Below, piece after piece: positions 1 to 64,000 of a DNA stretch of 64,000 bases. Source of the stretch: an uncultured Nitrososphaerota archaeon (GTDB lineage: Archaea; Thermoproteota; Nitrososphaeria; Nitrososphaerales; Gagatemarchaeaceae); assembly GCA_963838925.1 (NCBI GenBank), contig CAWISW010000002.1:288001-352000 (forward strand). The letters are read 5' to 3'. The notes beneath the pieces were generated by a model. It did not search any database. It was not told where the DNA came from and saw only the letters and a list, made by a program, of their open reading frames with translations. The position numbers and the translations under genes were made by a program. Each line of letters starts with the position of its first letter. Positions within the stretch are counted from its first letter, which is position 1.

Positions 1-1
1 C

Positions 2-1531
2 GTCATCCGCCTCTATTTCGGCGGCATCTTCCTCCCTGAGGTGGCCGTCGGGGACCTTGTCACGAACACTCCAGGGTCTGTCGAGTCGGTCCTCGTGACG
101 AACCTCCAGTACATCGCGAAGTACTCCGCCCTCACGGGGGCCATAGCGGTGAACCTCCTGCTCTACGGCGCGCTGGCGTCCATCCTTTCGAGCGTAAGCG
201 GTCGGAAGGAGTACGGCGACCGGATCACCATCTACACGTTCGCCTCCTACGGAGTCATCTTCATCCTGACCGTTGTCACCCTCGCATTCACGCAGGTCCT
301 CAGCTCTCCCCAGCCGCTCCCCACCATCGTGCTGGAGGTCCTGCCTCCCGCGCTCGCCTACGGGCTGGTCCTCGTCGCCGGCGAAAAGTTTGCCCCCGTC
401 CAGACTGGCGTGATATGCGAGCCGTTGAAGCCCATGGCCACCCCTTCATCGGGAGGTTCGGCGAGAAAGAAGAACAAAGCCAAGTTCGACAGGAAGAGAC
501 GCATAGCGATACAGGCGGGCCTCGCTACCGCCGTCGCAGGGGTGCTGCTCTATTACGGCGTGGGCCTCCTCTTCCCCAAGCCCGGGATCAGCCGGGTCGA
601 CGCAGTGGCCGCCCTCTACTCCCAGGAAGTGACGACGAGCGACCAGTTCTACCGCGTCGATGTCAACGTCTTCCCCCCGAACGTCAGCTCAGGCACTTGG
701 AAGGTCCCGTTGAGCGGCTTGGTGGACAACCCGATCACGCTGGACTACAGCTCTCTCGTCTCGATGCCCTCCGTGGAGCAGTACAACACCCTGGAGTGCG
801 TCAGCAACGACATCGGAGGAGACCTCATCAGCACGGCGAAGTGGACCGGGGTGAAGCTCAAGGACATCCTCTCGCAGGCACAGGTGAAGGAGGGTGCTAC
901 ATACGTCGTCTTCAAGGCCGCCGACGGGTACGACGTCGGCATCCCGATGGAGAAGGCGATGGTCGACGGCACCATCCTCGCCTACCAGATGAACGACGCC
1001 CCCCTCCTAGCCGAGCACGGGTTCCCTGCCCGCATGATAGTCCCAGGGTACTACGGAATGATGAACTGCAAGTGGGTCACCAGCATCGAGGTCGTCGCGG
1101 AGACCTACCAGGGGTATTGGCAGGTCAGAGGGTGGGCCAACGAGGCGTCGTACCAGACCGGCTCTTCGATCGTCACCCCCGGCACCGCCCAGGTCGCCGA
1201 CCGCTTCGGCATCGGCGGAGCCCCCAGCGTCCCGCTCGGGCTGACCCCGATCGCGGGGATAGCGTTCGCCGGAGACAGGGGAATCGAGAAGGTGGAGGTG
1301 AGCACGGATGGTGGGCATACGTGGATGCCGGCAAGCGTCAAGGACCCGCTCTCCAACTACACCTGGGTGCTGTGGACGGCCGACTGGAACCCACCCTCAA
1401 CGGGCGCCTTCTCGCTGGCAGTCCGGGCCACCGACGGGACGGGGGCAGTCCAGACCGCGGTGATGGCCACCCCATTCCCCAGCGGCGCGACGGGCTACCA
1501 CATCGTGGACGTGGGCGTCACTTCAGGCTGA
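2..1531 (+). CDS. Membrane-bound sulfite oxidase-family (MoCo) oxidoreductase, 5'-truncated by window edge
   Basis: Frame open from position 2. N-terminal TM helices; FYRVD, Mo-ligand Cys in TLECVSN, WTGVKL, HGFPARMIVPGYYG, KWVTSI, GYWQVRGW; C-terminal dimerisation domain (VEVSTDGG..W). Confidence 0.9.
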   Translation, partial: VIRLYFGGIFLPEVAVGDLVTNTPGSVESVLVTNLQYIAKYSALTGAIAVNLLLYGALASILSSVSGRKEYGDRITIYTFASYGVIFILTVVTLAFTQVLSSPQPLPTIVLEVLPPALAYGLVLVAGEKFAPVQTGVICEPLKPMATPSSGGSARKKNKAKFDRKRRIAIQAGLATAVAGVLLYYGVGLLFPKPGISRVDAVAALYSQEVTTSDQFYRVDVNVFPPNVSSGTWKVPLSGLVDNPITLDYSSLVSMPSVEQYNTLECVSNDIGGDLISTAKWTGVKLKDILSQAQVKEGATYVVFKAADGYDVGIPMEKAMVDGTILAYQMNDAPLLAEHGFPARMIVPGYYGMMNCKWVTSIEVVAETYQGYWQVRGWANEASYQTGSSIVTPGTAQVADRFGIGGAPSVPLGLTPIAGIAFAGDRGIEKVEVSTDGGHTWMPASVKDPLSNYTWVLWTADWNPPSTGAFSLAVRATDGTGAVQTAVMATPFPSGATGYHIVDVGVTSG

Positions 1532-1535
1532 GCGT

Positions 1536-1817
1536 TCAGAGCGTTATCCTGAGGAGGACGGCGAGGCCGACGAACTCTAGGACCGACATCGTCGAAAGGT
1601 AGGGGAGGGCGTCGTGCCCGAAGAACGGCGCCATCGTCGCGTAGGAGAACGCAGTGAGGACGCTGTTGGCAAGGAGGAGGAGGGCGAAGAACATCAGGCC
1701 CACGGAGTGAGAGGCCCGAGTCCTGATGGCGATTCCGGCGAACACGTAGAGGAGTATGAGGAGCATCACGGAGTTGACCGCGGAGAAGACGATCGCCACG
1801 TCCATCATCGGGTCCAT
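1536..1817 (-). CDS. Small 3-TM membrane protein, divergent from wHTH regulator
   Basis: 93 aa with three hydrophobic segments; TATA-like element (cttaatac on the minus strand) about 1853-1860. Confidence 0.75.
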   Translation of the reverse strand: MDPMMDVAIVFSAVNSVMLLILLYVFAGIAIRTRASHSVGLMFFALLLLANSVLTAFSYATMAPFFGHDALPYLSTMSVLEFVGLAVLLRITL

Positions 1818-1916
1818 TCCTCTCTAATCCTTCGGACAATTCCACCGTGAGAGTATTAAGGATATTTCAAATTCGCGTGACTCATGGATAAATAGAGTCG
1901 CGAGATTTCGGCCCTC

Positions 1917-2231
1917 GTGCAGGACAACCAGGACCTGCGCCGTCTCTTGTGGTATCTCTTGGGCGCGACCAGGGGTGGCGAGATGAGGGCGCGGCTGATT
2001 CAGGCCCTCCGCGTTCAACCGGGCAACATGAACCAGCTAGCGAAGCGCCTCGGCGTCGAGTACAGGACGATACAGCATCACATCGAGGTCCTCAAGAAGA
2101 ACGCGCTGGTCGACTCCGCCGGGGAGCACTACGGCCTGACCTACTTCCTCACCCCTTGGATGGAGGGGCACATAGAGATCTTCGACGACCTTTGCAAGAA
2201 GCTGAAGTTCGAGCTAGACGGAGATTTGTAA
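1917..2231 (+). CDS. ArsR-like winged-helix transcriptional regulator
   Basis: LLWYLLGATRGG..R..I..L...P.NMNQLAKRLGVEYRTIQHHIEVL..N.LV pattern of archaeal ArsR/wHTH proteins; GTG start about 25 nt after ATAAATA. Confidence 0.85.
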   Translation: MQDNQDLRRLLWYLLGATRGGEMRARLIQALRVQPGNMNQLAKRLGVEYRTIQHHIEVLKKNALVDSAGEHYGLTYFLTPWMEGHIEIFDDLCKKLKFELDGDL

Positions 2232-2238
2232 CAAATCT
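2222..2238. promoter_or_regulatory. Perfect palindrome AGATTTGT-A-ACAAATCT, candidate operator
   Basis: 8-bp inverted repeat with 1-nt spacer, overlapping the regulator stop codon and about 20 nt upstream of the GATAAAT box of the next gene. Confidence 0.5.
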
Positions 2239-2291
2239 GCATGCAAGATTGAAAAACCGATAAATGGATTTTTGCCCGCCGACCAAAGGCG

Positions 2292-2855
2292 ATGCAATAT
2301 TCCAGTCCTGAACGCCGGGCAGTCACTACCGCAGTCTTCGGTGTCACCGTAGCAGTCCTACTGGTCGTCGCGGCCAGCGGCTTCATACTGTATGGCACGA
2401 GGTCAACCATGCAGGAGACATCGACCGTCACGACAACAGACACCATGACCCAATCCTCTACCTCGACCGGCTCGATGAGCGAGTCCGCCTCCCCTGACGC
2501 TATCGCGTTCGTCCCTGCCCACGGGCAGATGTTCGGCGAGGGCTGGCTGATCGTCGCATCGCTAGGAAACGGGGACTACGCACTGACGGTGCACGCGACG
2601 GGATTGGAATCCGCCTCAATGGGCGACTACATCGTGGAGGCCGCCCAGAACAGCGGTCAGATGTCGACGGTCCCAATAGCTGGCTCCAACGCCACGCTGA
2701 GCGAATTCACCGCTGACGGCTCAGGAAACGGGCAGTTCTTCACCGTCCTGATGCAGAATCCCACCTCGGTCTACGAGAGCGTCTCCATAGTCTACCTTCC
2801 AGCGATGGAGATGACCAACGCCACTGTCGTCGCGACCGCCTCGCTAGCAATGTAG
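2292..2855 (+). CDS. Secreted/membrane-anchored hypothetical protein, Thr/Ser/Met-rich
   Basis: RRA|VTTAVFG plus hydrophobic helix resembles a class III signal peptide; Thr/Ser linker then beta-rich domain. Confidence 0.7.
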   Translation: MQYSSPERRAVTTAVFGVTVAVLLVVAASGFILYGTRSTMQETSTVTTTDTMTQSSTSTGSMSESASPDAIAFVPAHGQMFGEGWLIVASLGNGDYALTVHATGLESASMGDYIVEAAQNSGQMSTVPIAGSNATLSEFTADGSGNGQFFTVLMQNPTSVYESVSIVYLPAMEMTNATVVATASLAM

Positions 2856-2903
2856 CGCTCTCGACAGTCGAGCTTTAAGGGCTCCAATCGCGATGCCGGG
2901 CCC

Positions 2904-4730
2904 ATGGAACCCGTCCTCGGGCCCGAGCAAGTGGCTTACAGCCTCAAGCGCTACCTCTCGATAAAGTCGGCCTACTCGCCCGAGTTCTCTCCAGACGACA
3001 AGAGGATAGCCTACCTCTCAGACGTGACAGGGGTCCCCCAGATTTGGATGACCGGGCTTTCGGGAGAAAGGGTCACCCAGCAGATGACCTTGGAGGACGA
3101 GAGGGTAGGATTCCTCAGCTACGCTTCCAAGAGCGAAAGGATAGCCTTCGGGGTCGACCGAGGCGGCAGCGAGCGGTTCCAGATCCACGTGCTCGAGCAG
3201 GAGGGAGACTCGGTCGTCAAGCTTACGGATGAGCCCAACGTCATACACAACTGGGGCGACTGGTCTCCTGATGAGAGCGCGATAACATTTTCATCGAACG
3301 CAAGGAGCCAAGAGTACTTCGACGTGTACGTCCAAGACCTGCACGACCGTTCCACCGAGCTTGTCTACAAGTACGACGGGAACGCCTACCCTGTCACCTG
3401 GAGCCCCGACGGCTCTAAGATCCTCTTCGAGGTTACCCACACGCCTTTCGACCACGACCTCTATCTTCTCGAGCTGGACGACAGGAAGGCCGAACTGCTC
3501 ACCCCGCACACCGGTGACGCCGCCTTCTACTCTCCCACGTTTGACGCGACCGGAGAGTTCGTCTACTGCGCGACCGACAAGGGGAGGGAGTTCTCGGCGC
3601 TCGGGAGGATAGACGTCTCGTCCCACCAGCTCGAGTTCATCTACGCAGAGGACTGGGACATCGAGGGCCTCACGGCGACCAAGGACAAGGAGACTCTCGC
3701 CTTCACGGTGAACGACGGCGGCGCCTCTCGGTTGATGGTCTGGGACCTCGGGAACGAGGCGCCCGCCGAGGTCCCCCTTCCGAAGGGACAGGTGGGCGGC
3801 CTCGACTGGTCGAACGACGGCCGGAGGCTCGCCTTCTCACTCTCTTCCTCCTCTTCGAACCCCGACGTATGGCTCTTCGACTTCGAGCTCCGGGGCTCGG
3901 CTAGGGGGAGCCTCTCAAGGCTGACGTACTCTTCGACTTGCGGCATCTCCGCGGCAAGCTTCGTGGAGCCAGAGCTCGTCAAGACCCGGTCTTTCGACGA
4001 GCTCGAGGTGCCCTCCTACCTCTACCTACCGATGGGGTCCGCCCCGTTCCCACTGATCGTCTTTCTCCACGGTGGACCTGAGTCTCAGTTCAGACCTGGG
4101 TTCGCGCCGCTGACGCAGTTCTTCCTGAAGCTAGGCTTCGCTGTCCTGGCGACGAACTTCCGCGGAAGCACGGGCTATGGCAGGCGCTACACCCATCTGG
4201 ACGACGTGAGGGGCAGGATGGACACCGTGAGAGACGCAGAATTCGCGCTCCGTCACGTCCTTGACAAGTACCCGATAGACAGGAGAAAGGTCGCTGCCTG
4301 GGGAGGGAGCTACGGGGGTTTCATGGTCCTCGCGTGCCTCTACTCGAACCCGGGCATGTGGGCGGCGGGCGTGGACATTGTGGGGATATCGAACTTCGTG
4401 ACCTTCCTCAAGAACACCGGCCCTTGGAGGAGGAGACTGAGGGTCGCGGAGTACGGCGACCCTGAGAAGGACAAGGAGTTCCTGGAGGGCATCTCCCCCA
4501 ACAACAACGCGCGCCTAATCACGTCGCCACTCTTCATAATCCACGGGACGAACGACCCGCGCGTGCCAATCGGCGAGGCGGAGCAGATCGCGGAGACCCT
4601 CAAGAAGCTCGGGCGGGAGGCCCACCTCATGAAGTTCGACGACGAGGGCCACGGCCTCTCGAAGCTGAAGAACAGGATAGCCGGTTACACGGCAGCTGTC
4701 GAGTTCCTGATGAGGCACGTCTCGGGCTGA
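2904..4730 (+). CDS. S9 family peptidase (prolyl oligopeptidase/acylaminoacyl peptidase)
   Basis: WSPDG-type beta-propeller repeats; HGGPE, NFRGSTGYG, nucleophile GGSYGG, catalytic Asp (NDPRVP) and His (DEGHG). Confidence 0.93.
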   Translation: MEPVLGPEQVAYSLKRYLSIKSAYSPEFSPDDKRIAYLSDVTGVPQIWMTGLSGERVTQQMTLEDERVGFLSYASKSERIAFGVDRGGSERFQIHVLEQEGDSVVKLTDEPNVIHNWGDWSPDESAITFSSNARSQEYFDVYVQDLHDRSTELVYKYDGNAYPVTWSPDGSKILFEVTHTPFDHDLYLLELDDRKAELLTPHTGDAAFYSPTFDATGEFVYCATDKGREFSALGRIDVSSHQLEFIYAEDWDIEGLTATKDKETLAFTVNDGGASRLMVWDLGNEAPAEVPLPKGQVGGLDWSNDGRRLAFSLSSSSSNPDVWLFDFELRGSARGSLSRLTYSSTCGISAASFVEPELVKTRSFDELEVPSYLYLPMGSAPFPLIVFLHGGPESQFRPGFAPLTQFFLKLGFAVLATNFRGSTGYGRRYTHLDDVRGRMDTVRDAEFALRHVLDKYPIDRRKVAAWGGSYGGFMVLACLYSNPGMWAAGVDIVGISNFVTFLKNTGPWRRRLRVAEYGDPEKDKEFLEGISPNNNARLITSPLFIIHGTNDPRVPIGEAEQIAETLKKLGREAHLMKFDDEGHGLSKLKNRIAGYTAAVEFLMRHVSG

Positions 4731-4733
4731 TGT

Positions 4734-5162
4734 CTAGCCCTTCAGCATCGCCGTGATTCTTTCCGCGAGCGCCTTCAGCTCTTCACGGTGCTCGTTCAGC
4801 TTCTCGGGGTTCGACCTGACCAAGTCCTCCATGTACGAGACGAATCCGCTGATCTCGTCGAACATCTCGTCGACCGAGCGCTCCCTCCTGCCAAAGGCGG
4901 GCCCGAACGAGCCTTCGAGCTCCTCGCTGGCCTTGTCGGTGAGCTCGTATCTTCCGTCATCCCTCTTCTTCACCATGCCGTCCTTGGTGAGCTGCTCCAG
5001 CACCGGGTAGACAGATCCGGGGGATGGTCTCCACCAACCTTGGGTCATCCTCTCGATCTCGTCCATCAGCTCGACCCCGTTCTTCGGTGACGACGCTAGC
5101 ATCGTCACTATCGCCATGCGAAGCCCCCGCTTCCTGTGCATCATCCAACGAAACGGCCACAC
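4734..5162 (-). CDS. PadR family transcriptional regulator
   Basis: GLR..I..ML...PKNGVELM..IE......W.PSPGSVYPVL..L...G.V......YELT motif; start set at GTG 5162, about 25 nt after a TATA box (5186-5194). Confidence 0.9.
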   Translation of the reverse strand: MWPFRWMMHRKRGLRMAIVTMLASSPKNGVELMDEIERMTQGWWRPSPGSVYPVLEQLTKDGMVKKRDDGRYELTDKASEELEGSFGPAFGRRERSVDEMFDEISGFVSYMEDLVRSNPEKLNEHREELKALAERITAMLKG

Positions 5163-5198
5163 GATGACTAAGGAAGCGGAGAGCCATATAATAAGGAA

Positions 5199-5226
5199 AT
5201 CGGTTTTCCGATATCGGTTTTCCGAT
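5199..5226. promoter_or_regulatory. Tandem palindromic operator (ATCGGTTTTCCGAT)x2
   Basis: Two exact 14-bp copies (5199-5212, 5213-5226), each ATCGG-N4-CCGAT, between the divergent padR and SHOCT promoters. Confidence 0.75.
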
Positions 5227-5270
5227 ATTTTCATAAACCCGCTGAACAAAGGCAGCGGTGGCGAAAAGTC

Positions 5271-5690
5271 ATGAACAACGACAGCCAAGACGACAGTTCG
5301 TCACCGATGCGCGGCTACGGTCAGGCGCCGCACAGGCGCGGCCTGATGGGCTGGATAATCGGCGGACTGGTCATTCTCCTCCTACTCGGCCTGTTCCTGG
5401 GCCCGCTTCTCTACGGCTTCCCCGCCAGACCATACGCGTACTACCCGTTCCCGTTCTTCTTCTTCCCGTTCGGGTTCCTGATCTTCTTCTTCGCGGTCTT
5501 CTTCGTCGTGCGCGGACTCTTCTGGGGTTGGGGCTGGGGGTGGCGTGGTGGCTACTCGCGCGGATACTGGCACAGCCAAAGGTACTACGGCGACGCCACA
5601 GAGATCCTCAGACAGAGGTACGCTAGGGGAGAGATAACGAAGGACCAGTTCGACCAGATGATGAAGGACTTAAGGGCGAACGGCTCCTAG
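5271..5690 (+). CDS. SHOCT domain membrane protein
   Basis: Two TM segments, Gly/Trp-rich linker, C-terminal DATEILRQRYARGEITKDQFDQM. Confidence 0.85.
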   Translation: MNNDSQDDSSSPMRGYGQAPHRRGLMGWIIGGLVILLLLGLFLGPLLYGFPARPYAYYPFPFFFFPFGFLIFFFAVFFVVRGLFWGWGWGWRGGYSRGYWHSQRYYGDATEILRQRYARGEITKDQFDQMMKDLRANGS

Positions 5691-6125
5691 GCCCTTGCGC
5701 CCTTTTTTCTGCTGTAGGGTTGGCCCAGACTGGTAATCACGCTGGGTTGCCACACTTAGGCCGTTCTCCTTGTTGAGCTCTTGCCAGAGTGCCAGTCGGA
5801 CCACCGCAAGCGGGATGAAGATGATCAACTGCTGCGTGCTGTATCTCCTGACGTAATGGCTGTCGGAAGTCATCCCCTCAGCAATCTCCTTCGAAGCGGT
5901 CCCTGTCCTTGCAATCGTTATCGCGTAGGCCAAGAGCGGGATGTAGTTGAGTCCTGTGAGCACGAGGTAGGCTCCCAAAGCCTGCTGGCCTGCGTGGGCT
6001 ACGAGGAGCCCAAGCACGATGATCCCAGGCGTCCCCACGCCAAACTCGATCATGATGAACCTCGGGCCGTGGAGGAATATGTCCAGGGCGACGAGCTTCC
6101 TGACGCTGATCAACCGCCCCTCCAT
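5670..6125 (-). CDS. Hypothetical membrane protein
   Basis: ATG 6125 (MEGRLISVRKLVALD) preceded by GGAG; about 3 TM segments; C-terminal tail runs into the convergent SHOCT gene. Confidence 0.6.
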   Translation of the reverse strand: MEGRLISVRKLVALDIFLHGPRFIMIEFGVGTPGIIVLGLLVAHAGQQALGAYLVLTGLNYIPLLAYAITIARTGTASKEIAEGMTSDSHYVRRYSTQQLIIFIPLAVVRLALWQELNKENGLSVATQRDYQSGPTLQQKKGRKGLGAVRP

Positions 6126-6178
6126 GGCTCTCCTTCGGCCTCCCCTGGATAATACGCTTGGGCTTGGAAGCGGGATTG

Positions 6179-6226
6179 GTGTGGGGGGTTGCATCATGGA
6201 CTCTAAGTTCAGATCCAACGGCCCTG
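6179..6226. repeat. Degenerate att-like repeat (copy of the 7635-7686 junction)
   Basis: 6184-6216 matches 7641-7673 at 25/33 positions ungapped (GGGGG.TGCA...TG.ACT..AAGTTCA.ATCC), by manual alignment. Confidence 0.6.
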
Positions 6227-6436
6227 AATGAGGCATTGAACCTCAGCGACGGCGAGGAGAAGTTCATCGTCAACGCGAAGATTGGTCAGGGGATGCGGGG
6301 GACTCGAGAGGGGGGGCGTTCCCATGTAGACTTCCTCGGCGACGAGGAGGGAATGCTCTTCACAACGAACCTCAAGGAAGTCACTGCGCGAAACTTCGAG
6401 CAGGTGTCAGAAATCTTACAGGGTCGCTCCTGTTAA
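6221..6436 (+). pseudogene. C-terminal remnant of a VirB4/TraE-like ATPase
   Basis: ALNLSDGEEKFIVNAKIGQG...EE..LFTT..KEV resembles the VirB4-family C-terminus; no Walker motifs, no credible start; begins at the att-like repeat. Confidence 0.55.
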
Positions 6437-6462
6437 TAACAGTGTTAACCGAAACGTTAACA
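6431..6462. promoter_or_regulatory. TGTTA/TAACA palindrome cluster upstream of FTR1
   Basis: TGTTA-A-TAACA (6431-6441) and TGTTAAC-N6-GTTAACA (6443-6462), directly upstream of the CTAAATA box (6472-6478). Confidence 0.55.
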
Positions 6463-6502
6463 TCGTGAATGCTAAATATCACTTATGTTATACCATCAGT
6501 AG

Positions 6503-7558
6503 ATGGCGACCAAGCCGGTACACTCTGGCCGCATGGGGCGATGGCAATGGGCCCGTACCGCGGCCATACTTGGCGCCGCAGTGGCGGTCGCGAGCGTGCT
6601 CATCTGGCAGGGCATCACGGCTGCGGGCAACCCGAACCCGAGTGCACCTCACACTACCTTCCCGGTCGCAGCGCTCGACATCGCCGTTCTTGTAGCTCGC
6701 GAGGGACTCGAGTCAATCCTTGTGCTCGCGGCGCTCATCGTCGGTCTCAATGGCAAGAACTATGGATACCAGCGCCCGATCCAAGCTGGCGCCGGACTGG
6801 GCTTCGGAGCTGGCGTCGTGACCTGGTTCGTCGCAATCTCGGTCGTGGGCGACCTGATGGTCAACTACGGCGCGCTCGCGGTCCAGGCGGCCATAGGCCT
6901 GTTCGCCGTCATCGTGCTCCTCATCGTCATGAACTGGTTCTTCCACGGCGTCTACTGGTCGGGTTGGATTAACATGCAGACCCGCGCGAAGCGGTCGCTC
7001 ATCGCGGAGGCCGGTCAACTGGGCAAGAACACCCGCCGCCTGCTTCTCGGCCTAGTTGTACTGGGCTTCGCCTCCGTGTACCGCGAGTCGGTGGAGGTCG
7101 TCCTCTTCCTCCAGAGCTACTATCTCGAGATGGGGCCTACCGTCGTCTACTACGGCGCGGCCGCCGGCTTGGTGCTGACGGTGGCCACGGGTTACTTGAC
7201 GTTCCTCGGGCACCGCCGCCTCCCCTACAAGCGGATGCTCGTGGCGACGGGTGTCCTCCTCACCGGCGTCCTCTTCGTCATGGTCGGAGAGGAGGTCAAC
7301 GAGATGCAACTCGCGGGCTGGATTGGGACCACGAACATCCCCGGGCTCCAGGGCATCCCGGCTTGGGCGGGGCTATGGTTCTCCGTCTTTCCCAATGTCC
7401 AGACCTTTGTGGGACAGGCGCTCGCGCTCCTACTCGTGGCGGGAACCTACTTCTTCGCCAGACACAAGATGTGGAAGCTGGTTCACCCTCAAACACCGCG
7501 CGCGAGGGTCACTCCTTCATCGCGCAAAGTAGAGGACGCAGATATGCCCTTGACGTAA
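6503..7558 (+). CDS. FTR1/EfeU family iron permease
   Basis: Two RExxE motifs (REGLE, RESVE), MNWFFH, Q.AGW; multiple TMs. Confidence 0.9.
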   Translation: MATKPVHSGRMGRWQWARTAAILGAAVAVASVLIWQGITAAGNPNPSAPHTTFPVAALDIAVLVAREGLESILVLAALIVGLNGKNYGYQRPIQAGAGLGFGAGVVTWFVAISVVGDLMVNYGALAVQAAIGLFAVIVLLIVMNWFFHGVYWSGWINMQTRAKRSLIAEAGQLGKNTRRLLLGLVVLGFASVYRESVEVVLFLQSYYLEMGPTVVYYGAAAGLVLTVATGYLTFLGHRRLPYKRMLVATGVLLTGVLFVMVGEEVNEMQLAGWIGTTNIPGLQGIPAWAGLWFSVFPNVQTFVGQALALLLVAGTYFFARHKMWKLVHPQTPRARVTPSSRKVEDADMPLT

Positions 7559-7604
7559 AGCTACCTGCACCCACGTGAAGTCATGCTTTCATGAATCGCG
7601 GGAC

Positions 7605-7686
7605 CTGCCGATTTCCGACGGTCTCATGCAAAAAGTGTGTGGGGGATGCAATTTGAACTTGAAGTTCAAATCCCGTCGTCCCCGCC
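7605..7686. repeat. Degenerate copy of tRNA-Leu 3' end plus flank, joined head-to-head to a second tRNA-3'-like fragment
   Basis: 7605-7658 matches 8582-8635 at 40/54 positions ungapped; perfect IR ATTTGAACTT-G-AAGTTCAAAT (7651-7671); 7664-7686 GTTCAAATCCCGTCGTCCCCGCC has T-loop, T-stem, acceptor strand and discriminator spacing. Confidence 0.75.
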
Positions 7687-7752
7687 TCTCAGAAGAGGTG
7701 GAGCCTGCTCGAAGGATTCCCCGACTTCACCAACTCTCGCTCCTCCCGAATG

Positions 7753-8460
7753 CTATGCGAAAGCCCCCACAACGATGCCGACCAGGTATCCGACCACGAC
7801 TGCGAGCATCCCGAGGACCAGGAACTCGGTTGCGCTCAGGTACCATCTTCCACCTGCGACTCTTGTCTTTAGCGCCCCCGCGGCGAAGAGTGTGATTGAA
7901 GCAAGCAGTATCGAGCCGTAGGCTGCAGAGTTCAGGCTCGTGAGCAAGAGATACGGAAGCAGCGTTATGGTCGCGCCTAGGAGGTGCGAAAGGCCGAGCG
8001 TCAACGATTCTCTTGCGGGGTTCGCGGTCTTTCCCGGGATGAACTCAAGGACGTGGGTGACGTGCGCCTTTAGCCATCGATCTTTATCAAGTGAGAGACG
8101 ATTCACGAAGGAGTCCGCCTCCTCCCCACTGAAGCCCTCATCGATGTAGTATTGACGCATCTCCAACTTCTCGACTTCTGGGTGCTCCGCGAACTCCCTC
8201 TTCTCCTCCTCAATCATGTACTGGTAGATCTGTTTCTGCGTCCTGGCGGAGAGGAACTCCAGTGTCACCAGAGCGGCGAGCCCCGTGAGCATCCCGATTA
8301 CCCCGGCGATGGCGACTGTCCTTGTGCTTCCCGTCGCAGATGCAACCCCTATCGAAAGGCCGAGGATCGATATCAGGCCGTGTCCAAGGCCGAATACCAG
8401 CTGCCGGACCAGGTCGGCAATTCTCTTCTCAGAAGCGTGCGAGTGGGCGTACTCGGGCAT
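7753..8460 (-). CDS. VIT1/CCC1 family metal transporter
   Basis: VRQLVFG..G, Glu-rich cytoplasmic domain (EEEKREFAEHPEVEKLEM), H...LE, NP...L, LLPY; 5 TMs. Confidence 0.88.
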   Translation of the reverse strand: MPEYAHSHASEKRIADLVRQLVFGLGHGLISILGLSIGVASATGSTRTVAIAGVIGMLTGLAALVTLEFLSARTQKQIYQYMIEEEKREFAEHPEVEKLEMRQYYIDEGFSGEEADSFVNRLSLDKDRWLKAHVTHVLEFIPGKTANPARESLTLGLSHLLGATITLLPYLLLTSLNSAAYGSILLASITLFAAGALKTRVAGGRWYLSATEFLVLGMLAVVVGYLVGIVVGAFA

Positions 8461-8614
8461 GATGAACTGCTCGTCCGGGCCTGTAAAGAAGTTGCTTGGA
8501 AGAATTTCGGTTCTGCCTCTGCGCAGCTACGGTCAATGCGTTCGATGCGCACTGCAATTCAGGTTCAACTCCCAAAGGCTTCTGCGAACTTCTGACCATC
8601 TCATGTGAAAGGTG

Positions 8615-8699
8615 TGCGGGGGGTGGGATTCGAACCCACGAACCCCTAAGGGATGGGGTCCTAAGCCCCACGCCGTTGACCAGGCTTGGCGACCCCCGC
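8615..8699 (-). tRNA. tRNA-Leu(TAG)
   Basis: GCGGGGG/CCCCCGC acceptor, D-arm GCCAAGCCTGGTCAACGGC, anticodon arm TGGGG-CTTAGGA-CCCCA, long variable arm, GTTCGAATC T-loop, discriminator A; CCA not encoded. Confidence 0.97.
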
Positions 8700-8800
8700 G
8701 CAACCGTGGCGCTCCAACCGCCGCGAGTGGGCTTAACAGTTTTGCGTCATCCTAGTCCCCGCGAAGGGATTATAACAAATGGAGGAAGGAGGGTTCCGAA

Positions 8801-9775
8801 GTGAGGGTAGGAGAGAGCGTTCTCGACGCGATTGGCAACACGCCTCTCGTGAGGCTGAAGAGAATCTCCCGAGGGGTGAAGCCCCGGATCTACGCGAAGC
8901 TTGAGTTCATGAACCCAGGGGGCTCGGTCAAGGACCGGATCGCCGCCTACCTAGTCGCCGACGCGGAAAAGAATGGCACCCTGAAGAAGGGAGGGACAAT
9001 CATCGAGCCCACTTCGGGCAACACCGGCGTCGGGCTGGCCATGCTCGCGGCGGTTCGGGGATACAAGGCGATATTCACGATGCCCGACAAGGTCAGCGAG
9101 GAGAAGCGGGCGCTTCTCAGGGCCTACGGCGCCAAGGTGGTCGTCGCTCCCACGGAGCTTCCTCCCACGTCTCCAGCGCACTACGTCAACGTCGCGCGGA
9201 GGATGCAGAAGGAGACGCCCAACTCGTTCATGCCCAACCAGTACCAGAACCCCGCCAACCCCAAGGCCCACTACGACACCACCGGGCCGGAGATATGGCA
9301 CCAGACGGACGGCGAGATCGACGCATTCGTGGCGGGGGTCGGGACGGGCGGGACGATCTCGGGCGCCGGGAAGTACCTGAAGCAGAGGAAGAAGTCCCTG
9401 ATGGTAGTGGGGGTCGAGCCGGAGGGGTCGATCTACGGGAACCTCAAGCACGGGACGAAGGACCCGCTCCATCCGTATCTCGTCGAAGGAATCGGGGAGG
9501 ACTTTGTCCCTGGCTCCTACAACCCCCGCGTGGTCGACGAAATCATCAGGGTCACCGACGCCCAGAGCATCGCCATGGCCCATCGCCTAGCGGCAGAAGA
9601 GGGGATCCTCGCGGGTGGGTCGTCAGGCAGCGCCGTGGCCGGGGCCCTAGAACTGGCCAAGCGGAAGCCCAGCCTGAAGCTGATCGTCGTCATCCTCCCG
9701 GACTCGGGGAGGAACTACCTGAGCAAGGTCTACAACCCGGCCTGGCTGAAGAAACACCGCCTCTCGCAAGATTAA
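8801..9775 (+). CDS. Cystathionine beta-synthase / cysteine synthase family PLP enzyme
   Basis: IGNTPLV, KLEFMNPGGSVKDR (PLP Lys), EPTSGNTG, NQY.NP.N, GVGTGGT, EGIG, PDSG.NYLSK. Confidence 0.93.
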   Translation: MRVGESVLDAIGNTPLVRLKRISRGVKPRIYAKLEFMNPGGSVKDRIAAYLVADAEKNGTLKKGGTIIEPTSGNTGVGLAMLAAVRGYKAIFTMPDKVSEEKRALLRAYGAKVVVAPTELPPTSPAHYVNVARRMQKETPNSFMPNQYQNPANPKAHYDTTGPEIWHQTDGEIDAFVAGVGTGGTISGAGKYLKQRKKSLMVVGVEPEGSIYGNLKHGTKDPLHPYLVEGIGEDFVPGSYNPRVVDEIIRVTDAQSIAMAHRLAAEEGILAGGSSGSAVAGALELAKRKPSLKLIVVILPDSGRNYLSKVYNPAWLKKHRLSQD

Positions 9776-9801
9776 ATTCACGCGGATTGGCGCGGCCACC
9801 C

Positions 9802-10956
9802 ATGCGCTTCGACACGCGTGCCGTCCACGTGGGAAACGAACCTGACGAGCTCACCGGCGCCGTGACCCCGCCCATCTACACGTCATCGACGTTCGCGCAA
9901 GCCAAGATAGGGAAGACCAAGGGGTACGAATACTCGAGGTCGGGGAACCCAACGAGGGAGAGGCTCGAGCGGGCCGTCGCCGACCTCGAGGGAGGCAGGT
10001 TTGGCCTCGCGTTCGCGTCGGGGCTAGCCGCGGAGACGGCGGTGGCAGGCCTCCTCAAGAAGGGAGACCACGTCATCATCTGCAACGACGTCTACGGGGG
10101 GACGTTCAGGCTCTTCAACCAGGTGTTCAGGAACTTCGGAGTCTCCTTCGACAGGGTCGACGCGAGGGACACTGGAATCCTGGAGCGCGCGGTCAAGCCC
10201 AACACGAAGATGGTCTGGATGGAGTCGCCGACCAACCCCTTGATGCTCGTCCTCGACATTAGGGGAATCGCAAACGTCGCGAAGGCCAACGGCCTGACGC
10301 TGACAGTCGACAACACCTTCGCATCGCCTTGCCTGCAGAACCCACTCAAGCTCGGGGCCACCGTCGTCGTCCACAGCACGACCAAGTACATCGGCGGCCA
10401 CAGCGACCTCGTCGGCGGGGCGGTCGTCACCTCGAGCCAAGCGATCTACGAGAAGGTGAAGTTCCTGCAGAACGCGACGGGCTCCGTCCCAGGTCCGTTC
10501 GACTGCTACCTCGCCCTGAGGGGCCTCAGGACGATCAGCCTGAGGATGCAGAGGCACTCCAAGAACGGCGCAGCGGTGGCGGAGGCCCTCTCCAGAGACG
10601 CGGGGCGGGTCCGAGAGGTGTACTACCCCTACCTGAGGCAGTCGGCTTCGTACAAGCTCGCGAAGCGCCAGATGTCCGCGGGAGGGGGCATGGTCGCGTT
10701 CAGGATCAAGGGCGGCTACAGGGCGGCATCCAAGTTCCTGGAGTCTCTGAAGATCTTCACGCTCGGCGAGAGCCTAGGGGGGGTCGAGTCCCTCGCGGAG
10801 CACCCCTCCAGGATGACACACGCCTCGCTCCCCCAAGATGAGCGGCGGAAGCTTGGGATAACCGACGACCTGATCCGCCTTTCCGTCGGAATCGAGGACA
10901 CCGGCGACCTGGTGGATGACGTGAAGGGCGCCCTGAGAGCCGCCCTGCCACATTAG
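9802..10956 (+). CDS. Cystathionine gamma-lyase/synthase
   Basis: Start ATG 9802 (MRFDTRAVH); YSRSGNPT, FASGLAA, ESPTNP, DNTF, HSTTKYIGGHSD (PLP Lys), ESLGGVESL, IRLSVGIE. Confidence 0.93.
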   Translation: MRFDTRAVHVGNEPDELTGAVTPPIYTSSTFAQAKIGKTKGYEYSRSGNPTRERLERAVADLEGGRFGLAFASGLAAETAVAGLLKKGDHVIICNDVYGGTFRLFNQVFRNFGVSFDRVDARDTGILERAVKPNTKMVWMESPTNPLMLVLDIRGIANVAKANGLTLTVDNTFASPCLQNPLKLGATVVVHSTTKYIGGHSDLVGGAVVTSSQAIYEKVKFLQNATGSVPGPFDCYLALRGLRTISLRMQRHSKNGAAVAEALSRDAGRVREVYYPYLRQSASYKLAKRQMSAGGGMVAFRIKGGYRAASKFLESLKIFTLGESLGGVESLAEHPSRMTHASLPQDERRKLGITDDLIRLSVGIEDTGDLVDDVKGALRAALPH

Positions 10957-10997
10957 AAGCGGGAATATCCCGCCTCCGGCCTCCGGGTTACTACAAG

Positions 10998-11068
10998 AGA
11001 CGATTCCTACCCCGTACGACTGTAGACAATCGTCGTATCTCCTGAGCAACCCTTATAAGACGATTGTC
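10998..11068. promoter_or_regulatory. Repeated GACGATT(GTC) motifs flanking the TATA box of the lrp-kdp region
   Basis: AGACGATT (10998-11005), GACAATCGTC (11025-11034) and its reverse complement GACGATTGTC (11059-11068) bracket CTTATAA (11052-11058). Confidence 0.5.
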
Positions 11069-11096
11069 GAAGGCCTGCGAAACTAAGGTAATATGG

Positions 11097-11408
11097 TTGG
11101 CACGATTCTTAGCGTTCGTGGACATCTTCGTAGAGTCGTCCTTGATGGACGACGTTGTGCAGTCTCTGATCAAGCTCGAGAACCTCGAGGAGCTGTACGA
11201 GGTCACCGGTGAGTTCGACATCGTGACCCTCCTCTCGGCAACCGACATCGAGGAGTTCAGGGACGTGCTGAAGAACAGGATCATGAAGATCAAGGGCGTC
11301 AAGAGCACCGTGAGCTCCGTAGTGCTCAAGGCCTACAAGGGCCCCAGGTGCATCGAAGAGCAGCAAAAGGTCAACGAGCCGCAAAAAGCCAAGCCATCGC
11401 GTCAGTAG
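11097..11408 (+). CDS. Lrp/AsnC ligand-binding (RAM) domain protein without HTH
   Basis: ELYEVTGEFDIV..L...DIEEF...L...I.KIKGV.ST.SSVVLK; TTG start at 11097. Confidence 0.85.
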   Translation: MARFLAFVDIFVESSLMDDVVQSLIKLENLEELYEVTGEFDIVTLLSATDIEEFRDVLKNRIMKIKGVKSTVSSVVLKAYKGPRCIEEQQKVNEPQKAKPSRQ

Positions 11409-11456
11409 GCGGGACCGGGGGAGGTTCCGCCGTAAGGGAGGAAAAGCGTGAAGTGA

Positions 11457-13118
11457 TTGATAGACCTACAACAACTAGTCTCGGTATTCCTTATTCTCGG
11501 AGGCACCATGGCCGTAGCGTGGCTGATTGCCCCCTTCATCACAGGGATCTACACCAAGGCCCCCAGTCGACTGGACCGGCTGCTTGACCCGATAGAGAAC
11601 GCGATCTTCAGGCTCACGGGGGTTGACACCTCCGAAGGGATGGGGTGGAAAGGGTACTTCTTCGCCGCCCTGCTCGTCAACGTGCTCCAGATGGCCATCG
11701 CTTTCGCCATCCTCATGCTCCAAGGAGAGCTCCCACTGAACCCGATGGGCTTCAAGGGGCTGAACTGGGACCTCGCCGTCAACACGGTCATCTCCTTCGC
11801 GACCAACACCAACCTCCAGCACTACAACGGGGAGACCACGCTCTCCTATCTCAGCCAGATGGGGGCGATCCAGTTCCTCCAGTTCACGTCCGCTGCCACG
11901 GGCATCTGCATGGGCGTCGCTATGGTCCGAGGCCTCGTCGTGGGTTCAAAGCACATGGGAAACTTCTACGTCGACTTCGTCAGGTCTCTGACGAGGCTCC
12001 TGGTCCCGTTCTGCTTCGTGGCCGCCCTCATCCTCGTCTGGATGGGCGTGCCCCAGACGATTGGAGGGTACGTCCCGATAAAGACGGTGGAAGGCGCGAC
12101 TGGCTCTGTACTCGTGGGGCCGGTGGCGTCGCTAGTTTCGATAATGCAGCTGGGCACTAACGGCGGCGGCTACTACGGGGCGAATTCGGCCTACCCTTTC
12201 ATGAACCCTAGCCCGTCGTCGGACGTCCTTGAAATCTGCCTCATGCTCCTCCTGCCCACCGCGCTGGTCTTCGTCTTCGGCCAGCTCCTCGGAAAGAAGC
12301 GGGAATCTATGCCCGTGCTCATCGGCGCCTACCTCCTCTTCATAATCGACCTTGCAATCGCGTTCATCCCCACGATGCCCCAAGTCGGTCCCGGGATAGA
12401 GACGAGGATTGGCGGCTTCATGTCCGCCTTCTGGACCGTGGTGACGACGGCGGTCACGACGGGGTCGGTCAACTCAGCACTCGCCGGGATGCACCCGCTC
12501 GTAATCCTGGGGGGCTTCATGGGTATGCTGATTCAGTCGACTCCGGGCGGAAAGGGAGTAGGGTTGGCCTACATGATCATGTATATCATCATCACAGTCT
12601 TCATAGTGGGGCTGATGTCCGGCAGGACGCCGGAATACCTGGGCATCAAGATAACCTCTCGCGACGTAAAGATCGTCCTCATCGCTTTCCTCATCCACCC
12701 CATCATAATACTCGTCCCGACCATTCTGGCGTACGCCTCGGGAGCCGCCGCGGCCATAGGGCTGACCGGTAACTCCATCGGATTCACGCAGGTTCTCTAC
12801 GAGTTCACCACCGCGGCCGCAAACAACGGCTCCGACTTCTTGGGCGCCTCGGGGAACACCCTGTTCTTCAACCTCTCGACGGCCGCAGTGATCTTCATTG
12901 GACGATTCGCCCCAATAGGCCTGATGCTTGCGCTCGCAGGGTCGGTGATAGGGAGGAAGCGAAGCGTCACGGCCGGCGGACTGAGGACCGACAGCATCAC
13001 TTTCTCGCTCGTCCTAGTGGGCAGCATACTAATCTTGGTCGTTCTTACATTCTTGCCCTTCCTGTCGCTCGGCCCGATACTTTCCTACTTCCAGGGGAAC
13101 GTGAATGGAATCGGGTAG
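11457..13118 (+). CDS. kdpA: K+-transporting ATPase subunit A
   Basis: SFATNTNLQHY, QLGTNGGG..GANSA.P..NP, TTGSVN, GLMSGRTPEYLG.KI, ANNGS. Confidence 0.96.
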   Translation: MIDLQQLVSVFLILGGTMAVAWLIAPFITGIYTKAPSRLDRLLDPIENAIFRLTGVDTSEGMGWKGYFFAALLVNVLQMAIAFAILMLQGELPLNPMGFKGLNWDLAVNTVISFATNTNLQHYNGETTLSYLSQMGAIQFLQFTSAATGICMGVAMVRGLVVGSKHMGNFYVDFVRSLTRLLVPFCFVAALILVWMGVPQTIGGYVPIKTVEGATGSVLVGPVASLVSIMQLGTNGGGYYGANSAYPFMNPSPSSDVLEICLMLLLPTALVFVFGQLLGKKRESMPVLIGAYLLFIIDLAIAFIPTMPQVGPGIETRIGGFMSAFWTVVTTAVTTGSVNSALAGMHPLVILGGFMGMLIQSTPGGKGVGLAYMIMYIIITVFIVGLMSGRTPEYLGIKITSRDVKIVLIAFLIHPIIILVPTILAYASGAAAAIGLTGNSIGFTQVLYEFTTAAANNGSDFLGASGNTLFFNLSTAAVIFIGRFAPIGLMLALAGSVIGRKRSVTAGGLRTDSITFSLVLVGSILILVVLTFLPFLSLGPILSYFQGNVNGIG

Positions 13119-15267
13119 CGAGAGCGCGGGCGGCGCGCCTGAGGCCGTAAGGCGAGGCCGGGGCGTGTCCGTCATCACTGGGAAGGTGCTTCTTGACTCG
13201 TTGGTCAGACTCAGCCCCGTAAGGCTCCTCTCGAACCCGGTGATGCTCATAGTGGAGCTGACGTTCTTCATCGTCGCGGCGATGGCGGCCTACCCGCAGG
13301 GCTTCATCCCGGTCGCCAGCGTGGGAGAGAGGCTGTTCTACGTCGAGATAGCCATCATCCTCCTGATCACCGTGTGGTTCAGCACCCTCTCAGACTCGCT
13401 CGCGGAACAGCAGGCGAAGAACACGGCGAGCAGCCTGCGGAAGCTCGAGCGCGAGGTGCCTAGCAAGAAGGTTGTGAGAGAAGGGTGGTCCCAGAGCATA
13501 GTCCAGACGTCGTCCAAGGGCCTTCGGAAGGGAGACCTAGTCCTGATCGAGAAGGGCGACATGGTCCCGCTTGACGCCGACGTCCTAGAGGGAATCGCCA
13601 TGGTCGACGAGTCGCTCCTCACCGGCGAGTCCGCCCCCGTAAAGAAGGCGCCGGGCGACGCCCTCATCGGAGGCTCGCGCGTCGTCAGCGACACCTTGAC
13701 CGCCAAGGTCACTGCCAATCCAGGTGAGACCTTCGTCGACCAGATGATCAAGATGGTCGAGTCGTCGAAGAGACCCAAGACCCCGAACGAGCAGGCCGTC
13801 ACCGTCGTACTAATCGGCCTCACAGCGATCTTCACGATAATCGTCGGATCGCTGCTCGGGCTCTCCATAACGCTCAATCTCGGAGGCGACCTCTCAGTCC
13901 TCATCGCGCTCTACGTCTGCCTCCTCCCTACGACGATCGGCGCCCTGCTGCCAGCCATAGGCCTCTCGGGGATATCCCGGCTCTACGCAAGGAAGATCGT
14001 CGCGAAGTCGGGCAAGGCGATTGAAACGGCCGGAGACGCAGACGTCATACTCCTGGACAAGACGGGCACAATCACGGTGGGGAATAGGCGGGCGATCGAG
14101 TTCGTCCCGCTGCAAGGGCACACCGAGAGGGAGGTCGGGGAGGCGGCCTTCCTCTCGTCGTGGGCAGATGACACGCCTGAGGGGCGCAGCATAATCCACT
14201 TGGCCCATGAGCGGGGCTTTGTTCCCCGTGAACTCAACGCTCTTGCGCTCTCCGAGTTCCACGAGTTCTCGGCGAGCACCCGCACGAGCGGCGTGACGAT
14301 AAAGCGAGGGATGGGATTTGTGCCTGCGAAGGCTGAGAAGTCAGGTGAGCCGAGGATGAGATTCAGCAGGAAGTACGCTAGCGGAAGCGAGGAGAGGAAT
14401 GGTTCGGGCGAACTCGTCATCACGAAAGGCGCTCCAGACTCCGCGAGGGATCTGGTAGCCTCCGTCCCCATTGACTTCGAGCCCACGGTGACTGGCGTAG
14501 CTACGGCGGGCGAGACGCCGATGGCGGTGGTGCGCAACGGCGAGGCCATTGGAATCATCAGGCTGAAGGACGTGATGAAGGAGGGGATCAAGGAGAAGAT
14601 ACAGGCTGTGAAGACCCTGGGCATACGCCCGGTGATGATCACCGGAGACCAACCCCTCACCGCGAAGTCGATCGCGGGAGAGGTCGGCATCACGGAGTAT
14701 GTGCCGCGAGCCAGGCCTGAGGACAAGTTCGAGATCGTGAAGAAGGAGCAGGCGCAGTCCCGGATCGTCGCCATGATAGGGGACGGGACCAACGACGCCC
14801 CCGCGCTCTCTGTCGCAGACGTGGGGCTCGCCATGAACTCGGGGACCGAGGCCGCGAAGGAGGCCGCGAACATGGTGGACCTGGAGTCGAACCCAGCGAA
14901 GATAATCGACGTAGTCATGCTAGGTAAGCAGCTCCTAATGACCAGGGGCGCCGTGACCGCCTTCAGCATCGCGAACGACGTGGCAAAGTACTTCGCCATC
15001 ATACCCGTCCTCTTCGCAAGCAGCATCCCGCAGCTCCAATCTATGAACGTCCTCGGGCTCGGCTTGCACACGGCCGTCCTCTCCGCGTTGATCTTCAACG
15101 CCATCATCATACCGTTGCTCATCCCTCTCGCGATGAGGGGCGTCGCTTTCAGGCCCGCCGACACCATGACGATCTTCTTGAGGAACGTCATGATTTACGG
15201 GATAGGCGGAGTAGTCGTCCCGTTCGTGGGCATCAAACTGATCGACTTGCTGATTTCCGCACTATAG
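13105..15267 (+). CDS. kdpB: K+-transporting ATPase subunit B
   Basis: DES.LTGESAPV, KTPNE, PTTIG.LL.AIG, DKTGTIT, KGA, MITGD, GDGTNDAPAL, FSIANDVAKYF. Confidence 0.97.
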   Translation: MESGSESAGGAPEAVRRGRGVSVITGKVLLDSLVRLSPVRLLSNPVMLIVELTFFIVAAMAAYPQGFIPVASVGERLFYVEIAIILLITVWFSTLSDSLAEQQAKNTASSLRKLEREVPSKKVVREGWSQSIVQTSSKGLRKGDLVLIEKGDMVPLDADVLEGIAMVDESLLTGESAPVKKAPGDALIGGSRVVSDTLTAKVTANPGETFVDQMIKMVESSKRPKTPNEQAVTVVLIGLTAIFTIIVGSLLGLSITLNLGGDLSVLIALYVCLLPTTIGALLPAIGLSGISRLYARKIVAKSGKAIETAGDADVILLDKTGTITVGNRRAIEFVPLQGHTEREVGEAAFLSSWADDTPEGRSIIHLAHERGFVPRELNALALSEFHEFSASTRTSGVTIKRGMGFVPAKAEKSGEPRMRFSRKYASGSEERNGSGELVITKGAPDSARDLVASVPIDFEPTVTGVATAGETPMAVVRNGEAIGIIRLKDVMKEGIKEKIQAVKTLGIRPVMITGDQPLTAKSIAGEVGITEYVPRARPEDKFEIVKKEQAQSRIVAMIGDGTNDAPALSVADVGLAMNSGTEAAKEAANMVDLESNPAKIIDVVMLGKQLLMTRGAVTAFSIANDVAKYFAIIPVLFASSIPQLQSMNVLGLGLHTAVLSALIFNAIIIPLLIPLAMRGVAFRPADTMTIFLRNVMIYGIGGVVVPFVGIKLIDLLISAL

Positions 15268-15277
15268 GTGAACAAGA

Positions 15278-15751
15278 TTGGAAGACTCGAACACAAGTCA
15301 TGGCAAGAAGTCGAAGCACATCCGGCCGATCATAGGGGTGGCTGTCGTCTCGCTCCTCGTATGCGGCTTGTTCTTTCCCCTAGTGGTGACCGGGGTCGCG
15401 CAGCTCGTCTTCCCATACCAGGCGAACGGCGAGCTCCAGACCGTCAACGGTCGCACTGTTGGTTCAGTCATCGCCGTCAACTCGACCGACTACTCTCTGC
15501 CCGTCTTCTTCCACCTCAGGAACGACACGGCCTCGGGCTTCGACCCGGACATAACCCTCCAGGACGCGCAGTCGCAGGTCCCGGGCATCAGCAACGCCAC
15601 CGGCATACCTGCCTCGACCCTGCAGGCGATTGTAAGTCAGAACGTTGAGGGGGTGTGGTGGGTGTTCGGGAGCCCGTACGTGAACGTCCAGAAGGTGAAC
15701 CTGCTCCTAGTGGACCAGTTCCCTTCGGTGTATGCGAACTACACTGGCTAG
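15278..15751 (+). CDS. kdpC: K+-transporting ATPase subunit C (short form)
   Basis: G..FPLVVTGVAQ..FP.QANG, VGS..I, TASG.DPDI....A..Q, FG.PYVNV...NL; follows kdpB. Confidence 0.9.
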   Translation: MEDSNTSHGKKSKHIRPIIGVAVVSLLVCGLFFPLVVTGVAQLVFPYQANGELQTVNGRTVGSVIAVNSTDYSLPVFFHLRNDTASGFDPDITLQDAQSQVPGISNATGIPASTLQAIVSQNVEGVWWVFGSPYVNVQKVNLLLVDQFPSVYANYTG

Positions 15752-16062
15752 TGCTGCGCCTTCGCCTTCCGCTTCCTCTTCTCTTCTTCGGCCTTGAGCT
15801 TCTTGGCCTTCTGCTCGGCCCTCTTCTTGTCGTAGGCCCCGATTGGGGCGTCGCTCTCCACAAAGCCGTGTGCTATGGTGATGATGTTCCTGACGAGCTG
15901 CTTCGTCGCGGAGTCGTTCTTTGACAGGACGACCATGATGTTCCTCCTGTCGAGGACCGTGAACTGAGGCGCCTTTTCCATCTTCTTGATCTCGTCGACC
16001 GCCCGCTCCAGCGCGTACTCGTTTCCAAACAGTCCTCTGACCTCCCAGTCTCCTGCGGACAT
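15748..16062 (-). CDS. Hypothetical protein with Lys/Glu-rich C-terminus
   Basis: 104-aa ORF with a TTTTATTT box about 25 nt upstream; convergent 4-nt overlap with kdpC. Confidence 0.65.
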   Translation of the reverse strand: MSAGDWEVRGLFGNEYALERAVDEIKKMEKAPQFTVLDRRNIMVVLSKNDSATKQLVRNIITIAHGFVESDAPIGAYDKKRAEQKAKKLKAEEEKRKRKAKAQH

Positions 16063-16173
16063 GGCCCATGCGCCCTAACGACGAAATAAAAGGATTAGAG
16101 GAGAGCACGTGCCAAGGGGAGCATTCGCGCGGCTCATGCGTTAAATACTCCCGCCCGGAGTCGAGTTTTTCGC

Positions 16174-18921
16174 ATGACGGGCGGCGAAAAATCATTCGAT
16201 TTTGCCGTTGACAGGCTCGAGACCTACAAGGGCAGGGCGGACTTCTACAACCTTCGGAAGGTCTCTGAGAGGGGGCACGACCTAAGCCGTCTCCCCTTCT
16301 CCATCAAGATCCTCCTCGAGAACGCCATACGCCACTCCAAGTCGGTGGGGGGCGCGACCGAGGCGGCAAATCGCCTTCTCGAGTGGCCGAGGACCATCGG
16401 CTCCGAGTTCCCGTTCGTGCCCTACAGGGTCCTGCTCCAAGATTACACCGGCGTCCCGCTGATCGTGGACCTGGCCGCGATGCGCGACGCGATGTCAAGG
16501 CGCGGAAAGGACCCGGGGAAGATCAACTCCATCGCGCCCATCGACCTTGTCATCGACCACTCCGTGCAGGTGGACAGGTGGGGGAGCAGCCTCGCGTTCG
16601 AATACAACATCGAGAAGGAGTACGAGCGGAACTCCGAGAGGTACGCCCTGCTCAAGTGGGCGCAAGACTCCTTCGCGAACATGAGGGTCTTCCCTCCGGG
16701 GAAGGGGATATGCCACCAGGTCAACCTGGAGTACCTCTCGACCGTCGTGGCGGTGGGGGAGAAGGACGGGAGGAGGTTCGTCTGCCCCGACACCGTGGTC
16801 GGGACGGACTCCCACACGCCGATGGTCAACGGCCTGGGGGTGTTGGGGTGGGGGGTCGGAGGCATGGAGGCGGAGGCCGCGATGCTAGGCGAGCCGTGCC
16901 ACATCCCGATCCCGAGGGTGGTGGGGGTGAAGCTCAAGGGCGAGCTGCAGGAGGGCGCGACGACAACCGACCTGGTGCTCGCGGTCACCGAGCTCCTTAG
17001 AAGGAAGAACGTCGTCGACGCTTTCGTAGAGTACTTCGGCGACGGGTATTGGCGGCTCTCGGTCCCCGACCGAGCCACCCTGGGGAACATGTCGCCGGAA
17101 TACGGTGCGACCGTAGGCCTTTCACCAGCGGACAGCGTTACCATGCGATACCTCTTCGACACCGGAAGGGACGAAGCACAAATCAAGATGGCGGAGGAGT
17201 ACCTTAAGCTCCAGGGGCTCTTCTTCACGCCGGAGTCGCCTGACCCGCGCTACTCGGAGGTCCTCGAGGTAGACATGTCGAAGATCGAGCCGTCTGTCGC
17301 GGGCCCTAGGAACCCAGAGGAGAGGCGCGCCTTGAGAGACGTCCCATCGCTGGCGAGGTCCCTTGCTGCGGACCAGGCGCGGGCTCGCAAGGGGGGCTCT
17401 CGGACACCTGAGAAAGGCTCCGCTGAGGGGGTCGCCTTGGAGCTCGGGCGCCAGCTCGCCCTGCAGGAGAGCGGGCCCGGTCAGAGTGCTGAGGGCCTCG
17501 CCGACGGCTCCGTCATAATAGCCGCGATAACCAGCTGCACCAACACCTCGAACCCGACCGTGATGATCGGGGCGGCCCTCCTTGCGCGAAACGCGGTCCG
17601 GAAAGGCCTCTCCCCGAAGCCGTTCGTGAAGTGCAGCCTCGCTCCAGGCTCCACCGTGGTCGAAGACTACCTCGAGGGGTCGGGCCTCCTGACCTATCTC
17701 GACCAGCTCGGGTTCTACCTCGTAGGATACGGCTGCACCACGTGCATCGGCAACAGCGGCCCGCTCTCTCCCGCTGTGGAGAGCGCGATAAACAGGGGGG
17801 ACCTTTACGTCGTCGCGGCGCTGAGCGGCAACAGGAACTTCGACGGGCGGATCAACCCGCTCGCCAAGGGGGCATTTCTGATGTCGCCGATGCTCGTCGT
17901 CGCGTACGCCCTCGTCGGCAACATCGACTTTGACTTCTTCAGCCAGCCGCTGGGCATAGGGAAGGACGACGGCAAGCCGGTCTTCCTGAAAGACCTCTGG
18001 CCGAGCCTGAAGGAGATCAAGGAGGTGGCGGAAAGGTCGCTGAGCCGAGACCTCTACAAGAGGCGATACGCGGACGCGCTGGTCGGGGACGAGAAGTGGG
18101 AGGGGCTTTCATCGAAGTCAAGCGCCACATTCCCGTGGGACGAGTCGTCCACGTACGTGAAGAACCCTCCGTGGTTCGCATCCTCGAGGCGAGCGCAGCC
18201 CGGGAAGGGCGCGCACGATGACATTGACGGGGCGAGGGTTCTGGCGGTCTTCGAGGACAAGATAACGACGGACCACATCTCGCCTGCGGGGATGATACCC
18301 GCCGACAGCCCGGCGGGCAAGTACCTCATGGAGCAGGGCGTCGACATCGTCCGCTTCAGCACTTACGGGAGCAGGCGCGGAAACCACGAAGTGATGGTAA
18401 GGGGGGGCTTCAGCAACCCGCGCCTCAAGAACCTGCTAGCGGACGGGAAGATCGGCGGCTTTACGAAACACTTCCCCAGCGGAGACCTTCTGACCGTATT
18501 CGACGCCTCGGCCAGGTATTTGGAGCAGAGAGTGCCCCTTCTCATCATCGCGGGAAAGCAGTACGGCGGGGGGAGCTCTCGAGACTGGGCGGCGAAGGCG
18601 CCGAAGCTCCTTGGCGTGAGGGTGGTCGTGGCCGAGAGCTTCGAACGGATTCACCGAAGCAACCTCGTCGCGATGGGAATCCTGCCCTTGGAGTTCGTTC
18701 CGGGTGAGGGGGCGAAGGCGCTCGGCCTGAAAGGTGACGAGGTCTACACCATCGCGGGAATGAGAGGGCTCAAGCCCGGCGCCATCCTCGAGGCGACTGC
18801 AAAGGCGGGGGCGAGGGAGGTGAAGTTCAAGCTCAGGGCGAGGATTGACAACGCAGCCGAGATGGGCTACTTCGAGAGCGGAGGAGTGCTCCCCTACGTC
18901 CTAGGCCGGCTCGCTGGCTAG
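16174..18921 (+). CDS. acnA: Aconitate hydratase AcnA
   Basis: RVLLQDYTGVP, DHSVQ, GICHQVNLE, GTDSHT, Fe-S Cys in ITSCTNTSN and GCTTCIGNSG, TTDHISPAG, GSSRDWAAK. Confidence 0.97.
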   Translation: MTGGEKSFDFAVDRLETYKGRADFYNLRKVSERGHDLSRLPFSIKILLENAIRHSKSVGGATEAANRLLEWPRTIGSEFPFVPYRVLLQDYTGVPLIVDLAAMRDAMSRRGKDPGKINSIAPIDLVIDHSVQVDRWGSSLAFEYNIEKEYERNSERYALLKWAQDSFANMRVFPPGKGICHQVNLEYLSTVVAVGEKDGRRFVCPDTVVGTDSHTPMVNGLGVLGWGVGGMEAEAAMLGEPCHIPIPRVVGVKLKGELQEGATTTDLVLAVTELLRRKNVVDAFVEYFGDGYWRLSVPDRATLGNMSPEYGATVGLSPADSVTMRYLFDTGRDEAQIKMAEEYLKLQGLFFTPESPDPRYSEVLEVDMSKIEPSVAGPRNPEERRALRDVPSLARSLAADQARARKGGSRTPEKGSAEGVALELGRQLALQESGPGQSAEGLADGSVIIAAITSCTNTSNPTVMIGAALLARNAVRKGLSPKPFVKCSLAPGSTVVEDYLEGSGLLTYLDQLGFYLVGYGCTTCIGNSGPLSPAVESAINRGDLYVVAALSGNRNFDGRINPLAKGAFLMSPMLVVAYALVGNIDFDFFSQPLGIGKDDGKPVFLKDLWPSLKEIKEVAERSLSRDLYKRRYADALVGDEKWEGLSSKSSATFPWDESSTYVKNPPWFASSRRAQPGKGAHDDIDGARVLAVFEDKITTDHISPAGMIPADSPAGKYLMEQGVDIVRFSTYGSRRGNHEVMVRGGFSNPRLKNLLADGKIGGFTKHFPSGDLLTVFDASARYLEQRVPLLIIAGKQYGGGSSRDWAAKAPKLLGVRVVVAESFERIHRSNLVAMGILPLEFVPGEGAKALGLKGDEVYTIAGMRGLKPGAILEATAKAGAREVKFKLRARIDNAAEMGYFESGGVLPYVLGRLAG

Positions 18922-18945
18922 GGCTCGGGTCCTTCCAGCTTTTCT

Positions 18946-19161
18946 CTATCTCTGTTTGGTGCCGTTGATGACCCAGAGCACGCCGAAAGCCGCCAAGCCC
19001 AGCATCCCGATGATTCCCAAGGCTTCGATCACCCCGATGGAACCCACGATGGTCCCGGAAGGGGTAGCAAGCGTCTGGATCGCGGTCATGCTTAGAGCCG
19101 CCACTAGGAAGACGAGCGCGACTCCTCCAGCCGCCACCATCCCTTTCTCTGTCGAGTTCAT
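18946..19161 (-). CDS. Small 2-TM membrane protein
   Basis: 71 aa, two hydrophobic helices, TTTTTAT box upstream. Confidence 0.6.
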   Translation of the reverse strand: MNSTEKGMVAAGGVALVFLVAALSMTAIQTLATPSGTIVGSIGVIEALGIIGMLGLAAFGVLWVINGTKQR

Positions 19162-19416
19162 GCTTTCACGGCGCGACTCTGAGGTGCCACCGGGTGGGGG
19201 ATAAAAATCTCACACTTGCACGGATGGCTCAAGCGCTCTCTCCGCGACAGTTCCGGGACCCCCCCGTCGACGGGTCCAAACGCCCAACGGGCCCCCTCAG
19301 ACCCCTCGAAAAATCTTAAATAACTCCGGCAAGCACGCTTTTTTTGGGTCCTTTAGAGTGTATTCTAGACCTATCTTAGGGTCAAATATGGATATGGTTG
19401 GAGGCGCAGCCTTCTA

Positions 19417-19701
19417 ATGCCGACGAAGGCCAAGACGACTAGGGCAAAGAAGAAGGAAGAGGAACTTCCTTTCAAGATAACCGACCACCTGCTCGTGCCG
19501 AAGCACGAGCTCATGCCGCCAGAGGAGGCAGCGGCCATTCTCAAAAAGTACAACGCCTCTCCGCACGAGTTCCCGTTCGTCCTCTCGACCGACCCGGCAG
19601 CAAAGTCGATCGGCGCGAAGGCCGGCGACTTCCTGAAGGTCACGAGGGCGAGCGAGACCGCGGGGACGACGATCTACTACAGGTACGTGGTGGAGGCTTA
19701 G
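19417..19701 (+). CDS. rpo5: RNA polymerase subunit Rpo5 (H)
   Basis: H.LVPKHE....E...ILKKY......P.....DPA...IGAK.GD..K.TR.S.TAG...YYRYVV. Confidence 0.97.
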   Translation: MPTKAKTTRAKKKEEELPFKITDHLLVPKHELMPPEEAAAILKKYNASPHEFPFVLSTDPAAKSIGAKAGDFLKVTRASETAGTTIYYRYVVEA

Positions 19702-19704
19702 AAT

Positions 19705-22700
19705 TTGGCGACTACAACAAGGCAGCTTGACTCATGGGCAGTTCTGCGCGACATCCTCCAAAAGGAGGGAGTAGCAAGGCAGCACCTCAACAGCTACAAC
19801 GAGTTCATAGCGAAGGGGCTCCAGTCGATCATCGACGAGATAGGTGAGACCGAGATCGAGACGGTCAGCACGCCCTACAAGGTGAAGTTCGGGAGGGTGG
19901 AGCTCGGAAGGCCGAGGATCGTCGAGATCGACGGCTCCGTCAGCAACATCTTCCCGATGGAGGCGCGCCTGAGGAACCTCTCGTACTCATCGCCCATCTA
20001 CCTCGATATGACTATCGAGGAGGAAGGGATGTCCCGCGAGGCCACCCGCCAGCACGTAGGCGACCTGCCGGTCATGGTCAAGTCCGACCTGTGCCAGCTC
20101 TCAAAGATGACGAAGGAACAGCTGGTGATGTCCGGAGAAGACCCGAACGACCCAGGAGGGTACTTCATCATCAACGGCTCAGAGAGGGTGATCGTCGGGC
20201 TGGAGGACCTCTCCCCCAACAAGATCCTCGTCGACCTCGAGAAGGTCGGCGCGGTAGCCACCTACAAGGCCAGGGTCTACTCTTCTGTGGTGGGCTACAG
20301 GTCTAAGCTAGAGGCGACCCTCAAGCAGGACGGCTCCATCAACGTGAAGGTGCCAAGCTGCCCGATCGACATCCCGTTCGTGATAGTCATGCGCGCGCTC
20401 GGCTTCAAGTCCGACAAGGACATCGCCAACGCGGTCTCACCCAAGCCTGAGATACAGGACCTCCTCGAGGTCTCCTTCGACAAGGCCAACGAGGCCCCCA
20501 CCGAGAAGGACGCGCTCGTCTACATCGGGAACAGGGTCGCCCACGGCATGCTCGAAGAGTACAGGATCAAGCGCGCCCTTTCCATGCTGGACTGGGGGTT
20601 CCTCCCGCACCTCGGCAAGTCCGACGACAAGAGGTACGACAAGGCCATGTTCCTCGGCGAGGCGGTCTGCAAGCTGCTAGAGCTGAGGCTGGGCTGGATA
20701 GAGGCAGACGACAAGGACCACTACGGCAACAAGGTAATCAAGTTCGCTGGGCAGATGCTCGCGGACCTCTTCCGCACCTCCTTCAGGAACCTCGTGCGCG
20801 ACATGAAGTACCAGCTCGAAAGGGCCGGCCAGAAGAGGGGCGGGAACGTGGTCGGGGCCGCCATCAGGACCGGCATCATCACGGACAAGCTGAACAACGC
20901 CATCGCGACGGGCAACTGGGGACGAGGGAAGGTCGGAGTGACGCAGCTCCTCGACCGGACCAACTACCTGAGCACCCTCTCGCACCTCAGAAGGATCCAG
21001 TCTCCGCTCAGCAGGTCGCAGCCCAACTTCGAGGCCAGAGACCTCCACGCGACGCACTTCGGACGGGTCTGCCCGTCCGAGACGCCTGAGGGCGTGAACT
21101 GCGGTCTAGTCAAGAACCTGGCGCTCTCCGCCACCATCTCGGTCAGCGTCCCGCCGGCAGAGGTGGAGGAGCGATTGTGGGAGCTCGGGGCCAAGTCAAT
21201 CCGGGACATCCCGGAGAAGCTCGCGCTCGACGGCTGCAAGATATTCATGGACGGGAGGTTCATCGGCTACGTAGACGACGGGGAGAGGCTCGCCAAGGCC
21301 TTCAGGAAGCTCCGAAGAGAGGGCCAGATCCACCCCAGCGCCAGCGTGATGTACTACGAGGCCACCAACAAGAAGGGCTACTCCCGCCTCTACATCAGCC
21401 TCAGCGCAGGAAGGGTCATCCGCCCGCTCATCGTCGTCGAGAACGCAAGGCCACTCCTGACGCAGGAGATGGTCGGCAAGATCGCTGCGAACGAGCTGAC
21501 GTGGAGAGACGTCGTCGAGAGGGGCATCATCGAGATGCTCGACGCGAACGAGGAGGAGAACTGCCTCGTGGCGATGTCACCGGAGGAGGCCACCACAAAG
21601 CACACGCACCTCGAGCTCTACCCGGGAGCCATGTTCGGCATCGCGGCATCGATCATCCCGTACCCAGAGCACAACCAGTCGCCCAGGAACACCTACGAGT
21701 CGGCAATGGCGAAGCAGAGCCTGGGGTTCTCGACTCCGACCTTCCCGCTCTCGACCTTCGTGAGGCAGCACCTACTGGTGAACCCGCAGTCCCCGATGGT
21801 CCGCACGAAGAGCACCGAGCTGCTCAACATCGACGAGAGGCCGTTCGGCACCAACGCGGTGGTCGCAGTCCTATCGTTCGAGGGCTACAACATAGAGGAC
21901 GCCATCGTCATGAACAAGTCCAGCATCGAGCGCGGATTCGCACGCTCCTTCTTCTACAGGCTCTATGAGGCGGAGTCCAAGCAATACCTGGGCGGGATGA
22001 GGGACACCTTCGAGGTCCCCTCGGCAGAGTCCAACATCAGGGGCTACAGGGGCGAGAAGTTCTACCGCCTCCTCGAAGCCGACGGCGTCGTGATGCACGA
22101 GGCCACAGTCACCGGCGGCGACGCCGTGATCGGAAGGACGAGCCCACCGCGCTTCATGGAGGAGTACAAGGAGTTCGAGATCAAGGGGCCCTACAGGCGA
22201 GACACTTCCGTCGCCGTGAGGCCGACCGAGACCGGGACCGTCGACTCTGTGTTCATGACCGAGAACGTAGAGGGCGGGAAGATGTTCAAGGTCAGGGTCC
22301 GCGACATGAGGACTCCTGAGATCGGCGACAAGTTCGCGTCACGCCACGGGCAGAAGGGAGTGTGCGGGCTGGTCGTCCCACAGGAGGACATGCCTTATAC
22401 TGCGGACGGGGTAGTGCCCGACGTCATCATCAACCCACACGCGTTCCCTTCGAGAATGACCGTAGGCCAGTTCATCGAGTCCATCTCCGGCAAGGCAGCG
22501 TCGCTGAGGGGCTTCTCGGCGGACGGCACCGCCTTCGCGGGAGAGACCCCGGAGGAGATGAGCAAGATCCTCGTCGAGAGAGGGTTCGAGTCCACGGGGA
22601 GGGAGATCATGTACGACGGAAAGACCGGCAGGAAGTTCGCCGTCGACATCTTCATCGGCGTCGTCTACTACCAGAAGCTGCACCACATGGTGGCCGACAA

Positions 22701-23061
22701 GATCCACGCAAGAGCGAGGGGACAGGTCCAGATGCTTACCAAGCAGCCCACCGAGGGCAGGGCTCGCGGAGGCGGTCTGAGGTTCGGCGAGATGGAGAGG
22801 GACTGCCTGATCGCGTACGGAGCGTCGATGGTCCTCAAGGACAGGCTCCTCGACGAGGCCGACAAGACCGAGATCAACATCTGCGAAAAGTGCGGCCTCA
22901 TCGCATACTACGACGCGAAGCAGCGCAAGTACGCCTGCAAGATCGACGGTGACCAGGCCAAGATATCGACCGTGGTCGTGGCGTACGCGTTCAAGCTCCT
23001 GCTCCAGGAGATGATGAGCCTGAACATCGCGCCCCGCCTGAGGCTGAAGGACGCGGTGTAG
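19705..23061 (+). CDS. rpo2: RNA polymerase subunit Rpo2 (B, unsplit)
   Basis: DPGGYFIINGSERV, CPSETPEG.NCGLVKNL, GDKFASRHGQKG, INPHAFPSRMT, GGLRFGEMERD. Confidence 0.99.
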   Translation: MATTTRQLDSWAVLRDILQKEGVARQHLNSYNEFIAKGLQSIIDEIGETEIETVSTPYKVKFGRVELGRPRIVEIDGSVSNIFPMEARLRNLSYSSPIYLDMTIEEEGMSREATRQHVGDLPVMVKSDLCQLSKMTKEQLVMSGEDPNDPGGYFIINGSERVIVGLEDLSPNKILVDLEKVGAVATYKARVYSSVVGYRSKLEATLKQDGSINVKVPSCPIDIPFVIVMRALGFKSDKDIANAVSPKPEIQDLLEVSFDKANEAPTEKDALVYIGNRVAHGMLEEYRIKRALSMLDWGFLPHLGKSDDKRYDKAMFLGEAVCKLLELRLGWIEADDKDHYGNKVIKFAGQMLADLFRTSFRNLVRDMKYQLERAGQKRGGNVVGAAIRTGIITDKLNNAIATGNWGRGKVGVTQLLDRTNYLSTLSHLRRIQSPLSRSQPNFEARDLHATHFGRVCPSETPEGVNCGLVKNLALSATISVSVPPAEVEERLWELGAKSIRDIPEKLALDGCKIFMDGRFIGYVDDGERLAKAFRKLRREGQIHPSASVMYYEATNKKGYSRLYISLSAGRVIRPLIVVENARPLLTQEMVGKIAANELTWRDVVERGIIEMLDANEEENCLVAMSPEEATTKHTHLELYPGAMFGIAASIIPYPEHNQSPRNTYESAMAKQSLGFSTPTFPLSTFVRQHLLVNPQSPMVRTKSTELLNIDERPFGTNAVVAVLSFEGYNIEDAIVMNKSSIERGFARSFFYRLYEAESKQYLGGMRDTFEVPSAESNIRGYRGEKFYRLLEADGVVMHEATVTGGDAVIGRTSPPRFMEEYKEFEIKGPYRRDTSVAVRPTETGTVDSVFMTENVEGGKMFKVRVRDMRTPEIGDKFASRHGQKGVCGLVVPQEDMPYTADGVVPDVIINPHAFPSRMTVGQFIESISGKAASLRGFSADGTAFAGETPEEMSKILVERGFESTGREIMYDGKTGRKFAVDIFIGVVYYQKLHHMVADKIHARARGQVQMLTKQPTEGRARGGGLRFGEMERDCLIAYGASMVLKDRLLDEADKTEINICEKCGLIAYYDAKQRKYACKIDGDQAKISTVVVAYAFKLLLQEMMSLNIAPRLRLKDAV

Positions 23062-23083
23062 AGCGGGTTTTTGGTGAAATAAG

Positions 23084-26000
23084 ATGGCCATGCAAGAAGC
23101 TCTAAGAACGATTCGCGCAATCGACTTCGCCCTGCTCTCGCCGACCGAGATACGCAAGTACTCAGTCGCGGAGATCACGCAACCCGAGACCTACGACGAG
23201 GACGGCATGCCGGTACAGGGCGGCCTCATGGACTCTAGGCTCGGTACCCTCGAGCCCGGACAAAAGTGCGGGACTTGCGGGAACACCGCCTCGAGGTGCC
23301 CCGGTCACTTCGGGCACATCGAGCTCGCAGAGTCGGTCCTCCACATGGCGTTCGTTGGGGACATCAACAAGATGATCCAGGCCACCTGCAGGACCTGCGG
23401 CAGGATCCTCCTCGCCCAGCAGGAGCTAGACGCTTACAGGGTGCGCCTCCAGAACATCACCGAGTTCACCCCCACCATGAAGGAGGAGATAGCGAAGGAG
23501 ATCCTCACAAAGGCGAAGAAGGTCAAGCTGTGTCCGCACTGCGGGAAGCAGCAGTACCAGATCGAGCTAACAAAGCCGACCATCTTCCACGAGATCACCG
23601 AGGAAGGCGGAGCCACGAGGCTCCTACCGGGCGCGATAAGGGAGCGCCTCGAGAGGATAACGAACGAGGACATCGAGCTGCTGGGCTACAACCCCAGGGT
23701 GGCGCGGCCAGAGTGGTTCGTGCTGCAAGTGCTCCCAGTCCCTCCGCTCACCGTCAGGCCATCAATCACGCTAGAATCCGGCATCAGGTCAGAGGACGAC
23801 CTCACGCACAAGATAGTGGACATCCTCCGTGTCAACCAGAGGGTCAGGGAGGCGAAGGAGTCGGGGACGCCGCACCTCATCGTCCAAGACCTGGTCGACC
23901 TTCTCCACTACCACGTCACCACCTACTTCGACAACGAGGTATCTGGCATCCCGCAGGCTCACCACCGCTCAGGAAGGCCACTGAAGACCCTCAGCCAGAG
24001 GCTGAAGGGGAAGGAGGGCAGGTTCAGGGGCTCGCTCTCGGGCAAGAGGGTCGACTTCTCGAGCAGGACGGTCATCAGCCCCGACCCCAGCCTGGACATC
24101 GCCGAGGTGGGGATACCATTCGAGGTAGCGAAGAAGCTCACCATCCCAGAGAAGGTCTCGGGCTGGAACATGGAGTCGCTCAAGAAGCTGGTCGTCACGG
24201 GGCCGTTCGATCACCCTGGCGCCAACTACGTGATCCGCCCCGACGGCGTCAAGATCAGGCTTGACTTTGCAAGCGACAGGAAGGCGCTCGCCGACTCCCT
24301 CGCCGCGGGATACATCGTCGAGAGGCACCTGATGGACGGAGACATCGTCCTCTTCAACAGGCAGCCGTCGCTCCACAGGATGTCGGTCATGGCGCACACG
24401 GTGCGCGTACTCCCATACAGGACCTTCAGGCTCCACCCGTCCGTCTGTCCTCCCTACAACGCGGACTTCGACGGCGACGAGATGAACCTCCACGTCCCCC
24501 AGAGCGAGGAGTCACGATCTGAGGCCCTCATGCTCATGCGGGTCCAGGACCAGATCCTCTCGCCAAGGTACGGCGGTCCGATCATCGGCGCGATCAGGGA
24601 CTTCCTCACGGGGGCGTACCTCCTCACCAGAGAGGAGACGATGCTCACACCGGACCAGTTCTCCAACCTCGCGCTCCAGGGAGGATTCACAGGCGACCTC
24701 CCCGAGCCGAAGACCAAGGGCGCCAACCCGCTCTACACGGGCAAGCAGCTCTTCTCGCTCTTCCTCCCCAAGGACATGAACCTCGTCCTCACGTCGAAGT
24801 GGGGCAAGGCCAAGACCGGGCAGGGGAACGACGTCGTCATCAAGGACGGGGAGCTCATATCGGGAGTCATCGACAAGGCCGCCATCGGGGCAGAGGAGCC
24901 AGACAGCCTTCTCCACCGGGTCCTGAAGGACTATGGGAACGACGAGGCGAGGCGCTTCCTCAACTCCATCCTCTCCGTCCTCAAGGAGTACATCACTAGG
25001 CGCGGCTTCAGCTACGGGTACGACGAGCTCAAGCTATCTGAGGACGCGATGGGGAAGATCGCAGAGACCCTCAAGGAGGCCTACGACAACTGCACCGACC
25101 TCATCAAGAAGTACAAGAATGGAACTCTTCCGCTGACCAGAGGCCTCTCGCCGGAGGGCTCGCTCGAGTTCTACGTCGTGAACGAGCTGTCAAAGGCCAG
25201 AGACCGGGCGGGCAGGATAGCAGACCGGTCGTTCTCAACCGAGAACTCAGGGGTCATCATGGCACGCACAGGGGCGAGGGGCTCGAGCCTCAACCTCGGG
25301 CAGATGACCGCGGCCCTAGGACAGCAGTCAGTCAGAGGGAAGAGGATCGAGAAGGGCCTCCGCGGGAGGTCGCTCAGCCACTTCCCCGTCGGCGACCTGG
25401 CGCCAGAGGCGAAGGGCTTCGTCAAGAGGAACTACCGCGACGGGCTGACCCCGACCGAATTCTTCTTTCACGCGATGGGAGGCAGAGAGGGGCTCGTCGA
25501 CACGGCCGTCAGGACGCAGCAGAGCGGCTACATGCAGAGGAGGCTCGTCAACGCGATGGAGCACCTCCGCGTCGAATACGACTTTACAGTTCGGGACCCG
25601 ACCGGCAACGTCATCCAGTTCCTCTACGGAGAGGACGGCATCGACCCCGCCAAGTCCGACCACGGCAGGCCCGTCAACCTCGACAGGGTCATCGGCTCTG
25701 CCGAGCTGACCGACCACTCGCGCGCCAAGTTCGGCGAGAAGGAGGCTGTAGCGATCCTCGCAAAGTACGAGAGCAAGCTCAACGGCCGCCTCTTCAAGGA
25801 GCTGGGCCAGAGGCTCGCCGACTCCAACCTCACCGAGGACGGCGTGAAGAACGTCATCGACAGGGTCATGGAGTCGATAGAATACGCGACCGTGGAGCCT
25901 GGAGAGGCCTCTGGCATAGTGGCCGCCCAATCCATCGGGGAGCCGGGCACTCAGATGACTCTCAGGACCTTCCACTTCGCAGGCGTGAAGGAGCGCGACG

Positions 26001-26866
26001 TGACACTGGGCCTCCCGAGGCTCATGGAGCTCGTCGACGCGCGCAAGATACCGGCGAAGCCTTCGATGGACGTGTACCTCGACGAGGGATACAAGAACTC
26101 GAAGGAGAAGGCCGTCAAGGTCGCCAACGACATCCTCTTCACGAGGATCGGGAACGTCGTCGACTACAGCGAGGTGGACCCGACCGAGGGCATCAAGCTG
26201 CACCTGAACGAGGCGATGCTCGCGGAGAGGGACGTGAAGGCGGAGGACGTCGCCGAGGCCATGGAGACGGGCAAGAGGAACGCCCAACTTGAGCGCGGAG
26301 GGAAGGTCATCAGGGTCAACGTCGAGAACGCCGACCTGTCGACGCTCTTCACGCTGAGGAACAAGCTGATGAACATGAAGCTGAAGGGCATCCCCGGCAT
26401 CACCAGAGTCACGGTCGTCCAGGAGAACGACGAGTGGGTCATCCAGACCGCCGGCTCGAACCTGGCGAAGGTGATCGCCGTGCCGGGCGTGGACACCAAG
26501 AGGATCACCACCAACAACATCCACGAGGTCGCGCAGGTCCTCGGCATCGAGGCGGCTCGCGCCACCCTCATCAGGGAGGTCATGGGCACCCTCGACGAGC
26601 AGGGCCTCGAGGTCGACGTCAGGCACATCTTCCTGGTCGCCGACCTTATGACGTCGAAGGGCTACCTCCAGCAGATAGGCAGGCACGGCATCGCCGGCAC
26701 CAAGACCTCCGTCCTGGCAAGGGCGGCCTTCGAGATCACGGTCCCGACGCTAGCCGAGGCGGCCATCTACGGCGAGACGGAGGAGCTAAAAGGGGTCACG
26801 GAGAACGTCATCGTCGGTCTGCCGATACCCGTAGGCACGGGCATCGTCGACCTCTACATGGGCTAG
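23084..26866 (+). CDS. rpo1: RNA polymerase subunit Rpo1 (A' and A'' in one ORF)
   Basis: CPGHFGHIEL, catalytic YNADFDGDEMN, GGREGLVDTA, then A''-type AQSIGEPGTQMTLRTFH and GVTENVIVG in the same frame. Confidence 0.99.
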   Translation: MAMQEALRTIRAIDFALLSPTEIRKYSVAEITQPETYDEDGMPVQGGLMDSRLGTLEPGQKCGTCGNTASRCPGHFGHIELAESVLHMAFVGDINKMIQATCRTCGRILLAQQELDAYRVRLQNITEFTPTMKEEIAKEILTKAKKVKLCPHCGKQQYQIELTKPTIFHEITEEGGATRLLPGAIRERLERITNEDIELLGYNPRVARPEWFVLQVLPVPPLTVRPSITLESGIRSEDDLTHKIVDILRVNQRVREAKESGTPHLIVQDLVDLLHYHVTTYFDNEVSGIPQAHHRSGRPLKTLSQRLKGKEGRFRGSLSGKRVDFSSRTVISPDPSLDIAEVGIPFEVAKKLTIPEKVSGWNMESLKKLVVTGPFDHPGANYVIRPDGVKIRLDFASDRKALADSLAAGYIVERHLMDGDIVLFNRQPSLHRMSVMAHTVRVLPYRTFRLHPSVCPPYNADFDGDEMNLHVPQSEESRSEALMLMRVQDQILSPRYGGPIIGAIRDFLTGAYLLTREETMLTPDQFSNLALQGGFTGDLPEPKTKGANPLYTGKQLFSLFLPKDMNLVLTSKWGKAKTGQGNDVVIKDGELISGVIDKAAIGAEEPDSLLHRVLKDYGNDEARRFLNSILSVLKEYITRRGFSYGYDELKLSEDAMGKIAETLKEAYDNCTDLIKKYKNGTLPLTRGLSPEGSLEFYVVNELSKARDRAGRIADRSFSTENSGVIMARTGARGSSLNLGQMTAALGQQSVRGKRIEKGLRGRSLSHFPVGDLAPEAKGFVKRNYRDGLTPTEFFFHAMGGREGLVDTAVRTQQSGYMQRRLVNAMEHLRVEYDFTVRDPTGNVIQFLYGEDGIDPAKSDHGRPVNLDRVIGSAELTDHSRAKFGEKEAVAILAKYESKLNGRLFKELGQRLADSNLTEDGVKNVIDRVMESIEYATVEPGEASGIVAAQSIGEPGTQMTLRTFHFAGVKERDVTLGLPRLMELVDARKIPAKPSMDVYLDEGYKNSKEKAVKVANDILFTRIGNVVDYSEVDPTEGIKLHLNEAMLAERDVKAEDVAEAMETGKRNAQLERGGKVIRVNVENADLSTLFTLRNKLMNMKLKGIPGITRVTVVQENDEWVIQTAGSNLAKVIAVPGVDTKRITTNNIHEVAQVLGIEAARATLIREVMGTLDEQGLEVDVRHIFLVADLMTSKGYLQQIGRHGIAGTKTSVLARAAFEITVPTLAEAAIYGETEELKGVTENVIVGLPIPVGTGIVDLYMG

Positions 26867-26885
26867 AAAATCGAGTTGGTTTGAG

Positions 26886-27254
26886 ATGGTCACAAAAGCT
26901 AAAGCGACTGCAGCAGCGACCGACCAGCAGGTCCTAGCCCGGGTCATCAAGGAGGCCCTGAAGACGGGCAAGTTCACCATCGGCACGAAAGAGGTGATAT
27001 CAGAGCTCAAGAGCTCGAAGATGGTCATCGCGGCAAGCACAATCTCCGCACTGGGCACCCCAGAGGGCGGCCTCCTCAAGGAAGCCGAGAAGAGCAAGGT
27101 CCCCGTCGTCAAGATCGACAAGTCGTCCGCGCAGCTAGGCAGGCTGATGGGCAAGCCCTTCAGGGTCTCCGCGATATCGCTGCGCGTGGTGGCGGAGGGA
27201 GACTTTAGGCAGCTTGTGGGCACGCCCTCGCAACCCGCAAAGGCAGCAGAGTGA
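26886..27254 (+). CDS. rpl30e: 50S ribosomal protein L30e
   Basis: KTGK..IG.K.V, S.QLG..MGKPFRVSAIS; canonical position after rpo1. Confidence 0.9.
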   Translation: MVTKAKATAAATDQQVLARVIKEALKTGKFTIGTKEVISELKSSKMVIAASTISALGTPEGGLLKEAEKSKVPVVKIDKSSAQLGRLMGKPFRVSAISLRVVAEGDFRQLVGTPSQPAKAAE

Positions 27255-27703
27255 TCGATTGCCAGAAGATCAAGCTCTCGTCCGACCAGCTCGGGCTGAT
27301 CTCCATCTTCCAGAACATGAGCGGCGCCACGGTGAGGGACTGCATCGTCGACGACAAGGGAGGCCGCCTGATATTCATCATAAACCGTGGGCAGATGGGG
27401 CTCGCAATCGGGAAGAAGGGAGCCACCATCCAGAACATCGAGAGGGTCGTGAAGAAGCCCGTCGAGGTCGTGGAGTGGTCGGACGACCCAGCGGAGATGA
27501 TACGGAACGCGCTCGACCCCAGGGCTGTCCAAGAGGTCAGGCTGACCGACAAGCTCGATGGCACGAAGAGCATGTCGGTGATAGTCGACCCTCACAGGAA
27601 GGGGGCGGTGCTCGGGAGGGAGGGGAAGAACGCGGAGAAGGTCCGCCTCATCGCGAAGAAATACTTCAACATCTCCACCGTGCAGATAATTACGGCGTTC
27701 TGA
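27251..27703 (+). CDS. nusA: Archaeal NusA (KH domains)
   Basis: DCIVD, MGLAIGKKG..I..I......VEVVEWS.D, KG.VLGREGKN. Confidence 0.95.
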   Translation: MIDCQKIKLSSDQLGLISIFQNMSGATVRDCIVDDKGGRLIFIINRGQMGLAIGKKGATIQNIERVVKKPVEVVEWSDDPAEMIRNALDPRAVQEVRLTDKLDGTKSMSVIVDPHRKGAVLGREGKNAEKVRLIAKKYFNISTVQIITAF

Positions 27704-27748
27704 GCGCCGAACCCTTTTATACACAACGAGGAGCACGACGCTGAACCA

Positions 27749-28177
27749 ATGCCCAGAGGAGAATTCGCGGGTCGTCAGGTGAAGCTCAAGAGGCAGAGGT
27801 TCCGCTGGAGCAACAAGTACTACAAGAGGAAGATCCTCAGGCTCGACGTGAAGGCTGACCCGCTAGAGGGCTCCCCCCAGTCGAGGGGCATCGTGCTGGA
27901 GAAGGTCGGCATCGAGTCGAAGCAGCCCAATTCCGCTATCAGAAAATGCGTCCGCGTCCAGATCGTAAAGAACGGGAAGCAGGTCACCGCCTTCCTCCCC
28001 GGCGACGGCGCGCTCAACTTCGTCGACGAGCACGACGAGGTGACCCTCGAGGGCATCGGGGGCTCCATGAAGCGCGCCATGGGAGACATCCCAGGAGTGA
28101 GATGGCAGGTCTCCAAGGTCAACGGCGTGTCGCTCAACGAGATGGTCTACGGCAGGAAGGAGAAGCCTCGGAGATAG
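27749..28177 (+). CDS. rps12: 30S ribosomal protein uS12
   Basis: [42 protein letters not shown]. Confidence 0.99.
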
Positions 28178-28183
28178 GTCGTC

Positions 28184-28792
28184 ATGAGCACCAAGCTGGA
28201 CTATCCTAACCTCCTCCTCTGGAACAAGTGGGACATGACCCACGTCAAGGTCGAGGACCAAGGCCTTGCGAGCGTGATCGACCTCAGGCCGATGCTCATC
28301 CCGCACTCCGGCGGCAGGCACGAGCACCAGAAGTTCTCGAAGACCAAGGTCAACGTCGTGGAGCGCCTCGTGAACCAGCTCATGCACTTTGGGAAGAAGC
28401 ACGCCAAGAACACGGGAAGGATGGGCGGGAAGAAGCAAAAGGCGATGAGCATCGTCCGGACGGCTTTCGAGATAATACAGATCAAGACTGGCGGCAACCC
28501 AGTCCAGTATCTCGTCAAGGCGATCGAGAACTCGTCTCCCAACGAGGACACCACTCGCATGAGCTACGGAGGGGTCGTCTACCACATCTCAGTGGACATA
28601 TCTCCGACGCGAAGGATCGACCTGGCGCTGAGGTCCATATCAGAGGGCGTGCGGGAAGCGTCCTTCGGGACGTCGCGCTCGGTGGAGGAGGTCCTCGCAG
28701 ACGAGATAATCGCGGCGGCAAGCGGCGACTCGAACAGCTTCGCCGTCAAGCGCAAGAACGAGCAAGAAAGAATCGCGATGGCCTCCAGGTAG
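28184..28792 (+). CDS. rps7: 30S ribosomal protein uS7
   Basis: PHSGGRH, VERLVN, NPVQ.LV.AIEN..P.EDTTR, VDISP.RR.D.AL, E.ERIA.ASR. Confidence 0.98.
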   Translation: MSTKLDYPNLLLWNKWDMTHVKVEDQGLASVIDLRPMLIPHSGGRHEHQKFSKTKVNVVERLVNQLMHFGKKHAKNTGRMGGKKQKAMSIVRTAFEIIQIKTGGNPVQYLVKAIENSSPNEDTTRMSYGGVVYHISVDISPTRRIDLALRSISEGVREASFGTSRSVEEVLADEIIAAASGDSNSFAVKRKNEQERIAMASR

Positions 28793-28820
28793 GCGGCCGT
28801 CTGCTGTCTCTGAAAGCAGT

Positions 28821-29549
28821 CTAGGACTTCTCCGTCTCTTTCTTCATGGCCATGCCCCTGAGCTCCTTCTCAAGCTCGGGCGGCTCGGCCGTGGAAGCGG
28901 ACGGAGACAAGAGAAACCCTCGGAATAGCTTGAGCAGCTCGTCCCTCCTCGACGCCAGGAGGCGGTGAGCGAATGTGAAGTCGTGCCTCGGGTCCTTTGC
29001 GACCGGAGGGAGCACCTCGAGCCTCGACGTCCTTATCGCGTCCCTGAGGAGGTAGCCCGCCTTCAGCTGGGTCACGAGGTCGTCCTCCGCCCAGATCACG
29101 AGGCTGGGCTTTCTGACCTTCGAGAGCCTCGAGAGCTGGCCTTTGTCGTAGGTGCTCGCGACGAGGAGGAGGCTCTCTATCGTATCAGGCCACTCTATCG
29201 CAACCTCGAGCGCGACCTGCCCGCCCCACGAATACCCCGCGAGCGCCGCCTTGCCTATCTTCATGGCGTCGAGGAGCTCGTGGACTATCCTCGCCTGCTC
29301 CACGTAGCCCGGCGTCTCGCTGGGGTGCGACGACTTGCCGTACCCTACGAGGTCGGGTATCACGAGCCTGTACTTGTCCGCGAGGCCGACGAAGCCCTCC
29401 CAGTCCCTCCAGCTCGGCTGCCTCTCCTCTCCGTGGAGCATGACCACCACCGGCCCGGCGCCAGCCGTGGCCACGTTGACCTTGTACTCTCCGAGCTCAA
29501 CTACCTTCTCTTCGACCGCGCCTGCGGCCCCCTGCTTCCCTGCGCTCAT
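28821..29549 (-). CDS. Alpha/beta hydrolase
   Basis: MLHG, PDLVGYGKS, nucleophile GYSWGG, WAEDD, C-terminal His (AH). Confidence 0.85.
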   Translation of the reverse strand: MSAGKQGAAGAVEEKVVELGEYKVNVATAGAGPVVVMLHGEERQPSWRDWEGFVGLADKYRLVIPDLVGYGKSSHPSETPGYVEQARIVHELLDAMKIGKAALAGYSWGGQVALEVAIEWPDTIESLLLVASTYDKGQLSRLSKVRKPSLVIWAEDDLVTQLKAGYLLRDAIRTSRLEVLPPVAKDPRHDFTFAHRLLASRRDELLKLFRGFLLSPSASTAEPPELEKELRGMAMKKETEKS

Positions 29550-29669
29550 CGTTCCCCTCCAATTTTCTCTTGGTATTATCTCATTCTACTGTGAAAACGC
29601 CCCGCCCACGCTGGAAATTTGACTTTCATACCGTTAATATACCGCCTCGACGCTTTTCCCACAGGAATC

Positions 29670-29834
29670 ATGCCCCAGGAACCCATGAGCTACTTCGGAT
29701 GGCTTATGAACTGCTGCGTGAGCGACGAGCGGTCCTCCGCGGGCGAGAGGCTCACGGCTGCGCTCGTCTTCGCCTCGGGGATGGCGGCGAGCGGGCTCAC
29801 ACTGTACCTGGCAGGCCTCCTCCACATTATCTAG
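29670..29834 (+). CDS. Small hypothetical membrane peptide
   Basis: ATG 29670 about 30 nt after TTAATATA; 54 aa with a CC motif and a C-terminal TM. Confidence 0.45.
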   Translation: MPQEPMSYFGWLMNCCVSDERSSAGERLTAALVFASGMAASGLTLYLAGLLHII

Positions 29835-29935
29835 CGACGCGGACTTTCGTCTAAGGAATTCGACCTGTGTGTCGAGAAATACTATTCTCGCCCCATTTAC
29901 CAACTCTCCGTCGTATCATGTTTAGGTATCCAATA

Positions 29936-30142
29936 ATGGGACGAAAAATCGTACTGTTCGGATTTTGGTTGGTCGGGTACGCTCTGGGCTTCTTCGCTTG
30001 GCTCGTGAGGGCACCGGTCATCACCTGGGTCATGACCCTCGGTATCAGCGCGGACGTGGCAGGCGCGATGATCACGGGGTTCGCGAGCTCAATCGTGATG
30101 CTGGTCGGCGTGATGCTCTGGAGCTTCCTCTCTAGGCAGTAG
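29936..30142 (+). CDS. Small 2-TM membrane protein
   Basis: 68 aa from ATG 29936 (MGRKIVLFG), two hydrophobic helices. Confidence 0.55.
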   Translation: MGRKIVLFGFWLVGYALGFFAWLVRAPVITWVMTLGISADVAGAMITGFASSIVMLVGVMLWSFLSRQ

Positions 30143-30959
30143 TTCCGCCTTCTTCACCCTCTGAAGGAGAAGAGGTCGGGCTACCCGCCGCATCTTTTTG
30201 TTCCTGCTGCGGTTGTCCCTGGTCCCAGACTCCCGGTATCGCACCGGCGTCTTGCGCGGATTCTGCGGCCTCCCGCGCCTGAATCTCTGGCGCTGACCTC
30301 CTCGCCCTCTTCCAGAAGACGAGCGCCCCCGCGAACACGACCGCGAAGGGAATCCACGTCAGGAGCGCATAGACCGGCCCATCTGGCGACGAGCCTGCTA
30401 TCTGGATCTCGCTGACCTCGAAGACCGCCGCGACGCCGAGGACCCCGGCGATCAATATGATGTTGACGACCAGGAACCTCGTCTCCCTGACGAACCTCGC
30501 CCAGCCGACCTTGAACCCGATGTACACCGCATAGATCAGGTAGAGCCCCTCGGCTGCCGCGATCGCGTAGGCGGGGAGCTCCAGCCACGTGCTCGGCAGG
30601 AAGAAGAGATTGCCAAGCGCCAGCCCGACGCTCACTCCCTTTATGACGGCTATCGCCTCGACTATCCTCGCGGTCTCGTAGAGGGACAGACCGAAGATCA
30701 ACAGCCCAAAGGCAGGGATGAGCTCGACGATGGACACCCTGAAGTTGTTGGCGAATATCCCCCCGACCTGACCGACCGCCGACTGGTTCAGCACCGCGGA
30801 GGTGCTGTTGTACTGCTTCTCGTAGGTCGTCAGCTCCGAGGGGAAGAAGGCGGAGTTCGATACCGCCACTATGACCGCGAGCTCGATTACGAAGAGGGCG
30901 GCTATCAGCGGCCAGCGCTTCCCGACGATTATCTTCAGGATGTCGAGGGTGGAAGTCAA
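30132..30959 (-). CDS. SpoIIM (DUF95)-family membrane protein
   Basis: IFANN..V....IP.FG, LPSTWLELPAY.IA...G, L.VAA.FE. Confidence 0.8.
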   Translation of the reverse strand: MTSTLDILKIIVGKRWPLIAALFVIELAVIVAVSNSAFFPSELTTYEKQYNSTSAVLNQSAVGQVGGIFANNFRVSIVELIPAFGLLIFGLSLYETARIVEAIAVIKGVSVGLALGNLFFLPSTWLELPAYAIAAAEGLYLIYAVYIGFKVGWARFVRETRFLVVNIILIAGVLGVAAVFEVSEIQIAGSSPDGPVYALLTWIPFAVVFAGALVFWKRARRSAPEIQAREAAESAQDAGAIPGVWDQGQPQQEQKDAAGSPTSSPSEGEEGGTTA

Positions 30960-31386
30960 GTCCTTCGCTTTTCACCAGACCGAGGCGACCCGTCTTGAGG
31001 GCGAGCGAGAACCCGCGAGACACACAGCCGCGAGGCACACGAACTGACTCAAGATGACGCGCCTGTCGCCTCACGCCCGAGCGCTTGGGTATAAGGTTAC
31101 GCAGCGAGAGCTACGAGTTGTGAGCGCGTGGAACTTCGCCAGTCTCGCGCGGGACAAACCGCTCGTGCGCCTTCGAGAGGCCGGTCGGCGGCTCTTGGCC
31201 CCATGCGACCCAGAGTAAGATTGGAGGCAGAAGAGCACCTCAAATCCTCACGAAGGGGCGATTCAATGGGCAAACGGCATTCTGAGGGTCAGTTCTTCCC
31301 CTCCTTGGTTTTCAAAAGCGGTTTCCGACGGCTAAACCTTAAATAATATCTCGAGGGGGTCTTTTCGTATACCGAGTTAATGCGTA

Positions 31387-32712
31387 ATGGCAGACAAACC
31401 ACACCTAAACCTGATTGTTACTGGTCACGTAGACCACGGAAAGAGCACGAGCATGGGTCACTTCCTCTTCGACCTAGGAGCAGTAGACGATAGGACGATC
31501 GAGGAATACGCGAAGGAGAGCGAAAAGACCGGAGCTGGCGACTCGTTCAAGTACGCCTGGGTACTCGACCAGCTGAAGGACGAGAGGGAGAGAGGAGTCA
31601 CAATCGACCTCGCCTTCCAGAAGTTCGAGACTCAGAAGTACTTCTACACGCTCATCGACGCTCCGGGGCACCGCGACTTCATCAAGAACATGATCACAGG
31701 CGCCTCTGAGGCCGACGCCGCGGTCCTGGTCGTGTCCGCAAAGACAGGAGAGAAGGACACCGCGCTTGGCCCAGGCGGCCAGGCGAGGGAGCACGCGTTC
31801 CTTCTGAAGACCCTCGGAGTAAACCAGGTCGTCGTCTGCATCAACAAGATGGACGACCAGACCGTGAAGTACAGCGAGAAGATGTTCAACGACGCAAAGC
31901 AGGACGTCGAGAATCTCCTGAAGGCGTCGGGCTACAACATCACCAAGATCCGCTTCATCCCGGTCTCTGGCTGGACAGGCGAGAACTTGGCCAAGCCGAG
32001 CACCAACATGCCCTGGTACAAGGGGCCGATCCTCCTGCAGGCGCTCGACGAGTTCACCGAGCCGCCGAAGCCGATCGACAAGCCTCTTCGCGTCCCGATC
32101 CAGGACGTCTACACGATCACAGGCGTGGGCACCGTCCCCGTGGGACGGGTCGAGACCGGCCACATGAAGGTCGGCGACCCGGTCATCATCATGCCCGAGG
32201 GCCTGCCAGCTGAAATCAAGTCCATCGAGACCCACCACACTCCGATGCAAGAGGCGTTCGCAGGCGACAACATCGGGTTCAACCTCAGGGGCGTATCGAA
32301 GACCGACTTCCACAGAGGCTCGGTCCTTGGCCCTCCAAGCAGCCCCCCCACCATCGCGAAGGAGTTCCTGGCACAGATCATCGTGGTATTCCATCCGACT
32401 GCAATAGCGGCTGGCTACACCCCGGTCCTCCACGCGCACACGGCGCAGGTGGCAGCGACCATCACTGAGCTGGTAGCGAAGATCGACCCGAGGACAGGTC
32501 AGGCGACCGAGGAGAAGCCAAAGACCATCAAGACCGGCGACTCGGCAATCGTCAAGATCACGCCTCTCAGGCCGCTCGTGCTCGAGACCTTCAAGGACTT
32601 CCCTGAGCTCGGAAGATTCGCTTTACGCGATATGGGTAGCACGGTCGCTGCTGGTATCGTGAAGGAAGTCACAGTCAAGGGCACGATAGAGAAGGCAGTC
32701 GCGAAGCAGTAG
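31387..32712 (+). CDS. tuf: Translation elongation factor aEF-1alpha
   Basis: GHVDHGKST, ERERGVTID, DAPGHRDF, NKMD, GVGTVPVGRVETG, LGRFALRDMG; promoter CCTTAAATA at about 31337-31345. Confidence 0.99.
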   Translation: MADKPHLNLIVTGHVDHGKSTSMGHFLFDLGAVDDRTIEEYAKESEKTGAGDSFKYAWVLDQLKDERERGVTIDLAFQKFETQKYFYTLIDAPGHRDFIKNMITGASEADAAVLVVSAKTGEKDTALGPGGQAREHAFLLKTLGVNQVVVCINKMDDQTVKYSEKMFNDAKQDVENLLKASGYNITKIRFIPVSGWTGENLAKPSTNMPWYKGPILLQALDEFTEPPKPIDKPLRVPIQDVYTITGVGTVPVGRVETGHMKVGDPVIIMPEGLPAEIKSIETHHTPMQEAFAGDNIGFNLRGVSKTDFHRGSVLGPPSSPPTIAKEFLAQIIVVFHPTAIAAGYTPVLHAHTAQVAATITELVAKIDPRTGQATEEKPKTIKTGDSAIVKITPLRPLVLETFKDFPELGRFALRDMGSTVAAGIVKEVTVKGTIEKAVAKQ

Positions 32713-32833
32713 ACTGCCCCTCATCCCTCATTTCTTCTCGGAGGTTCTCTCTTGCTCTCGCGCGGCGCGAGAGGGCCTGGTCCACGAAGGCGAAGACGTA
32801 TTACTCGGCAGATCTCCGGGCGCCTGAACGAAT

Positions 32834-33133
32834 TTGTCAGCCTCCCCGGCGATTGTCTACGACGGATTTGAGTTCCAGGAGAAGGCGACGCTAGCGCAGT
32901 ACGTCTCCCTGAAGAGGAGGTTCGGCGTGACGACGTTCGTTGCCATGGCAACGCTCGCTCCGGCCCTCGTCCTGCTGCTCGTGTCGTACGTCTCGCCTTC
33001 CACCGCGTCTCCGTATCTCTACCTGGTCTTCCTCGCGGTCTCGATACCCTTCTCGGTCCTCAGCTTCAGGGCCAACTCGAGAATCACCGAGATAATCAAC
33101 TCGAACGAAGTCAGGCACGTCGGATTCGCCTAG
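32834..33133 (+). CDS. Hypothetical 2-TM membrane protein
   Basis: 99-aa ORF with two hydrophobic segments; start uncertain. Confidence 0.5.
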   Translation: MSASPAIVYDGFEFQEKATLAQYVSLKRRFGVTTFVAMATLAPALVLLLVSYVSPSTASPYLYLVFLAVSIPFSVLSFRANSRITEIINSNEVRHVGFA

Positions 33134-33209
33134 ACCGAACAGTCGCACCCGGCCGTCGCCGGGAGCTTTTGGAGGAGAGCTATCCTCGCGGTTTGGGTGA
33201 CCGAGCGTC

Positions 33210-33389
33210 CTACGGACCTTCGAAGCCGCAGTTGACGCACTTGTATCTTCGAGAGAACTTCCTGCAGAGCTCGTCGCGCCAGATAAGCACCTGGTGGCAG
33301 TTGGGGCAGTTGAACCTGACCGCCTTGGTGCCCGGCAGGATCGGCCGGTTGCAGGAGGTGCAGTGCGATAGCGAGAACCCTTCGGTCAT
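33210..33389 (-). CDS. Small zinc-finger protein, HVO_2753/DUF1610-like (absent from ORF track)
   Basis: Manual translation MTEGFSLSHCTSCNRPILPGTKAVRFNCPNCHQVLIWRDELCRKFSRRYKCVNCGFEGP; TTTAATAAA box about 25-30 nt upstream. Confidence 0.88.
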   Translation of the reverse strand: MTEGFSLSHCTSCNRPILPGTKAVRFNCPNCHQVLIWRDELCRKFSRRYKCVNCGFEGP

Positions 33390-33692
33390 CCTTGTCGTCA
33401 GGCCGACTTCGCTGATTTATTAAACTAGAGCCTCGCCGAGCGCCTAGGCTCCGCGGACAAGGCATTTCCAGTCGCCCGTCGCCGCGCCCTCGCTCGCCCC
33501 GCCAAGCCTCGCGGGTTAGACGCTTGCACCATAACCCATTAAGTATGCTCGCCGCGAAGAGACGAACATCCGAGCCAAGCATGAGATACGAACAGAGCGC
33601 GCCTCGACGCTGCTGCGGTAACCGTCTTGACCGACAAGGGATTCCTCCTCACAAACCTTTAATGGGTCACGAAGGGAGTTAGAGTGGGATAA

Positions 33693-36600
33693 TTGCGATT
33701 TTTTGCCCGAAGGACGTTATTCCCAGTCCCCGCGTTTGCCATCTTGCTCCTGCTCCTCCTGCCTTCCTTCCTGGTCATCGGCGAAAACAGGGCATCGGCG
33801 GCGACATCGCCCGTTGGCACCTCTGTCCCTCAGGTGGCAGTCCCCTCCACTCCGAGCCCCCTCTCGACCTACAAGAGCGCCGGCGCCGCGGACCCCGGCA
33901 TGTCGGTGCTCGTCTCCGTGGTCATACCGCTCCGGAACCTGCCCCTCCTTAGCGCGTACGTCAAGCAGACCTCCGACCCAAGCTCGCCCAGCTTCAGGCA
34001 GTTCCTCAACAGCAGCGAGGTGAGCCAGACGTTCCTGCCGACACAGTCGCAGTACCAGTCGGTCGTCGACTACCTCACAGCAGGCGGGTTCACGCTGGTG
34101 TCCTCCTCCCTCAACTCGATGATAGTGGTTCGCGGAACCGCCGCCCAGGTGAGCCAGTACCTCGGGCAGAAGGTCCAGCTCTACACGAACGGAACGTACT
34201 CCTACTACCAGACGACCGGCACGAGCACGCTCTCGGGAGCGTACTCGTACGGGTCCAACTCCAGCGGCCTCTTCATGCGCCCCAACTTCATAAAGTCGGG
34301 AGGCTCGGCTTCGGGAGCCCTCCCCAGCCAGAACGTGACCTTCACAGAGGGCGGGCAGCCGACGAAGGTGCTGCAGACCGTGTACAACTCGACAGGCCTC
34401 CTCGCCAATGGCGACAACGGCAAGGGGTACACGGTGGGCCTGCTGGACTTTTACGGTTACTCGCTGGTGAAGAGCGACCTGGCGCTCTACGACCAGACCT
34501 ACGGTTTCCCAGCCCCCCCGAGCTTCACCGTCAGCCCCATTGGCCCGTACAATCCGAACCTCGGCACGCCTCTGGGCTGGGACGGTGAGATAGACCTCGA
34601 CGTCCAGGTCTCCCACGCGATGGCTCCCGGGGCGAACATCGTCCTCTACGCCGCCAACGGCGAGCTTCCGCTCTCCACGGCGATCGCAGCGATAGTCCAA
34701 GACGGGAAGGCGAACGTCGTGTCGCAGAGCTTCGGCATCCCAGAGTGGGAGTACTACGAGATAGGGCCGCTCTCATACCTCTTCAACATGGTCTTCGCCG
34801 ACGACTACTACATGCTGGGCTCCGCCATGGGCATGAGCTTCCTCTCCTCTTCAGGCGACGCCGGGGGCAGCGGCTACAGCGTGGGGCCCGAGGGAGGCGC
34901 GGAGTACCCCGGAGCGTCTCCATACGTGACCACCCTCGGCGGGACAGCCACCTACGTCTCCACGACGACGAGCGGCGCGTTGAGCTTCAACCAGACCGCG
35001 TGGTCGAACATCGGCTTCGTCCCCTACCTCGTGAACGAGGGCGGCAGCGGAGGGGGGGTGAGCATCCTCGAGCCCACCCCGTGGTACCAGTCATCCCTGC
35101 CGGTGCCTCCCTCCTTCCCTGACGGTCGCATGATCCCCGACCTCTCGCTCGACTCCAGCGGCACGCCAGGCACCTTCGTAATCTACCAGGGCGCTCCCAC
35201 CCCGTTCGGCGGAACGAGCGAGGCGAGCCCGCTCTTCGCGGGCCTGCTCACATTGCTGATGGGGGCAGAGAAGGGGAGCCTAGGGCTCGTCAACCCGGCG
35301 CTCTACCAGCTGGCGGAGGGCGCTCAGACCTATCAGAAGGCCTACACTCCGATAACGTTCGGCTACACGACCCCGTGGGTCTCGAAGTTCGGGTACAACC
35401 TCGCAACGGGCTGGGGGGCCCCCAACATCGGTGAGATCGCGAGACTCTACGGCACGGTGGGCTCGTCCGGCTCGGCCTTGAAGGTCGGCGTGGGCATCGG
35501 GAACCCGGGGAAGTACAACTTCACCGACTTCGCCCCCGGTCAGAAGATCGACGTGGTCGCCGGAGTCACCACCTCCACCGGCCTCCTGGTCACCACAGGC
35601 GCCTTCACCGCGAGCCTCCAGACCCTGGCGGGCAGCACGTCCCCCGTGACCTTGTCGTACAACGCCACCCAGAAGGCCTGGTCAGGGACGATCGTCGTGG
35701 GGAGCGAGGCAGGCGTGGCAAACATCAACGTGGCGGGGAACGCGGGCACCCAGAGCGGGCAGGGGTTCGCCACGACCTTCGTGGGCTACCTCTCGGCCTT
35801 CGTCCAGCCGGTCTCCCCATACCCGTGGACATTCGCCCCCGGGTTGGAGGTCGCGGTCTCCATCAGCGACCTCTTCGGGAACGCCCCTCCGTTCGCGACC
35901 GCCCCCATCAAGTTCCAGTCGTACTCGATACTGACGAACACCTACAAGGACGTGGGGTTCTCCAACCTGAACTACTCCAGCATCAGCGGCTACTACATCG
36001 GGAACCTGCAGGCGAACTTCCCCAGCGGCCCAATGACCATCGTGACCACGGGGTCTGTGGCGGGGATCCTTCCCTTCGTGAGCGGAATAAGCCTCCTGGG
36101 GTCCACCGTCTATCCGCAGGTGGTCGCCGAGCCGGGCTCGGTGGCCCCGGGGCAGTCGCTCACAATCGTCGCTTCCCTCACCGCGCCTGAGAACGTCTAC
36201 CTGACGACCTCGCTCTCCACCGGCACCACGCTGGGAGCTACGATAGCCGAGGGCTCCAACGTGACCGCCACGCTGGTCAGCCCGTCCGGGTTCAAGCTCG
36301 AGACGGTGTCCCTCCCCGAGCAGCCCTGCGCGCAGGCGCTGAGAGTGTGCGGGGCGACCCTGACGCTGATCAACGGCTACATGACAATCCCCGCCAACGC
36401 GACGCCCGGCCTCTACACCGTCCTCCTGAACGCGGGATACAACGACGAGACGACCGGCTACGACTACACCGGCTCCTACTTCGGGCAGATCTACGTCGCA
36501 GCGGGCGCCTCCACCCCGGCGGTCTCAGTCAGCCCCTCCACGCTCTTCGAGGGGGAGAACGCGACGATTAAGGCGAGCATCACCTATCCCAGCGGGAAGG

Positions 36601-37775
36601 AGGTGACGCAGGGCCTGTACACCGCGATGGTCTATCCAGCGACCGCCCAGTACGGCTATTCCGTGCTGGAGCACCAGAGCTACGAGGCATTCGGGCTCAT
36701 ACAGCTCACGTTCGACGCCAAGATCAACATGTGGACCGCCAACGCCACCATGCCCTCGCCCTACGACTCGTCGCTCGTCTCCTCGACGAACGCCAACTCG
36801 GAGTACTACGGTGGCCCCTATGACGTGTACGTCTCTGGACTCTCATTCGACGGCGTCCCGACCACCTCGGTCCTCTCAGCCCAGCAGGGCTTCTTCGTCC
36901 AGCCCTACGTCTATACCGCCAACACCGTGATGAGCGGAGGCATCCAGCAGACCTCGCGCTTGGCGCTCTCGAACGTCACGATCAACGCCGGGTCCTCGCC
37001 GCTCACGCTCGCCAACGACTACTTCGTCGGGAACAACACCGTCACGGGCTCAGCCGTGACGATAACCGCATCCACCATCAGCGGCACGCTGAACGTCGCG
37101 AACGGTCAGACCACGCTCAACGGCGTCACGGGAGGCAACGTAGTTGCGGAGAACACCAACGTGGTCGTGCAGCACAGCGCCCTCTCGTCCCTACAGCTGG
37201 GCGCTGGTGCGACCGCCTCGATCGACCCCGCCTCTTCGTCCCAGAAGATCACCCCTGCACTGCCGGTCCTCACGATCTCCTCTCCCACCGCCAACACGAC
37301 CTACATCGGGACGCTAACCGCCCAAGTCGCCGTAAAGGGGAGCGGGGTCGCGGTCCTCTCGTTCTTCCTTGACGGGAAGCAGCTGCCTTCGCTCGCCGAG
37401 GGAGCTCCGCCGGGCGAGGTCGTGACCTACCCGATAGACACGGCCTCGATCGCCGACGGGACTCACACGCTTACGGTGGTCGCCGTCCAGTCCGACCTTC
37501 TGACCTCCACCGCCAGCGTCTCTTTCGCAACGGCCAACCAGCTGGCGGCCACCGACAGCAGCCTCGCCTCCGCGAACAGCACCATCAGCACCCTCAGCGG
37601 GAGCCTCGCAGCGGCGAACGGGAACATCGCCTCGCTCCAGAGCAACCTGACGACCGCGAACGACAACATCAGCCAGCTGACCGACCTGTTCTACGTTGCG
37701 ATTGCCGTGGCAGTGCTCGGGATCATCCTGGCCGCCTACTCCATGCGCGGCGGAAGCGCCCCCTGGAAGTACTGA
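33693..37775 (+). CDS. Membrane-anchored S53 (sedolisin/kumamolisin) peptidase
   Basis: Signal peptide, pro-domain, catalytic E-x3-D (EIDLD), oxyanion SSGD, GGTS nucleophile, TGWGAP; long beta-rich region, heptad stalk, C-terminal TM. Confidence 0.92.
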   Translation: MRFFARRTLFPVPAFAILLLLLLPSFLVIGENRASAATSPVGTSVPQVAVPSTPSPLSTYKSAGAADPGMSVLVSVVIPLRNLPLLSAYVKQTSDPSSPSFRQFLNSSEVSQTFLPTQSQYQSVVDYLTAGGFTLVSSSLNSMIVVRGTAAQVSQYLGQKVQLYTNGTYSYYQTTGTSTLSGAYSYGSNSSGLFMRPNFIKSGGSASGALPSQNVTFTEGGQPTKVLQTVYNSTGLLANGDNGKGYTVGLLDFYGYSLVKSDLALYDQTYGFPAPPSFTVSPIGPYNPNLGTPLGWDGEIDLDVQVSHAMAPGANIVLYAANGELPLSTAIAAIVQDGKANVVSQSFGIPEWEYYEIGPLSYLFNMVFADDYYMLGSAMGMSFLSSSGDAGGSGYSVGPEGGAEYPGASPYVTTLGGTATYVSTTTSGALSFNQTAWSNIGFVPYLVNEGGSGGGVSILEPTPWYQSSLPVPPSFPDGRMIPDLSLDSSGTPGTFVIYQGAPTPFGGTSEASPLFAGLLTLLMGAEKGSLGLVNPALYQLAEGAQTYQKAYTPITFGYTTPWVSKFGYNLATGWGAPNIGEIARLYGTVGSSGSALKVGVGIGNPGKYNFTDFAPGQKIDVVAGVTTSTGLLVTTGAFTASLQTLAGSTSPVTLSYNATQKAWSGTIVVGSEAGVANINVAGNAGTQSGQGFATTFVGYLSAFVQPVSPYPWTFAPGLEVAVSISDLFGNAPPFATAPIKFQSYSILTNTYKDVGFSNLNYSSISGYYIGNLQANFPSGPMTIVTTGSVAGILPFVSGISLLGSTVYPQVVAEPGSVAPGQSLTIVASLTAPENVYLTTSLSTGTTLGATIAEGSNVTATLVSPSGFKLETVSLPEQPCAQALRVCGATLTLINGYMTIPANATPGLYTVLLNAGYNDETTGYDYTGSYFGQIYVAAGASTPAVSVSPSTLFEGENATIKASITYPSGKEVTQGLYTAMVYPATAQYGYSVLEHQSYEAFGLIQLTFDAKINMWTANATMPSPYDSSLVSSTNANSEYYGGPYDVYVSGLSFDGVPTTSVLSAQQGFFVQPYVYTANTVMSGGIQQTSRLALSNVTINAGSSPLTLANDYFVGNNTVTGSAVTITASTISGTLNVANGQTTLNGVTGGNVVAENTNVVVQHSALSSLQLGAGATASIDPASSSQKITPALPVLTISSPTANTTYIGTLTAQVAVKGSGVAVLSFFLDGKQLPSLAEGAPPGEVVTYPIDTASIADGTHTLTVVAVQSDLLTSTASVSFATANQLAATDSSLASANSTISTLSGSLAAANGNIASLQSNLTTANDNISQLTDLFYVAIAVAVLGIILAAYSMRGGSAPWKY

Positions 37776-37810
37776 GAGCTAGAGCCCAAGGCGCGGCGTT
37801 CGCGCGCCCG

Positions 37811-38500
37811 TCAGCCCGTGACGGTGACCTGCCCCTTCATGAAGGCGTGGATGGTGCAGTAGTACTCCACCACGCCCGGTGCGCCGAAGGCGTAAGTCCA
37901 AGAGTCGAACCGGGTCATTATCGGGGAGGTGGCGTTCGCGCCTGAGAGGAAGGAGACGTCGTGGTTTCCGGGGTCGCAGCAGCCGATGGTCGTGTCAAGG
38001 TCGATCCAGGTCACCGAGGTCCCGGCCGAGACCGTAAGGTTCTGGGGATGGAACGCGAGGTCCTGCATAACGACGAGCGCTTGTACCACCTGGACGGTGA
38101 AGGTCTGGTTCCGGGCCGCCGCGCCCTGAGAGGACGTCTCGACCGTGACCTCGTACTTCCCGGGCGCCAAGCCGGGGTCGGCTTTCACGGTGACGGGGAT
38201 TGTCTGGGGGAGGCTAGCGAGACCGACCGAAGTCTTGTTGAGGACGAAAGACAGACCATCGGGCGCGAACGCCGTCACCGCAAGCGTCCCCGTCAGCGCC
38301 GCTCCGCCGCCGCTGGTGACCTCGACGGCGGAGTAGTTCTGGGTCTGGCCTGGCGCGATGAGGGGAGTCCCCGGGCTAATGGCGACGTCGACCGCAGGAG
38401 CGGCGACGCTAGTCGCTGAGCTGGTGGACCTTGAGGAGTTGGAGCTGGCTGGCGTCAGAGCGACGTAGGCTGCAATCCCTGCGACCGCGACCACCGCCAC
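37811..38500 (-). CDS. Membrane-anchored cupredoxin (plastocyanin/azurin family) with Ig-like spacer
   Basis: F.P.NLTV.AGTSVTW, His (NHDV), YYCTIHAFMKG (C-x2-H-x2-M); true start probably upstream, frame open to at least 38560. Confidence 0.88.
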   Translation of the reverse strand: MAVVAVAGIAAYVALTPASSNSSRSTSSATSVAAPAVDVAISPGTPLIAPGQTQNYSAVEVTSGGGAALTGTLAVTAFAPDGLSFVLNKTSVGLASLPQTIPVTVKADPGLAPGKYEVTVETSSQGAAARNQTFTVQVVQALVVMQDLAFHPQNLTVSAGTSVTWIDLDTTIGCCDPGNHDVSFLSGANATSPIMTRFDSWTYAFGAPGVVEYYCTIHAFMKGQVTVTG

Positions 38501-38556
38501 AAGGGCGACGACCGGCGCGACCCGCGCGATGCCGAGCCGGCCCTTGTCCTTCGAGG

Positions 38557-39450
38557 CTAACCCTCCTCTGTGGTCTCTTGGCTGGTCTGCGGCGAGTCGA
38601 GTCTCAGCGAGGAGATCATCTCGGATATCGCCTTGGTGGCGGCCTCGCGCTCCTTCGTGAGCTGCACCCTGTCCTTCCTGTCCTCTTGGAGCGAAATGAG
38701 GCGGTTCCGCGCGTCCTCGAGCCGCCGCTCCGCTTCGGGGTAGGCGGCCTCGCCCTTCCCCTCGTCCGTCGCGCCTAGCACCGACCTGGCCTTGCGCGAC
38801 CTCTCTATCTCCTCGCCCAGCTTGTTCAGCTTCGCCTCGAGCGACTCCACCGTCTTCTCGGACTGCTCTGTCGAGGGGCCTGACCTCACAAGGCGAGAGA
38901 AGAACTGGCGGGACTGCTTGGCCGCTCTCAGCTCCTCGAGCTTCTCCTTCTCCACCTTGAGGTCCTTCGCGCAGGCGTCGCGCTCTTCCCTTAGGGAGGC
39001 GAGCCTCTCCGCGGCCTTCCTCTCCAGCTCCTCGAGCGCAGCCCTCGCCGATGACTCCTCCTGCGTCGCCTTTGAAATCTCCTCGTCGGTGGCGGCGTCG
39101 GCGGGCGGCGAAGTCAACGACGCAACCGCGGCCTGTCTCTTGGCACGAAACTCCTCGGTGACATGGCCCTCGCCCACCTTCTCTTGGAAGTCGTCCAGCA
39201 ACGAGTCGAGGCTCCTCAGCCAGTCCTGAAGGCCGTACCCGCCTTCTGACGAGAGGACCTGGTGCCCAAGGCGGTCGAGCGCGATGATCGTCCTCGCCCT
39301 CACCTCCTCGGGATTGAGCTGCCCCTCCTCCTGGAAATGACCCCTGCGACGTATGTGGTAATCCTGCTTCTTTCGCTTCAGCTTCTTCTGCTTGCTCGAG
39401 AACCCCTTCGTCCCCGCCCGCGTCCTCCCGGTCTCGCTCCCGAAGCTCAA
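38557..39450 (-). CDS. Hypothetical coiled-coil protein
   Basis: 297 aa, E/K/R/L-rich heptads, basic N-terminus; TTTAAA box about 35 nt upstream. Confidence 0.7.
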   Translation of the reverse strand: MSFGSETGRTRAGTKGFSSKQKKLKRKKQDYHIRRRGHFQEEGQLNPEEVRARTIIALDRLGHQVLSSEGGYGLQDWLRSLDSLLDDFQEKVGEGHVTEEFRAKRQAAVASLTSPPADAATDEEISKATQEESSARAALEELERKAAERLASLREERDACAKDLKVEKEKLEELRAAKQSRQFFSRLVRSGPSTEQSEKTVESLEAKLNKLGEEIERSRKARSVLGATDEGKGEAAYPEAERRLEDARNRLISLQEDRKDRVQLTKEREAATKAISEMISSLRLDSPQTSQETTEEG

Positions 39451-39563
39451 GTCGACCTACGCCCTGCCACCACAGGCGGCTCGTTTAAAGTTGAATCGAG
39501 GAGGCCTCGCCAGGCGCCTCCGAGCAAAATAGAAATAGCCCTTCGGGAAACTCCCGCCCTGTG

Positions 39564-39737
39564 ATGATGGAGCAGAAGCTCTCCCCGGTCCTAAAGCCCC
39601 TCTTCAAGATCTTCAAGGTCTCGAACGTCGAGGACCTGCTGAAGAGGCTGCTGAAGGTCGTCTTCACCGTCGTCCTGCTGATACCGCTGATACTCCTGCC
39701 GCTCTACTTCTTCTTCTTCACACTGCTTCACGCCTAG
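39564..39737 (+). CDS. Small membrane protein (absent from ORF track)
   Basis: MMEQKLSPVLKPLFKIFKVSNVEDLLKRLLKVVFTVVLLIPLILLPLYFFFFTLLHA; GC3-rich codons; fills the intergenic gap. Confidence 0.6.
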   Translation: MMEQKLSPVLKPLFKIFKVSNVEDLLKRLLKVVFTVVLLIPLILLPLYFFFFTLLHA

Positions 39738-39745
39738 CTTGCTCG

Positions 39746-40207
39746 TCAGGCGAGCTTCGCGATCCTGTCCCTTATCGCCTCGGCGACCTTGGCCATCTCG
39801 GCGTCGCTCAGCTTCAGCCTGTTGAACTTGCCCTTGTCCTCGAGCTTGTTCGGGATCACGTGGACGTGGATGTGGGCGACCGCCTGGTTCGCTGCCTCCC
39901 CGTTGTTCTGCATTATCCTGAAGCCGTCCGCGTCCATCGCGGCGACCACGCCCATCGAGACCTTCGAGGCGACCATGAAGACCTCGGCTATCTCGCGCTC
40001 GTCCATGTCCCACAGGGTCTCCCCGTGCCGCTTGGGGCAGACCAGCGTATGACCGCTGGAGAACGGGTTGATGTCTAGGAAGGCCACGTGCTTGTCGTCC
40101 TCGTAGACCCGGTATGACGGGAGCTTCCCCGCCACTATCTTGCAGAAGACGCACTGCTCCTGAGGGACGCTTGCCGAGTTGTAGATGCGCTTCGGTGGGC
40201 TCTTCAA
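39746..40207 (-). CDS. HIT family nucleotide hydrolase
   Basis: CVFCKIV, AFLDINP...GHTLV.PK.H, NNG..A.Q.V.HIHVHVIP. Confidence 0.95.
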   Translation of the reverse strand: MKSPPKRIYNSASVPQEQCVFCKIVAGKLPSYRVYEDDKHVAFLDINPFSSGHTLVCPKRHGETLWDMDEREIAEVFMVASKVSMGVVAAMDADGFRIMQNNGEAANQAVAHIHVHVIPNKLEDKGKFNRLKLSDAEMAKVAEAIRDRIAKLA

Positions 40208-40289
40208 AGGCGGTTCTCATCGCCCGCGCTCATTTTTCTAAACCTTTCTCCGAGAGTGGGGGAACGGATATATCTGGAACAAGGCCGGG

Positions 40290-40508
40290 ATGAGATTCAA
40301 GATGGCCTCGTCGCCGCCTCCTCCGACGCCAACGACAGACCGAAAGAGCGTGAGGAGCATGCTCATTCTCTTCGCGGTCATCGCCATCGTGGGCGTCTTC
40401 ACTATGGCGTTCTCGGTAGTCCTCGGGATAGTTCTCCTTCTGGTGGCGGAGGCGTTCTTCGCCGTCGCGTACCGAAGGTTCTCTAGGTCGTCGAAGTCGG
40501 CGAAGTGA
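40290..40508 (+). CDS. Small 2-TM membrane protein
   Basis: Two hydrophobic helices and a basic C-terminus; TATAT element upstream; start may be ATG 40302. Confidence 0.55.
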   Translation: MRFKMASSPPPPTPTTDRKSVRSMLILFAVIAIVGVFTMAFSVVLGIVLLLVAEAFFAVAYRRFSRSSKSAK

Positions 40509-40530
40509 CGGTCCGCAGTCGGAGCCCTGT

Positions 40531-41004
40531 CTAGCCCTTTCCAGTCCATCTGTTGGCCGCAGGGTGGCCGTGCCCCACGGCGACAAACGTGCCTCGGAGC
40601 TTGGCGGTGACATCCCCGCCTGCGGTGAGTCTGGACTCCACGACCACCTTCCTCCCCGTCATCTCCGTCGTCCTCGCCTCGATGAAGACTTCGCCCATGG
40701 GGGTGGGCTTCAGGAACTCGACGAGGATCGACGAGGTGACGGTCGCGGGCGGCGTGCCTGTCCCTCCTCTCATCATCATCGAGTACGCGCCTGTCCAGTT
40801 GCTGTGGCAGTCGAGGACGGTAGAGATGACCCCGCCGTTGAGGAAACTGCCGAAGGCGTGGTGGAAAGGCCTCGGCGTCCATCGCGCGACGACCGACGCG
40901 CCCTCCACGAAGCTCCGCACCTTCAGGCCCTCATCGTTCGCCGGCCCGCACCCGTAGCAGACGCTTGAAGGCGCGAACCTCTCTTGCAAGCTCTCGGGCT
41001 CCAT
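40531..41004 (-). CDS. PaaI family hot-dog thioesterase
   Basis: CYGCGPAN..GL, LNGGVISTVLDCH, VT....V.FLKPTP, G.FVAV..GHPA..RW. Confidence 0.88.
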   Translation of the reverse strand: MEPESLQERFAPSSVCYGCGPANDEGLKVRSFVEGASVVARWTPRPFHHAFGSFLNGGVISTVLDCHSNWTGAYSMMMRGGTGTPPATVTSSILVEFLKPTPMGEVFIEARTTEMTGRKVVVESRLTAGGDVTAKLRGTFVAVGHGHPAANRWTGKG

Positions 41005-41112
41005 GGTCTCCGTCGCCCGTCCTCGCCCTCTTTATCCTATCTGCGATACGGCCCCCTTCCCGGACATGGCCGCTTAAATCGCGCTTGCCAATCTCGCCCG
41101 AGGGAGAACAGA

Positions 41113-41289
41113 TTGCGCGGCTTCTGCTTCAAGTGCAGGAGGGAGGTAGGCGGGCTCTTCAGGCCTGCCGCGTGGAGCTGCCCGACCTGCCGGCACCTCT
41201 ACTGCGAGAGTTGCGCGAAGGGCAGGGTCGGGATCCTGTTCAAGAAGCCTGTCTGCCCTGAGTGCAAGATCGAGCTCCGAGGCGGCTGA
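41113..41289 (+). CDS. Small eight-cysteine zinc-finger protein
   Basis: TTG 41113 after GGGAG and CTTAAAT; C-x2-C-x14-C-x2-C-x4-C-x2-C-x13-C-x2-C. Confidence 0.7.
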   Translation: MRGFCFKCRREVGGLFRPAAWSCPTCRHLYCESCAKGRVGILFKKPVCPECKIELRGG

Positions 41290-41308
41290 CCTGAGCGGCA
41301 GCTCGGGC

Positions 41309-41773
41309 CTAGGGATTGAGCTCGACCGACGCGAGCCAGGTGGTGGTCTGGGACAGCGTATCGGTGACCTTGACCGTGTAGGTGCAGACCCACCCCGCGT
41401 GCTGCCCGGCCGGAGAGAGCACGGCGGAGTACGACCCGCTTGACGCCGTGTAGTTGAACGGGATGTAGGTGTACGTGGTGGACTCGCCTGAGGTTGAGCC
41501 CGGCCCGAAGCAGAGTCGCGAGCCGGAGACCGCGGAGGGCTGCGTCGAGAACGCGACCGTGAAGTCCGCGGTGATGGCGCTCTCGTTCGCGCTGACCTTC
41601 GCGAGGTGGCCGCTATGCAGAGCGACCCCCTGGCTCGGCGTCCCCCAGTACACCGGGCCGATGACAGGGCTGGACTGCGCGCTCTGGCCGGGCGTGAAGC
41701 TCGAGAGCAGGAGGACCACCGCGATGAGCGCGGCGAACTGGGCTGCGACGATGGCGATCTCTCCTCGCTCCAA
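41309..41773 (-). CDS. Secreted/membrane-anchored hypothetical protein
   Basis: N-terminal hydrophobic helix; Ser/Thr-rich beta-type body with two Cys. Confidence 0.65.
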   Translation of the reverse strand: MERGEIAIVAAQFAALIAVVLLLSSFTPGQSAQSSPVIGPVYWGTPSQGVALHSGHLAKVSANESAITADFTVAFSTQPSAVSGSRLCFGPGSTSGESTTYTYIPFNYTASSGSYSAVLSPAGQHAGWVCTYTVKVTDTLSQTTTWLASVELNP

Positions 41774-41833
41774 TTGATCCGGGACCTGATTCTCCCTCCC
41801 CGGTGCAGCGAATATACGTTGCTGTGGACGCGC

Positions 41834-42928
41834 CTAAGCTGAGACCTGACGAAGCGCGGACATGAAGCGGTCGTTCACGGTCGCCGTGCTGATCGTGAGG
41901 CGGAGGCAGTCGCCTATCCCGCTGGGCTTGGAGTAGCTCCGGAGCACGAACCCTCTCCTCATCAGCGCGGCCTGAAGCCTCCCCGCGAGCACCGCGCCTC
42001 CTTCCACCCTGAAGAGGATGAAGTTCGTCTCGCTGGGGAAGGGAGTGACGGTGGGAATCCCCTTCAGGGCCTTGAAGACCCTCTCCCTCTCGCCGACTAT
42101 CCTCCTGACGTTTCGGCGCATCTCGGACAGGTTGCGGAGCGCCGCCTCCGCCAGCATTATCGAGATCACGCTCAGGCTGTTCGGGGGCCTTACCAAGTTC
42201 AGCTGCTCCACCGTCCCCCGCATGGCTACGAGATACCCGACCCTCACGCCAGCCATGGAGAACGCCTTCGAGAACGTCCTGCAGACCACGAGGTTGTCGT
42301 ACCTCGCTGTGAGCCCAAGGGCCGTCTTGCCCCAGAACTCGTAGTAAGCCTCGTCGACCGCCACGGCGGCCTTGGCCTCCCTGGCTATCCTCTCGACCTC
42401 CGGGAGCGGCATGGGGTTGCCCGTCGGGCTGTTGGGGTTGCAGAGGAAGATGAGCTTGGTCTTGGGAGTGACCGCGCCTAGCACCGCGTCCGCGCCAATC
42501 GAGAAGTCCTCGGGGTCCCTCCTGACGTACCTCATTCGCGCTCCCATGACCTGCGAGACGATCCTGAACATCGAATAGGTGGGGACTGGCACCAACACGT
42601 CGTCCCCGTTGTCCAGGAGGACCTTGCTGACGATGTCCAAGCCCTCGTCGGCCCCGTTGGTGACCACGAAGCGGTCTACGTCGACCCCGCAGTAGGCCGC
42701 CAATCCTTCCCTTATCCCCAAGTAGGTGGTGTCCGGGTACTGGTTGACCTCCAGCCTCAGCGCCTCCTTCGAGAGCTGCTTGAGCTCAGCGAGCGGTGGA
42801 AACGGCGAGGTGTTGGTGTCGAGCCTGACTACCTCCTCCTCCTTCAGCCCCACCTTGTGCGCTATCTCGTGCGTCGGGGTCTCCCAACCGTAGGCGTCGA
42901 AGCTGTCGAAGGCCCGCCTGATTCTCAA
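41834..42928 (-). CDS. hisC: Histidinol-phosphate aminotransferase
   Basis: NQYPD, TNGADE, PTYSM, CNPNSPTG, VDEAYYEF, RTFSKAFSMAGVRVGY, SETNFI. Confidence 0.88.
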   Translation of the reverse strand: MRIRRAFDSFDAYGWETPTHEIAHKVGLKEEEVVRLDTNTSPFPPLAELKQLSKEALRLEVNQYPDTTYLGIREGLAAYCGVDVDRFVVTNGADEGLDIVSKVLLDNGDDVLVPVPTYSMFRIVSQVMGARMRYVRRDPEDFSIGADAVLGAVTPKTKLIFLCNPNSPTGNPMPLPEVERIAREAKAAVAVDEAYYEFWGKTALGLTARYDNLVVCRTFSKAFSMAGVRVGYLVAMRGTVEQLNLVRPPNSLSVISIMLAEAALRNLSEMRRNVRRIVGERERVFKALKGIPTVTPFPSETNFILFRVEGGAVLAGRLQAALMRRGFVLRSYSKPSGIGDCLRLTISTATVNDRFMSALRQVSA

Positions 42929-42973
42929 GGACTAGCCCACCCGGGCCTTAGATGATTAAAGCTGTTCGATGCG

Positions 42974-43507
42974 TCAATACCTGTTGTAGAACCTTGCCAT
43001 CAGGTTGCGGTTCCACAGGCGCGCGGCGATGGCTCCAGCGATCCCCCCGCTGATGACCCCGAAGAGGAGGATGGTTACGTCGGTGACAGGGTCGTGCGGG
43101 ACCCCCACGAATGCGCTGGGGAAGGCCACCACGCTCACGTAGAACGCGGACAACCCGACAACGCCGGTGCTGACCATCATGCAGGCCATCAGCCTCAGGG
43201 TCTTCGCCTTCCCATCTTCCTGGGCACGGAACGAGGTCGCCAGGGCGTCGACGAGCACCCCAAACATCGTAGCGAAGACGAGGTCGACCGGAAAGAACCC
43301 GAGCTTCACCGTGGTTATGAGCGCACCGCTCACCACCCCGACGTAGGTCGCGCCTCCTCTCCCTACCACGAGGTAGCTCAGCGCGAGAAAGAGCGACTGG
43401 AATATGATGAGAAAGTCAGAGGTCGGCGCGGGGATGAAGCCGTTCACCACGAGTATCATCACCCCGAAGAGCGCCCCCAGAGCGATCCTCCTTGTGCTGA
43501 CAGCCAA
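42974..43507 (-). CDS. Integral membrane protein, ECF S-component-like
   Basis: 177 aa, 5-6 TMs, N-terminal STRRIALGALFG and GGAT.VG.V.G patterns; inference from size and pattern only. Confidence 0.55.
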   Translation of the reverse strand: MAVSTRRIALGALFGVMILVVNGFIPAPTSDFLIIFQSLFLALSYLVVGRGGATYVGVVSGALITTVKLGFFPVDLVFATMFGVLVDALATSFRAQEDGKAKTLRLMACMMVSTGVVGLSAFYVSVVAFPSAFVGVPHDPVTDVTILLFGVISGGIAGAIAARLWNRNLMARFYNRY

Positions 43508-43540
43508 ACGGCATCGCGTCTGGGATACCTGATTTAAGTG

Positions 43541-43556
43541 TAACGAACGCTCGTTA
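43541..43556. promoter_or_regulatory. Palindrome TAACGA-ACGC-TCGTTA, candidate TetR operator
   Basis: Adjacent to the TATA box (43531-43538, minus strand) of the divergent membrane gene; related CGTTA-A-TAACG (43623-43633) overlaps the tetR TATA box. Confidence 0.6.
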
Positions 43557-43661
43557 GACAGGGCGGTCAGCGCCGTCGCGAGGCTGCGGACGCCCCGCTT
43601 CCATCACGCCACTCTGCACAACCGTTAATAACGTTCCAGTCCTCGTAAGCAAGAGCGCATC

Positions 43662-44249
43662 ATGCAAGTGCAGAAGAGCAAGACCGGGCCCAGCGAGATA
43701 CTGGAGGTCGCCGCGCGGCTCTTCGCCGAGAGGGGCTACTCCAACGTCTCGATCCGCGACGTCTGCAAGGAGGCCAAGACGAGCGCCCCAATGATCTATT
43801 ACTACTTCAAGGACAAGAAGGGCCTCTTCAGGGCCGCCGTCAACGACAAGCTGAGCCTCCGACAGTTCATCTCGCGCCTCAGGGAGACTTCGTCGACAAA
43901 GGACATCCCGAGAGCGGTGGACTCGTTCGTGAAGATCTACCTCACGGCCTTCCCGGATGCCGCCTTCGACCCCGGCCTCTACCTAAGGGAGACGGCGAAG
44001 CTCGACAACAAGAGCGCCGAGGTGGTGAGCAGGCAGCTCGACGAGGTCCAGACGATCGCCACCTCGCTCGTCCAGAAGGGGATGAATACCGGGGACTTTA
44101 GGCAGGTCAAGGCGGAGGACGCAGCAGACTGCCTGATCGGGATGCTCAACCACGTCATCTTCCAGAAGATACACTTCTCAAAGTCGCTTGACATCGAGAA
44201 GAAGGGCGACATCATCGCCTCCTTCTTCCTGAACGCGATGAGGCCGTAG
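43662..44249 (+). CDS. TetR/AcrR family regulator
   Basis: ILEVAARLFAERGY..VSIRDV......S..MIYYYFKDK.GLF; G...GDFR. Confidence 0.93.
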   Translation: MQVQKSKTGPSEILEVAARLFAERGYSNVSIRDVCKEAKTSAPMIYYYFKDKKGLFRAAVNDKLSLRQFISRLRETSSTKDIPRAVDSFVKIYLTAFPDAAFDPGLYLRETAKLDNKSAEVVSRQLDEVQTIATSLVQKGMNTGDFRQVKAEDAADCLIGMLNHVIFQKIHFSKSLDIEKKGDIIASFFLNAMRP

Positions 44250-44250
44250 C

Positions 44251-47100
44251 CTACCAGAACGGCCGCGTCTCGATGAACTTCAGCTTGGCTTCGAGGAGCT
44301 CCTTGTAGAACCTCTCGTCGTCCTCGTGCATCTTCGCAAGGATCCTCGCCGCGGTCTGCGGCCCTATCCCGTAGACAGCCTGCGCTATCACCGCCCGCCT
44401 CCCGTAGGAGAGGACGAGGTCGGCGCCCCTCCTCGCCTTCGCCAGCTCCGACCTCTCGTCCTCGGTTAGGCTGCCCTCGCCGGGCGCCAGCTTCTTCCGC
44501 AGCAGCTCCGCGACCTTCGACGAGCCATGGAAGTTGGGCGCCATGAGCCCCGAGCCGCACTTCTTGCACGCGGGCTCGTCGGCGAGCTCGCCTATCGTCG
44601 TGTAGCCCTGCGCATCGCCGCACTTCATGCAGAGCAGGTCCACCGACGTGCCGTAGATGCTGAGCCTCATCTTCTCCACCGTGGACTTGGCCAGCGAGTC
44701 CGGGGCGACCAGCTCCGGGACCTCGAGGTACTTGTAGAGGATGTTGTACGCTATCGGGGTCGGCCTCTCCTTCGAGAGGAAGGTCTCGACCTTGACCGCG
44801 CCGCTCGCCACGCTCAGGAGCATCTCCTTGGCCCGACGCATGTCGATCATGTCCCTCCCCGTCTCTTGGACCGCCTCCTCGAAGATCGGCGTGTTCTCGA
44901 ACCTGGTGGGGAGCGAGCAGAGGTTGGGGTGCGCGATGAACTGCCCCCTGCGGAGGGCGCCGAACCGCTCCGCCACCTGCTTGACCCTCGTGGGGAAGGG
45001 GAAGTTCCTCTGGGCAGCGACCGCGTAGGTGTCCTCGAACTCCTTCGGGGACATCCCGAAGAGGTCCTTCGAGAGCTGTTCCAGGTCGAGCCCCGCCGCG
45101 TCTGTCGTGAGCTCGATCAGTATCCTGTAGCCGTCCATGTACCAGAGCCGGATGAGTCCCCTCCTCGAGAGAACCTCCTCGAACGTGTACGCCAGGAGCC
45201 TGTTCACCTTCTCCCCGAAGCAAGAGTGCACCACGAGGTACTTCTGCCACCCCTCGAGCAGGACGAGGTCGTCCGAAGGCAGCGGGGCCCCGGTCTTCAC
45301 GTGCTCGTCTATCTCGTCCGCCACCTTCCTCATCGCCGACTCGGTCACCGGCAGCTCCTCGCTGAGGGACCGCGCGGCCGCCTCTGGGGTGGACCCTTCC
45401 AGGAGCCTGCCGACCCTCTTCCTCAGCTCTCCGCTCCGCTGGGCGAGCCCGAAGGGCACCGGGAGCATCTCCCCGTCCCATCCGGGGACGGCAGCCAGAG
45501 GGTCCTCTACCGACGTGACGTAGATCTTCCTGTCGTCGGCTATCTTCTCCATCTGCCATATCTTGCCTTTCAGGATGAAGTGGAGCCCGACCTTGGCCTG
45601 CAGCATCACGAACTCCTCCCCGAGGATCCCGACGGTCTGGTTGTTCGCCACGTCGATGACGAAGTACCTCGTCTCGTCAGGGATGGTCGAGAGGTTCTGG
45701 TAGTAGTACTCCCGCGTCCCCCTCGTCCTCGCGAGCTTCCCCCCGTCCCTCCTCAGCTTCCTGAGCTCCGCGAGATAGGACACCACCCTCTCCATCGTCT
45801 GCTCGTCGAGCTCCCTGTAGGGATGGCACGACCTGAACTCCGCTAGGAGCTTCTCAGTCTCGACCGCCTCGTAGTCCATCAGGTATCCGGCGATCTGGTG
45901 CGCGAGCACGTCGAGGCTCTTCTCGTAGGGCTTCGTCTCCTCCATCCTCCCCTTGAGCGCCTCCGATACCGCCGCCGTGGATTCCAGGATGTCGTCCGCC
46001 CCAACTGTGAGGAGGACGCCCTTCGAGGTGCGCTTGAGGCTGTGCCCCGACCTCCCGACCCTCTGGATGAGGGAGGTCACCTGCCTGGGGGACATGTACT
46101 GCACCACGAGGTCGACCGCCCCGATGTCGATCCCCAGCTCCAGCGTCGACGTGCAGACCAGCGCCTTTATGCCTCCGGTCCTGAAGGAGGTCTCGACCCT
46201 CTCCCGCTCCTCGCGTGGCAGGGACCCGTGGTGGACGCCGACATCCCCCCTAAGCCTGTTGAGCTTCTCGCCCAGCATCTCGGCGGTCGTCCTGCTGTTG
46301 ACGAAGACGAGCGTCGACTTGTGGGACTCGATGAGGTCGCCCAGCCGCGCTAGCCTCGCCGCGAGGTCGATGGTCGTGAAGACCTCCCGCGACAGGGCGC
46401 TGTCCTCGGGCTTTGGCGTCGGGTACTCGACGAAGTACCCCACCTGCTTCGGGGCCGGAGCCCTCACGATCGAGTGCGGCGCACTTCCGAAGATGAAGGC
46501 GGCCGCGGTCTCCGGGCTGCCTATCGTAGCTGAGAGGGCGACGATCTGAAAGTCGCCTGCGACCCTCCTGAGGCGCTGGAGGCCGACCGTGAGCTGTACC
46601 CCCCTCTTGCTCTCGACGAGGTTGTGCAGCTCGTCGACCACCACGGCCTTGACGTCCGCGAGGCTCTCTCGGAGGCTCCTCCCCGGAAGCATCGCCTGGA
46701 GGGTCTCAGGCGTCGTAACGAGGACGTCAGGCGGGTTCCTCGACTGCCTCTGCCTCTGGGCCTGGGGGGTGTCCCCGTGCCGGACGTCCAGAGTGAGCGA
46801 AAGCTTCCCGCACCAGAACTCCAGCCTTCGGAGCATGTCCCTGTTCAGCGCCCGGAGCGGGGTGATGTACAGGAGGGAGATCCCGTGCCTGGGGCCGCGG
46901 CGCACGAGGTTGCTCAGCAGCGGAAGGATTGCAGCCTCGGTCTTCCCCGACCCGGTCGGCGCGACGATGAGGACGTTCGCTCCGGTCGTGACGAGGGGGA
47001 TCGCCTCTATCTGCGGAGGCGTCGGGGATGTTATCCCGCTCTCCTCGAGGAGGGCCCTGACGGGCTCGGCTAGCGAGTCGAAGACCTCAATCCCGCCCAA
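44251..47100 (-). CDS. lhr: Lhr-like ATP-dependent DEAD/H helicase
   Basis: APTGSGKT, YITPLRALNRD, TTPETL, VDELH, LSATIG, HHGSL, TLELGIDIG, QRVGRSGH, C-terminal CxxC pairs. Confidence 0.93.
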   Translation of the reverse strand: MGGIEVFDSLAEPVRALLEESGITSPTPPQIEAIPLVTTGANVLIVAPTGSGKTEAAILPLLSNLVRRGPRHGISLLYITPLRALNRDMLRRLEFWCGKLSLTLDVRHGDTPQAQRQRQSRNPPDVLVTTPETLQAMLPGRSLRESLADVKAVVVDELHNLVESKRGVQLTVGLQRLRRVAGDFQIVALSATIGSPETAAAFIFGSAPHSIVRAPAPKQVGYFVEYPTPKPEDSALSREVFTTIDLAARLARLGDLIESHKSTLVFVNSRTTAEMLGEKLNRLRGDVGVHHGSLPREERERVETSFRTGGIKALVCTSTLELGIDIGAVDLVVQYMSPRQVTSLIQRVGRSGHSLKRTSKGVLLTVGADDILESTAAVSEALKGRMEETKPYEKSLDVLAHQIAGYLMDYEAVETEKLLAEFRSCHPYRELDEQTMERVVSYLAELRKLRRDGGKLARTRGTREYYYQNLSTIPDETRYFVIDVANNQTVGILGEEFVMLQAKVGLHFILKGKIWQMEKIADDRKIYVTSVEDPLAAVPGWDGEMLPVPFGLAQRSGELRKRVGRLLEGSTPEAAARSLSEELPVTESAMRKVADEIDEHVKTGAPLPSDDLVLLEGWQKYLVVHSCFGEKVNRLLAYTFEEVLSRRGLIRLWYMDGYRILIELTTDAAGLDLEQLSKDLFGMSPKEFEDTYAVAAQRNFPFPTRVKQVAERFGALRRGQFIAHPNLCSLPTRFENTPIFEEAVQETGRDMIDMRRAKEMLLSVASGAVKVETFLSKERPTPIAYNILYKYLEVPELVAPDSLAKSTVEKMRLSIYGTSVDLLCMKCGDAQGYTTIGELADEPACKKCGSGLMAPNFHGSSKVAELLRKKLAPGEGSLTEDERSELAKARRGADLVLSYGRRAVIAQAVYGIGPQTAARILAKMHEDDERFYKELLEAKLKFIETRPFW

Positions 47101-47116
47101 ACGGACGACCTCCCAA

Positions 47117-47500
47117 CTACATCACCGTTCTCGTATTGATCCGCCCTTGCCTCGCCGCGCACGCGTCGCACTCGCACATGTCCAGGAGGTACTGGTAAGG
47201 ATAGATTCCCGTGCTGTGCCCGTCAGACCAAGCGAACGCGATGGCGTATCTTCCCACCATCGTGTAAGCTGTGGCCGCTATCCCCGCGGGAGCTGCCGGG
47301 ATGAGCGGGATCACGCGACTGACGCCGATTGCCGGCGGCTCACCAGCGCACATGGCGCAGGGGCAGGCCTCGCGCAGCCTTCCGTTCGAGCTGAGCCACA
47401 GGTGGCCGTCGCTCCACTCGATGGACACGCTCTTCTCGCCCAGTGAAACCTTCCGAGGGACCGGCAAAACCAGGTGCTCGGAAGCCCGTCCCCCACTCAT
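47117..47500 (-). CDS. DUF971 / GBBH-N-like protein
   Basis: I.WSDGH, LREACPCAMC, VGRYAI.F.WSDGHSTGIY; extra C-terminal CECDAC. Confidence 0.85.
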   Translation of the reverse strand: MSGGRASEHLVLPVPRKVSLGEKSVSIEWSDGHLWLSSNGRLREACPCAMCAGEPPAIGVSRVIPLIPAAPAGIAATAYTMVGRYAIAFAWSDGHSTGIYPYQYLLDMCECDACAARQGRINTRTVM

Positions 47501-47599
47501 AAGGCTTGGCGTCGAACCAACGACGCTCGACGGTGTTCGTCCGGCCCGTCTCCCTCAGGGAAACGGTTATCTCTCCCTCGCGGGGCCTGACCTCCGCTC

Positions 47600-47989
47600 T
47601 TGGCGAAACTTTCAGACAAGGCGAAGAGGCTGCTGACGGGGAAGAACTTTGCCTTCGTCGCGACCCTCAACAAGGACGGGAGCACCCAGCTCACGCCCAC
47701 GTGGGTCGATACCGACGGGGAGAACGTCCTTGTCAACACCGCCTTGGGGAGGATGAAGACAATCAACGTGACGAGGGACCCGAGGATCACCGTCGGGGTC
47801 TTTGACCAGGCGAACCCCTACGAATACGTGTCCATCCGAGGCAAGGTCGCAAAGCAGGTGAAGGGAAAGGAGGCGGACGACCACATAGACAAGCTCGCGC
47901 TCAAGTACACGGGAGCCACGAAGTACAAGAGGTCTGCGCCAGGCGAGAAGAGAGTCCTCCTCGTGATACACCCCTCCAAGGTAATCTGA
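47600..47989 (+). CDS. PPOX-class (putative F420-dependent) oxidoreductase
   Basis: FAFVATLNKDGS.Q.TP.W, NT..GR.K..N..RDPR, NPY.YV.IRG, LA.KY.G, R....I.P. Confidence 0.88.
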   Translation: MAKLSDKAKRLLTGKNFAFVATLNKDGSTQLTPTWVDTDGENVLVNTALGRMKTINVTRDPRITVGVFDQANPYEYVSIRGKVAKQVKGKEADDHIDKLALKYTGATKYKRSAPGEKRVLLVIHPSKVI

Positions 47990-48003
47990 GGGAGCGCAAG
48001 ACC

Positions 48004-48114
48004 ATGCCTACGTGCATTTGCAACGTCTGCAAACACCTCAACACCGTGTCATGCGCCCGCTGCACTTGCTGCTCGTACAGGAAGTTCGCCTGCATGCAGA
48101 TCGAGAACCGCTGA
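48004..48114 (+). CDS. 36-aa cysteine-rich peptide (absent from ORF track)
   Basis: MPTCICNVCKHLNTVSCARCTCCSYRKFACMQIENR; GGGAG upstream; fills the gap between PPOX and ggt; all eight Cys are TGC. Confidence 0.55.
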   Translation: MPTCICNVCKHLNTVSCARCTCCSYRKFACMQIENR

Positions 48115-48124
48115 CGCTTACCCC

Positions 48125-49615
48125 TCAGAACCCAGCGGGCGCACCGTCGCCCCTGACGTCGCACACGGCCTTCTTGCCTGCGGGCGTGAGCTCGATGCCC
48201 TGTGCCACCCCTTGCCTGTAGGGATAGTCGACGACTCGCACTCCTGGGACCTCTCCTTCGACCCTGTACCCCCTCTCGACCAGTGTCTCCTCCCCGTCCC
48301 ACACGAACCTGGGGTAACTCAACGCTTCCTCCACTCCCATCGAGTAGTCGACAACGTTGGAGACGAAGAGGGCGTGCAGCTGGGGGCGATGCTCGCCTCC
48401 GCTCGTCCCCATCGCGACGTAGGGCCTCTCGTCCTTCGCCCTCGACAGCAGCAGGGCGGACAAGGTGTGGACCGGCCTCTTCCTCGGGGCAAGGCTGTTG
48501 GGACCCTCCAGCTTGAACGCAGACGCCCTGTTGTTCAAGAAGAAGCCCGAGTCCTTGAGGTAGACCCTCGAGCCGAATGGGTGAAAGAGGCTCTGAATGC
48601 ATGAGAGCAGGTTCCCCTCCTCGTCGGCGACCGCGAAGTAGGTCGTGTCCCCGTCGGGCACCCCTGAGGCGCGCCGGCCCGGCCTCGAGCCAAGGAACCC
48701 CTGGAGGTCGAAGCCCACGAACCTGGGGTCGCCGATGAGCTCGTCCTTCGCCGCGAGGGCCACCATGGTCGCCTCTGTGGTGCGCGTCACCCGCTCCAAC
48801 GAGTCCGCCGGAGGCGGCTTGGACTCCTCGAGCTGCTTGAGGATCAGGAGCGCCGCGGCCCCCATGCTGTTGGGCGGGACCTCGTAGACCCTCTGCCCTC
48901 GGTACTCCATGCTGATCGGCTCCACCCACTCTGGGGCGAACGACAGGTCGTCCCGGTCGACCTCGACACCCTCCGCGCCTAGCGTCTCCACGATCTCGTC
49001 TGCCGCCGCGCCTCGATAGAACGCCTCGGCACCGCCCTCTCCTATCTCCCGTATGCGCTCGGCCAGCCCTCTCTGGCGCAGCAACTCCCCCGGCTCGGGC
49101 CCTAGGCCGTCCGCTCCGAGAGCGCGGAGCGCGTCTCGGGGGAGGTCGCCCCGATACCTTCCCAGGGCCCTCGACAACCCAGGCGAGATTGGAAACCCGT
49201 CCTCTGCGAGCTCGATGGCCCTCTCGAGGAGGCGGGAGAACTCGACCCGCCCGAACCTGCTGTGGAGCTCCTCGACGCCGCCCACCATCCCCGGGACGAC
49301 CACGCTGCCGGCACCGAACAGGGGGACCTTGGCGAGCCCTTGGGAGCGGACGGACTCGACCGTCGCCCCTGACGGCGCCCAGCCGCTCCCGTTCAGGCAG
49401 CGGACCGCGCCGCTCCTCCTGTCGAAGAACAGGGCGAAGAAGTCGCCCCCCAGGCCGTTCATGTGGGGAAGCACGACCGAGAGGGCGAAGCTCGCAGCGA
49501 CCGCCGCGTCGAAGGCGTTCCCGCCTGCTCGCATGACTTCCGACCCTGCCAAAGATGCGAGGGGGTGCTCCGTCGCGACCGAGCAGTCCTTGGAGACGAG
49601 CACCTTGGCAGACAA
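48125..49615 (-). CDS. ggt: Gamma-glutamyltransferase family protein
   Basis: HPLAS..G..V...GGNAFDAAVA, P..NGLGGD.F, PPNSMG, autocleavage GD|TTYF, LNNR, P.KRP.HTL; TTG start 49615 or 49627. Confidence 0.92.
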   Translation of the reverse strand: MSAKVLVSKDCSVATEHPLASLAGSEVMRAGGNAFDAAVAASFALSVVLPHMNGLGGDFFALFFDRRSGAVRCLNGSGWAPSGATVESVRSQGLAKVPLFGAGSVVVPGMVGGVEELHSRFGRVEFSRLLERAIELAEDGFPISPGLSRALGRYRGDLPRDALRALGADGLGPEPGELLRQRGLAERIREIGEGGAEAFYRGAAADEIVETLGAEGVEVDRDDLSFAPEWVEPISMEYRGQRVYEVPPNSMGAAALLILKQLEESKPPPADSLERVTRTTEATMVALAAKDELIGDPRFVGFDLQGFLGSRPGRRASGVPDGDTTYFAVADEEGNLLSCIQSLFHPFGSRVYLKDSGFFLNNRASAFKLEGPNSLAPRKRPVHTLSALLLSRAKDERPYVAMGTSGGEHRPQLHALFVSNVVDYSMGVEEALSYPRFVWDGEETLVERGYRVEGEVPGVRVVDYPYRQGVAQGIELTPAGKKAVCDVRGDGAPAGF

Positions 49616-49700
49616 TGCCGACGACAACGGCGGCGGACGCCGGGTGATAAAAGTCCGCGGCGGCATCAAGATATATCGCAGGGACGGCGCCGGTCGCATC

Positions 49701-50588
49701 ATGGCGAAGAACCTCAGGATCGGCTTCATCGGGCTCGGGATAATGGGCAGGCCAATGGCTCAGAACCTGCTCAAAGCGGGCTTCGAGCTCACCGTGTACA
49801 ACAGGAGCAAGCCCCCCGTCGAGCTCCTCGTCTCCTCCGGCGCCGTCTCCGCCCCGTCCCCCAAGGAAGTCGCCGAGCGCAGCGACGTCGTAGTAACGAT
49901 GGTGACGGACTCCGAAGCGGTGAAGGAAGTCGTCCTCGGACAGGGCGGCGTCATCGAAGGCGCGCACCCGGGCCTGGTCCTGGTGGACATGAGCACGATC
50001 TCCCCCAGCGTCACTCGGAACGTCTCGGCATCCTTGGCTGCCAAGGGGACGGCCATGCTCGACGCGCCAGTCAGCGGAGGGGACACGGGCGCGAGGGAGG
50101 GGACGCTGACCATAATGGTGGGAGGTCCTGCCCCCGCCTTCGAGGCCTGCCTCCCCGTCCTCCAAGCGATGGGAAGGAAGGTCGTTCACATGGGAGACAC
50201 CGGCGCGGGCCAGCTGACCAAGCTGGCCAACCAGATCCTGGTGGCCTGCAACATGGTCGGAGTAAGCGAGTGCCTAAACTTCGCCAAGAAGGCGGGCCTC
50301 GACGTCGGGAAGGTGATCGACTCCCTCTCGGCCGGGGCCGCCTCATCATGGAGCCTCGTCAATCTGGGGCCGAGGATAGTCAAGCGCGACTTTTCCCCGG
50401 GCTTCAAGATCAAACTCCTCCAGAAGGACCTGCGGTACGTCCTAGCCGCTGCTGACGACATCAACGCGCCCCTGCCCGCCACCGCGCTCGTCCACAAGCT
50501 GTACGGGCAGCTCGAGGAGAAAGGCCTCGGCGACGTCGGGACCCAGGCACTCATCACCGCCATCGAGCAGATGTCGAGCCAAGGCTGA
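49701..50588 (+). CDS. Beta-hydroxyacid dehydrogenase (tartronate semialdehyde reductase/HIBADH family)
   Basis: IGFIGLGIMG.PMA.NL, DMSTISP, DAPVSGG, KLANQ, F.PGF.I.L..KDL. Confidence 0.92.
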   Translation: MAKNLRIGFIGLGIMGRPMAQNLLKAGFELTVYNRSKPPVELLVSSGAVSAPSPKEVAERSDVVVTMVTDSEAVKEVVLGQGGVIEGAHPGLVLVDMSTISPSVTRNVSASLAAKGTAMLDAPVSGGDTGAREGTLTIMVGGPAPAFEACLPVLQAMGRKVVHMGDTGAGQLTKLANQILVACNMVGVSECLNFAKKAGLDVGKVIDSLSAGAASSWSLVNLGPRIVKRDFSPGFKIKLLQKDLRYVLAAADDINAPLPATALVHKLYGQLEEKGLGDVGTQALITAIEQMSSQG

Positions 50589-50632
50589 CCCCGCGAAATC
50601 CGTAAATAGAGCGCGCAGACGTGAACGCCGAC

Positions 50633-50773
50633 ATGTGCGACTGCGAAGAGCTCGAATTCGAGGACTTTGAGGTCATGCTGACCGCGATGTCCAAGAAGAC
50701 ATCCTCTCCCGAAGCAGAGGCACCGCTCCAGGCTCTCGTCCCGCAGATAGTGGCGGTCAAGCGGCGGAAGTAG
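50633..50773 (+). CDS. 46-aa hypothetical peptide (absent from ORF track)
   Basis: MCDCEELEFEDFEVMLTAMSKKTSSPEAEAPLQALVPQIVAVKRRK; TAAATA box (50603-50608) 25 nt before the ATG. Confidence 0.5.
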   Translation: MCDCEELEFEDFEVMLTAMSKKTSSPEAEAPLQALVPQIVAVKRRK

Positions 50774-50927
50774 CCCCTGAGCCGGCGGCCCGTGCCGCTC
50801 TTCACGCTCGCTCGTTGAGAGATTAATGAGCATAGGAATATCCAAACCCGAATAACTTATAAGATATGAATATCGCGCAGGCTTGCTTGGCGAAGCTTTT
50901 ACCCTCTGCCTCAGGGTGCGCGTGGAG

Positions 50928-51950
50928 TTGACAGAGTACCGCGTTTCACTGACGGGTCTTCACGCAAGGAACGAGAAGACCATCCAGGCCACCCAGGACT
51001 GGGAGAGGAGCAGGATAAACGAGGCTGCGTTGAAAGCCTGCTTCGACAAGGACTGCGACTCCCTGGTCGAGCTACAGAAGCGGGTGGGTGCCGAATACAT
51101 CACCGACGGGCAGATCACGCTTGCGTGGCAGGACCTCTTCAGGCCGATCAGCTCGGGGTTCGAAGGGCTCGAGCCAGGTCCCATGGTGAGGTGGTTCAAC
51201 ACGAACACCTTCTTCTACGCGCCTATAGTGAAGGGAGCGATCTCGAGCGACGGCAAGGTACTCTCGAGGGCCATCGAGAAGAGGTTCGTCAACCACGGCT
51301 CCGCACTGAAGATAGTGCTGCCTGACCCGCTCACATTCGCGGAGCTGGCCGAGGACAGATTCTACGGCAGCAAGGAGAAGCTCCTCTTCGCTTACACGGA
51401 CGCCATAAGGGGGGAGCTGCGGACCCTGTCAAAGGTAGGTGTGAAGTACGTCCAGTTCTCCGCCCCGAGCCTCGTCTACAGGCTGAAGCAGAAGCCCTTC
51501 TCGCGCGCAGGGCTCAGGCAGCTGGGCGAGGCGGTAAGGAACGCGCTCAAGGGGGTCTCTCTGAGGAGCGGCTTCTACCCGCTCTTTGGGGACGCGTCTC
51601 CCTACCTGCCAGAGCTCCTCGACGTCATTCCCACGGACGACATCGGCATCGACCTGACGCAGACGGACGACTCCTCGCTGTCAGCGACGAGCAAGGGGAT
51701 CATCGCCGGGATAGTCGACTCCCGGACCACCTACCTCGAGGACGTGGCGTCGCTCGCCTCTCGCGTCGAGAGGGTCGCCGACAGGACCGCCGCCAGCACG
51801 CTCACGCTCGCCCCTTCCGCCGACCTCAGGTACATCCCCCGGGTCAGCGCGGACGAGAAGCTCGAGCTCCTCGGCAGACTGAGGTCTCGGGTAAAGAGGG
51901 GACGCGAGACGCCCAGCGCGCCGAAACCAGCGAGGAGGGGAGCGAAGTGA
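50928..51950 (+). CDS. Split MetE N-terminal-type (non-catalytic) barrel
   Basis: ITDGQ...W.DLF.P, RWFNTNTFF (cf. MetE KWFDTNYHY), LP.PLTF, GI.D.R.T..E, APSADL; no Zn ligands; TTG 50928. Confidence 0.8.
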   Translation: MTEYRVSLTGLHARNEKTIQATQDWERSRINEAALKACFDKDCDSLVELQKRVGAEYITDGQITLAWQDLFRPISSGFEGLEPGPMVRWFNTNTFFYAPIVKGAISSDGKVLSRAIEKRFVNHGSALKIVLPDPLTFAELAEDRFYGSKEKLLFAYTDAIRGELRTLSKVGVKYVQFSAPSLVYRLKQKPFSRAGLRQLGEAVRNALKGVSLRSGFYPLFGDASPYLPELLDVIPTDDIGIDLTQTDDSSLSATSKGIIAGIVDSRTTYLEDVASLASRVERVADRTAASTLTLAPSADLRYIPRVSADEKLELLGRLRSRVKRGRETPSAPKPARRGAK

Positions 51951-53140
51951 AGGCCTTCCCCACCCAGGAGATAGGGAGCCTCCCGAAGTTCTCGTGGAGG
52001 ACCAAGCCGTTCAGGCAGATGGCGCTCACGGACGACGACCTCGAGTCCGCGAGAGTGTGGGGAGACCGCCTCAAGGTCGACGGACGGAACGACCTCCACC
52101 GGCTGCTCTCCAAGCGCTATGCCTTCACCGACGAGGAGAAGAAGCGCATAGTCGACTTCTCACTCCTGTACGCGATCAGGATGTGCGAGACAGCCGGGCA
52201 CGGCCTCGCCAAGGAACCGGGGCTCGACCTGGTTTGGAGCGGCGAGCAGGCGAGGACCGAGATGTACGAGACGCCCGTCTCCAACATCGCGGGCTTCGAG
52301 TTCGTGGGGAGGGTGAGGAGCTTCGACAACAAGTACTGGAGGATGGCCTCAATCCGGTCCGCTCCAAAGTACAAGGAGAACTACCACCTCGACGAGCTCC
52401 TGTTCACCGAGGAGAACGCCGAGCGCAAGGTCAAAGTCCCCGTCACCGACGCCATCACGATAATGGCGTGGTCGGACAACAACTACTACACGGGCAAGTG
52501 GGCGGACAAGTCCGGGCTCTCGCCTTCGAAGAGGAGCTTCAGCGCCAGGCGCGAGTTCACCCTCGAGCTGGCCAAGATAATCCGGAGGGTCATCAGGGAG
52601 CTGATCGAGAAGGGGGTCGAGGAGGTGCAGATCGACATACCCGCCGCGACACAGTACCAGTCCGACGACGACATCAAGCTCGTCGCCGAGTCGTTCAACG
52701 AGACGACGAAGGGGCTGGACGCCACTTTCAGCGTCCACAGCTGCTTCCCACCCAGCATCGGCTATGGCATCCTCTTCCCCCACCTCCTCGAGATGAAGAA
52801 GTGCGAGCGCTTCTCCCTCGAGTACGGCAACCGTGACACCTTCGAGAAGGGTCTGGACGCCAAGTCCAGGACCGGCTTCGAGGACCTCAAGCTCTTCAAG
52901 GAGTACGGCTACAAGAGGCAGCTGGGCGTCGGGGTCATCCACATACACACCGACACCCTGCCAAGCGTCGAGGTGGTGCGAGACCGCATCCTCTACTCTG
53001 CGAAGGTCACGGACCTCCCGCCGGAGAACCTCTACGTCAACCCGGACTGCGGCCTTCGCACGAGGCGCCCAGAGATAGCCCAGAAGATGCTCGACCTGGT
53101 GGTCGGCGGCGCCGAGCTCGCGAGGGGCAAGTCCGGATGA
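51947..53140 (+). CDS. metE: Cobalamin-independent methionine synthase catalytic barrel (split MetE C-half)
   Basis: FPTQEIGSLP, GEQ.R.EM.E, VRSFDN.YWR, QID.PA, Zn ligands VHSC, LEY, NPDCGLRTR. Confidence 0.85.
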   Translation: MKAFPTQEIGSLPKFSWRTKPFRQMALTDDDLESARVWGDRLKVDGRNDLHRLLSKRYAFTDEEKKRIVDFSLLYAIRMCETAGHGLAKEPGLDLVWSGEQARTEMYETPVSNIAGFEFVGRVRSFDNKYWRMASIRSAPKYKENYHLDELLFTEENAERKVKVPVTDAITIMAWSDNNYYTGKWADKSGLSPSKRSFSARREFTLELAKIIRRVIRELIEKGVEEVQIDIPAATQYQSDDDIKLVAESFNETTKGLDATFSVHSCFPPSIGYGILFPHLLEMKKCERFSLEYGNRDTFEKGLDAKSRTGFEDLKLFKEYGYKRQLGVGVIHIHTDTLPSVEVVRDRILYSAKVTDLPPENLYVNPDCGLRTRRPEIAQKMLDLVVGGAELARGKSG

Positions 53141-54387
53141 TCCCACGGGTCACGACCATAGGGAGCTACCCGACGTTCCCACGGGCGGAGGACGTCGAGT
53201 ACTACTACACCATCTCGAGGCACGGCCTCGGCGGGGAGGTTGTCGACCCCTACCTCTGGTCGATGGAGGAGGCGCTCAAGGACTTCACGTCCGCGGGCGT
53301 GGACGTGCCGTCGACGGGCCAGTCCAGGGGCGACCTTTACTCGCTCTTCTTGGAGCCGAAGTTCGTCAAGGGGATAACGTGGCAGGGAGCCGACGCCTAC
53401 GTCAACGGGAAGATCGAGCGGACCGGCTCGATCCGCCTGGCGGACGTCCGCCACGCGAGGAGCGTCCTCCCCCCCCACTACGAGCTGAAGGAGCCGATAA
53501 CAGACGCCTACACTCTCGCCAGGTTCGCCAAGATCAACACCAGCAGCTACGCTGACACCAGGGAGCTCGCGCGAGAGATAAACAAGAAGATCATCATACC
53601 GGAGATCGAGGACCTCCAGGCGAGCGGGGCGGTCTCCTGGCTCCAGCTCGACTCGCCCACCATCGCCGCCGAGTCCTCCACCCCTGACTACATCCAAGGG
53701 CTCTACGAGGAGGTCGCGGCCGCCGCGAAGGTCCCCGTAGTCGTGCACGCTTGCGGGGACGCGGTGAGGATCTTCTCCTCCCTGCTCACGAAGCTGAAGG
53801 TCGACACGATCTCGCTCGACTTTTACCACTACCCCAAGCTCTTCGAGGAGGCGGGCAAGAAGAGCTACGACCAGAAGATAGGGCTGGGCTGCACCGACAG
53901 CCAGAGCATGAGGGTCGAGACCGTGGACGAGACCAGGCGGCTGATAGCCTTCGCGGAGGCGCGCCTCGGCAAGGACCGGATCCAGTTCGTCCACCCTCAC
54001 TGCGGCCAGAGGAACCTGAACCGCGAGATAGCCTACGAGAAGAACGTGGTGCTCGCGTTGGCGCGGGACGACGCGTGCTTCGGGGAGGCGGAGGAGGCCT
54101 CGGCCTCCCACCTCACCTCCAAGGAGTACGACCCGGGCGGCTACTTCCTCGTCTCGGTGAGCAGGGAGACGAAGGAGATAGTGGTCGCCTACTACACCTA
54201 CGACCACACGGCGAAGAAGAGGTACCGCTCCAAGTCAGCGGAGCGCCTCTTCCAGACCCTCAACGACGAGGCCGACACCCTCGGCCTGAGCCGCAGGCAC
54301 CTCTCGTACCTCACGCTGGAGCTCGGACGCGCGGAGGCGTCGATCGCCTCTGGGACCCAGTCCTACCGCCAGAAAGTGATAGAGTGA
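53137..54387 (+). CDS. Second MetE/MesA-like Zn barrel fused to a C-terminal DUF4346-like domain
   Basis: TTIGSYP, STGQ.RGD, QLDSP, VHACGD, GLGC.D, HPHCGQ; from about 54121 YDPGGYFLV...EIVV..Y...HLSYL..ELGRAE.....SYRQ. Confidence 0.72.
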   Translation: MIPRVTTIGSYPTFPRAEDVEYYYTISRHGLGGEVVDPYLWSMEEALKDFTSAGVDVPSTGQSRGDLYSLFLEPKFVKGITWQGADAYVNGKIERTGSIRLADVRHARSVLPPHYELKEPITDAYTLARFAKINTSSYADTRELAREINKKIIIPEIEDLQASGAVSWLQLDSPTIAAESSTPDYIQGLYEEVAAAAKVPVVVHACGDAVRIFSSLLTKLKVDTISLDFYHYPKLFEEAGKKSYDQKIGLGCTDSQSMRVETVDETRRLIAFAEARLGKDRIQFVHPHCGQRNLNREIAYEKNVVLALARDDACFGEAEEASASHLTSKEYDPGGYFLVSVSRETKEIVVAYYTYDHTAKKRYRSKSAERLFQTLNDEADTLGLSRRHLSYLTLELGRAEASIASGTQSYRQKVIE

Positions 54388-55263
54388 TTGAGGCTAGCGG
54401 AGCGCCTTAAGAGGGGCATCTTCACCACCGTCGTCGAGATCTTCCCGCCCAACTTCAGCGCCGAGACGGCCAAGGAGCCGCTCCTGGGCCTGAGGCAGAA
54501 GACGCAGGACGTCGTCTCGAGGGTGAGGAAGGTCGAGAACCTCGTGGACTGCTTCGTCGTCGCTGACATGAAGGACCTCGGGAGGCTGAAGCTGTCCAGC
54601 ATCTACACCGCGGCCATGCTGAAGCATGAGCTCGACACGGAAGTAATCCCCGTCATAGCTGTGAGGGACGCCAACCGGTCTGGGGTAAGGACCCTCTTCC
54701 TCACCGCCCTCTCGTACGGGCTCGACTCCGTGATGCTGGTCTGGGGGGACAAGTACAACGAGGGAGAGGGCTCCGCCAACGTCTACGACTACCCTTCGCT
54801 CTCTGATGCGATCAAGGAGATGAGGGCGCTCGCGGACAGGGCGAACGTCGAAGCCACCATCCTCGCCCCGGTCAACGTGGCCGCGCTGGAGACGAAGAGG
54901 GGCGCCGCGATAGCGTCGTCCCGCCTCGAGAGCGGGGCGGACTGCCTTCTCGCCCAGCCGCCAACGTCCGACATCTCGGTCACGCTGCCGGAGCACCTCC
55001 GCCTCCTCGACGGGAAGGGCATGAGGCCGAACGTCCTGCTCAACGTCTTCCCGTTCAGGGACAAGGAGGACATCGACTCCTGCAGGGCCCGGTTCGGCTG
55101 GAAGATACCCGACGTGGCGGACAGGATCGCCCAAGAAGGCGGGGAGGCCGGCCTGATCAGGGAATCCAAGATGGTCGTGGAGAAGATGCGGGAGAGCGGG
55201 CTCCCCGGGGTATACGTATCGACGAGGGGCAGGCCGGAGCTCGCGCGGTTCATCCTCGACTAG
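54388..55263 (+). CDS. Divergent methylenetetrahydrofolate reductase family protein
   Basis: VEIFPP, IP....RD.NR, LVWGD, ..GAD...AQP; abuts the previous stop (TGATTG). Confidence 0.75.
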   Translation: MRLAERLKRGIFTTVVEIFPPNFSAETAKEPLLGLRQKTQDVVSRVRKVENLVDCFVVADMKDLGRLKLSSIYTAAMLKHELDTEVIPVIAVRDANRSGVRTLFLTALSYGLDSVMLVWGDKYNEGEGSANVYDYPSLSDAIKEMRALADRANVEATILAPVNVAALETKRGAAIASSRLESGADCLLAQPPTSDISVTLPEHLRLLDGKGMRPNVLLNVFPFRDKEDIDSCRARFGWKIPDVADRIAQEGGEAGLIRESKMVVEKMRESGLPGVYVSTRGRPELARFILD

Positions 55264-55321
55264 GGGCCCCAGGCCTTGAAGACCTAAATATCGTTACGGG
55301 GCCGGACCCACGAGTCCCACC

Positions 55322-56035
55322 TTGAAGGCCCTCATTCTCGCGGGCGGGCAGGGTCTGAGGCTGAGACCGCTCACCGACGACAGGCCCAAGCCCCTCGTCG
55401 CGGTCGCGGGGAAGCCGATAGCGGAGTGGCAGCTCGACTGGATGATCAAGAACGTCGACCTCCGAGATGCGACCTTCCTCTGCGGCTACAAGTGGACGCG
55501 CCTGAAGGAGCACTTCGGCAGCGAGTACCGCGGCGTGCGGATCGAATACAGCGTGGAAGAGACGCCGCTCGGGACCGGCGGGGCGTTCCGAAAGGCCATC
55601 GAGGGCGCGAAGATCGGCGACGAGGACGTACTGATGATGAACGGCGACATCGTCACCGACCTCCCGCTGGGCGATATGGTCGCCGCGCACACCTCGGCGA
55701 AGAGCCGCCCGACGATAACGCTCCTCCTAGTGCCCTACAGGTCGAGGTTCGGGATCGTCCACATCGACAAACAGAACGTCGTGAAGGGCTTCGAGGAGAA
55801 GCCCGAGTTCAAGGACGTCTGGATCAACGGGGGAATCTACGTCGCCAACGCGAAGAGGCTCGTGGGCAGCCTTCCGGCGAAGGGGGACGTCGAGAGGGAG
55901 ACGTTCCCGAGGCTCGTCCGCACCGGCGAGATACTCGCGTATCCATACCGCGGTTTCTGGTCGCTCATCGACTCCGTCAAGGACATCCAGGAGGTCGAGA
56001 AGGAGCTCAAGGCCCGCGCAGCGGCGACCTCCTGA
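55322..56035 (+). CDS. Sugar-phosphate nucleotidyltransferase
   Basis: ALILAGG.G.RLRPLT.DRPKPL, EETPLGTGGA, MNGDI, F.EKP, WINGGIY. Confidence 0.92.
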   Translation: MKALILAGGQGLRLRPLTDDRPKPLVAVAGKPIAEWQLDWMIKNVDLRDATFLCGYKWTRLKEHFGSEYRGVRIEYSVEETPLGTGGAFRKAIEGAKIGDEDVLMMNGDIVTDLPLGDMVAAHTSAKSRPTITLLLVPYRSRFGIVHIDKQNVVKGFEEKPEFKDVWINGGIYVANAKRLVGSLPAKGDVERETFPRLVRTGEILAYPYRGFWSLIDSVKDIQEVEKELKARAAATS

Positions 56036-56123
56036 CCGCCGATCGCCCGACTCCTCGCTTCAGCTTCGAAATGCTTATTATGTGAAGGTGGAGTGCGTGC
56101 TTTGGTAAGGGTCGATAGATTCC

Positions 56124-57224
56124 TTGCCACAAAGTTTTGTCACCAAACTGAAGGACGCATCTCAAGCTTACACCTTCCGCGACTTTATCCTGCTCCCAGG
56201 GAGGAGCGAAGTCGAGCCCAGGGACATCGACCTCTCCTCGAACCTCACGAAGCACATCAAGCTCAGCCTCCCCTTCGTCTCCTCGCCCATGGACACGGTC
56301 ACCGAGTGGAGGATGGCAGTCGAGCTCGCGAGGATTGGCGCCGCGGGCGCTATCCACAGGAACATGAGCACCGAGAGCCAGGTCGAGCAGGTGAAGAAGG
56401 CGAAGGCGGCCAAGGTCCAGGCGAAGTCCGTCGACGAGAAGGGCAGGCCGCTGGTGGGGGCCTCGGTCTCGCCTCTCGACACGAAGCGCTGCGAGGCGCT
56501 GGACAGGGTCGCCGACTTCCTGGTCTCAGACGTCGCCCACTTCCACAACTCAAACCTGCTGAAGGTGACCGCGAGGCTCCTTCCCAACCTGAGCAAGGAC
56601 TTCATCGCGGGCAACATCGGCACGAAACGGGCGGTCCGCGACATCATCACGGAGCTGCCGCGCGTAGACGGGTTCAGGGTGGGCATAGGCTCGGGCTCCG
56701 TCTGCATCACCTCGGAGGTGACGAGGGTGGGGGCGCCGACCCTCTTCGCGGTCTCGGAGGTGGCGACGGCCGTCAGCGAACTCAACGCCGACGTCCCGAT
56801 AATCGCGGACGGCGGGATCCGCGGCGCGGGCGACGCGTCCCTCGCGCTGGCTGCGGGGGCATCCACCGTGATGCTCGGCTCGATGCTCGCCGGCTGCGAC
56901 GAGTCGCCCACGAAGGTGATCGTAAAGAACGGCAAGAAGATGAAGGTCCACAGGGGGATGGCCAGCGCCGCGGCCCGGAACGTGCGCTTCGCCCTCGACA
57001 GGTACAGCGTTCCCGCCAAGGGGCTCGAGGAGGGCGTGGAGGCCTACGTCGCGTACTCTGGCAAGACCGCGGACGTCATCGCGAAGGTCGAGAACGGGCT
57101 GAAGGCGTCGTTCGGGTACTCCGGCGCGAAGAGCGTGAGCGACCTCTGGAGCGTCGCCTCCTTCGGCTACGTCTCTCCCCAGGGCACCTCCGAGCTCGGA
57201 GTCCACTCTCTTACCCTGAAGTGA
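56124..57224 (+). CDS. guaB: IMP dehydrogenase (no CBS domains)
   Basis: SSPMDTVTE, IHRN, GIGSGSVCIT (catalytic Cys), IIADGGI, MLGSMLAG, RGM.S, EGVE; adjacent to guaA. Confidence 0.9.
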   Translation: MPQSFVTKLKDASQAYTFRDFILLPGRSEVEPRDIDLSSNLTKHIKLSLPFVSSPMDTVTEWRMAVELARIGAAGAIHRNMSTESQVEQVKKAKAAKVQAKSVDEKGRPLVGASVSPLDTKRCEALDRVADFLVSDVAHFHNSNLLKVTARLLPNLSKDFIAGNIGTKRAVRDIITELPRVDGFRVGIGSGSVCITSEVTRVGAPTLFAVSEVATAVSELNADVPIIADGGIRGAGDASLALAAGASTVMLGSMLAGCDESPTKVIVKNGKKMKVHRGMASAAARNVRFALDRYSVPAKGLEEGVEAYVAYSGKTADVIAKVENGLKASFGYSGAKSVSDLWSVASFGYVSPQGTSELGVHSLTLK

Positions 57225-57245
57225 GAGTGCTTGCGCGCTTCGAGC

Positions 57246-58862
57246 ATGACCGAGACAAAGACAAGAAACCCCGCGAGCACGCCCGGAAAGGCGAAAGGTG
57301 AGGGTGCCAGGAGGGACCTGCAGCTCCTCCGCGGAGGCGTCGCAGTCCTCGACTTTGGGGGCCAGTACTCACACCTCATCGCCAGGAGGATAAGGGGCCT
57401 GGGGGTGTACGCGGCCCTCCTTCCCTTCGACACCTCGGCGAGCTCGCTGAAGGAGATGGGAGTGAAGGGCGTCGTCCTATCGGGAGGCCCCTCGAGCGTC
57501 TACGGTCCCGGGGCCCCGCATCCGGACAAGGCGATATTCTCGGGGGACGTCCCGTTGCTCGGCATCTGCTACGGCTACCAACTCCTCGTCCAGGCGCACG
57601 GCGGCGAGGTGAAACGGGTGCCGAAGAGGGAATACGGCAAGGCCAAGGTGAAGATAACAGACCGCGGGAGCATCTTCAACGGGATAAGCAGTGACAGCAT
57701 CACCTGCTGGATGAGCCACGGCGACTCCGCGACCAAGCTCCCGCCCGGACTCGCAGCGATGGCCACAAGCGACAACTCGCCATATGCCGCGATCCGAACC
57801 GCCGACGGCCGGCAGTTCGGAGTCCAGTTCCACCCCGAGGTGGTCCACACGGAGCACGGCGGCGAGATCCTCTCGAACTTCGTGTTCGGCGTCTGCCGCG
57901 CGGAGCGCAGGTGGAGCATGGAGGGGTTCCTAGGGGAGACTCTCCGCGAGCTGCGGCAGACACCAGAGGGCAGGGTGCTGTGCGCAGTCTCGGGCGGGGT
58001 GGACTCCTCGGTCGCCTCCGTCCTCCTCAACAAGGCGCTCCACGAGAGGCTGCAGTGCGTCTTCATCGACACGGGCCTGCTGAGGGAGGGGGAGGGAGCC
58101 GAAGTCTCCAAGTTCCTCAAGCACGACCTCGGGGTCCCTCTCGAGTTCATCGACGCGTCGACGAGGTTCCTGAGCGCGCTGAAGGGGGTCTCCGACCCCG
58201 AGAAGAAGAGGAAGATCATCGGGAGGGTATTCGCTGAGGAGTTCGAGGAGTACGCGAGGAAGAAGGGGCCGTTCAGGTACCTGGCCCAGGGCACGCTCTA
58301 TCCAGACGTGATCGAGAGCGGCCAGACCAACGCCCCCGCCTCCGTCATAAAGACCCACCACAACGTCGGCGGTCTCCCCAAGGACCTGAGGATGGAGCTC
58401 ATCGAGCCGCTGCGAGAGCTCTACAAGGACGAGGTGAGGGCGCTGGGCTCGCTCCTCGGGCTGCCACCGGAGGTCCTGAAGCGCCACCCCTTCCCCGGCC
58501 CGGGGCTCGCCGTCAGGATAATCGGGGAGGTCACCCCGGAGAAGGTGCGCATGTGCAGGGGCGCCAACCTCATCGTCGAGGAGGTCATGCGCGAGGAGGG
58601 GCTCTACGACAAGGTCTGGCAGGCGTTCGCCTACCTGGGGGACGACCACGTCACCGGGGTGCTGGGGGACGAGCGCAGGGTCGGCGCACAGGTCACCGTG
58701 CGTGCCGTCGAGTCGGTCGACGCCATGACCGCAGACTGGTACCGCATGCCCTACGACGTCATGGAGAGGATCTCGAGCAGGATAACAAACGAGGTTGACG
58801 GGGTCGTGAGCGTGGCCTACTCCATCTCCTCGAAGCCTCCGGCCACGATCGAGCCCCAGTGA
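57246..58862 (+). CDS. guaA: GMP synthase (fused GATase and synthetase)
   Basis: LDFGGQY, GICYG.Q, QFHPEV, SGGVDSSV, QGTLYPDVIES, IKTHHNVGGLP, HPFPGPGL, KPPATIE. Confidence 0.97.
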   Translation: MTETKTRNPASTPGKAKGEGARRDLQLLRGGVAVLDFGGQYSHLIARRIRGLGVYAALLPFDTSASSLKEMGVKGVVLSGGPSSVYGPGAPHPDKAIFSGDVPLLGICYGYQLLVQAHGGEVKRVPKREYGKAKVKITDRGSIFNGISSDSITCWMSHGDSATKLPPGLAAMATSDNSPYAAIRTADGRQFGVQFHPEVVHTEHGGEILSNFVFGVCRAERRWSMEGFLGETLRELRQTPEGRVLCAVSGGVDSSVASVLLNKALHERLQCVFIDTGLLREGEGAEVSKFLKHDLGVPLEFIDASTRFLSALKGVSDPEKKRKIIGRVFAEEFEEYARKKGPFRYLAQGTLYPDVIESGQTNAPASVIKTHHNVGGLPKDLRMELIEPLRELYKDEVRALGSLLGLPPEVLKRHPFPGPGLAVRIIGEVTPEKVRMCRGANLIVEEVMREEGLYDKVWQAFAYLGDDHVTGVLGDERRVGAQVTVRAVESVDAMTADWYRMPYDVMERISSRITNEVDGVVSVAYSISSKPPATIEPQ

Positions 58863-58875
58863 GCGCTGATCGAAG

Positions 58876-59862
58876 ATGCCCGTGTTCCTAGGCCCGCAGA
58901 CAGCCCTCGCGGAGCTCCACGTCCACCTGGGGAGCTCGGTCGACCCGGCCGTGATGTGGGAGATAGCCCACGCCCAGGGCATCCGACTTCCGACGAAGGA
59001 CTACTGGCGGTTCGTGGACATGATCACGGTCAACCCCAGGAAGGTGAAGTCGTTCGAGGACTACCTCGCGCTCTTCCACTGGACCGAGCTCATCCAGTCC
59101 AGCCCCCTCGCGATCGAGAACTCGGTCTATCACACCATAGCCGGGGCCTACCGCAAGAACAACATCACCCTCATAGAGCTGAGGTTCAACCCGATGAAGA
59201 GGAACCGCGGAGGGGAGAGGGACCTCGACCAGATCATGATGGCCGCGGGGCGGGGGCTCGACAGGGCGTCTGCGGAGTACCCCGTCAAGAGCGGCATAAT
59301 CATCTGCCTGGACAGGACCTTCGACCAGCACCTGAACGAGATCCTCCTCGAGAAGGCCCTGAAGTACAAGAACAGGGGCGTGGTCGGCATCGACATCGCC
59401 GGGTCGGCCAGGAAGGGCTTCCGCTACTCGGACTGCAAGGGCCTCTACAGGAGGGCGCGCAAGGAGGGGCTGGGCCTGACGGTCCACGCAGGGGAGGACG
59501 AGGGCCACAACTCCGTGCGAGACGTCCTGGCGCACCTGGAGCCCCAGAGGATAGGCCACGGGGTGAGGGCCACGGAGGACGCCGAGACACTGGAGATGCT
59601 GCGCGAGAGGGGTGTCACCCTCGAGCTCTGCCCCTCGTCCAACCTCAACACGCGCGTCCTGAAGGGCGTGGGGGACATGAAGCGGGTCTTCAGGGAGCTG
59701 AACAGGAGCAAGGTGAAGTACACGATCAACACCGACGGCCCCGAGATGCTCCTGACCAACCTGAGGAACGAGATAGACTTCCTACTCAGGAACGGCATCC
59801 TCAAGGAGAGCGACGTGCTCCGCGCCAACAGGAACGCTTTCGCGGCTTCCTTCATCCAGTAG
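58876..59862 (+). CDS. add: Adenosine/adenine deaminase family protein
   Basis: ELHVHLGSS, ELRF.P, VVGIDIAG, TVHAGE, RIGHG, ELCPSSN, INTD.P. Confidence 0.9.
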   Translation: MPVFLGPQTALAELHVHLGSSVDPAVMWEIAHAQGIRLPTKDYWRFVDMITVNPRKVKSFEDYLALFHWTELIQSSPLAIENSVYHTIAGAYRKNNITLIELRFNPMKRNRGGERDLDQIMMAAGRGLDRASAEYPVKSGIIICLDRTFDQHLNEILLEKALKYKNRGVVGIDIAGSARKGFRYSDCKGLYRRARKEGLGLTVHAGEDEGHNSVRDVLAHLEPQRIGHGVRATEDAETLEMLRERGVTLELCPSSNLNTRVLKGVGDMKRVFRELNRSKVKYTINTDGPEMLLTNLRNEIDFLLRNGILKESDVLRANRNAFAASFIQ

Positions 59863-59914
59863 CTCCCTCAAGACCCGAACGCCTAAATGCCGTTGCCTTC
59901 CCCGGCGAGAATCC

Positions 59915-60466
59915 ATGGCGCGCACCGGAGCTTCCCGCCAGGCGAAGAAGGACGAGAAGGGGGGAGCGGGGGAGGGGACCACGGATGAGATAGACGACAG
60001 CGTCCTCGAGGAAGGCTCCTACTACCTCTCCAAGCTCGACCTCGACCTCGACGCCATCGCTGAGCGCTTCGAGATCCCGCCCGCGCAGGTGCTCAGGCAC
60101 AAGACCCGCTACGAGAAGAAGCTGAGGGACGGGGACGCCGTCGAGGTCGCCACAGACCTCGCCTTCTGGCGGAACGTCAAGGAGGAGGCGGAGGGGAACG
60201 TCAAGGTGACCTTCGTCAGCGACAAGGGCTTCCACCACGCTTGGAGGTCTGACCTCGAGAAGCTCGACGGCCCCACGCTCCTCGCGATCTTCGAGTCCTG
60301 CAAGCGATTCCTCAACCTCGACCCTAACTCGAGGTTCTTGGAGTACTCGCCGCCCAAGAACTACGACCCGTTGGCGATGCAGCGCGAGATCACCAAGGCC
60401 GTGACCGTGATCAACTCCATCCTCGAGAGCAAGTGGAAGTCCGCCGGACACGGGAAGAAGCCCTAG
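59915..60466 (+). CDS. Hypothetical protein
   Basis: 183-aa ORF, GC3-rich, own CTAAAT box; possible HTH near LDAIAERFEI. Confidence 0.7.
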   Translation: MARTGASRQAKKDEKGGAGEGTTDEIDDSVLEEGSYYLSKLDLDLDAIAERFEIPPAQVLRHKTRYEKKLRDGDAVEVATDLAFWRNVKEEAEGNVKVTFVSDKGFHHAWRSDLEKLDGPTLLAIFESCKRFLNLDPNSRFLEYSPPKNYDPLAMQREITKAVTVINSILESKWKSAGHGKKP

Positions 60467-60532
60467 GGCTGCGGAGGGCGTCCCTCCCTTCGCCAAGCTT
60501 ATCTCGAAGGGGAGTCTCAGGAAGGTCGGCGC

Positions 60533-60889
60533 TTGAACAAGATCCCCCGGTCATCAAGGGACTCGGAGGACCTCCTCCGCTCCCTCCTGCCCGCGACAAA
60601 GGAGGTCGCTGTCAAGCCAGTGTTCGGGAACCTGTCAGCGTTCGTGCACGGGAACATGTTCGCCGGCGTCTACGGGGATGACTTCCTCGTGCGCCTCTCC
60701 GAGCCCGACCGGAAGGAGCTGCTCCTGAACGACGGGGCTGCGGTCTTCGAGCCGATGAAGGGGAGGCAGATGAAGGAATACGTCGTCGTCCCCAGGTCGT
60801 GGACGAAGGACCCCTCGAAGATCAAGCCATGGGTCGAGAGGTCCCTCGAGTGGTCGAGCAAGCTCCCTCCCAAGGAGCACAGGCGCTAG
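60533..60889 (+). CDS. TfoX/Sxy N-terminal domain protein
   Basis: K.VFG....FV.GNMFAG.YGD...VRL, F.PM.GR.MKEYV.VP, LPPK. Confidence 0.82.
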   Translation: MNKIPRSSRDSEDLLRSLLPATKEVAVKPVFGNLSAFVHGNMFAGVYGDDFLVRLSEPDRKELLLNDGAAVFEPMKGRQMKEYVVVPRSWTKDPSKIKPWVERSLEWSSKLPPKEHRR

Positions 60890-60930
60890 GTTTTTTACGA
60901 ACGCCGGAGGGCTTTCCTCCCGGTCCTCGC

Positions 60931-61206
60931 ATGCGCTACATGACCGACGCACACCTAAGCGGCCTCGCCGGAGAGCTCAGGGCCGTCGGGGTGGACTGCC
61001 AGACGGTCCACAAGCTGATGCTCGGCCACGAAGACTCGAGGGTCAAGATTTCCGACCCCGAGATCGTCAAGTTCCTAGAGTCCCAAAGGGGGTCGGTGAC
61101 CCTGATCACCATGGACAGCGAGCTCTCGGAGTACTGCTCGAAGTTCGCCATCCCGGTCATCAGGGTCCAGGACGTCATCTCCCGGCACATACAGGGCTCC
61201 AAGTGA
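60931..61206 (+). CDS. Mut7-C/DUF5615 PIN-like protein
   Basis: RYMTDAHL.GLA..LR..G.D, ISDPEI, LITMD..L; ATG 60931. Confidence 0.7.
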   Translation: MRYMTDAHLSGLAGELRAVGVDCQTVHKLMLGHEDSRVKISDPEIVKFLESQRGSVTLITMDSELSEYCSKFAIPVIRVQDVISRHIQGSK

Positions 61207-61254
61207 CGACGGCTCCGAGCAAAGGCTTTAACCGGGCGCAGCCGTGCTTTCCTC

Positions 61255-61863
61255 ATGGCAAAGACATACACGCTTCCGCCGTTACCATACGGCTACAACG
61301 CTCTCGAGCCGCACATCTCGGAGCAGATCATGAAGTTGCACCACGACAAACACCACCAGGCTTACGTGAACGGTGCGAACGCGGCCCTCGACAAGCTCGA
61401 AAAGGCCCGCTCAGGGGCGATGCAGATCGACCTCAAGGGGACCCTCAGGGACCTCAGCTTCAACATCGACGGCCACAAGCTCCACTCGATATTCTGGCCC
61501 AACATGGCACCCGCGGGCAAGGGAGGCGGCGACCCCGGCGGGAAGCTCGCCGACAAGATCACAGCGGACTTTGGAGGGGTGGACAAGTTCAAGGCCCAGT
61601 TCAGCGACGCCGCCAAGGCCGTCGAGGGGTCGGGGTGGGCGCTCCTCTGTTACGACAAGGAGATCGACTCGCTGGTTATGACCCAGGTAGAGAAGCAGAA
61701 CTTCATGGAGCTGGCGGAGCTGCCCATACTCCTGGGGCTTGACGTCTGGGAGCACGCGTACTACCTCCAGTACTGGAACGACCGCGCCAAGTACGTCGAG
61801 GCATGGTGGAACGTCGTCAACTGGTCAGACGTGGACGGCAGGCTCTCAAAGGTCGTAAAGTAG
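61255..61863 (+). CDS. sod: Fe/Mn superoxide dismutase
   Basis: LPPLPY.YNALEP.IS, LHHDKHHQAYV, GH.LHSIFW, GSGW, DVWEHAYY. Confidence 0.97.
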   Translation: MAKTYTLPPLPYGYNALEPHISEQIMKLHHDKHHQAYVNGANAALDKLEKARSGAMQIDLKGTLRDLSFNIDGHKLHSIFWPNMAPAGKGGGDPGGKLADKITADFGGVDKFKAQFSDAAKAVEGSGWALLCYDKEIDSLVMTQVEKQNFMELAELPILLGLDVWEHAYYLQYWNDRAKYVEAWWNVVNWSDVDGRLSKVVK

Positions 61864-61956
61864 CCGAACGGTGCGAGAGCCCCGCGCCTTCCAGGCGCGC
61901 CTCCTTTCTCTTTTAATCCAGCGAGCGCGGCGGCCCGCGCGGATGGAGTCCCCGCG

Positions 61957-62883
61957 TTGGAGTTCAAGCTGAACCTGTCTACCATCCCCTTCGACCTCGG
62001 GCACACGCTCGACAGCGGGCAGGCCTTCAGGTGGGAGCTGAGGGGGGAGTGGTGGTGCGGGGTCCTTGCGGGCGGCGCCATCAAGGTGAAGCAGGAGGAG
62101 TCCTCCCTGGTGTGCGTCACCAGCAGCGAGCACCTCCTGCCGCGGGCGGTGCACGAGTATTTCCGCCTGGACGACAGCCTCGAGCGGATATACTCCAAGA
62201 TAATGAAGGACGACCACATCACGCAGGCGATCCAGCGATACTACGGCCTTCGCCTCGTCAACCAGGACGCTTGGGAGTGCCTCGTCTCCTTCGTCATCGC
62301 GACGAACACCAACATCCCGCGGATCAAGCTGATGATCTCGAGGCTCTGCGAGAAGTTCGGGGAGAAGGCGACCTTCGACGGCAACGAGTACTCCCAGTTC
62401 CCCACGGCAGAGGCGCTTGCCCAGGCCACCCTCGAGGAGCTGGTCGAGTGCGGCCTCGGCTACCGGGCGCGCTTCGTGAGGGCGGTCGCTCAGCGGGTCA
62501 GCTCGGGCAGCGTGAGCCTCGACGAGCTCAAGCTCCTCGAGTACGAGCGAGCAAGAGAGCTGCTGACGCAGAGGATACTGGGCGAGAAGACCCTCCTCGG
62601 CATAGGGCGGAAAGCGGCGGACTGCATCCTCCTCTTCTCGTGCGGCAAGGACTCGTCCTTCCCCATCGACGTCTGGATGGCGCGCGTCCTGTCGAAATAC
62701 TACCCGGCGCTCTTCGACAAGGCCATTGCGAGGCAGCTGGACTCCCATGTCTCGAAGGTTACGAGGCTCTCAGGAGCAGCCTACGAGTCCATCTCCGCCT
62801 CGATGAGGGAGTACTTCGGCGAATACGCGGGCTACGCGCAGCAGTATCTCTTCCACGACGCCCGGAAGAGCAAGCTCGCCTAG
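61957..62883 (+). CDS. 8-oxoguanine DNA glycosylase (OGG1-like, HhH-GPD)
   Basis: TL.SGQ.FRW, GLRL..QD.WECLVSF, FPT.E.L, GLGYRA, GIG.KAADC..LF, FPID.W, AGYAQQYLF. Confidence 0.92.
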   Translation: MEFKLNLSTIPFDLGHTLDSGQAFRWELRGEWWCGVLAGGAIKVKQEESSLVCVTSSEHLLPRAVHEYFRLDDSLERIYSKIMKDDHITQAIQRYYGLRLVNQDAWECLVSFVIATNTNIPRIKLMISRLCEKFGEKATFDGNEYSQFPTAEALAQATLEELVECGLGYRARFVRAVAQRVSSGSVSLDELKLLEYERARELLTQRILGEKTLLGIGRKAADCILLFSCGKDSSFPIDVWMARVLSKYYPALFDKAIARQLDSHVSKVTRLSGAAYESISASMREYFGEYAGYAQQYLFHDARKSKLA

Positions 62884-62893
62884 GGACGGCGCA

Positions 62894-63367
62894 CTACTTC
62901 TTCTTGCCCGCCACGACGGCGACGGGCTTCTCCATCGGCTCTCGAGGCGCCGCAGGCGCGGGGCTCTTGAACCAGCGCTTCAGCATCTCGACGTTCGCCT
63001 CGACGACGCTCCTGCGCCTGATGTCTAGGGAGAGGTCTCCTCGCCTCGCACCGTTCACGGGGACTCCCGCCGATTCGAGCTCGCCGAAGGAGAACCCCCT
63101 AGCGGCCCTTTCGTATGGAGAACCAGAATCTGTGTCCCTCACTGCGACCGTCGCATGGGGCGGCGGCCCGAGCTTCACACGCTCGACCTTGACTGCCGCC
63201 TTGGTAGGAGCTTCCTTCTTCTCCTCCGCCTTCTTAACCCTTGAGGCGGCCTTCTTTGGCTTCTCCTCTTCTGCGGGTGCCTCCTTGGCGACCTTCTTCG
63301 TCTTAGTCACTTTGGCCTTTGCCTTCTTAGTGGAAGACGCGGCCTTTTTCTTGGTAGATGCGCTCAT
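62894..63367 (-). CDS. rpl13e: Ribosomal protein L13e with long Lys/Ala/Glu-rich N-terminal extension
   Basis: R.ARGFSFGEL..AG......R......D.RRRS....NV..L core in the C-terminal half. Confidence 0.85.
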   Translation of the reverse strand: MSASTKKKAASSTKKAKAKVTKTKKVAKEAPAEEEKPKKAASRVKKAEEKKEAPTKAAVKVERVKLGPPPHATVAVRDTDSGSPYERAARGFSFGELESAGVPVNGARRGDLSLDIRRRSVVEANVEMLKRWFKSPAPAAPREPMEKPVAVVAGKKK

Positions 63368-63369
63368 GG

Positions 63370-63825
63370 TTACTGCTTCCTGATCCTGCTGCCCCTGTAG
63401 ACTAGTATCGCGCCCAGCACGGCTAGCACGACCCCGCCCCCGATGACCAGGGTGCTGTTCACGACGATGAACCCGGGCACCGCAAGTGCGGACACGCCGA
63501 GCACGATGAGGGCTATCCCGAAGGCGAACTCCCCGCCGCTGCTCATCCAGACGGGGCTGTACGTCCTGCCGGACTTCACGGTCTCCCCGACGGGCGCCGT
63601 GGTCCTGCGTCCAGGCAGGCCGCCCTTCAGTATCCCTATGGGGATGAACATGACGCCGAAGATGAGTAGGATTCCCGCGGTCCCTTGCATCGCGTTGTTC
63701 TCAGGACTGGGGATGATGCAGTAGCACGAGTCCCCTGCCGGGGTCTTCGCCCCGTTGAAGAGGACTATCCCGGACAGACCGATCAGCGTGAGGACGAAGG
63801 CGAGGATGATGTACTCTGAATCCAA
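63370..63825 (-). CDS. Hypothetical 4-TM membrane protein
   Basis: 151 aa, four hydrophobic segments, CYC in the first loop; ends 2 nt before the rpl13e start; CTTAAG box upstream. Confidence 0.7.
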   Translation of the reverse strand: MDSEYIILAFVLTLIGLSGIVLFNGAKTPAGDSCYCIIPSPENNAMQGTAGILLIFGVMFIPIGILKGGLPGRRTTAPVGETVKSGRTYSPVWMSSGGEFAFGIALIVLGVSALAVPGFIVVNSTLVIGGGVVLAVLGAILVYRGSRIRKQ

Positions 63826-63958
63826 ACTTGCCCGAGCACACGTGCTCGATACGTTTCTTAAGCGTTTCGTGACCGGGGGCGCGAATCCGTCATTCCCCCA
63901 ATCGGCGGGCCAGCTCTCGAAGAGGTTATATCCCCCGCACAGTTTTTCGGCGCTCGGT

Positions 63959-64000
63959 CCCGCGGTAGCTCAGCCTGGTAGATCCCAAAAAGGAACCAAA
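63959..64000 (+). tRNA. 5' portion of a tRNA, probably tRNA-Tyr, interrupted in the D-arm (truncated by window)
   Basis: CCCGCGG-TA-GCTC-AGCCTGGTA-GA then non-tRNA sequence; C1 start is typical of archaeal tRNA-Tyr; TTATAT box at 63926-63931; anticodon not visible. Confidence 0.7.

Follow-up and report, generated by a model that had tools for sequence, protein, structure and literature searches.

The closest described parallels to the locus reported here are the CIMEs of Firmicutes and their site-specific accretion (PMC5704250). According to that account, CIMEs keep their att sites and have lost the genes for integration and transfer, they are arrayed one behind another where a target gene (a tRNA gene or another gene) has its 3' end, and newcomers integrate at the att site that holds the gene end. 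The units that we describe, found in a stretch of 64,000 nucleotides of DNA from an uncultured soil archaeon (the window), likewise keep att sites after the loss of integration and transfer genes and form a tandem array behind a tRNA gene, at its 3' end, and in our model newcomers would enter in the same way. The VirB4 stump shows that, like CIMEs, they have ICEs as ancestors. They differ from the CIMEs of that account in their archaeal host, in their far smaller size (0.64-2.6 kb, usually with one gene), in that a single arm family is found at the ends of three or more different tRNAs, and in that no partner ICE or integrase was found in the genus loci and stretches that were searched.

The tycheposon islands described in Prochlorococcus (bioRxiv 10.1101/2020.12.28.424599) are likewise adjacent to tRNA genes, with successive integrations that push older elements inward, and likewise show degenerate remnants and partial tRNAs between elements. 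However, the tycheposons of that report carry their own tyrosine recombinase, whereas no unit examined here does, and their separators are bare partial tRNAs, whereas ours are a conserved two-arm site of about 150 nt. Integrons, including archaeal ones (bioRxiv 10.1101/2022.02.06.479319, PMC9668308), likewise consist mostly of one-gene units of diverse function without a recombinase of their own, and clusters lacking the integrase (CALINs) are common according to the same sources. Unlike the integrons of PMC9668308, which use attC and attI, the array studied here has no intI beside it, has cargo in mixed orientation, and uses a site made of a tRNA acceptor end and T-arm mimics. The main text of the archaeal-integron paper (bioRxiv 10.1101/2022.02.06.479319) mentions tRNA 0 times.

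Among the integrated elements reported in Thaumarchaeota (PMC6563490), 57% of integrations are in tRNA genes, the median att length is 17 bp, sites are re-used in tandem, and ICEs carry VirB4/TrbE. The smaller sizes given there, covering cryptic integrated elements and ICEs, are 3-12 kbp as against about 1 kb for the units here, and neither integrase-less units of about 1 kb nor the arm family of this window was encountered in that account. The 1.8-kb tRNA-Thr insertion of Caldiarchaeum subterraneum (PMC3293823), from a related archaeal lineage, is likewise very small and flanked by tRNA fragments and, like the units here, is present in several copies per genome. That insertion interrupts the tRNA and has a recombinase gene of its own, whereas our units encode none and leave the tRNA intact.

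At the 3' end of tRNA-Leu(UAG) the window has a tandem pair of units, unit B (977 nt) and unit A (1457 nt). Each comprises a core of about 10 nt (the acceptor 3' strand of the tRNA), an arm with a T-arm-like palindrome, the cargo and a second arm, which on the + strand gives the order P arm (about 35 nt), cargo, P' arm (about 110 nt). The P arm palindrome, CTGAAC-TTTAAG-TTCA, mimics a tRNA T-arm, and the P' arm combines a pseudo-core with another T-arm-like box and a spacer. The features are the following, read from the tRNA outwards.

8614..8699, - strand: tRNA-Leu(UAG), anticodon TAG, intact (ARAGORN; Rfam RF00005, 52.7 bits)
8614-8625, on the + strand: recombination core c, the last 10-12 nt or so of tRNA-Leu(UAG)
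8582..8613, no strand: spacer S, tRNA-proximal part of the unit B P' arm (23/32 to 7605-7636; within profile match 8570-8635)
8536..8578, no strand: c'-Q-A, decayed pseudo-core and T-arm-like box, distal part of the unit B P' arm (profile match)
7753..8460, - strand: VIT1, cargo of unit B, 235 aa (Pfam PF01988, 2.5e-47, positions 1-213 of 214)
7637..7680, no strand: internal junction, core c (7637-7646) and unit B P arm (Q-A palindrome, 7647-7680) (repeats, profile)
7605..7636, no strand: spacer S of unit A, in its P' arm (23/32 to 8582-8613)
6503..7558, + strand: FTR1-family iron permease, cargo of unit A, 351 aa (Pfam PF03239, 1.5e-8)
6221..6436, + strand: VirB4-type conjugation ATPase, a remnant of the final 71 codons, directly fused with the P arm
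6179..6220, no strand: distal (oldest) junction, core c (6179-6188) and unit A P arm (25/33 to 7641-7673; profile)

The tRNA was the sole match in an Rfam search of this region, and the extent of core c was inferred from the point at which the junction copies stop matching tRNAs. Both units have core and arms at each boundary, and their transfer genes are reduced to the 71-codon VirB4 stump. The stump aligns to the C-terminus of ORFs of 649-688 aa in the relatives G010, G015 and G018, the 649-aa ORF among them matches the VirB4 structure PDB 4ag5 at 9.2e-13, and the junction of P arm and stump is also present in G010 and G018. VIT1 belongs to a family of vacuolar iron transporter-like membrane proteins. 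The FTR1 region is 80% identical in nucleotides to its G006 ortholog over 6430-7484 only, the divergence beginning 75 nt before the stop codon, so that the 3' ends differ. Pfam, the alignments and the PDB match thus bear out the claim of an earlier, sequence-only reading that each interval holds one intact cargo gene, VIT1 in one and FTR1 (with a VirB4 remnant) in the other. Chromosomal flank lies left of the distal junction, where the neighbour is an ORF on the - strand (5670-6126) whose homologs adjoin PadR/SHOCT in G014 and G006.

Comparison of the junction at the tRNA (8582-8635) with both strands of the whole 1.84-Mb genome (ungapped scan, about 3.7 M positions) showed that its top non-self match is the 54-nt copy at 7605-7658, in the same orientation and identical at 40 of 54 positions, while the runners-up reach 34/54 (another tRNA-Leu gene) and then 31/54. 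The 32-nt flank alone (8582-8613) also found its best non-self match at 7605-7636 (23/32, the next being 21/32). The distal junction at 6184-6216 is identical to 7641-7673 at 25 of 33 positions, and a score of at least 25/33 occurs elsewhere in the genome at two places only, namely on the opposite strand of the site itself, where its palindrome overlaps, and at C2:54073, 1.2 kb 3' of a second tRNA-Leu gene. Both repeats named in the sequence-only reading, the second as a decayed copy, therefore hold, and both rank first genome-wide. The similarity of the copies to the tRNA stops at the T-loop (..GAAC) in the alignment, as that reading had also noted.

A junction profile built with nhmmer from 12 junctions, all of other genomes, was then run on this genome. 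It matched the window at 7598-7675 (E=1.2e-9), 8570-8635 (E=8e-7), 6184-6218 (E=0.005 genome-wide and 7e-4 in a 12-kb search) and 8536-8578 (E=0.011 genome-wide and 0.0014 in the 12-kb search), and so recovered all four of the sites named beforehand. The weakest of these sites, a partial copy reported at 8553-8573, stood in part: alone it scores 16/21 as best non-self match, which is not significant genome-wide, but it falls within the 8536-8578 profile match, and a box is conserved at the equal position in G012, G018 and G008. In those three genomes and in several metagenome contigs the c'-Q-A equivalents are well preserved, 76-79 nt from the tRNA core. These doublets were also considered as cargo-less "empty 77-nt units", a candidate that was dropped since a pseudo-core within the P' arm explains them better. 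A decayed c'-Q-A of unit A may lie at about 7560-7600, by-eye reading of a segment with no profile match.

The core positions in the window (6184, 7641, 8540 and 8618) agree with the doublet spacing of the whole family, and the inserted DNA is bounded by direct repeats with the 3' end of the intact tRNA-Leu(UAG). The copies are laid out as expected for tandem integration, with a single distal junction, an internal attP-like junction and a tRNA-proximal one. They are mutually only 74-76% identical and therefore probably inactive; both units, with mutated cores, are probably fixed.

An attC site consists of imperfect inverted repeats that form a single-strand hairpin; in the junctions here, only the P-arm palindrome of about 19 nt folded consistently. 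Compared with shuffled sequences, the whole junction of the best-preserved copy showed no better folding (z -1.3 to -1.4) and that of the window copy slightly better folding (z -2.3 to -2.4). A Leu-type junction can fold as a hairpin resembling an acceptor and T-arm; as a general feature, a tRNA-like minihelix was rejected, the pairing being absent with other cores. The idea that the arms are coding remnants was likewise rejected, since by reading of the copies their translations are not conserved while the DNA box is. When frames were read by hand in the junction copies, none was open across spacer, core and P arm, as an SSV-type split-integrase scar would require. The spacer begins with ATG about 10 nt past the tRNA, as does the integrase gene in G007 and G015.

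The P-arm pattern (at most two mismatches) was found in 14 of the 23 genomes of the genus, while the reversed control gave 0 matches, and P arms were also present in 19 metagenome stretches. Three or more different tRNAs have these arms at their ends: in G010, a similar spacer and P arm flank a tRNA with the acceptor GCGGTCG, and elsewhere GTGCCCCGGGCG-type cores beside a Glu-type tRNA adjoin the P arm, 12 nt being identical to the end of that tRNA. Since the same arms flank different tRNAs, they derive from the elements and not from native tRNA flank. The copies in the window share with those of other genomes TGCA and the palindrome, both of which are absent from the tRNA. Across the family, core doublets are 73-79 nt apart, units measure 0.64-2.6 kb and arrays reach 3-4 units. 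One dominant ORF of 138-464 aa occupied each of the ten metagenome intervals examined, with an extra ORF of 60-61 aa in two of them. Besides VIT1 and FTR1, the cargo of the family includes CPBP protease, DUF4386, MFS plus a regulator, M29-like, alpha/beta hydrolase, RibD_C, APH and proteins of no assigned family; by hand count, 11 cargoes point one way and 4 the other.

The tRNA-Leu(UAG) locus is hypervariable among relatives, with different content in each of G006, G012, G018 and G009. The G014 locus has neither cargo nor junction copies; it is not a clean empty site, as 590 nt separate the tRNA from the gene in its flank, compared with 57 nt on the left side of the array in the window. One unit, encoding a 293-aa protein, was found at two different tRNA-Leu genes, tRNA-Leu(UAG) in G012 and an intron-bearing tRNA-Leu(UAA) in a metagenome contig. 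Its two copies are 91% identical in nucleotides from core to tRNA and 93% in amino acids, and the homology runs from the core to a point 9 nt beyond the tRNA 5' end, an indirect sign that units may be mobile; the metagenome contig has two further units absent from G012. An independent parallel occurs in the genome of the window, where a 917-nt VapBC unit lies at tRNA-Ser(GGA) with a direct repeat of 56/57, and this site is empty in G031 and holds a related unit second in line in G008.

The two cargo genes of the window also occur in other settings. FTR1 of G006 is part of an FTR1-Kelch-OFeT_1 cluster that has no junction copies. VIT1 recurs, at 89-92% amino-acid identity, in different surroundings in G012, in G014 and in one more MAG; no tRNA was present within 4 kb of it in G014 and another MAG, and in G012 it forms a 1020-nt unit with an exact 17-nt repeat of tRNA-Arg(CCG) and different arms. 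VIT1 thus moved independently of the arms described here, a movement that core-to-core mobility does not explain. VIT1 as a cassette with these arms was discarded, because the sequence shared between its contexts reaches only about 50-70 nt upstream and about 4-16 nt downstream of the gene. In reads of one study (three soil-metagenome runs), the contigs were short and of low depth, and none joined 7658 to 8635 or 6201 to 7658; a very weak observation is a 343-nt contig of a relative (depth 2.9) that joins 8493 to 7675 on opposite strands.

Searches with PF00589 and PF16795 gave no match in the window, in keeping with the earlier claim that it holds no integrase, and PF16795 gave none in the whole genome. 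In this genome, which is 87% complete, the only tyrosine-recombinase-like ORFs are two on a contig other than that of the window. Searches by tblastn with the integrases of G007, G018 and this genome plus VirB4 (three to four integrase queries, a second ORF of this genome being added later) gave no match in 10 genus loci over 10 kb on the element side, nor in 19 metagenome stretches with 2 kb on each side. No tyrosine recombinase, of the intI type with an adjacent attI or any other, was found in the window or beside any array examined, and no autonomous element with these arms in the examined parts of the 23 genomes. Integrases that target tRNA genes do occur in the genus, as in a 7.7-kb element with a 16-nt direct repeat in G007 and an 11-kb one at tRNA-Ser in G018, whose SSV-type integrase is a true split-integrase case. 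A family of 431-aa integrases has many paralogs in the genus; orthologs at 83-92% amino-acid identity occur in 4 of the 22 other genomes, and most array-bearing genomes lack the gene or have only a distant match to it.

We consider it probable that non-autonomous mini integrative elements entered at tRNA-Leu(UAG) one after another by site-specific integration and left a decayed tandem array of two units. The serial integrations proposed in the sequence-only reading are supported by the tandem layout, the element-derived arms and the variable locus. On our best reading, these mini-elements resemble bacterial CIMEs, which move when an autonomous relative has integrated next to them and the composite excises or transfers, and are predicted to be mobilised in trans. 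A tyrosine integrase encoded elsewhere would recombine the core of a circular unit with the core of the tRNA, and each integration would rebuild the tRNA and push older units away from it. Such a history should leave two cores 77 nt apart next to the tRNA, further doublets inside the array and a single core at its distal end, and the window shows this arrangement. Unit A (VirB4 stump and FTR1) would have entered before unit B (VIT1). The repeats, the conserved arms, the architecture common to the family, the unit-wise differences among relatives and the presence of one unit at two tRNA-Leu genes were observed; that units pass through a circular form, which class of integrase acts, where it comes from and in what order the events took place are inferred.

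A different history, in which two large integrative elements (an ICE and another) arrived in succession and were each deleted in place to one useful gene, so that small units were never mobile, appears rather unlikely, though it accounts for part of the data. The VirB4 stump abuts the P arm directly, the altered FTR1 3' end belongs to a gene syntenic with the larger iron-gene cluster of G006, toxin-antitoxin pairs and useful transporters are what selection would retain, and, in the sources cited, integrated archaeal elements often lose their integrase and CIMEs arise by decay (PMC8371274, PMC5704250). With its stump and the FTR1 end that diverges from the G006 ortholog, unit A indeed looks eroded rather than clean, and the suggestion of elements worn down to their cargo fits that unit. 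Purely local erosion is nevertheless difficult to reconcile with the same roughly 150 nt of arms abutting unrelated cargo in dozens of units of narrow size range, with the identical boundaries of the 293-aa unit at two tRNA-Leu genes, or with the finding that the parts of the 23 genomes that were examined yielded no autonomous element bearing such arms. The stump junction is identical beside different tRNAs in three genomes and therefore predates the insertions. Chance similarity, or locally duplicated fragments of tRNA pseudogenes without any mobile element, is hardly credible: the 8553-8573 match alone does not rise above chance and the 3' ends of Leu isoacceptor tRNAs resemble one another, but the matches ranking first genome-wide extend into non-tRNA flank, an independent profile recovers every site, and the shared TGCA and palindrome do not come from the tRNA.

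We regard as improbable a dedicated integron-like platform, a functional gene bank whose one-gene cassettes a host-encoded recombinase keeps capturing, excising and reshuffling at the T-arm-like boxes behind tRNA genes. One-gene intervals with diverse cargo in arrays of several units, content that differs among close relatives, a T-arm-like box on both sides of the cargo and the conserved 431-aa orthologs speak for it; no recombinase adjoins any array examined, the 431-aa gene has the patchy distribution given above, cargo orientation is mixed and the window sites are decayed. The integron-like array serviced in trans of the sequence-only reading survives in a weak sense, as integrase-less units with conserved att arms, at least one of them at two tRNA-Leu genes. 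The strong sense is not supported: neither an integron integrase nor any other recombinase adjoins the array, no attI/attC-type site is apparent, cargo orientation is mixed and the copies are decayed; the array is not a canonical integron. To call it an undescribed archaeal gene-capture system overstates the case for the window, as CIMEs and site-specific accretion are already known in bacteria.

Serial integration of mini-elements, our preferred explanation, leaves room for a broader and tentative possibility, that of a trans-serviced gene capture throughout this lineage of soil and peat archaea related to Nitrososphaeria, in which integrases of visiting elements or of the host would excise, exchange and stack the units. 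Such units, of about 1 kb and mostly with one gene, would carry only the two-arm site of T-arm mimics (about 150 nt) and dock at the acceptor ends of Leu-UAG, Leu-UAA, Glu-type and GCGGTCG-type tRNAs. They would be a functional analogue of integron cassettes that evolved independently from ICE att sites, and the window would show an old and fixed case, from which the host obtained iron-homeostasis genes.

For annotation, these results account for intact "orphan" genes between look-alikes of tRNA ends, and tRNA finders may join such copies into false tRNAs with long introns. We know of no genetic tools in this archaeal group; the conserved site is short enough for direct testing and could be a docking site for such tools. 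If small integrase-less units move as units, they would offer soil archaea a simple route to gain or swap single adaptive genes, those seen here being metal transporters, hydrolases, toxin-antitoxin pairs and phosphotransferases, and the arrays beside tRNA genes would be a readable record of recent gene flow.

The locus behind tRNA-Leu(UAG) is probably an old array of two units, now decayed, from a family of non-autonomous mini integrative elements. Comparison of copies from the genome that contains the window, from six other genomes of the genus and from metagenome contigs gave a common plan, which was read on the + strand, antisense to the tRNA.

Common plan of the elements, with the tRNA that adjoins them in the window
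8614-8699, minus strand: tRNA-Leu(UAG)
10-12 nt, + strand: core, with exactly the sequence of the adjoining tRNA's acceptor 3' strand
Directly after the core, + strand: P arm, conserved (T/G)CAAC-CTGAAC-TTTARG-TTCARATCC, a palindrome resembling a T-arm
Between the P arm and the P' arm, + strand: cargo
After the cargo, + strand: P' arm, in which a pseudo-core is followed by another copy of the palindrome/box and then by a spacer (about 33 nt) up to the next core

Under this plan, cores should come in doublets with a spacing of about 77 nt, both at the tRNA and between one unit and the next, and the far end should have one core only; the measured doublets, 73-79 nt apart, agreed with this expectation. 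Unit sizes ranged from 0.64 to 2.6 kb over the genus loci and metagenome stretches. The window has cores at 6184, 7641, 8540 and 8618, which make unit A (VirB4 stump and FTR1) 1457 nt and unit B (VIT1) 977 nt long, while the second box expected to the left of 7605 is discernible by eye only. In one low-depth contig of a relative, positions corresponding to 7675 and 8493 are joined on opposite strands, perhaps because another strain has the VIT1 unit inverted.

The sequence-only reading had proposed that att-like repeats anchored on this tRNA delimit single-gene cassettes, left by serial integrations or forming an integron-like array. The window (contig C2:288001-352000) belongs to an archaeal MAG of 1.84 Mb in three contigs (61% G+C, 87% complete), which was scanned without gaps on both strands; the runs containing the stretch come from soil metagenomes. 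The segment at 7605-7658, which repeats the last 22 nt of tRNA-Leu(UAG) and 32 nt of its 3' flank, gave the highest non-self score of the genome (40/54 identical, ungapped), followed by scores of 34, at another tRNA-Leu, and 31. The 32-nt flank alone (23/32) likewise ranked first genome-wide. The second junction (core and P arm) at 6184-6216 was identical to 7641-7673 at 25 of 33 positions. Just one unrelated genomic place equalled this value; it lies 1.2 kb 3' of another tRNA-Leu gene, which bears an intron, and a single CPBP-protease gene separates the two. An nhmmer profile trained on 12 junctions, all from other genomes, regained all four sites of the window, at 7598-7675 (E = 1.2e-9), 8570-8635 (8e-7), 6184-6218 (0.005) and 8536-8578 (0.011). 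The repeats beside tRNA-Leu are real, the VIT1 and FTR1 cargo and the VirB4 stump were borne out, no integrase gene was found in the window, as had been claimed, and the observation as such is confirmed.

A second array of the same genome (contig C2:54047-55430; locus L002, 8068-9431) lies at an intron-bearing tRNA-Leu, with the anticodon UAA by eye and wrongly labelled by ARAGORN, and holds one junction copy, an HTH_10 remnant and a CPBP-type protease gene. An orphan pair of family junction pieces about 560 nt apart (C1:106932-107592; profile E = 1e-6 and 9e-4) has no adjoining tRNA. When introns were allowed, ARAGORN reported nine tRNAs of this genome with "introns" of 235-1524 nt, at least some of which are likely to come from pairing a 5' part with a remote copy of a 3' end and not to be real introns. 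In the congener G009 (C3; L020, 4468-5690), the tRNA-Leu(UAG) body is without its own T-stem 3' and acceptor strands, and the matching 3' piece lies 755 nt off; ARAGORN joins the two over an "intron" of that length. Disruption of the tRNA, or an inversion joint at the T-loop, may account for this arrangement.

Judged from sequence comparison, the arms are a property of the element family and not of the tRNA-Leu flank. In G010, a spacer and P arm like those of the window flank a tRNA with the acceptor GCGGTCG, and in G016 the P arm adjoins a core of 12 nt whose sequence is exactly that of the end of a Glu-type tRNA. The P-arm pattern (at most two mismatches) was present in 14 of 23 genus genomes and in 19 metagenome stretches; the reversed control gave 0 matches. 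The window, G010 and G018 share the exact nucleotide at which P arm and VirB4 stump are fused, while the cargo beside this fusion differs (FTR1 in the window, MFS and a regulator elsewhere), so the fusion is older than the insertions. Complete VirB4 genes in G010, G015 and G018 point to an ICE ancestry, in line with the thaumarchaeal ICEs already published (PMC6563490).

Several findings speak for mobility of the small units as such. A single dominant ORF, of unrelated functions, was found in 10/10 metagenome intervals examined. A unit encoding 293 aa lies at tRNA-Leu(UAG) in G012 and at tRNA-Leu(UAA) in a metagenome contig, with 91% identity between the distal core and the tRNA, both arms included; past the tRNA their DNA is unrelated, and the contig carries two additional units. 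At tRNA-Ser(GGA) of the window's genome (C1:64476-65480; L031, 2477-3480), a 917-nt unit with only PIN (VapC) and MazE/AbrB-type antitoxin (VapB) genes is ended by a 56/57 copy of the tRNA 3' part; this site is empty in G031, and in G008 a newer unit precedes a related one, which takes second place. At tRNA-Gln(CUG) (C1:252180-254504), three partial copies of the last 13-24 nt and flank occur at +1294, +1816 and +2247. Other findings count against such mobility. Unit A bears a gene stump, and the homology of its FTR1 to the G006 ortholog ends 75 nt before the stop. The FTR1-Kelch-OFeT_1 cluster of G006 has no junction copies. A VIT1 with 89% amino acid identity to that of the window is found in G012 (C5; L016, 4892-5928) in a 1020-nt unit with different arms, at whose borders the tRNA-Arg(CCG) end is repeated exactly over 17 nt, and the tRNA-Arg(CCG) locus of the window's genome is without 4.4 kb found in G012; no tRNA was found near VIT1 in G014 and one further MAG. 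The cargo therefore also travels by routes outside the mini-element model.

tRNA-Leu-targeting elements that encode their own integrase exist in the genus. That of G007 (C1; L027+L028, 27270-35070) spans 7.7 kb at tRNA-Leu(CAG), has an exact 16-nt direct repeat, and encodes a 642-aa AAA-type ATPase and a 412-aa zinc-ribbon integrase that begins 8 nt past the tRNA; G015 has a similar arrangement, and G018 an SSV-type integrase element at tRNA-Ser. The window's genome encodes a 431-aa recombinase, which has many distant paralogs as well as orthologs of 83-92% identity in four congeners, and another recombinase-like ORF of 444 aa. None of these enzymes adjoins an array, and a search around 29 junction loci or stretches likewise gave no integrase. 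Beside the 431-aa recombinase (C3; L035, 6932-8402), the glutamine synthetase gene is broken into two ORFs that overlap (Gln-synt_N with part of C; the rest of C), which points to a frameshift or to an error of assembly.

Archaea are already known to re-use att sites in tandem (PMC6563490, PMC8371274). In Firmicutes, both accretion and the decay of ICEs into att-only CIMEs are on record (PMC5704250), and in Prochlorococcus elements occur in stacks with partial tRNAs between them (bioRxiv 10.1101/2020.12.28.424599). Canonical integrons occur in Archaea, in a paper whose main text does not mention tRNA (bioRxiv 10.1101/2022.02.06.479319). The window locus is CIME-like in its logic and integron-like in outcome only. 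In the parts of the literature available to us, no description was found of integrase-less units of about 1 kb that carry a two-arm site mimicking the T-arm and occur at several tRNAs of archaea. It is the element family, more than the window itself, that is worth further attention.

Follow-up and report, generated by a model that had tools for sequence, protein, structure and literature searches.

The window analysed here is a stretch of 64,000 nucleotides of archaeal DNA, in which four coupled genes (g1 to g4) occupy positions 50928-55263 of the + strand. The GTGA, ATGA, and TGATTG junctions by which they were originally predicted to be joined were read again in the sequence. The g1 frame is given with two starts, 50883 and 50928, and the GC3 of the four open reading frames is 0.85-0.93. 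A survey of sequencing runs listed DNA runs from soil and peat and none of RNA. The features, with the evidence on which each assignment rests, are:

50856..50863, + strand: TATA-like box (cttataag), candidate operon promoter upstream of g1 (read directly in the sequence)
50928..51950, + strand: g1, non-catalytic split-MetE N-half, 340 aa from TTG (PF08267, Zn-ligand positions, N-half clade)
51947..53140, + strand: g2, catalytic split-MetE half, 397 aa (NCBIfam scores, Zn ligands, clade)
53137..54387, + strand: g3, whole gene, 416 aa (open reading frame, homologue alignment)
53137..54090, + strand: g3 barrel, a TIM barrel of the core methionine-synthase (MetE C-type) kind, residues 1 to about 318 (PF01717, AF2, Foldseek)
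54130..54372, + strand: g3 C-terminal PF14251 (PterinBD-DUF4346), residues 332-412 (Pfam score)
54388..55263, + strand: g4, divergent methylene-tetrahydrofolate reductase (MTHFR) homologue, 291 aa (family profile against MTHFR structures)

Whether relatives conserve the arrangement had been named as one check on the original proposal. Of 48 Nitrososphaerota loci, 40 keep the order g1-g2-g3-g4; six of the remaining eight are interrupted by contig ends, and two consist of g3 and MTHFR only. At 47 loci the contig extends far enough to show the neighbour of g3, and at 46 of these it is an MTHFR. Across the 97 genomes of the window's family, the presence or absence of g2 agrees with that of g3 except in two genomes (G441 and G438), and in the largest genus both genes are present in the same five genomes.

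Comparison among these loci points to g1/g2 and g3/g4 behaving as two modules, not as one three-barrel complex. At two loci (L144 and L147), g3 and MTHFR lie without g1/g2 beside them, and g3 is the only PF01717 match in the L147 genome (a 1.0 Mb assembly that may be incomplete). Between loci L137/L138 and the window, g1 and g2 are 29-32% identical, whereas g3 and g4 are 50-60% identical. The tree divides L137: its g1/g2 fall with those of L158, whereas its g3 belongs to the window's class, a discordance that suggests two modules.

The split MetE genes and the putative reductase

The description of g1 as a Zn-less MetE N-half was borne out, with F/G, D, and S, rather than H/C/C, at the Zn-ligand positions. 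The protein scores 51.8 bits against PF08267 (above the cut-off), compared with 15.7 bits against PF01717, and the tree unites it with other N-halves (SH-aLRT 99). Its TTG start at 50928 agrees with the N-terminus common to 20 homologues. The H-x-C, E, and PDCG motifs said to mark g2 as the catalytic C-half were all found; they supply H, C, E, and C as Zn ligands, and Ser/Glu/Asp homocysteine contacts are also present. NF002272 and NF003317 match g2 with 208 and 201 bits, each under its curated cut-off, and these scores are not the same measure as the split-MetE criterion of at least 200 bits to METE_PYRFU used by Price, Deutschbauer & Arkin 2021 (PMC7857596; Price 2021 below). An HMMER alignment with T. 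maritima MetE places Trp at Trp539 and K/R at Arg493/Arg496 of g2, which belongs to the split-MetE catalytic clade (SH-aLRT 99). The two genes are adjacent, encode at most 400 aa each, and would together form a split MetE of the usual archaeal kind, with methyl-folate as donor.

The fourth gene was rightly called MTHFR-like. Although g4 itself reaches only 21.2 bits against PF02219, under the 24-bit cut-off, many of its homologues carry PF02219 in precomputed annotation, and the family profile matches the solved MTHFRs 6fcx (1.5e-12), 1v93 (8e-12), and 3fst (3e-9). Residues E17 (in E-x-F-P-P), D121 (in G-D), and Q190 are invariant in 21 homologues; we take them to be the counterparts of E28, D120, and Q183 of E. 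coli MTHFR. The N-terminal 67 residues align poorly to MTHFRs, with HMTC opposite ITVR, and W-G-D for R-G-D, at FAD-binding positions. The predicted reaction of g4, as a divergent MTHFR, is the conversion of methylene- to methyl-tetrahydrofolate.

An unusual TDAxT motif had been noticed in both g2 (VTDAIT) and g3 (ITDAYT), in place of the usual TGPxT, and its presence was confirmed. The change of G-P to D-A or D-P adjoins Thr531, part of the MetE folate-site relay (Pejchal & Ludwig), and the G-to-D change also extends to g1 (PDP) at 28 loci and in the window. The g2/g3 pairs are DA/DA at 29 loci (window included), DP/DP at two, and discordant (GP/DP) at eight. The motif residues co-vary between g2 and g3, but shared ancestry confounds this covariation.

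The g3 barrel and its DUF4346 domain

A PF01717 score of 71.9 bits agrees with the proposal that g3 is a second Zn-type barrel. The best Foldseek match of its AF2 model (pLDDT 92.4) is the C-barrel of T. maritima MetE (1xpg, E 1.4e-19). Across 32 homologues, H204, C206, and C289 are invariant and D/E228 is nearly so, giving the Zn ligands a spacing of 2/22/61; the predicted homocysteine-binding residues S10, Q62, and D172 are kept in the same homologues. In the HMMER alignment with T. maritima MetE, position 539 is Phe in g3 and positions 493/496 are not basic (the roles of Trp539 and Arg493/Arg496 are taken from Pejchal & Ludwig). Weak matches to PF01208 and NF004889 were also found.

Assignment of g3 to a characterised family had been set as a second check. 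NCBIfam, cluster comparison, and the tree assigned it to none, on the basis of residue numbers from the literature, scores against NCBIfam, and a MesA proxy chosen by taxon rather than Mes reference sequences. Neither of the two outcomes that would have refuted the original proposal was thus observed. As placed by the tree, g3 is separate from g2, not a duplicate of it, and sits within the radiation of core methionine synthases, where a Methanopyrus protein (a MesA proxy by taxon) shares its clade with support of 95. The identity of g3 to the Methanopyrus cluster representative P0124 is 32%; P0124 is that taxon-based proxy and not METE_METTM, to which the MesA criterion (about 40% identity or more and at least 174 bits) refers. 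A search of 401 genomes across the phylum found, outside the family, only unfused relatives with at most 34% identity.

Residues 332-412 of g3, a feature absent from the original prediction, match PF14251 with 50 bits (cut-off 29.6), the sole such match in the window's genome. This DUF4346 domain comprises approximately 85 aa with a beta3-alpha arrangement, and D, G, F, H, Y, E, A, and Q positions are invariant in 21 homologues. Its isolated model (pLDDT 86) had no relative in the PDB by Foldseek (best E 0.046), and the best VIA-align wide hit, to ribosomal PSRP-3-like chains (Z 7.0), lies in the tool's stated noise range. The family profile gave no match to PDB sequences at E up to 10, and an ESM Atlas feature search with residues 325-416 gave no usable match; this lack of structural relatives does not demonstrate a new fold. 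Descent from a MetE N-barrel was considered and dropped (hhalign probability 0.1 against the g1 N-half). No paper on DUF4346/PF14251 was found, and "PterinBD" is Pfam's name. Among 17 other Thermoproteota proteins with the domain, the partners are pterin enzymes in 14 (12 DHPS-like, by TIGR00284/Pterin_bind, and two thymidylate-synthase-like), one MtrA-like protein, and two of unknown type. DUF4346 is also present in Synechococcus and Sulfolobus, control organisms that have no MtrA.

The proposed methyl donor of g3

Near relatives of g3 in two Thermoplasmata MAGs have an unfused barrel, followed by a separate DUF4346 gene of 103-114 aa. The clusters read mtrA-mtrH-core-DUF4346 (L167) and MTHFR-mtrA-core-DUF4346 (L161), and their core barrels are the only PF01717 proteins of their genomes. 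These cassettes share with g3 the core barrel clade, the DUF4346 domain, and, in L161, the link to MTHFR. They differ in having DUF4346 as a gene of its own and in carrying MtrA, alone or together with MtrH, as a corrinoid relay, whereas in the window DUF4346 is fused, a split MetE is added, and neither MtrA nor MtrH was found.

MtrA was found in none of the 97 genomes of the window's family, nor in G497, G498, and G501, and the window's genome, at 87% completeness, yielded neither MtrH nor CobS. The B12-binding small subunit of MCM is present in 88 of the 97 family genomes. PF02310 matches that were examined proved to be small subunits of MCM, with its large subunit and MeaB encoded alongside (3/3 loci); others lie in open frames of 500-670 aa. 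To regard the window's genome as free of cobamide and DHPS was rejected, given these MCM subunits and the FolP-type DHPS of relatives (14 of 22), and the apparent lack is attributed to an 87%-complete assembly without those genes. Cobamide is used in this lineage, so that g3 could itself be cobamide-dependent. The paper on Gagatemarchaeaceae describes the family as aerobic heterotrophs, and nowhere in its main text do methionine, cobalamin, B12, folate, or methanopterin appear.

We propose, at roughly even odds, that g3 serves as a second methionine synthase, for which the methyl-folate made by g4 is the methyl source and DUF4346 provides donor binding. The g3 protein would be a core-type Zn/homocysteine barrel without the folate-tail contacts of MetE, and the fused DUF4346 may bind the donor (a pterin or folate) or the anionic tail of that donor. 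Homocysteine would then be methylated directly from methyl-folate, without the MtrA corrinoid carrier of the Thermoplasmata relatives. Several observations favour this proposal. The catalytic set is kept in g3, with the Zn spacing that Price 2021 gives for both MesA and the MetE of E. coli. MTHFR adjoins g3, also where split MetE is not beside the pair. DUF4346 is mostly joined to pterin enzymes and occurs in the MtrA-less controls; its fused form is strongly conserved in a family in which MtrA was not found. The Trp539/Arg493/Arg496-type residues are kept in g2 and not in g3, the motif change beside Thr531 co-varies between the two, and 14 of 22 congeners have a FolP-type DHPS. On the other side stand the linkage of the nearest context-informative relatives to the corrinoid protein MtrA, and the use of methylcobalamin, not methyl-pterins, by characterised core synthases in vitro (Price 2021). 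The MtrA-linked cassettes have DUF4346 though MtrH already provides pterin binding, which fits poorly with a simple donor-binding role, and two synthases for one reaction in the same operon are an unexplained redundancy.

A broader form of this proposal, which we advance more tentatively, is that DUF4346 is a compact module binding folate/pterin (or its tail), whose fusion to a core Zn/homocysteine barrel would add, to the duplicated barrel of MetE and to MetH, a third architecture of independent origin by which methionine is made from methyl-folate without cobalamin. Within one enzyme clade, methyl transfer would then have switched between a direct and a corrinoid-relayed mode, of which the fused, MtrA-free form and the split, MtrA-linked form are the record.

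The main rival to methyl-folate is a corrinoid donor of other identity. In this case, g3 would be the cobamide-dependent branch of a MetH/MetE-like pair, drawing on methyl-cobamide bound to some carrier or as free cofactor, with split MetE as the cobamide-independent backup and g4 feeding both. Such a division would account for the retention of two synthases, and it agrees with the Thermoplasmata clusters, where the relatives of g3 are the sole PF01717 proteins, with the methylcobalamin activity noted above, and with the wide occurrence of B12-dependent MCM. We consider it unlikely, though the strongest of the alternatives, given the family-wide MtrA result, the genome in which MtrH and CobS were not found, and the three examined PF02310 loci, which are accounted for by MCM. 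The Wood-Ljungdahl CoFeSP is an unlikely carrier because the family is described as aerobic heterotrophs.

It is improbable that g3 is no methionine synthase, and instead methylates another thiol or selenol, or demethylates a methylated sulfur compound and passes C1 units to a g4 that runs oxidatively. The redundancy with g1/g2 would vanish, and the MetE/URO-D superfamily does include other thiol methyltransferases, in line with the weak PF01208 and NF004889 matches; against this, the homocysteine-contact Ser, Gln, and Asp follow the MesA/MesC pattern throughout the 32 homologues, and three genomes offer no PF01717 candidate for methionine synthase other than a g3-type protein.

Least probable of all is the originally suggested multi-subunit complex, in which g1, g2, and g3 form one three-barrel synthase or g1 serves both catalytic barrels: tight translational coupling, the co-presence of g2 and g3 across the family, and the G-to-D change in g1 speak for it, but are opposed by the g3-MTHFR pairs at L144 and L147, the joint divergence of g1 and g2 at L137/L138 and L158, and Thermoplasmata relatives whose genomes have neither an N-half nor a second PF01717 protein. 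A predicted complex of g3 with g1, run without controls, scored 0.00 (mark 0.32), which speaks neither for nor against it. The extra methyl-transfer step suggested with the complex is unsupported on the same loci, and an alternative C1 carrier is not needed, as 14 of 22 same-genus genomes encode a full-length FolP-type Pterin_bind protein.

Comparison with known methionine synthases

As far as the sequence comparisons reach, a second methionine-synthase-like barrel fused to DUF4346, in a conserved operon with split MetE and a divergent MTHFR, appears to be undescribed. It offers a natural experiment, in which one barrel and its accessory domain stand either beside MtrA or, fused, beside MTHFR in MtrA-free aerobic soil archaea. 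For core methionine synthases, Price 2021 treats the physiological methyl donors as predictions only. A demonstrated DUF4346 ligand would put the MesA-MtrA prediction to the test and would give a function to a domain that archaeal enzymes of the DHPS-like and thymidylate-synthase-like types also carry. Where metabolic models of the abundant Thaumarchaeota of acid soils are built from metagenomes, it would also improve the calling of methionine synthesis and B12 dependence.

The g1/g2 pair resembles the archaeal split MetE of the PF1268/PF1269 type (Price 2021) in its adjacent N-half and catalytic half of at most 400 aa each and in its HCEC Zn site, and g3 falls outside that catalytic clade in the tree. 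By the count in Price 2021, 106 of 107 split-MetE genomes have no other known form of methionine synthase, whereas here a second synthase-like barrel shares the operon.

MesA, described in Price 2021 as the core methionine synthase of methanogens with MtrA as predicted donor, is like g3 in having one barrel of the MetE C-type, about 300 aa long, with Gln (Q62 in g3) at E. coli Glu484 and the 2/22/61 spacing, and its predicted donor parallels the mtrA gene beside the Thermoplasmata relatives. The g3 protein differs in having Asp, not Glu, as third ligand, the fused DUF4346, and the pairing with MTHFR and split MetE; moreover, MesA is confined to methanogens in that account, whereas g3 relatives occur in Nitrososphaerota/Thaumarchaeota (Candidatus Gagatemarchaeum), in a family in which MtrA was not found. 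MesB shares the Asp (HCDC), but has a spacing of 2/19/76 and linkage to CoFeSP, and MesC has a spacing of 2/19/89 and His (or Tyr) at the Cys643 position (Price 2021), where g3 has the invariant C206. MesD, with its partner MesX (DUF1852), keeps Glu484, where g3 has Gln. The MesC-like proteins of MSBL-1 co-occur with split MetE, as g3 does, and may have another function (Price 2021); they have Gly at Glu665 and the MesC His at Cys643, whereas g3 has H-x-C, Asp, and another ligand spacing.

In T. maritima MetE (1xpg) and the Phaeocystis MetE-fusion (Rao et al. 2024, PMC10861871), as in g3, a catalytic C-barrel is joined to an extra module presumed to handle the donor. This module is a duplicated barrel in canonical MetE and a set of PP-binding and CzcO-type domains in the Phaeocystis protein; in g3, its place is taken by DUF4346, which is unrelated to the N-barrel.

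Layout and products of the operon

The operon most likely combines a split MetE with a second, DUF4346-bearing predicted core methionine synthase that is coupled to its own MTHFR. Its features are as follows.

50856-50863: candidate TATA-like box cttataag, from reading of the sequence alone
50928-55263, + strand: four open reading frames, g1 to g4, with GC3 of 0.85-0.93
g1/g2 junction, + strand: stop-start overlap, GTGA
g2/g3 junction, + strand: stop-start overlap, ATGA
g3/g4 junction, + strand: g3 stop abutting the TTG start of g4, TGATTG

The frames and junctions bear out the coupled four-gene operon of the original prediction, and the TTG start at 50928 agrees with the g1 N-terminus common to 20 homologues. 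The neighbors are unrelated in kind, with a gamma-glutamyltranspeptidase and a 3-hydroxyisobutyrate-dehydrogenase-like gene on the 5′ side, and an NTP-transferase, an IMPDH-like gene, GMP synthase, and adenosine deaminase on the 3′ side. The purine-salvage run at 56124-59862 (a 366-aa IMPDH/GMP-reductase-domain protein, GMP synthase, and adenosine deaminase) stays beside the operon in many relatives. At 47117-47989, 5′ of the operon, a small GBBH-like_N protein and a PNPOx-like (FMN/F420-type) protein are encoded on opposite strands.

The roles originally proposed for the individual genes were upheld. The Zn-less MetE N-half, g1, matched PF08267 with 51.8 bits versus 15.7 bits for PF01717, and carries F/G, D, and S at the Zn-ligand positions. 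The catalytic half, g2, matched the split-MetE profiles NF002272 (208 bits) and NF003317 (201 bits), both below the curated cut-offs, and retains the ligand residues H-x-C, E, and C. HMMER alignment to T. maritima MetE placed Trp at 539 and Lys/Arg at 493/496 of g2; Pejchal & Ludwig describe these residues as stacking the pterin and binding the folate tail at its first glutamate. The g2 homologues of loci L137, L138, L158, and L159 make up a split-MetE catalytic lineage of high divergence (~29% identity to g2), which has F-D-L-E-W-P-R at the usual Glu/Gln homocysteine contact and no Trp539 equivalent, and keeps H-x-C, E, and C. The second Zn-type barrel, g3, is of the MetE C-type (PF01717, 71.9 bits), with H204, C206, and C289 invariant and Asp at position 228 (Glu in distant members); its residues 332-412 match PF14251, PterinBD-DUF4346 (50 bits, cut-off 29.6). 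Although g4 alone scored 21.2 bits against the Pfam MTHFR model (cut-off 24), a profile of its family (21 members) matched solved MTHFRs (6fcx, 1.5e-12; 1v93, 8e-12; 3fst, 3e-9). Its invariant E17 (in E-x-F-P-P), D121 (in G-D), and Q190 are presumably the counterparts of E. coli MetF E28, D120, and Q183, and it is divergent in the segments that bind FAD in canonical MTHFRs.

Conservation of the operon and its two modules

A g3 search of 1.84 billion cluster representatives gave 243 matches at E ≤1e-3. Among the 150 listed, only seven are at least 400 aa long and align over both the barrel and the C-terminal domain, the others being unfused ~300-aa proteins of at most 37% identity, or fragments. 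Named members of the fused clusters belong to Nitrososphaerota, one Nanoarchaeota MAG, and one Acidobacteriota MAG. The order g1-g2-g3-g4 on one strand, conservation of which was in question, is kept in 40 of 48 Nitrososphaerota loci from species-representative genomes; six more end at contig edges and agree in their visible part, and two deviate (L144, g3-g4 only; L147, MTHFR-g3 without g1/g2).

Within the GTDB family, g2 and g3 are each present in 39 of 97 genomes, and the two sets are identical except for G441, which has g2 alone, and G438, which has a weak, unfused match to the g3 query alone. In the largest genus (55 genomes), the five with g2 are also the five with g3; the operon is therefore gained or lost as a unit. 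Neither gene was matched in 56 of the 97 genomes, complete ones included, and these organisms may be methionine auxotrophs or have an unrecognized synthase. One of them, G445 (100% complete, one contig), has as its sole B12-binding match a 164-aa open frame, the same size as the methylmalonyl-CoA mutase (MCM) small subunits inspected elsewhere.

The TDAxT motif was, as had been noted, common to g2 and g3. By counting back from Trp539 in the HMMER alignment of g2, its first Thr corresponds to T. maritima Thr531, the T of T-G-P, which on substrate binding is described by Pejchal & Ludwig as hydrogen-bonding Met468 of the DMV loop and setting the Trp539 rotamer for folate. When the two residues after this Thr were paired across the 48 loci and the window, D-A in g2 accompanied D-A in g3 in 29 cases (with P-D-P in g1 in 26, P-S-P in two, and g1 off the contig in one), D-P accompanied D-P at two loci, and G-P in g2 accompanied D-P in g3 at eight. 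In the divergent g2 lineage of L137/L138 and L158/L159, D-A goes with D-A in the g3 neighbor and D-P with D-P. The pairing is compatible with both barrels having adapted together to a single donor, or with local gene conversion, and is confounded by relatedness.

A single complex of three barrels, as first envisaged, is less likely. At L137/L138, identity to the window is 29-32% for g1 and g2, 59-60% for g3, and 50-53% for g4. In the tree, L137 g1 and g2 each pair with those of L158 (support 100), while L137 g3 lies inside the window's class and L158 g3 outside it. Together with the layouts of L144 and L147, these discordances indicate that g1-g2 and g3-g4 would act as separate modules.

The DUF4346 domain and the methyl donor

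PF14251 was matched in 45 of 150 other Thermoproteota genomes (each at least 90% complete), and no description of the domain, or of its joining to a barrel, was found in the literature. Among 17 partner proteins drawn from 30 loci returned, 12 are DHPS-like (nine with Pterin_bind, three more through TIGR00284), two thymidylate-synthase-like, one MtrA-like, and two have an unmatched N-terminal part; pterin/folate chemistry is their common denominator. Thymidylate-synthase-like proteins ending in DUF4346 lie at L212:1492-3027 (N-terminus weakly MtrA-like) and L215:352-1737, and an MtrA-like one at L199:1243-1749. The 415-aa proteins at L224:487-1734 and L225:487-1734 carry a C-terminal DUF4346, and their N-terminal ~335 aa showed no Pfam/NCBIfam match and no likeness to the g3 barrel. 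Across 21 sequences, with identity down to 31%, D, G, F, H, Y, E, A, and Q are invariant and several Arg positions nearly so. Kinship of DUF4346 with the MetE N-barrel was rejected, comparison showing the two to be unrelated.

Through DUF4346, g3 would use methyl-folate directly, a proposal to which we give an even chance. The main rival is a corrinoid donor, to which we give roughly one chance in five. Its precedent lies in Thermoplasmata: L167 (a Thermoplasmatales MAG) has the order mtrA, mtrH, core barrel, and DUF4346, the last a separate 114-aa ORF overlapping the barrel stop, and L161 (a Thermoplasmata MAG) has MTHFR, mtrA, core barrel, and DUF4346 (103 aa, 17 nt 3′ of the barrel). In both genomes the core barrel is the sole PF01717 match and the sole MtrA adjoins it, consistent with MtrA as the methyl source for MesA, as predicted in the text of Price 2021 (PMC7857596). 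The ~930 nt between mtrA and the barrel (L161:4311-5245) hold no intact ORF of at least 90 aa on the operon strand, and may represent an mtrH that has decayed or shifted frame. MtrA was found in none of the 97 family genomes, nor in those of L144, L147, and the Acidobacteriota fusion, and a search for MtrH in the window's genome (87% complete) gave no match. PF14251 also occurs in control genomes including Synechococcus and Sulfolobus, both without MtrA; conservation of the domain without MtrA therefore argues against a role in docking MtrA alone.

PF02310, PF00809, and CobS were not found in the window's 87%-complete genome. Most congeners carry the MCM B12-binding subunit and a FolP-type DHPS, both missing from this assembly, in which absences are unreliable. 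A B12-binding protein is present in 88 of 97 family genomes (the MCM small subunit in all three loci inspected) and a full-length FolP-type DHPS (~170-197 bits) in 14 of 22 congeners; folate use and the presence of cellular cobamide are therefore probable for the lineage. The main text of the family paper describes Gagatemarchaeaceae as aerobic heterotrophs, and leaves methionine, cobalamin, B12, folate, and methanopterin unmentioned.

The g3 barrel among core methionine synthases

A tree of 76 hand-chosen rows and 307 columns, leaving out 23 of the 48 fused loci, was built by an IQ-TREE quick search (LG+G4, SH-aLRT only). It separated g1 (support 99), g2 (99), and all core-type barrels (95), which indicates that g3 is no recent copy of g2. 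The 19 Nitrososphaerota fused proteins form one clade (support 100). This clade falls in a weakly resolved group of 31 rows (support 92), to which all fused proteins belong along with seven unfused ones and two from Thermoplasmata. The Methanopyrus protein, which stood in for MesA solely on the ground that Price et al. put MesA in Methanopyrales, was placed elsewhere in the core group. Membership of g3 in MesA, MesB, MesC, or MesD is therefore not demonstrable from its placement. Split MetE and MesC are given as predictions in the GapMind 2026 text.

The AlphaFold2 model of g3 (32 homologues) was confident (pLDDT 92.4, pTM 0.86), with MetE C-terminal barrels (1xpg, E 1.4e-19) and MesD (3rpd) as top PDB matches. 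Action on another thiol substrate is less likely, and the homocysteine-contacting S10, Q62, and D172 are conserved. In the alignment to T. maritima MetE, the g3 counterpart of Trp539 is Phe and nothing basic stands at 493/496, a stretch aligned with low confidence. At the Glu484 position, g3 shares Gln with MesA and MesC. The Zn-ligand spacing of g3, 2/22/61, differs from those of MesB (2/19/76) and MesC (2/19/89), and is the same as in MesA (216/218/240/301) and E. coli MetE (641/643/665/726), by the residue numbers in Price 2021 (PMC7857596).
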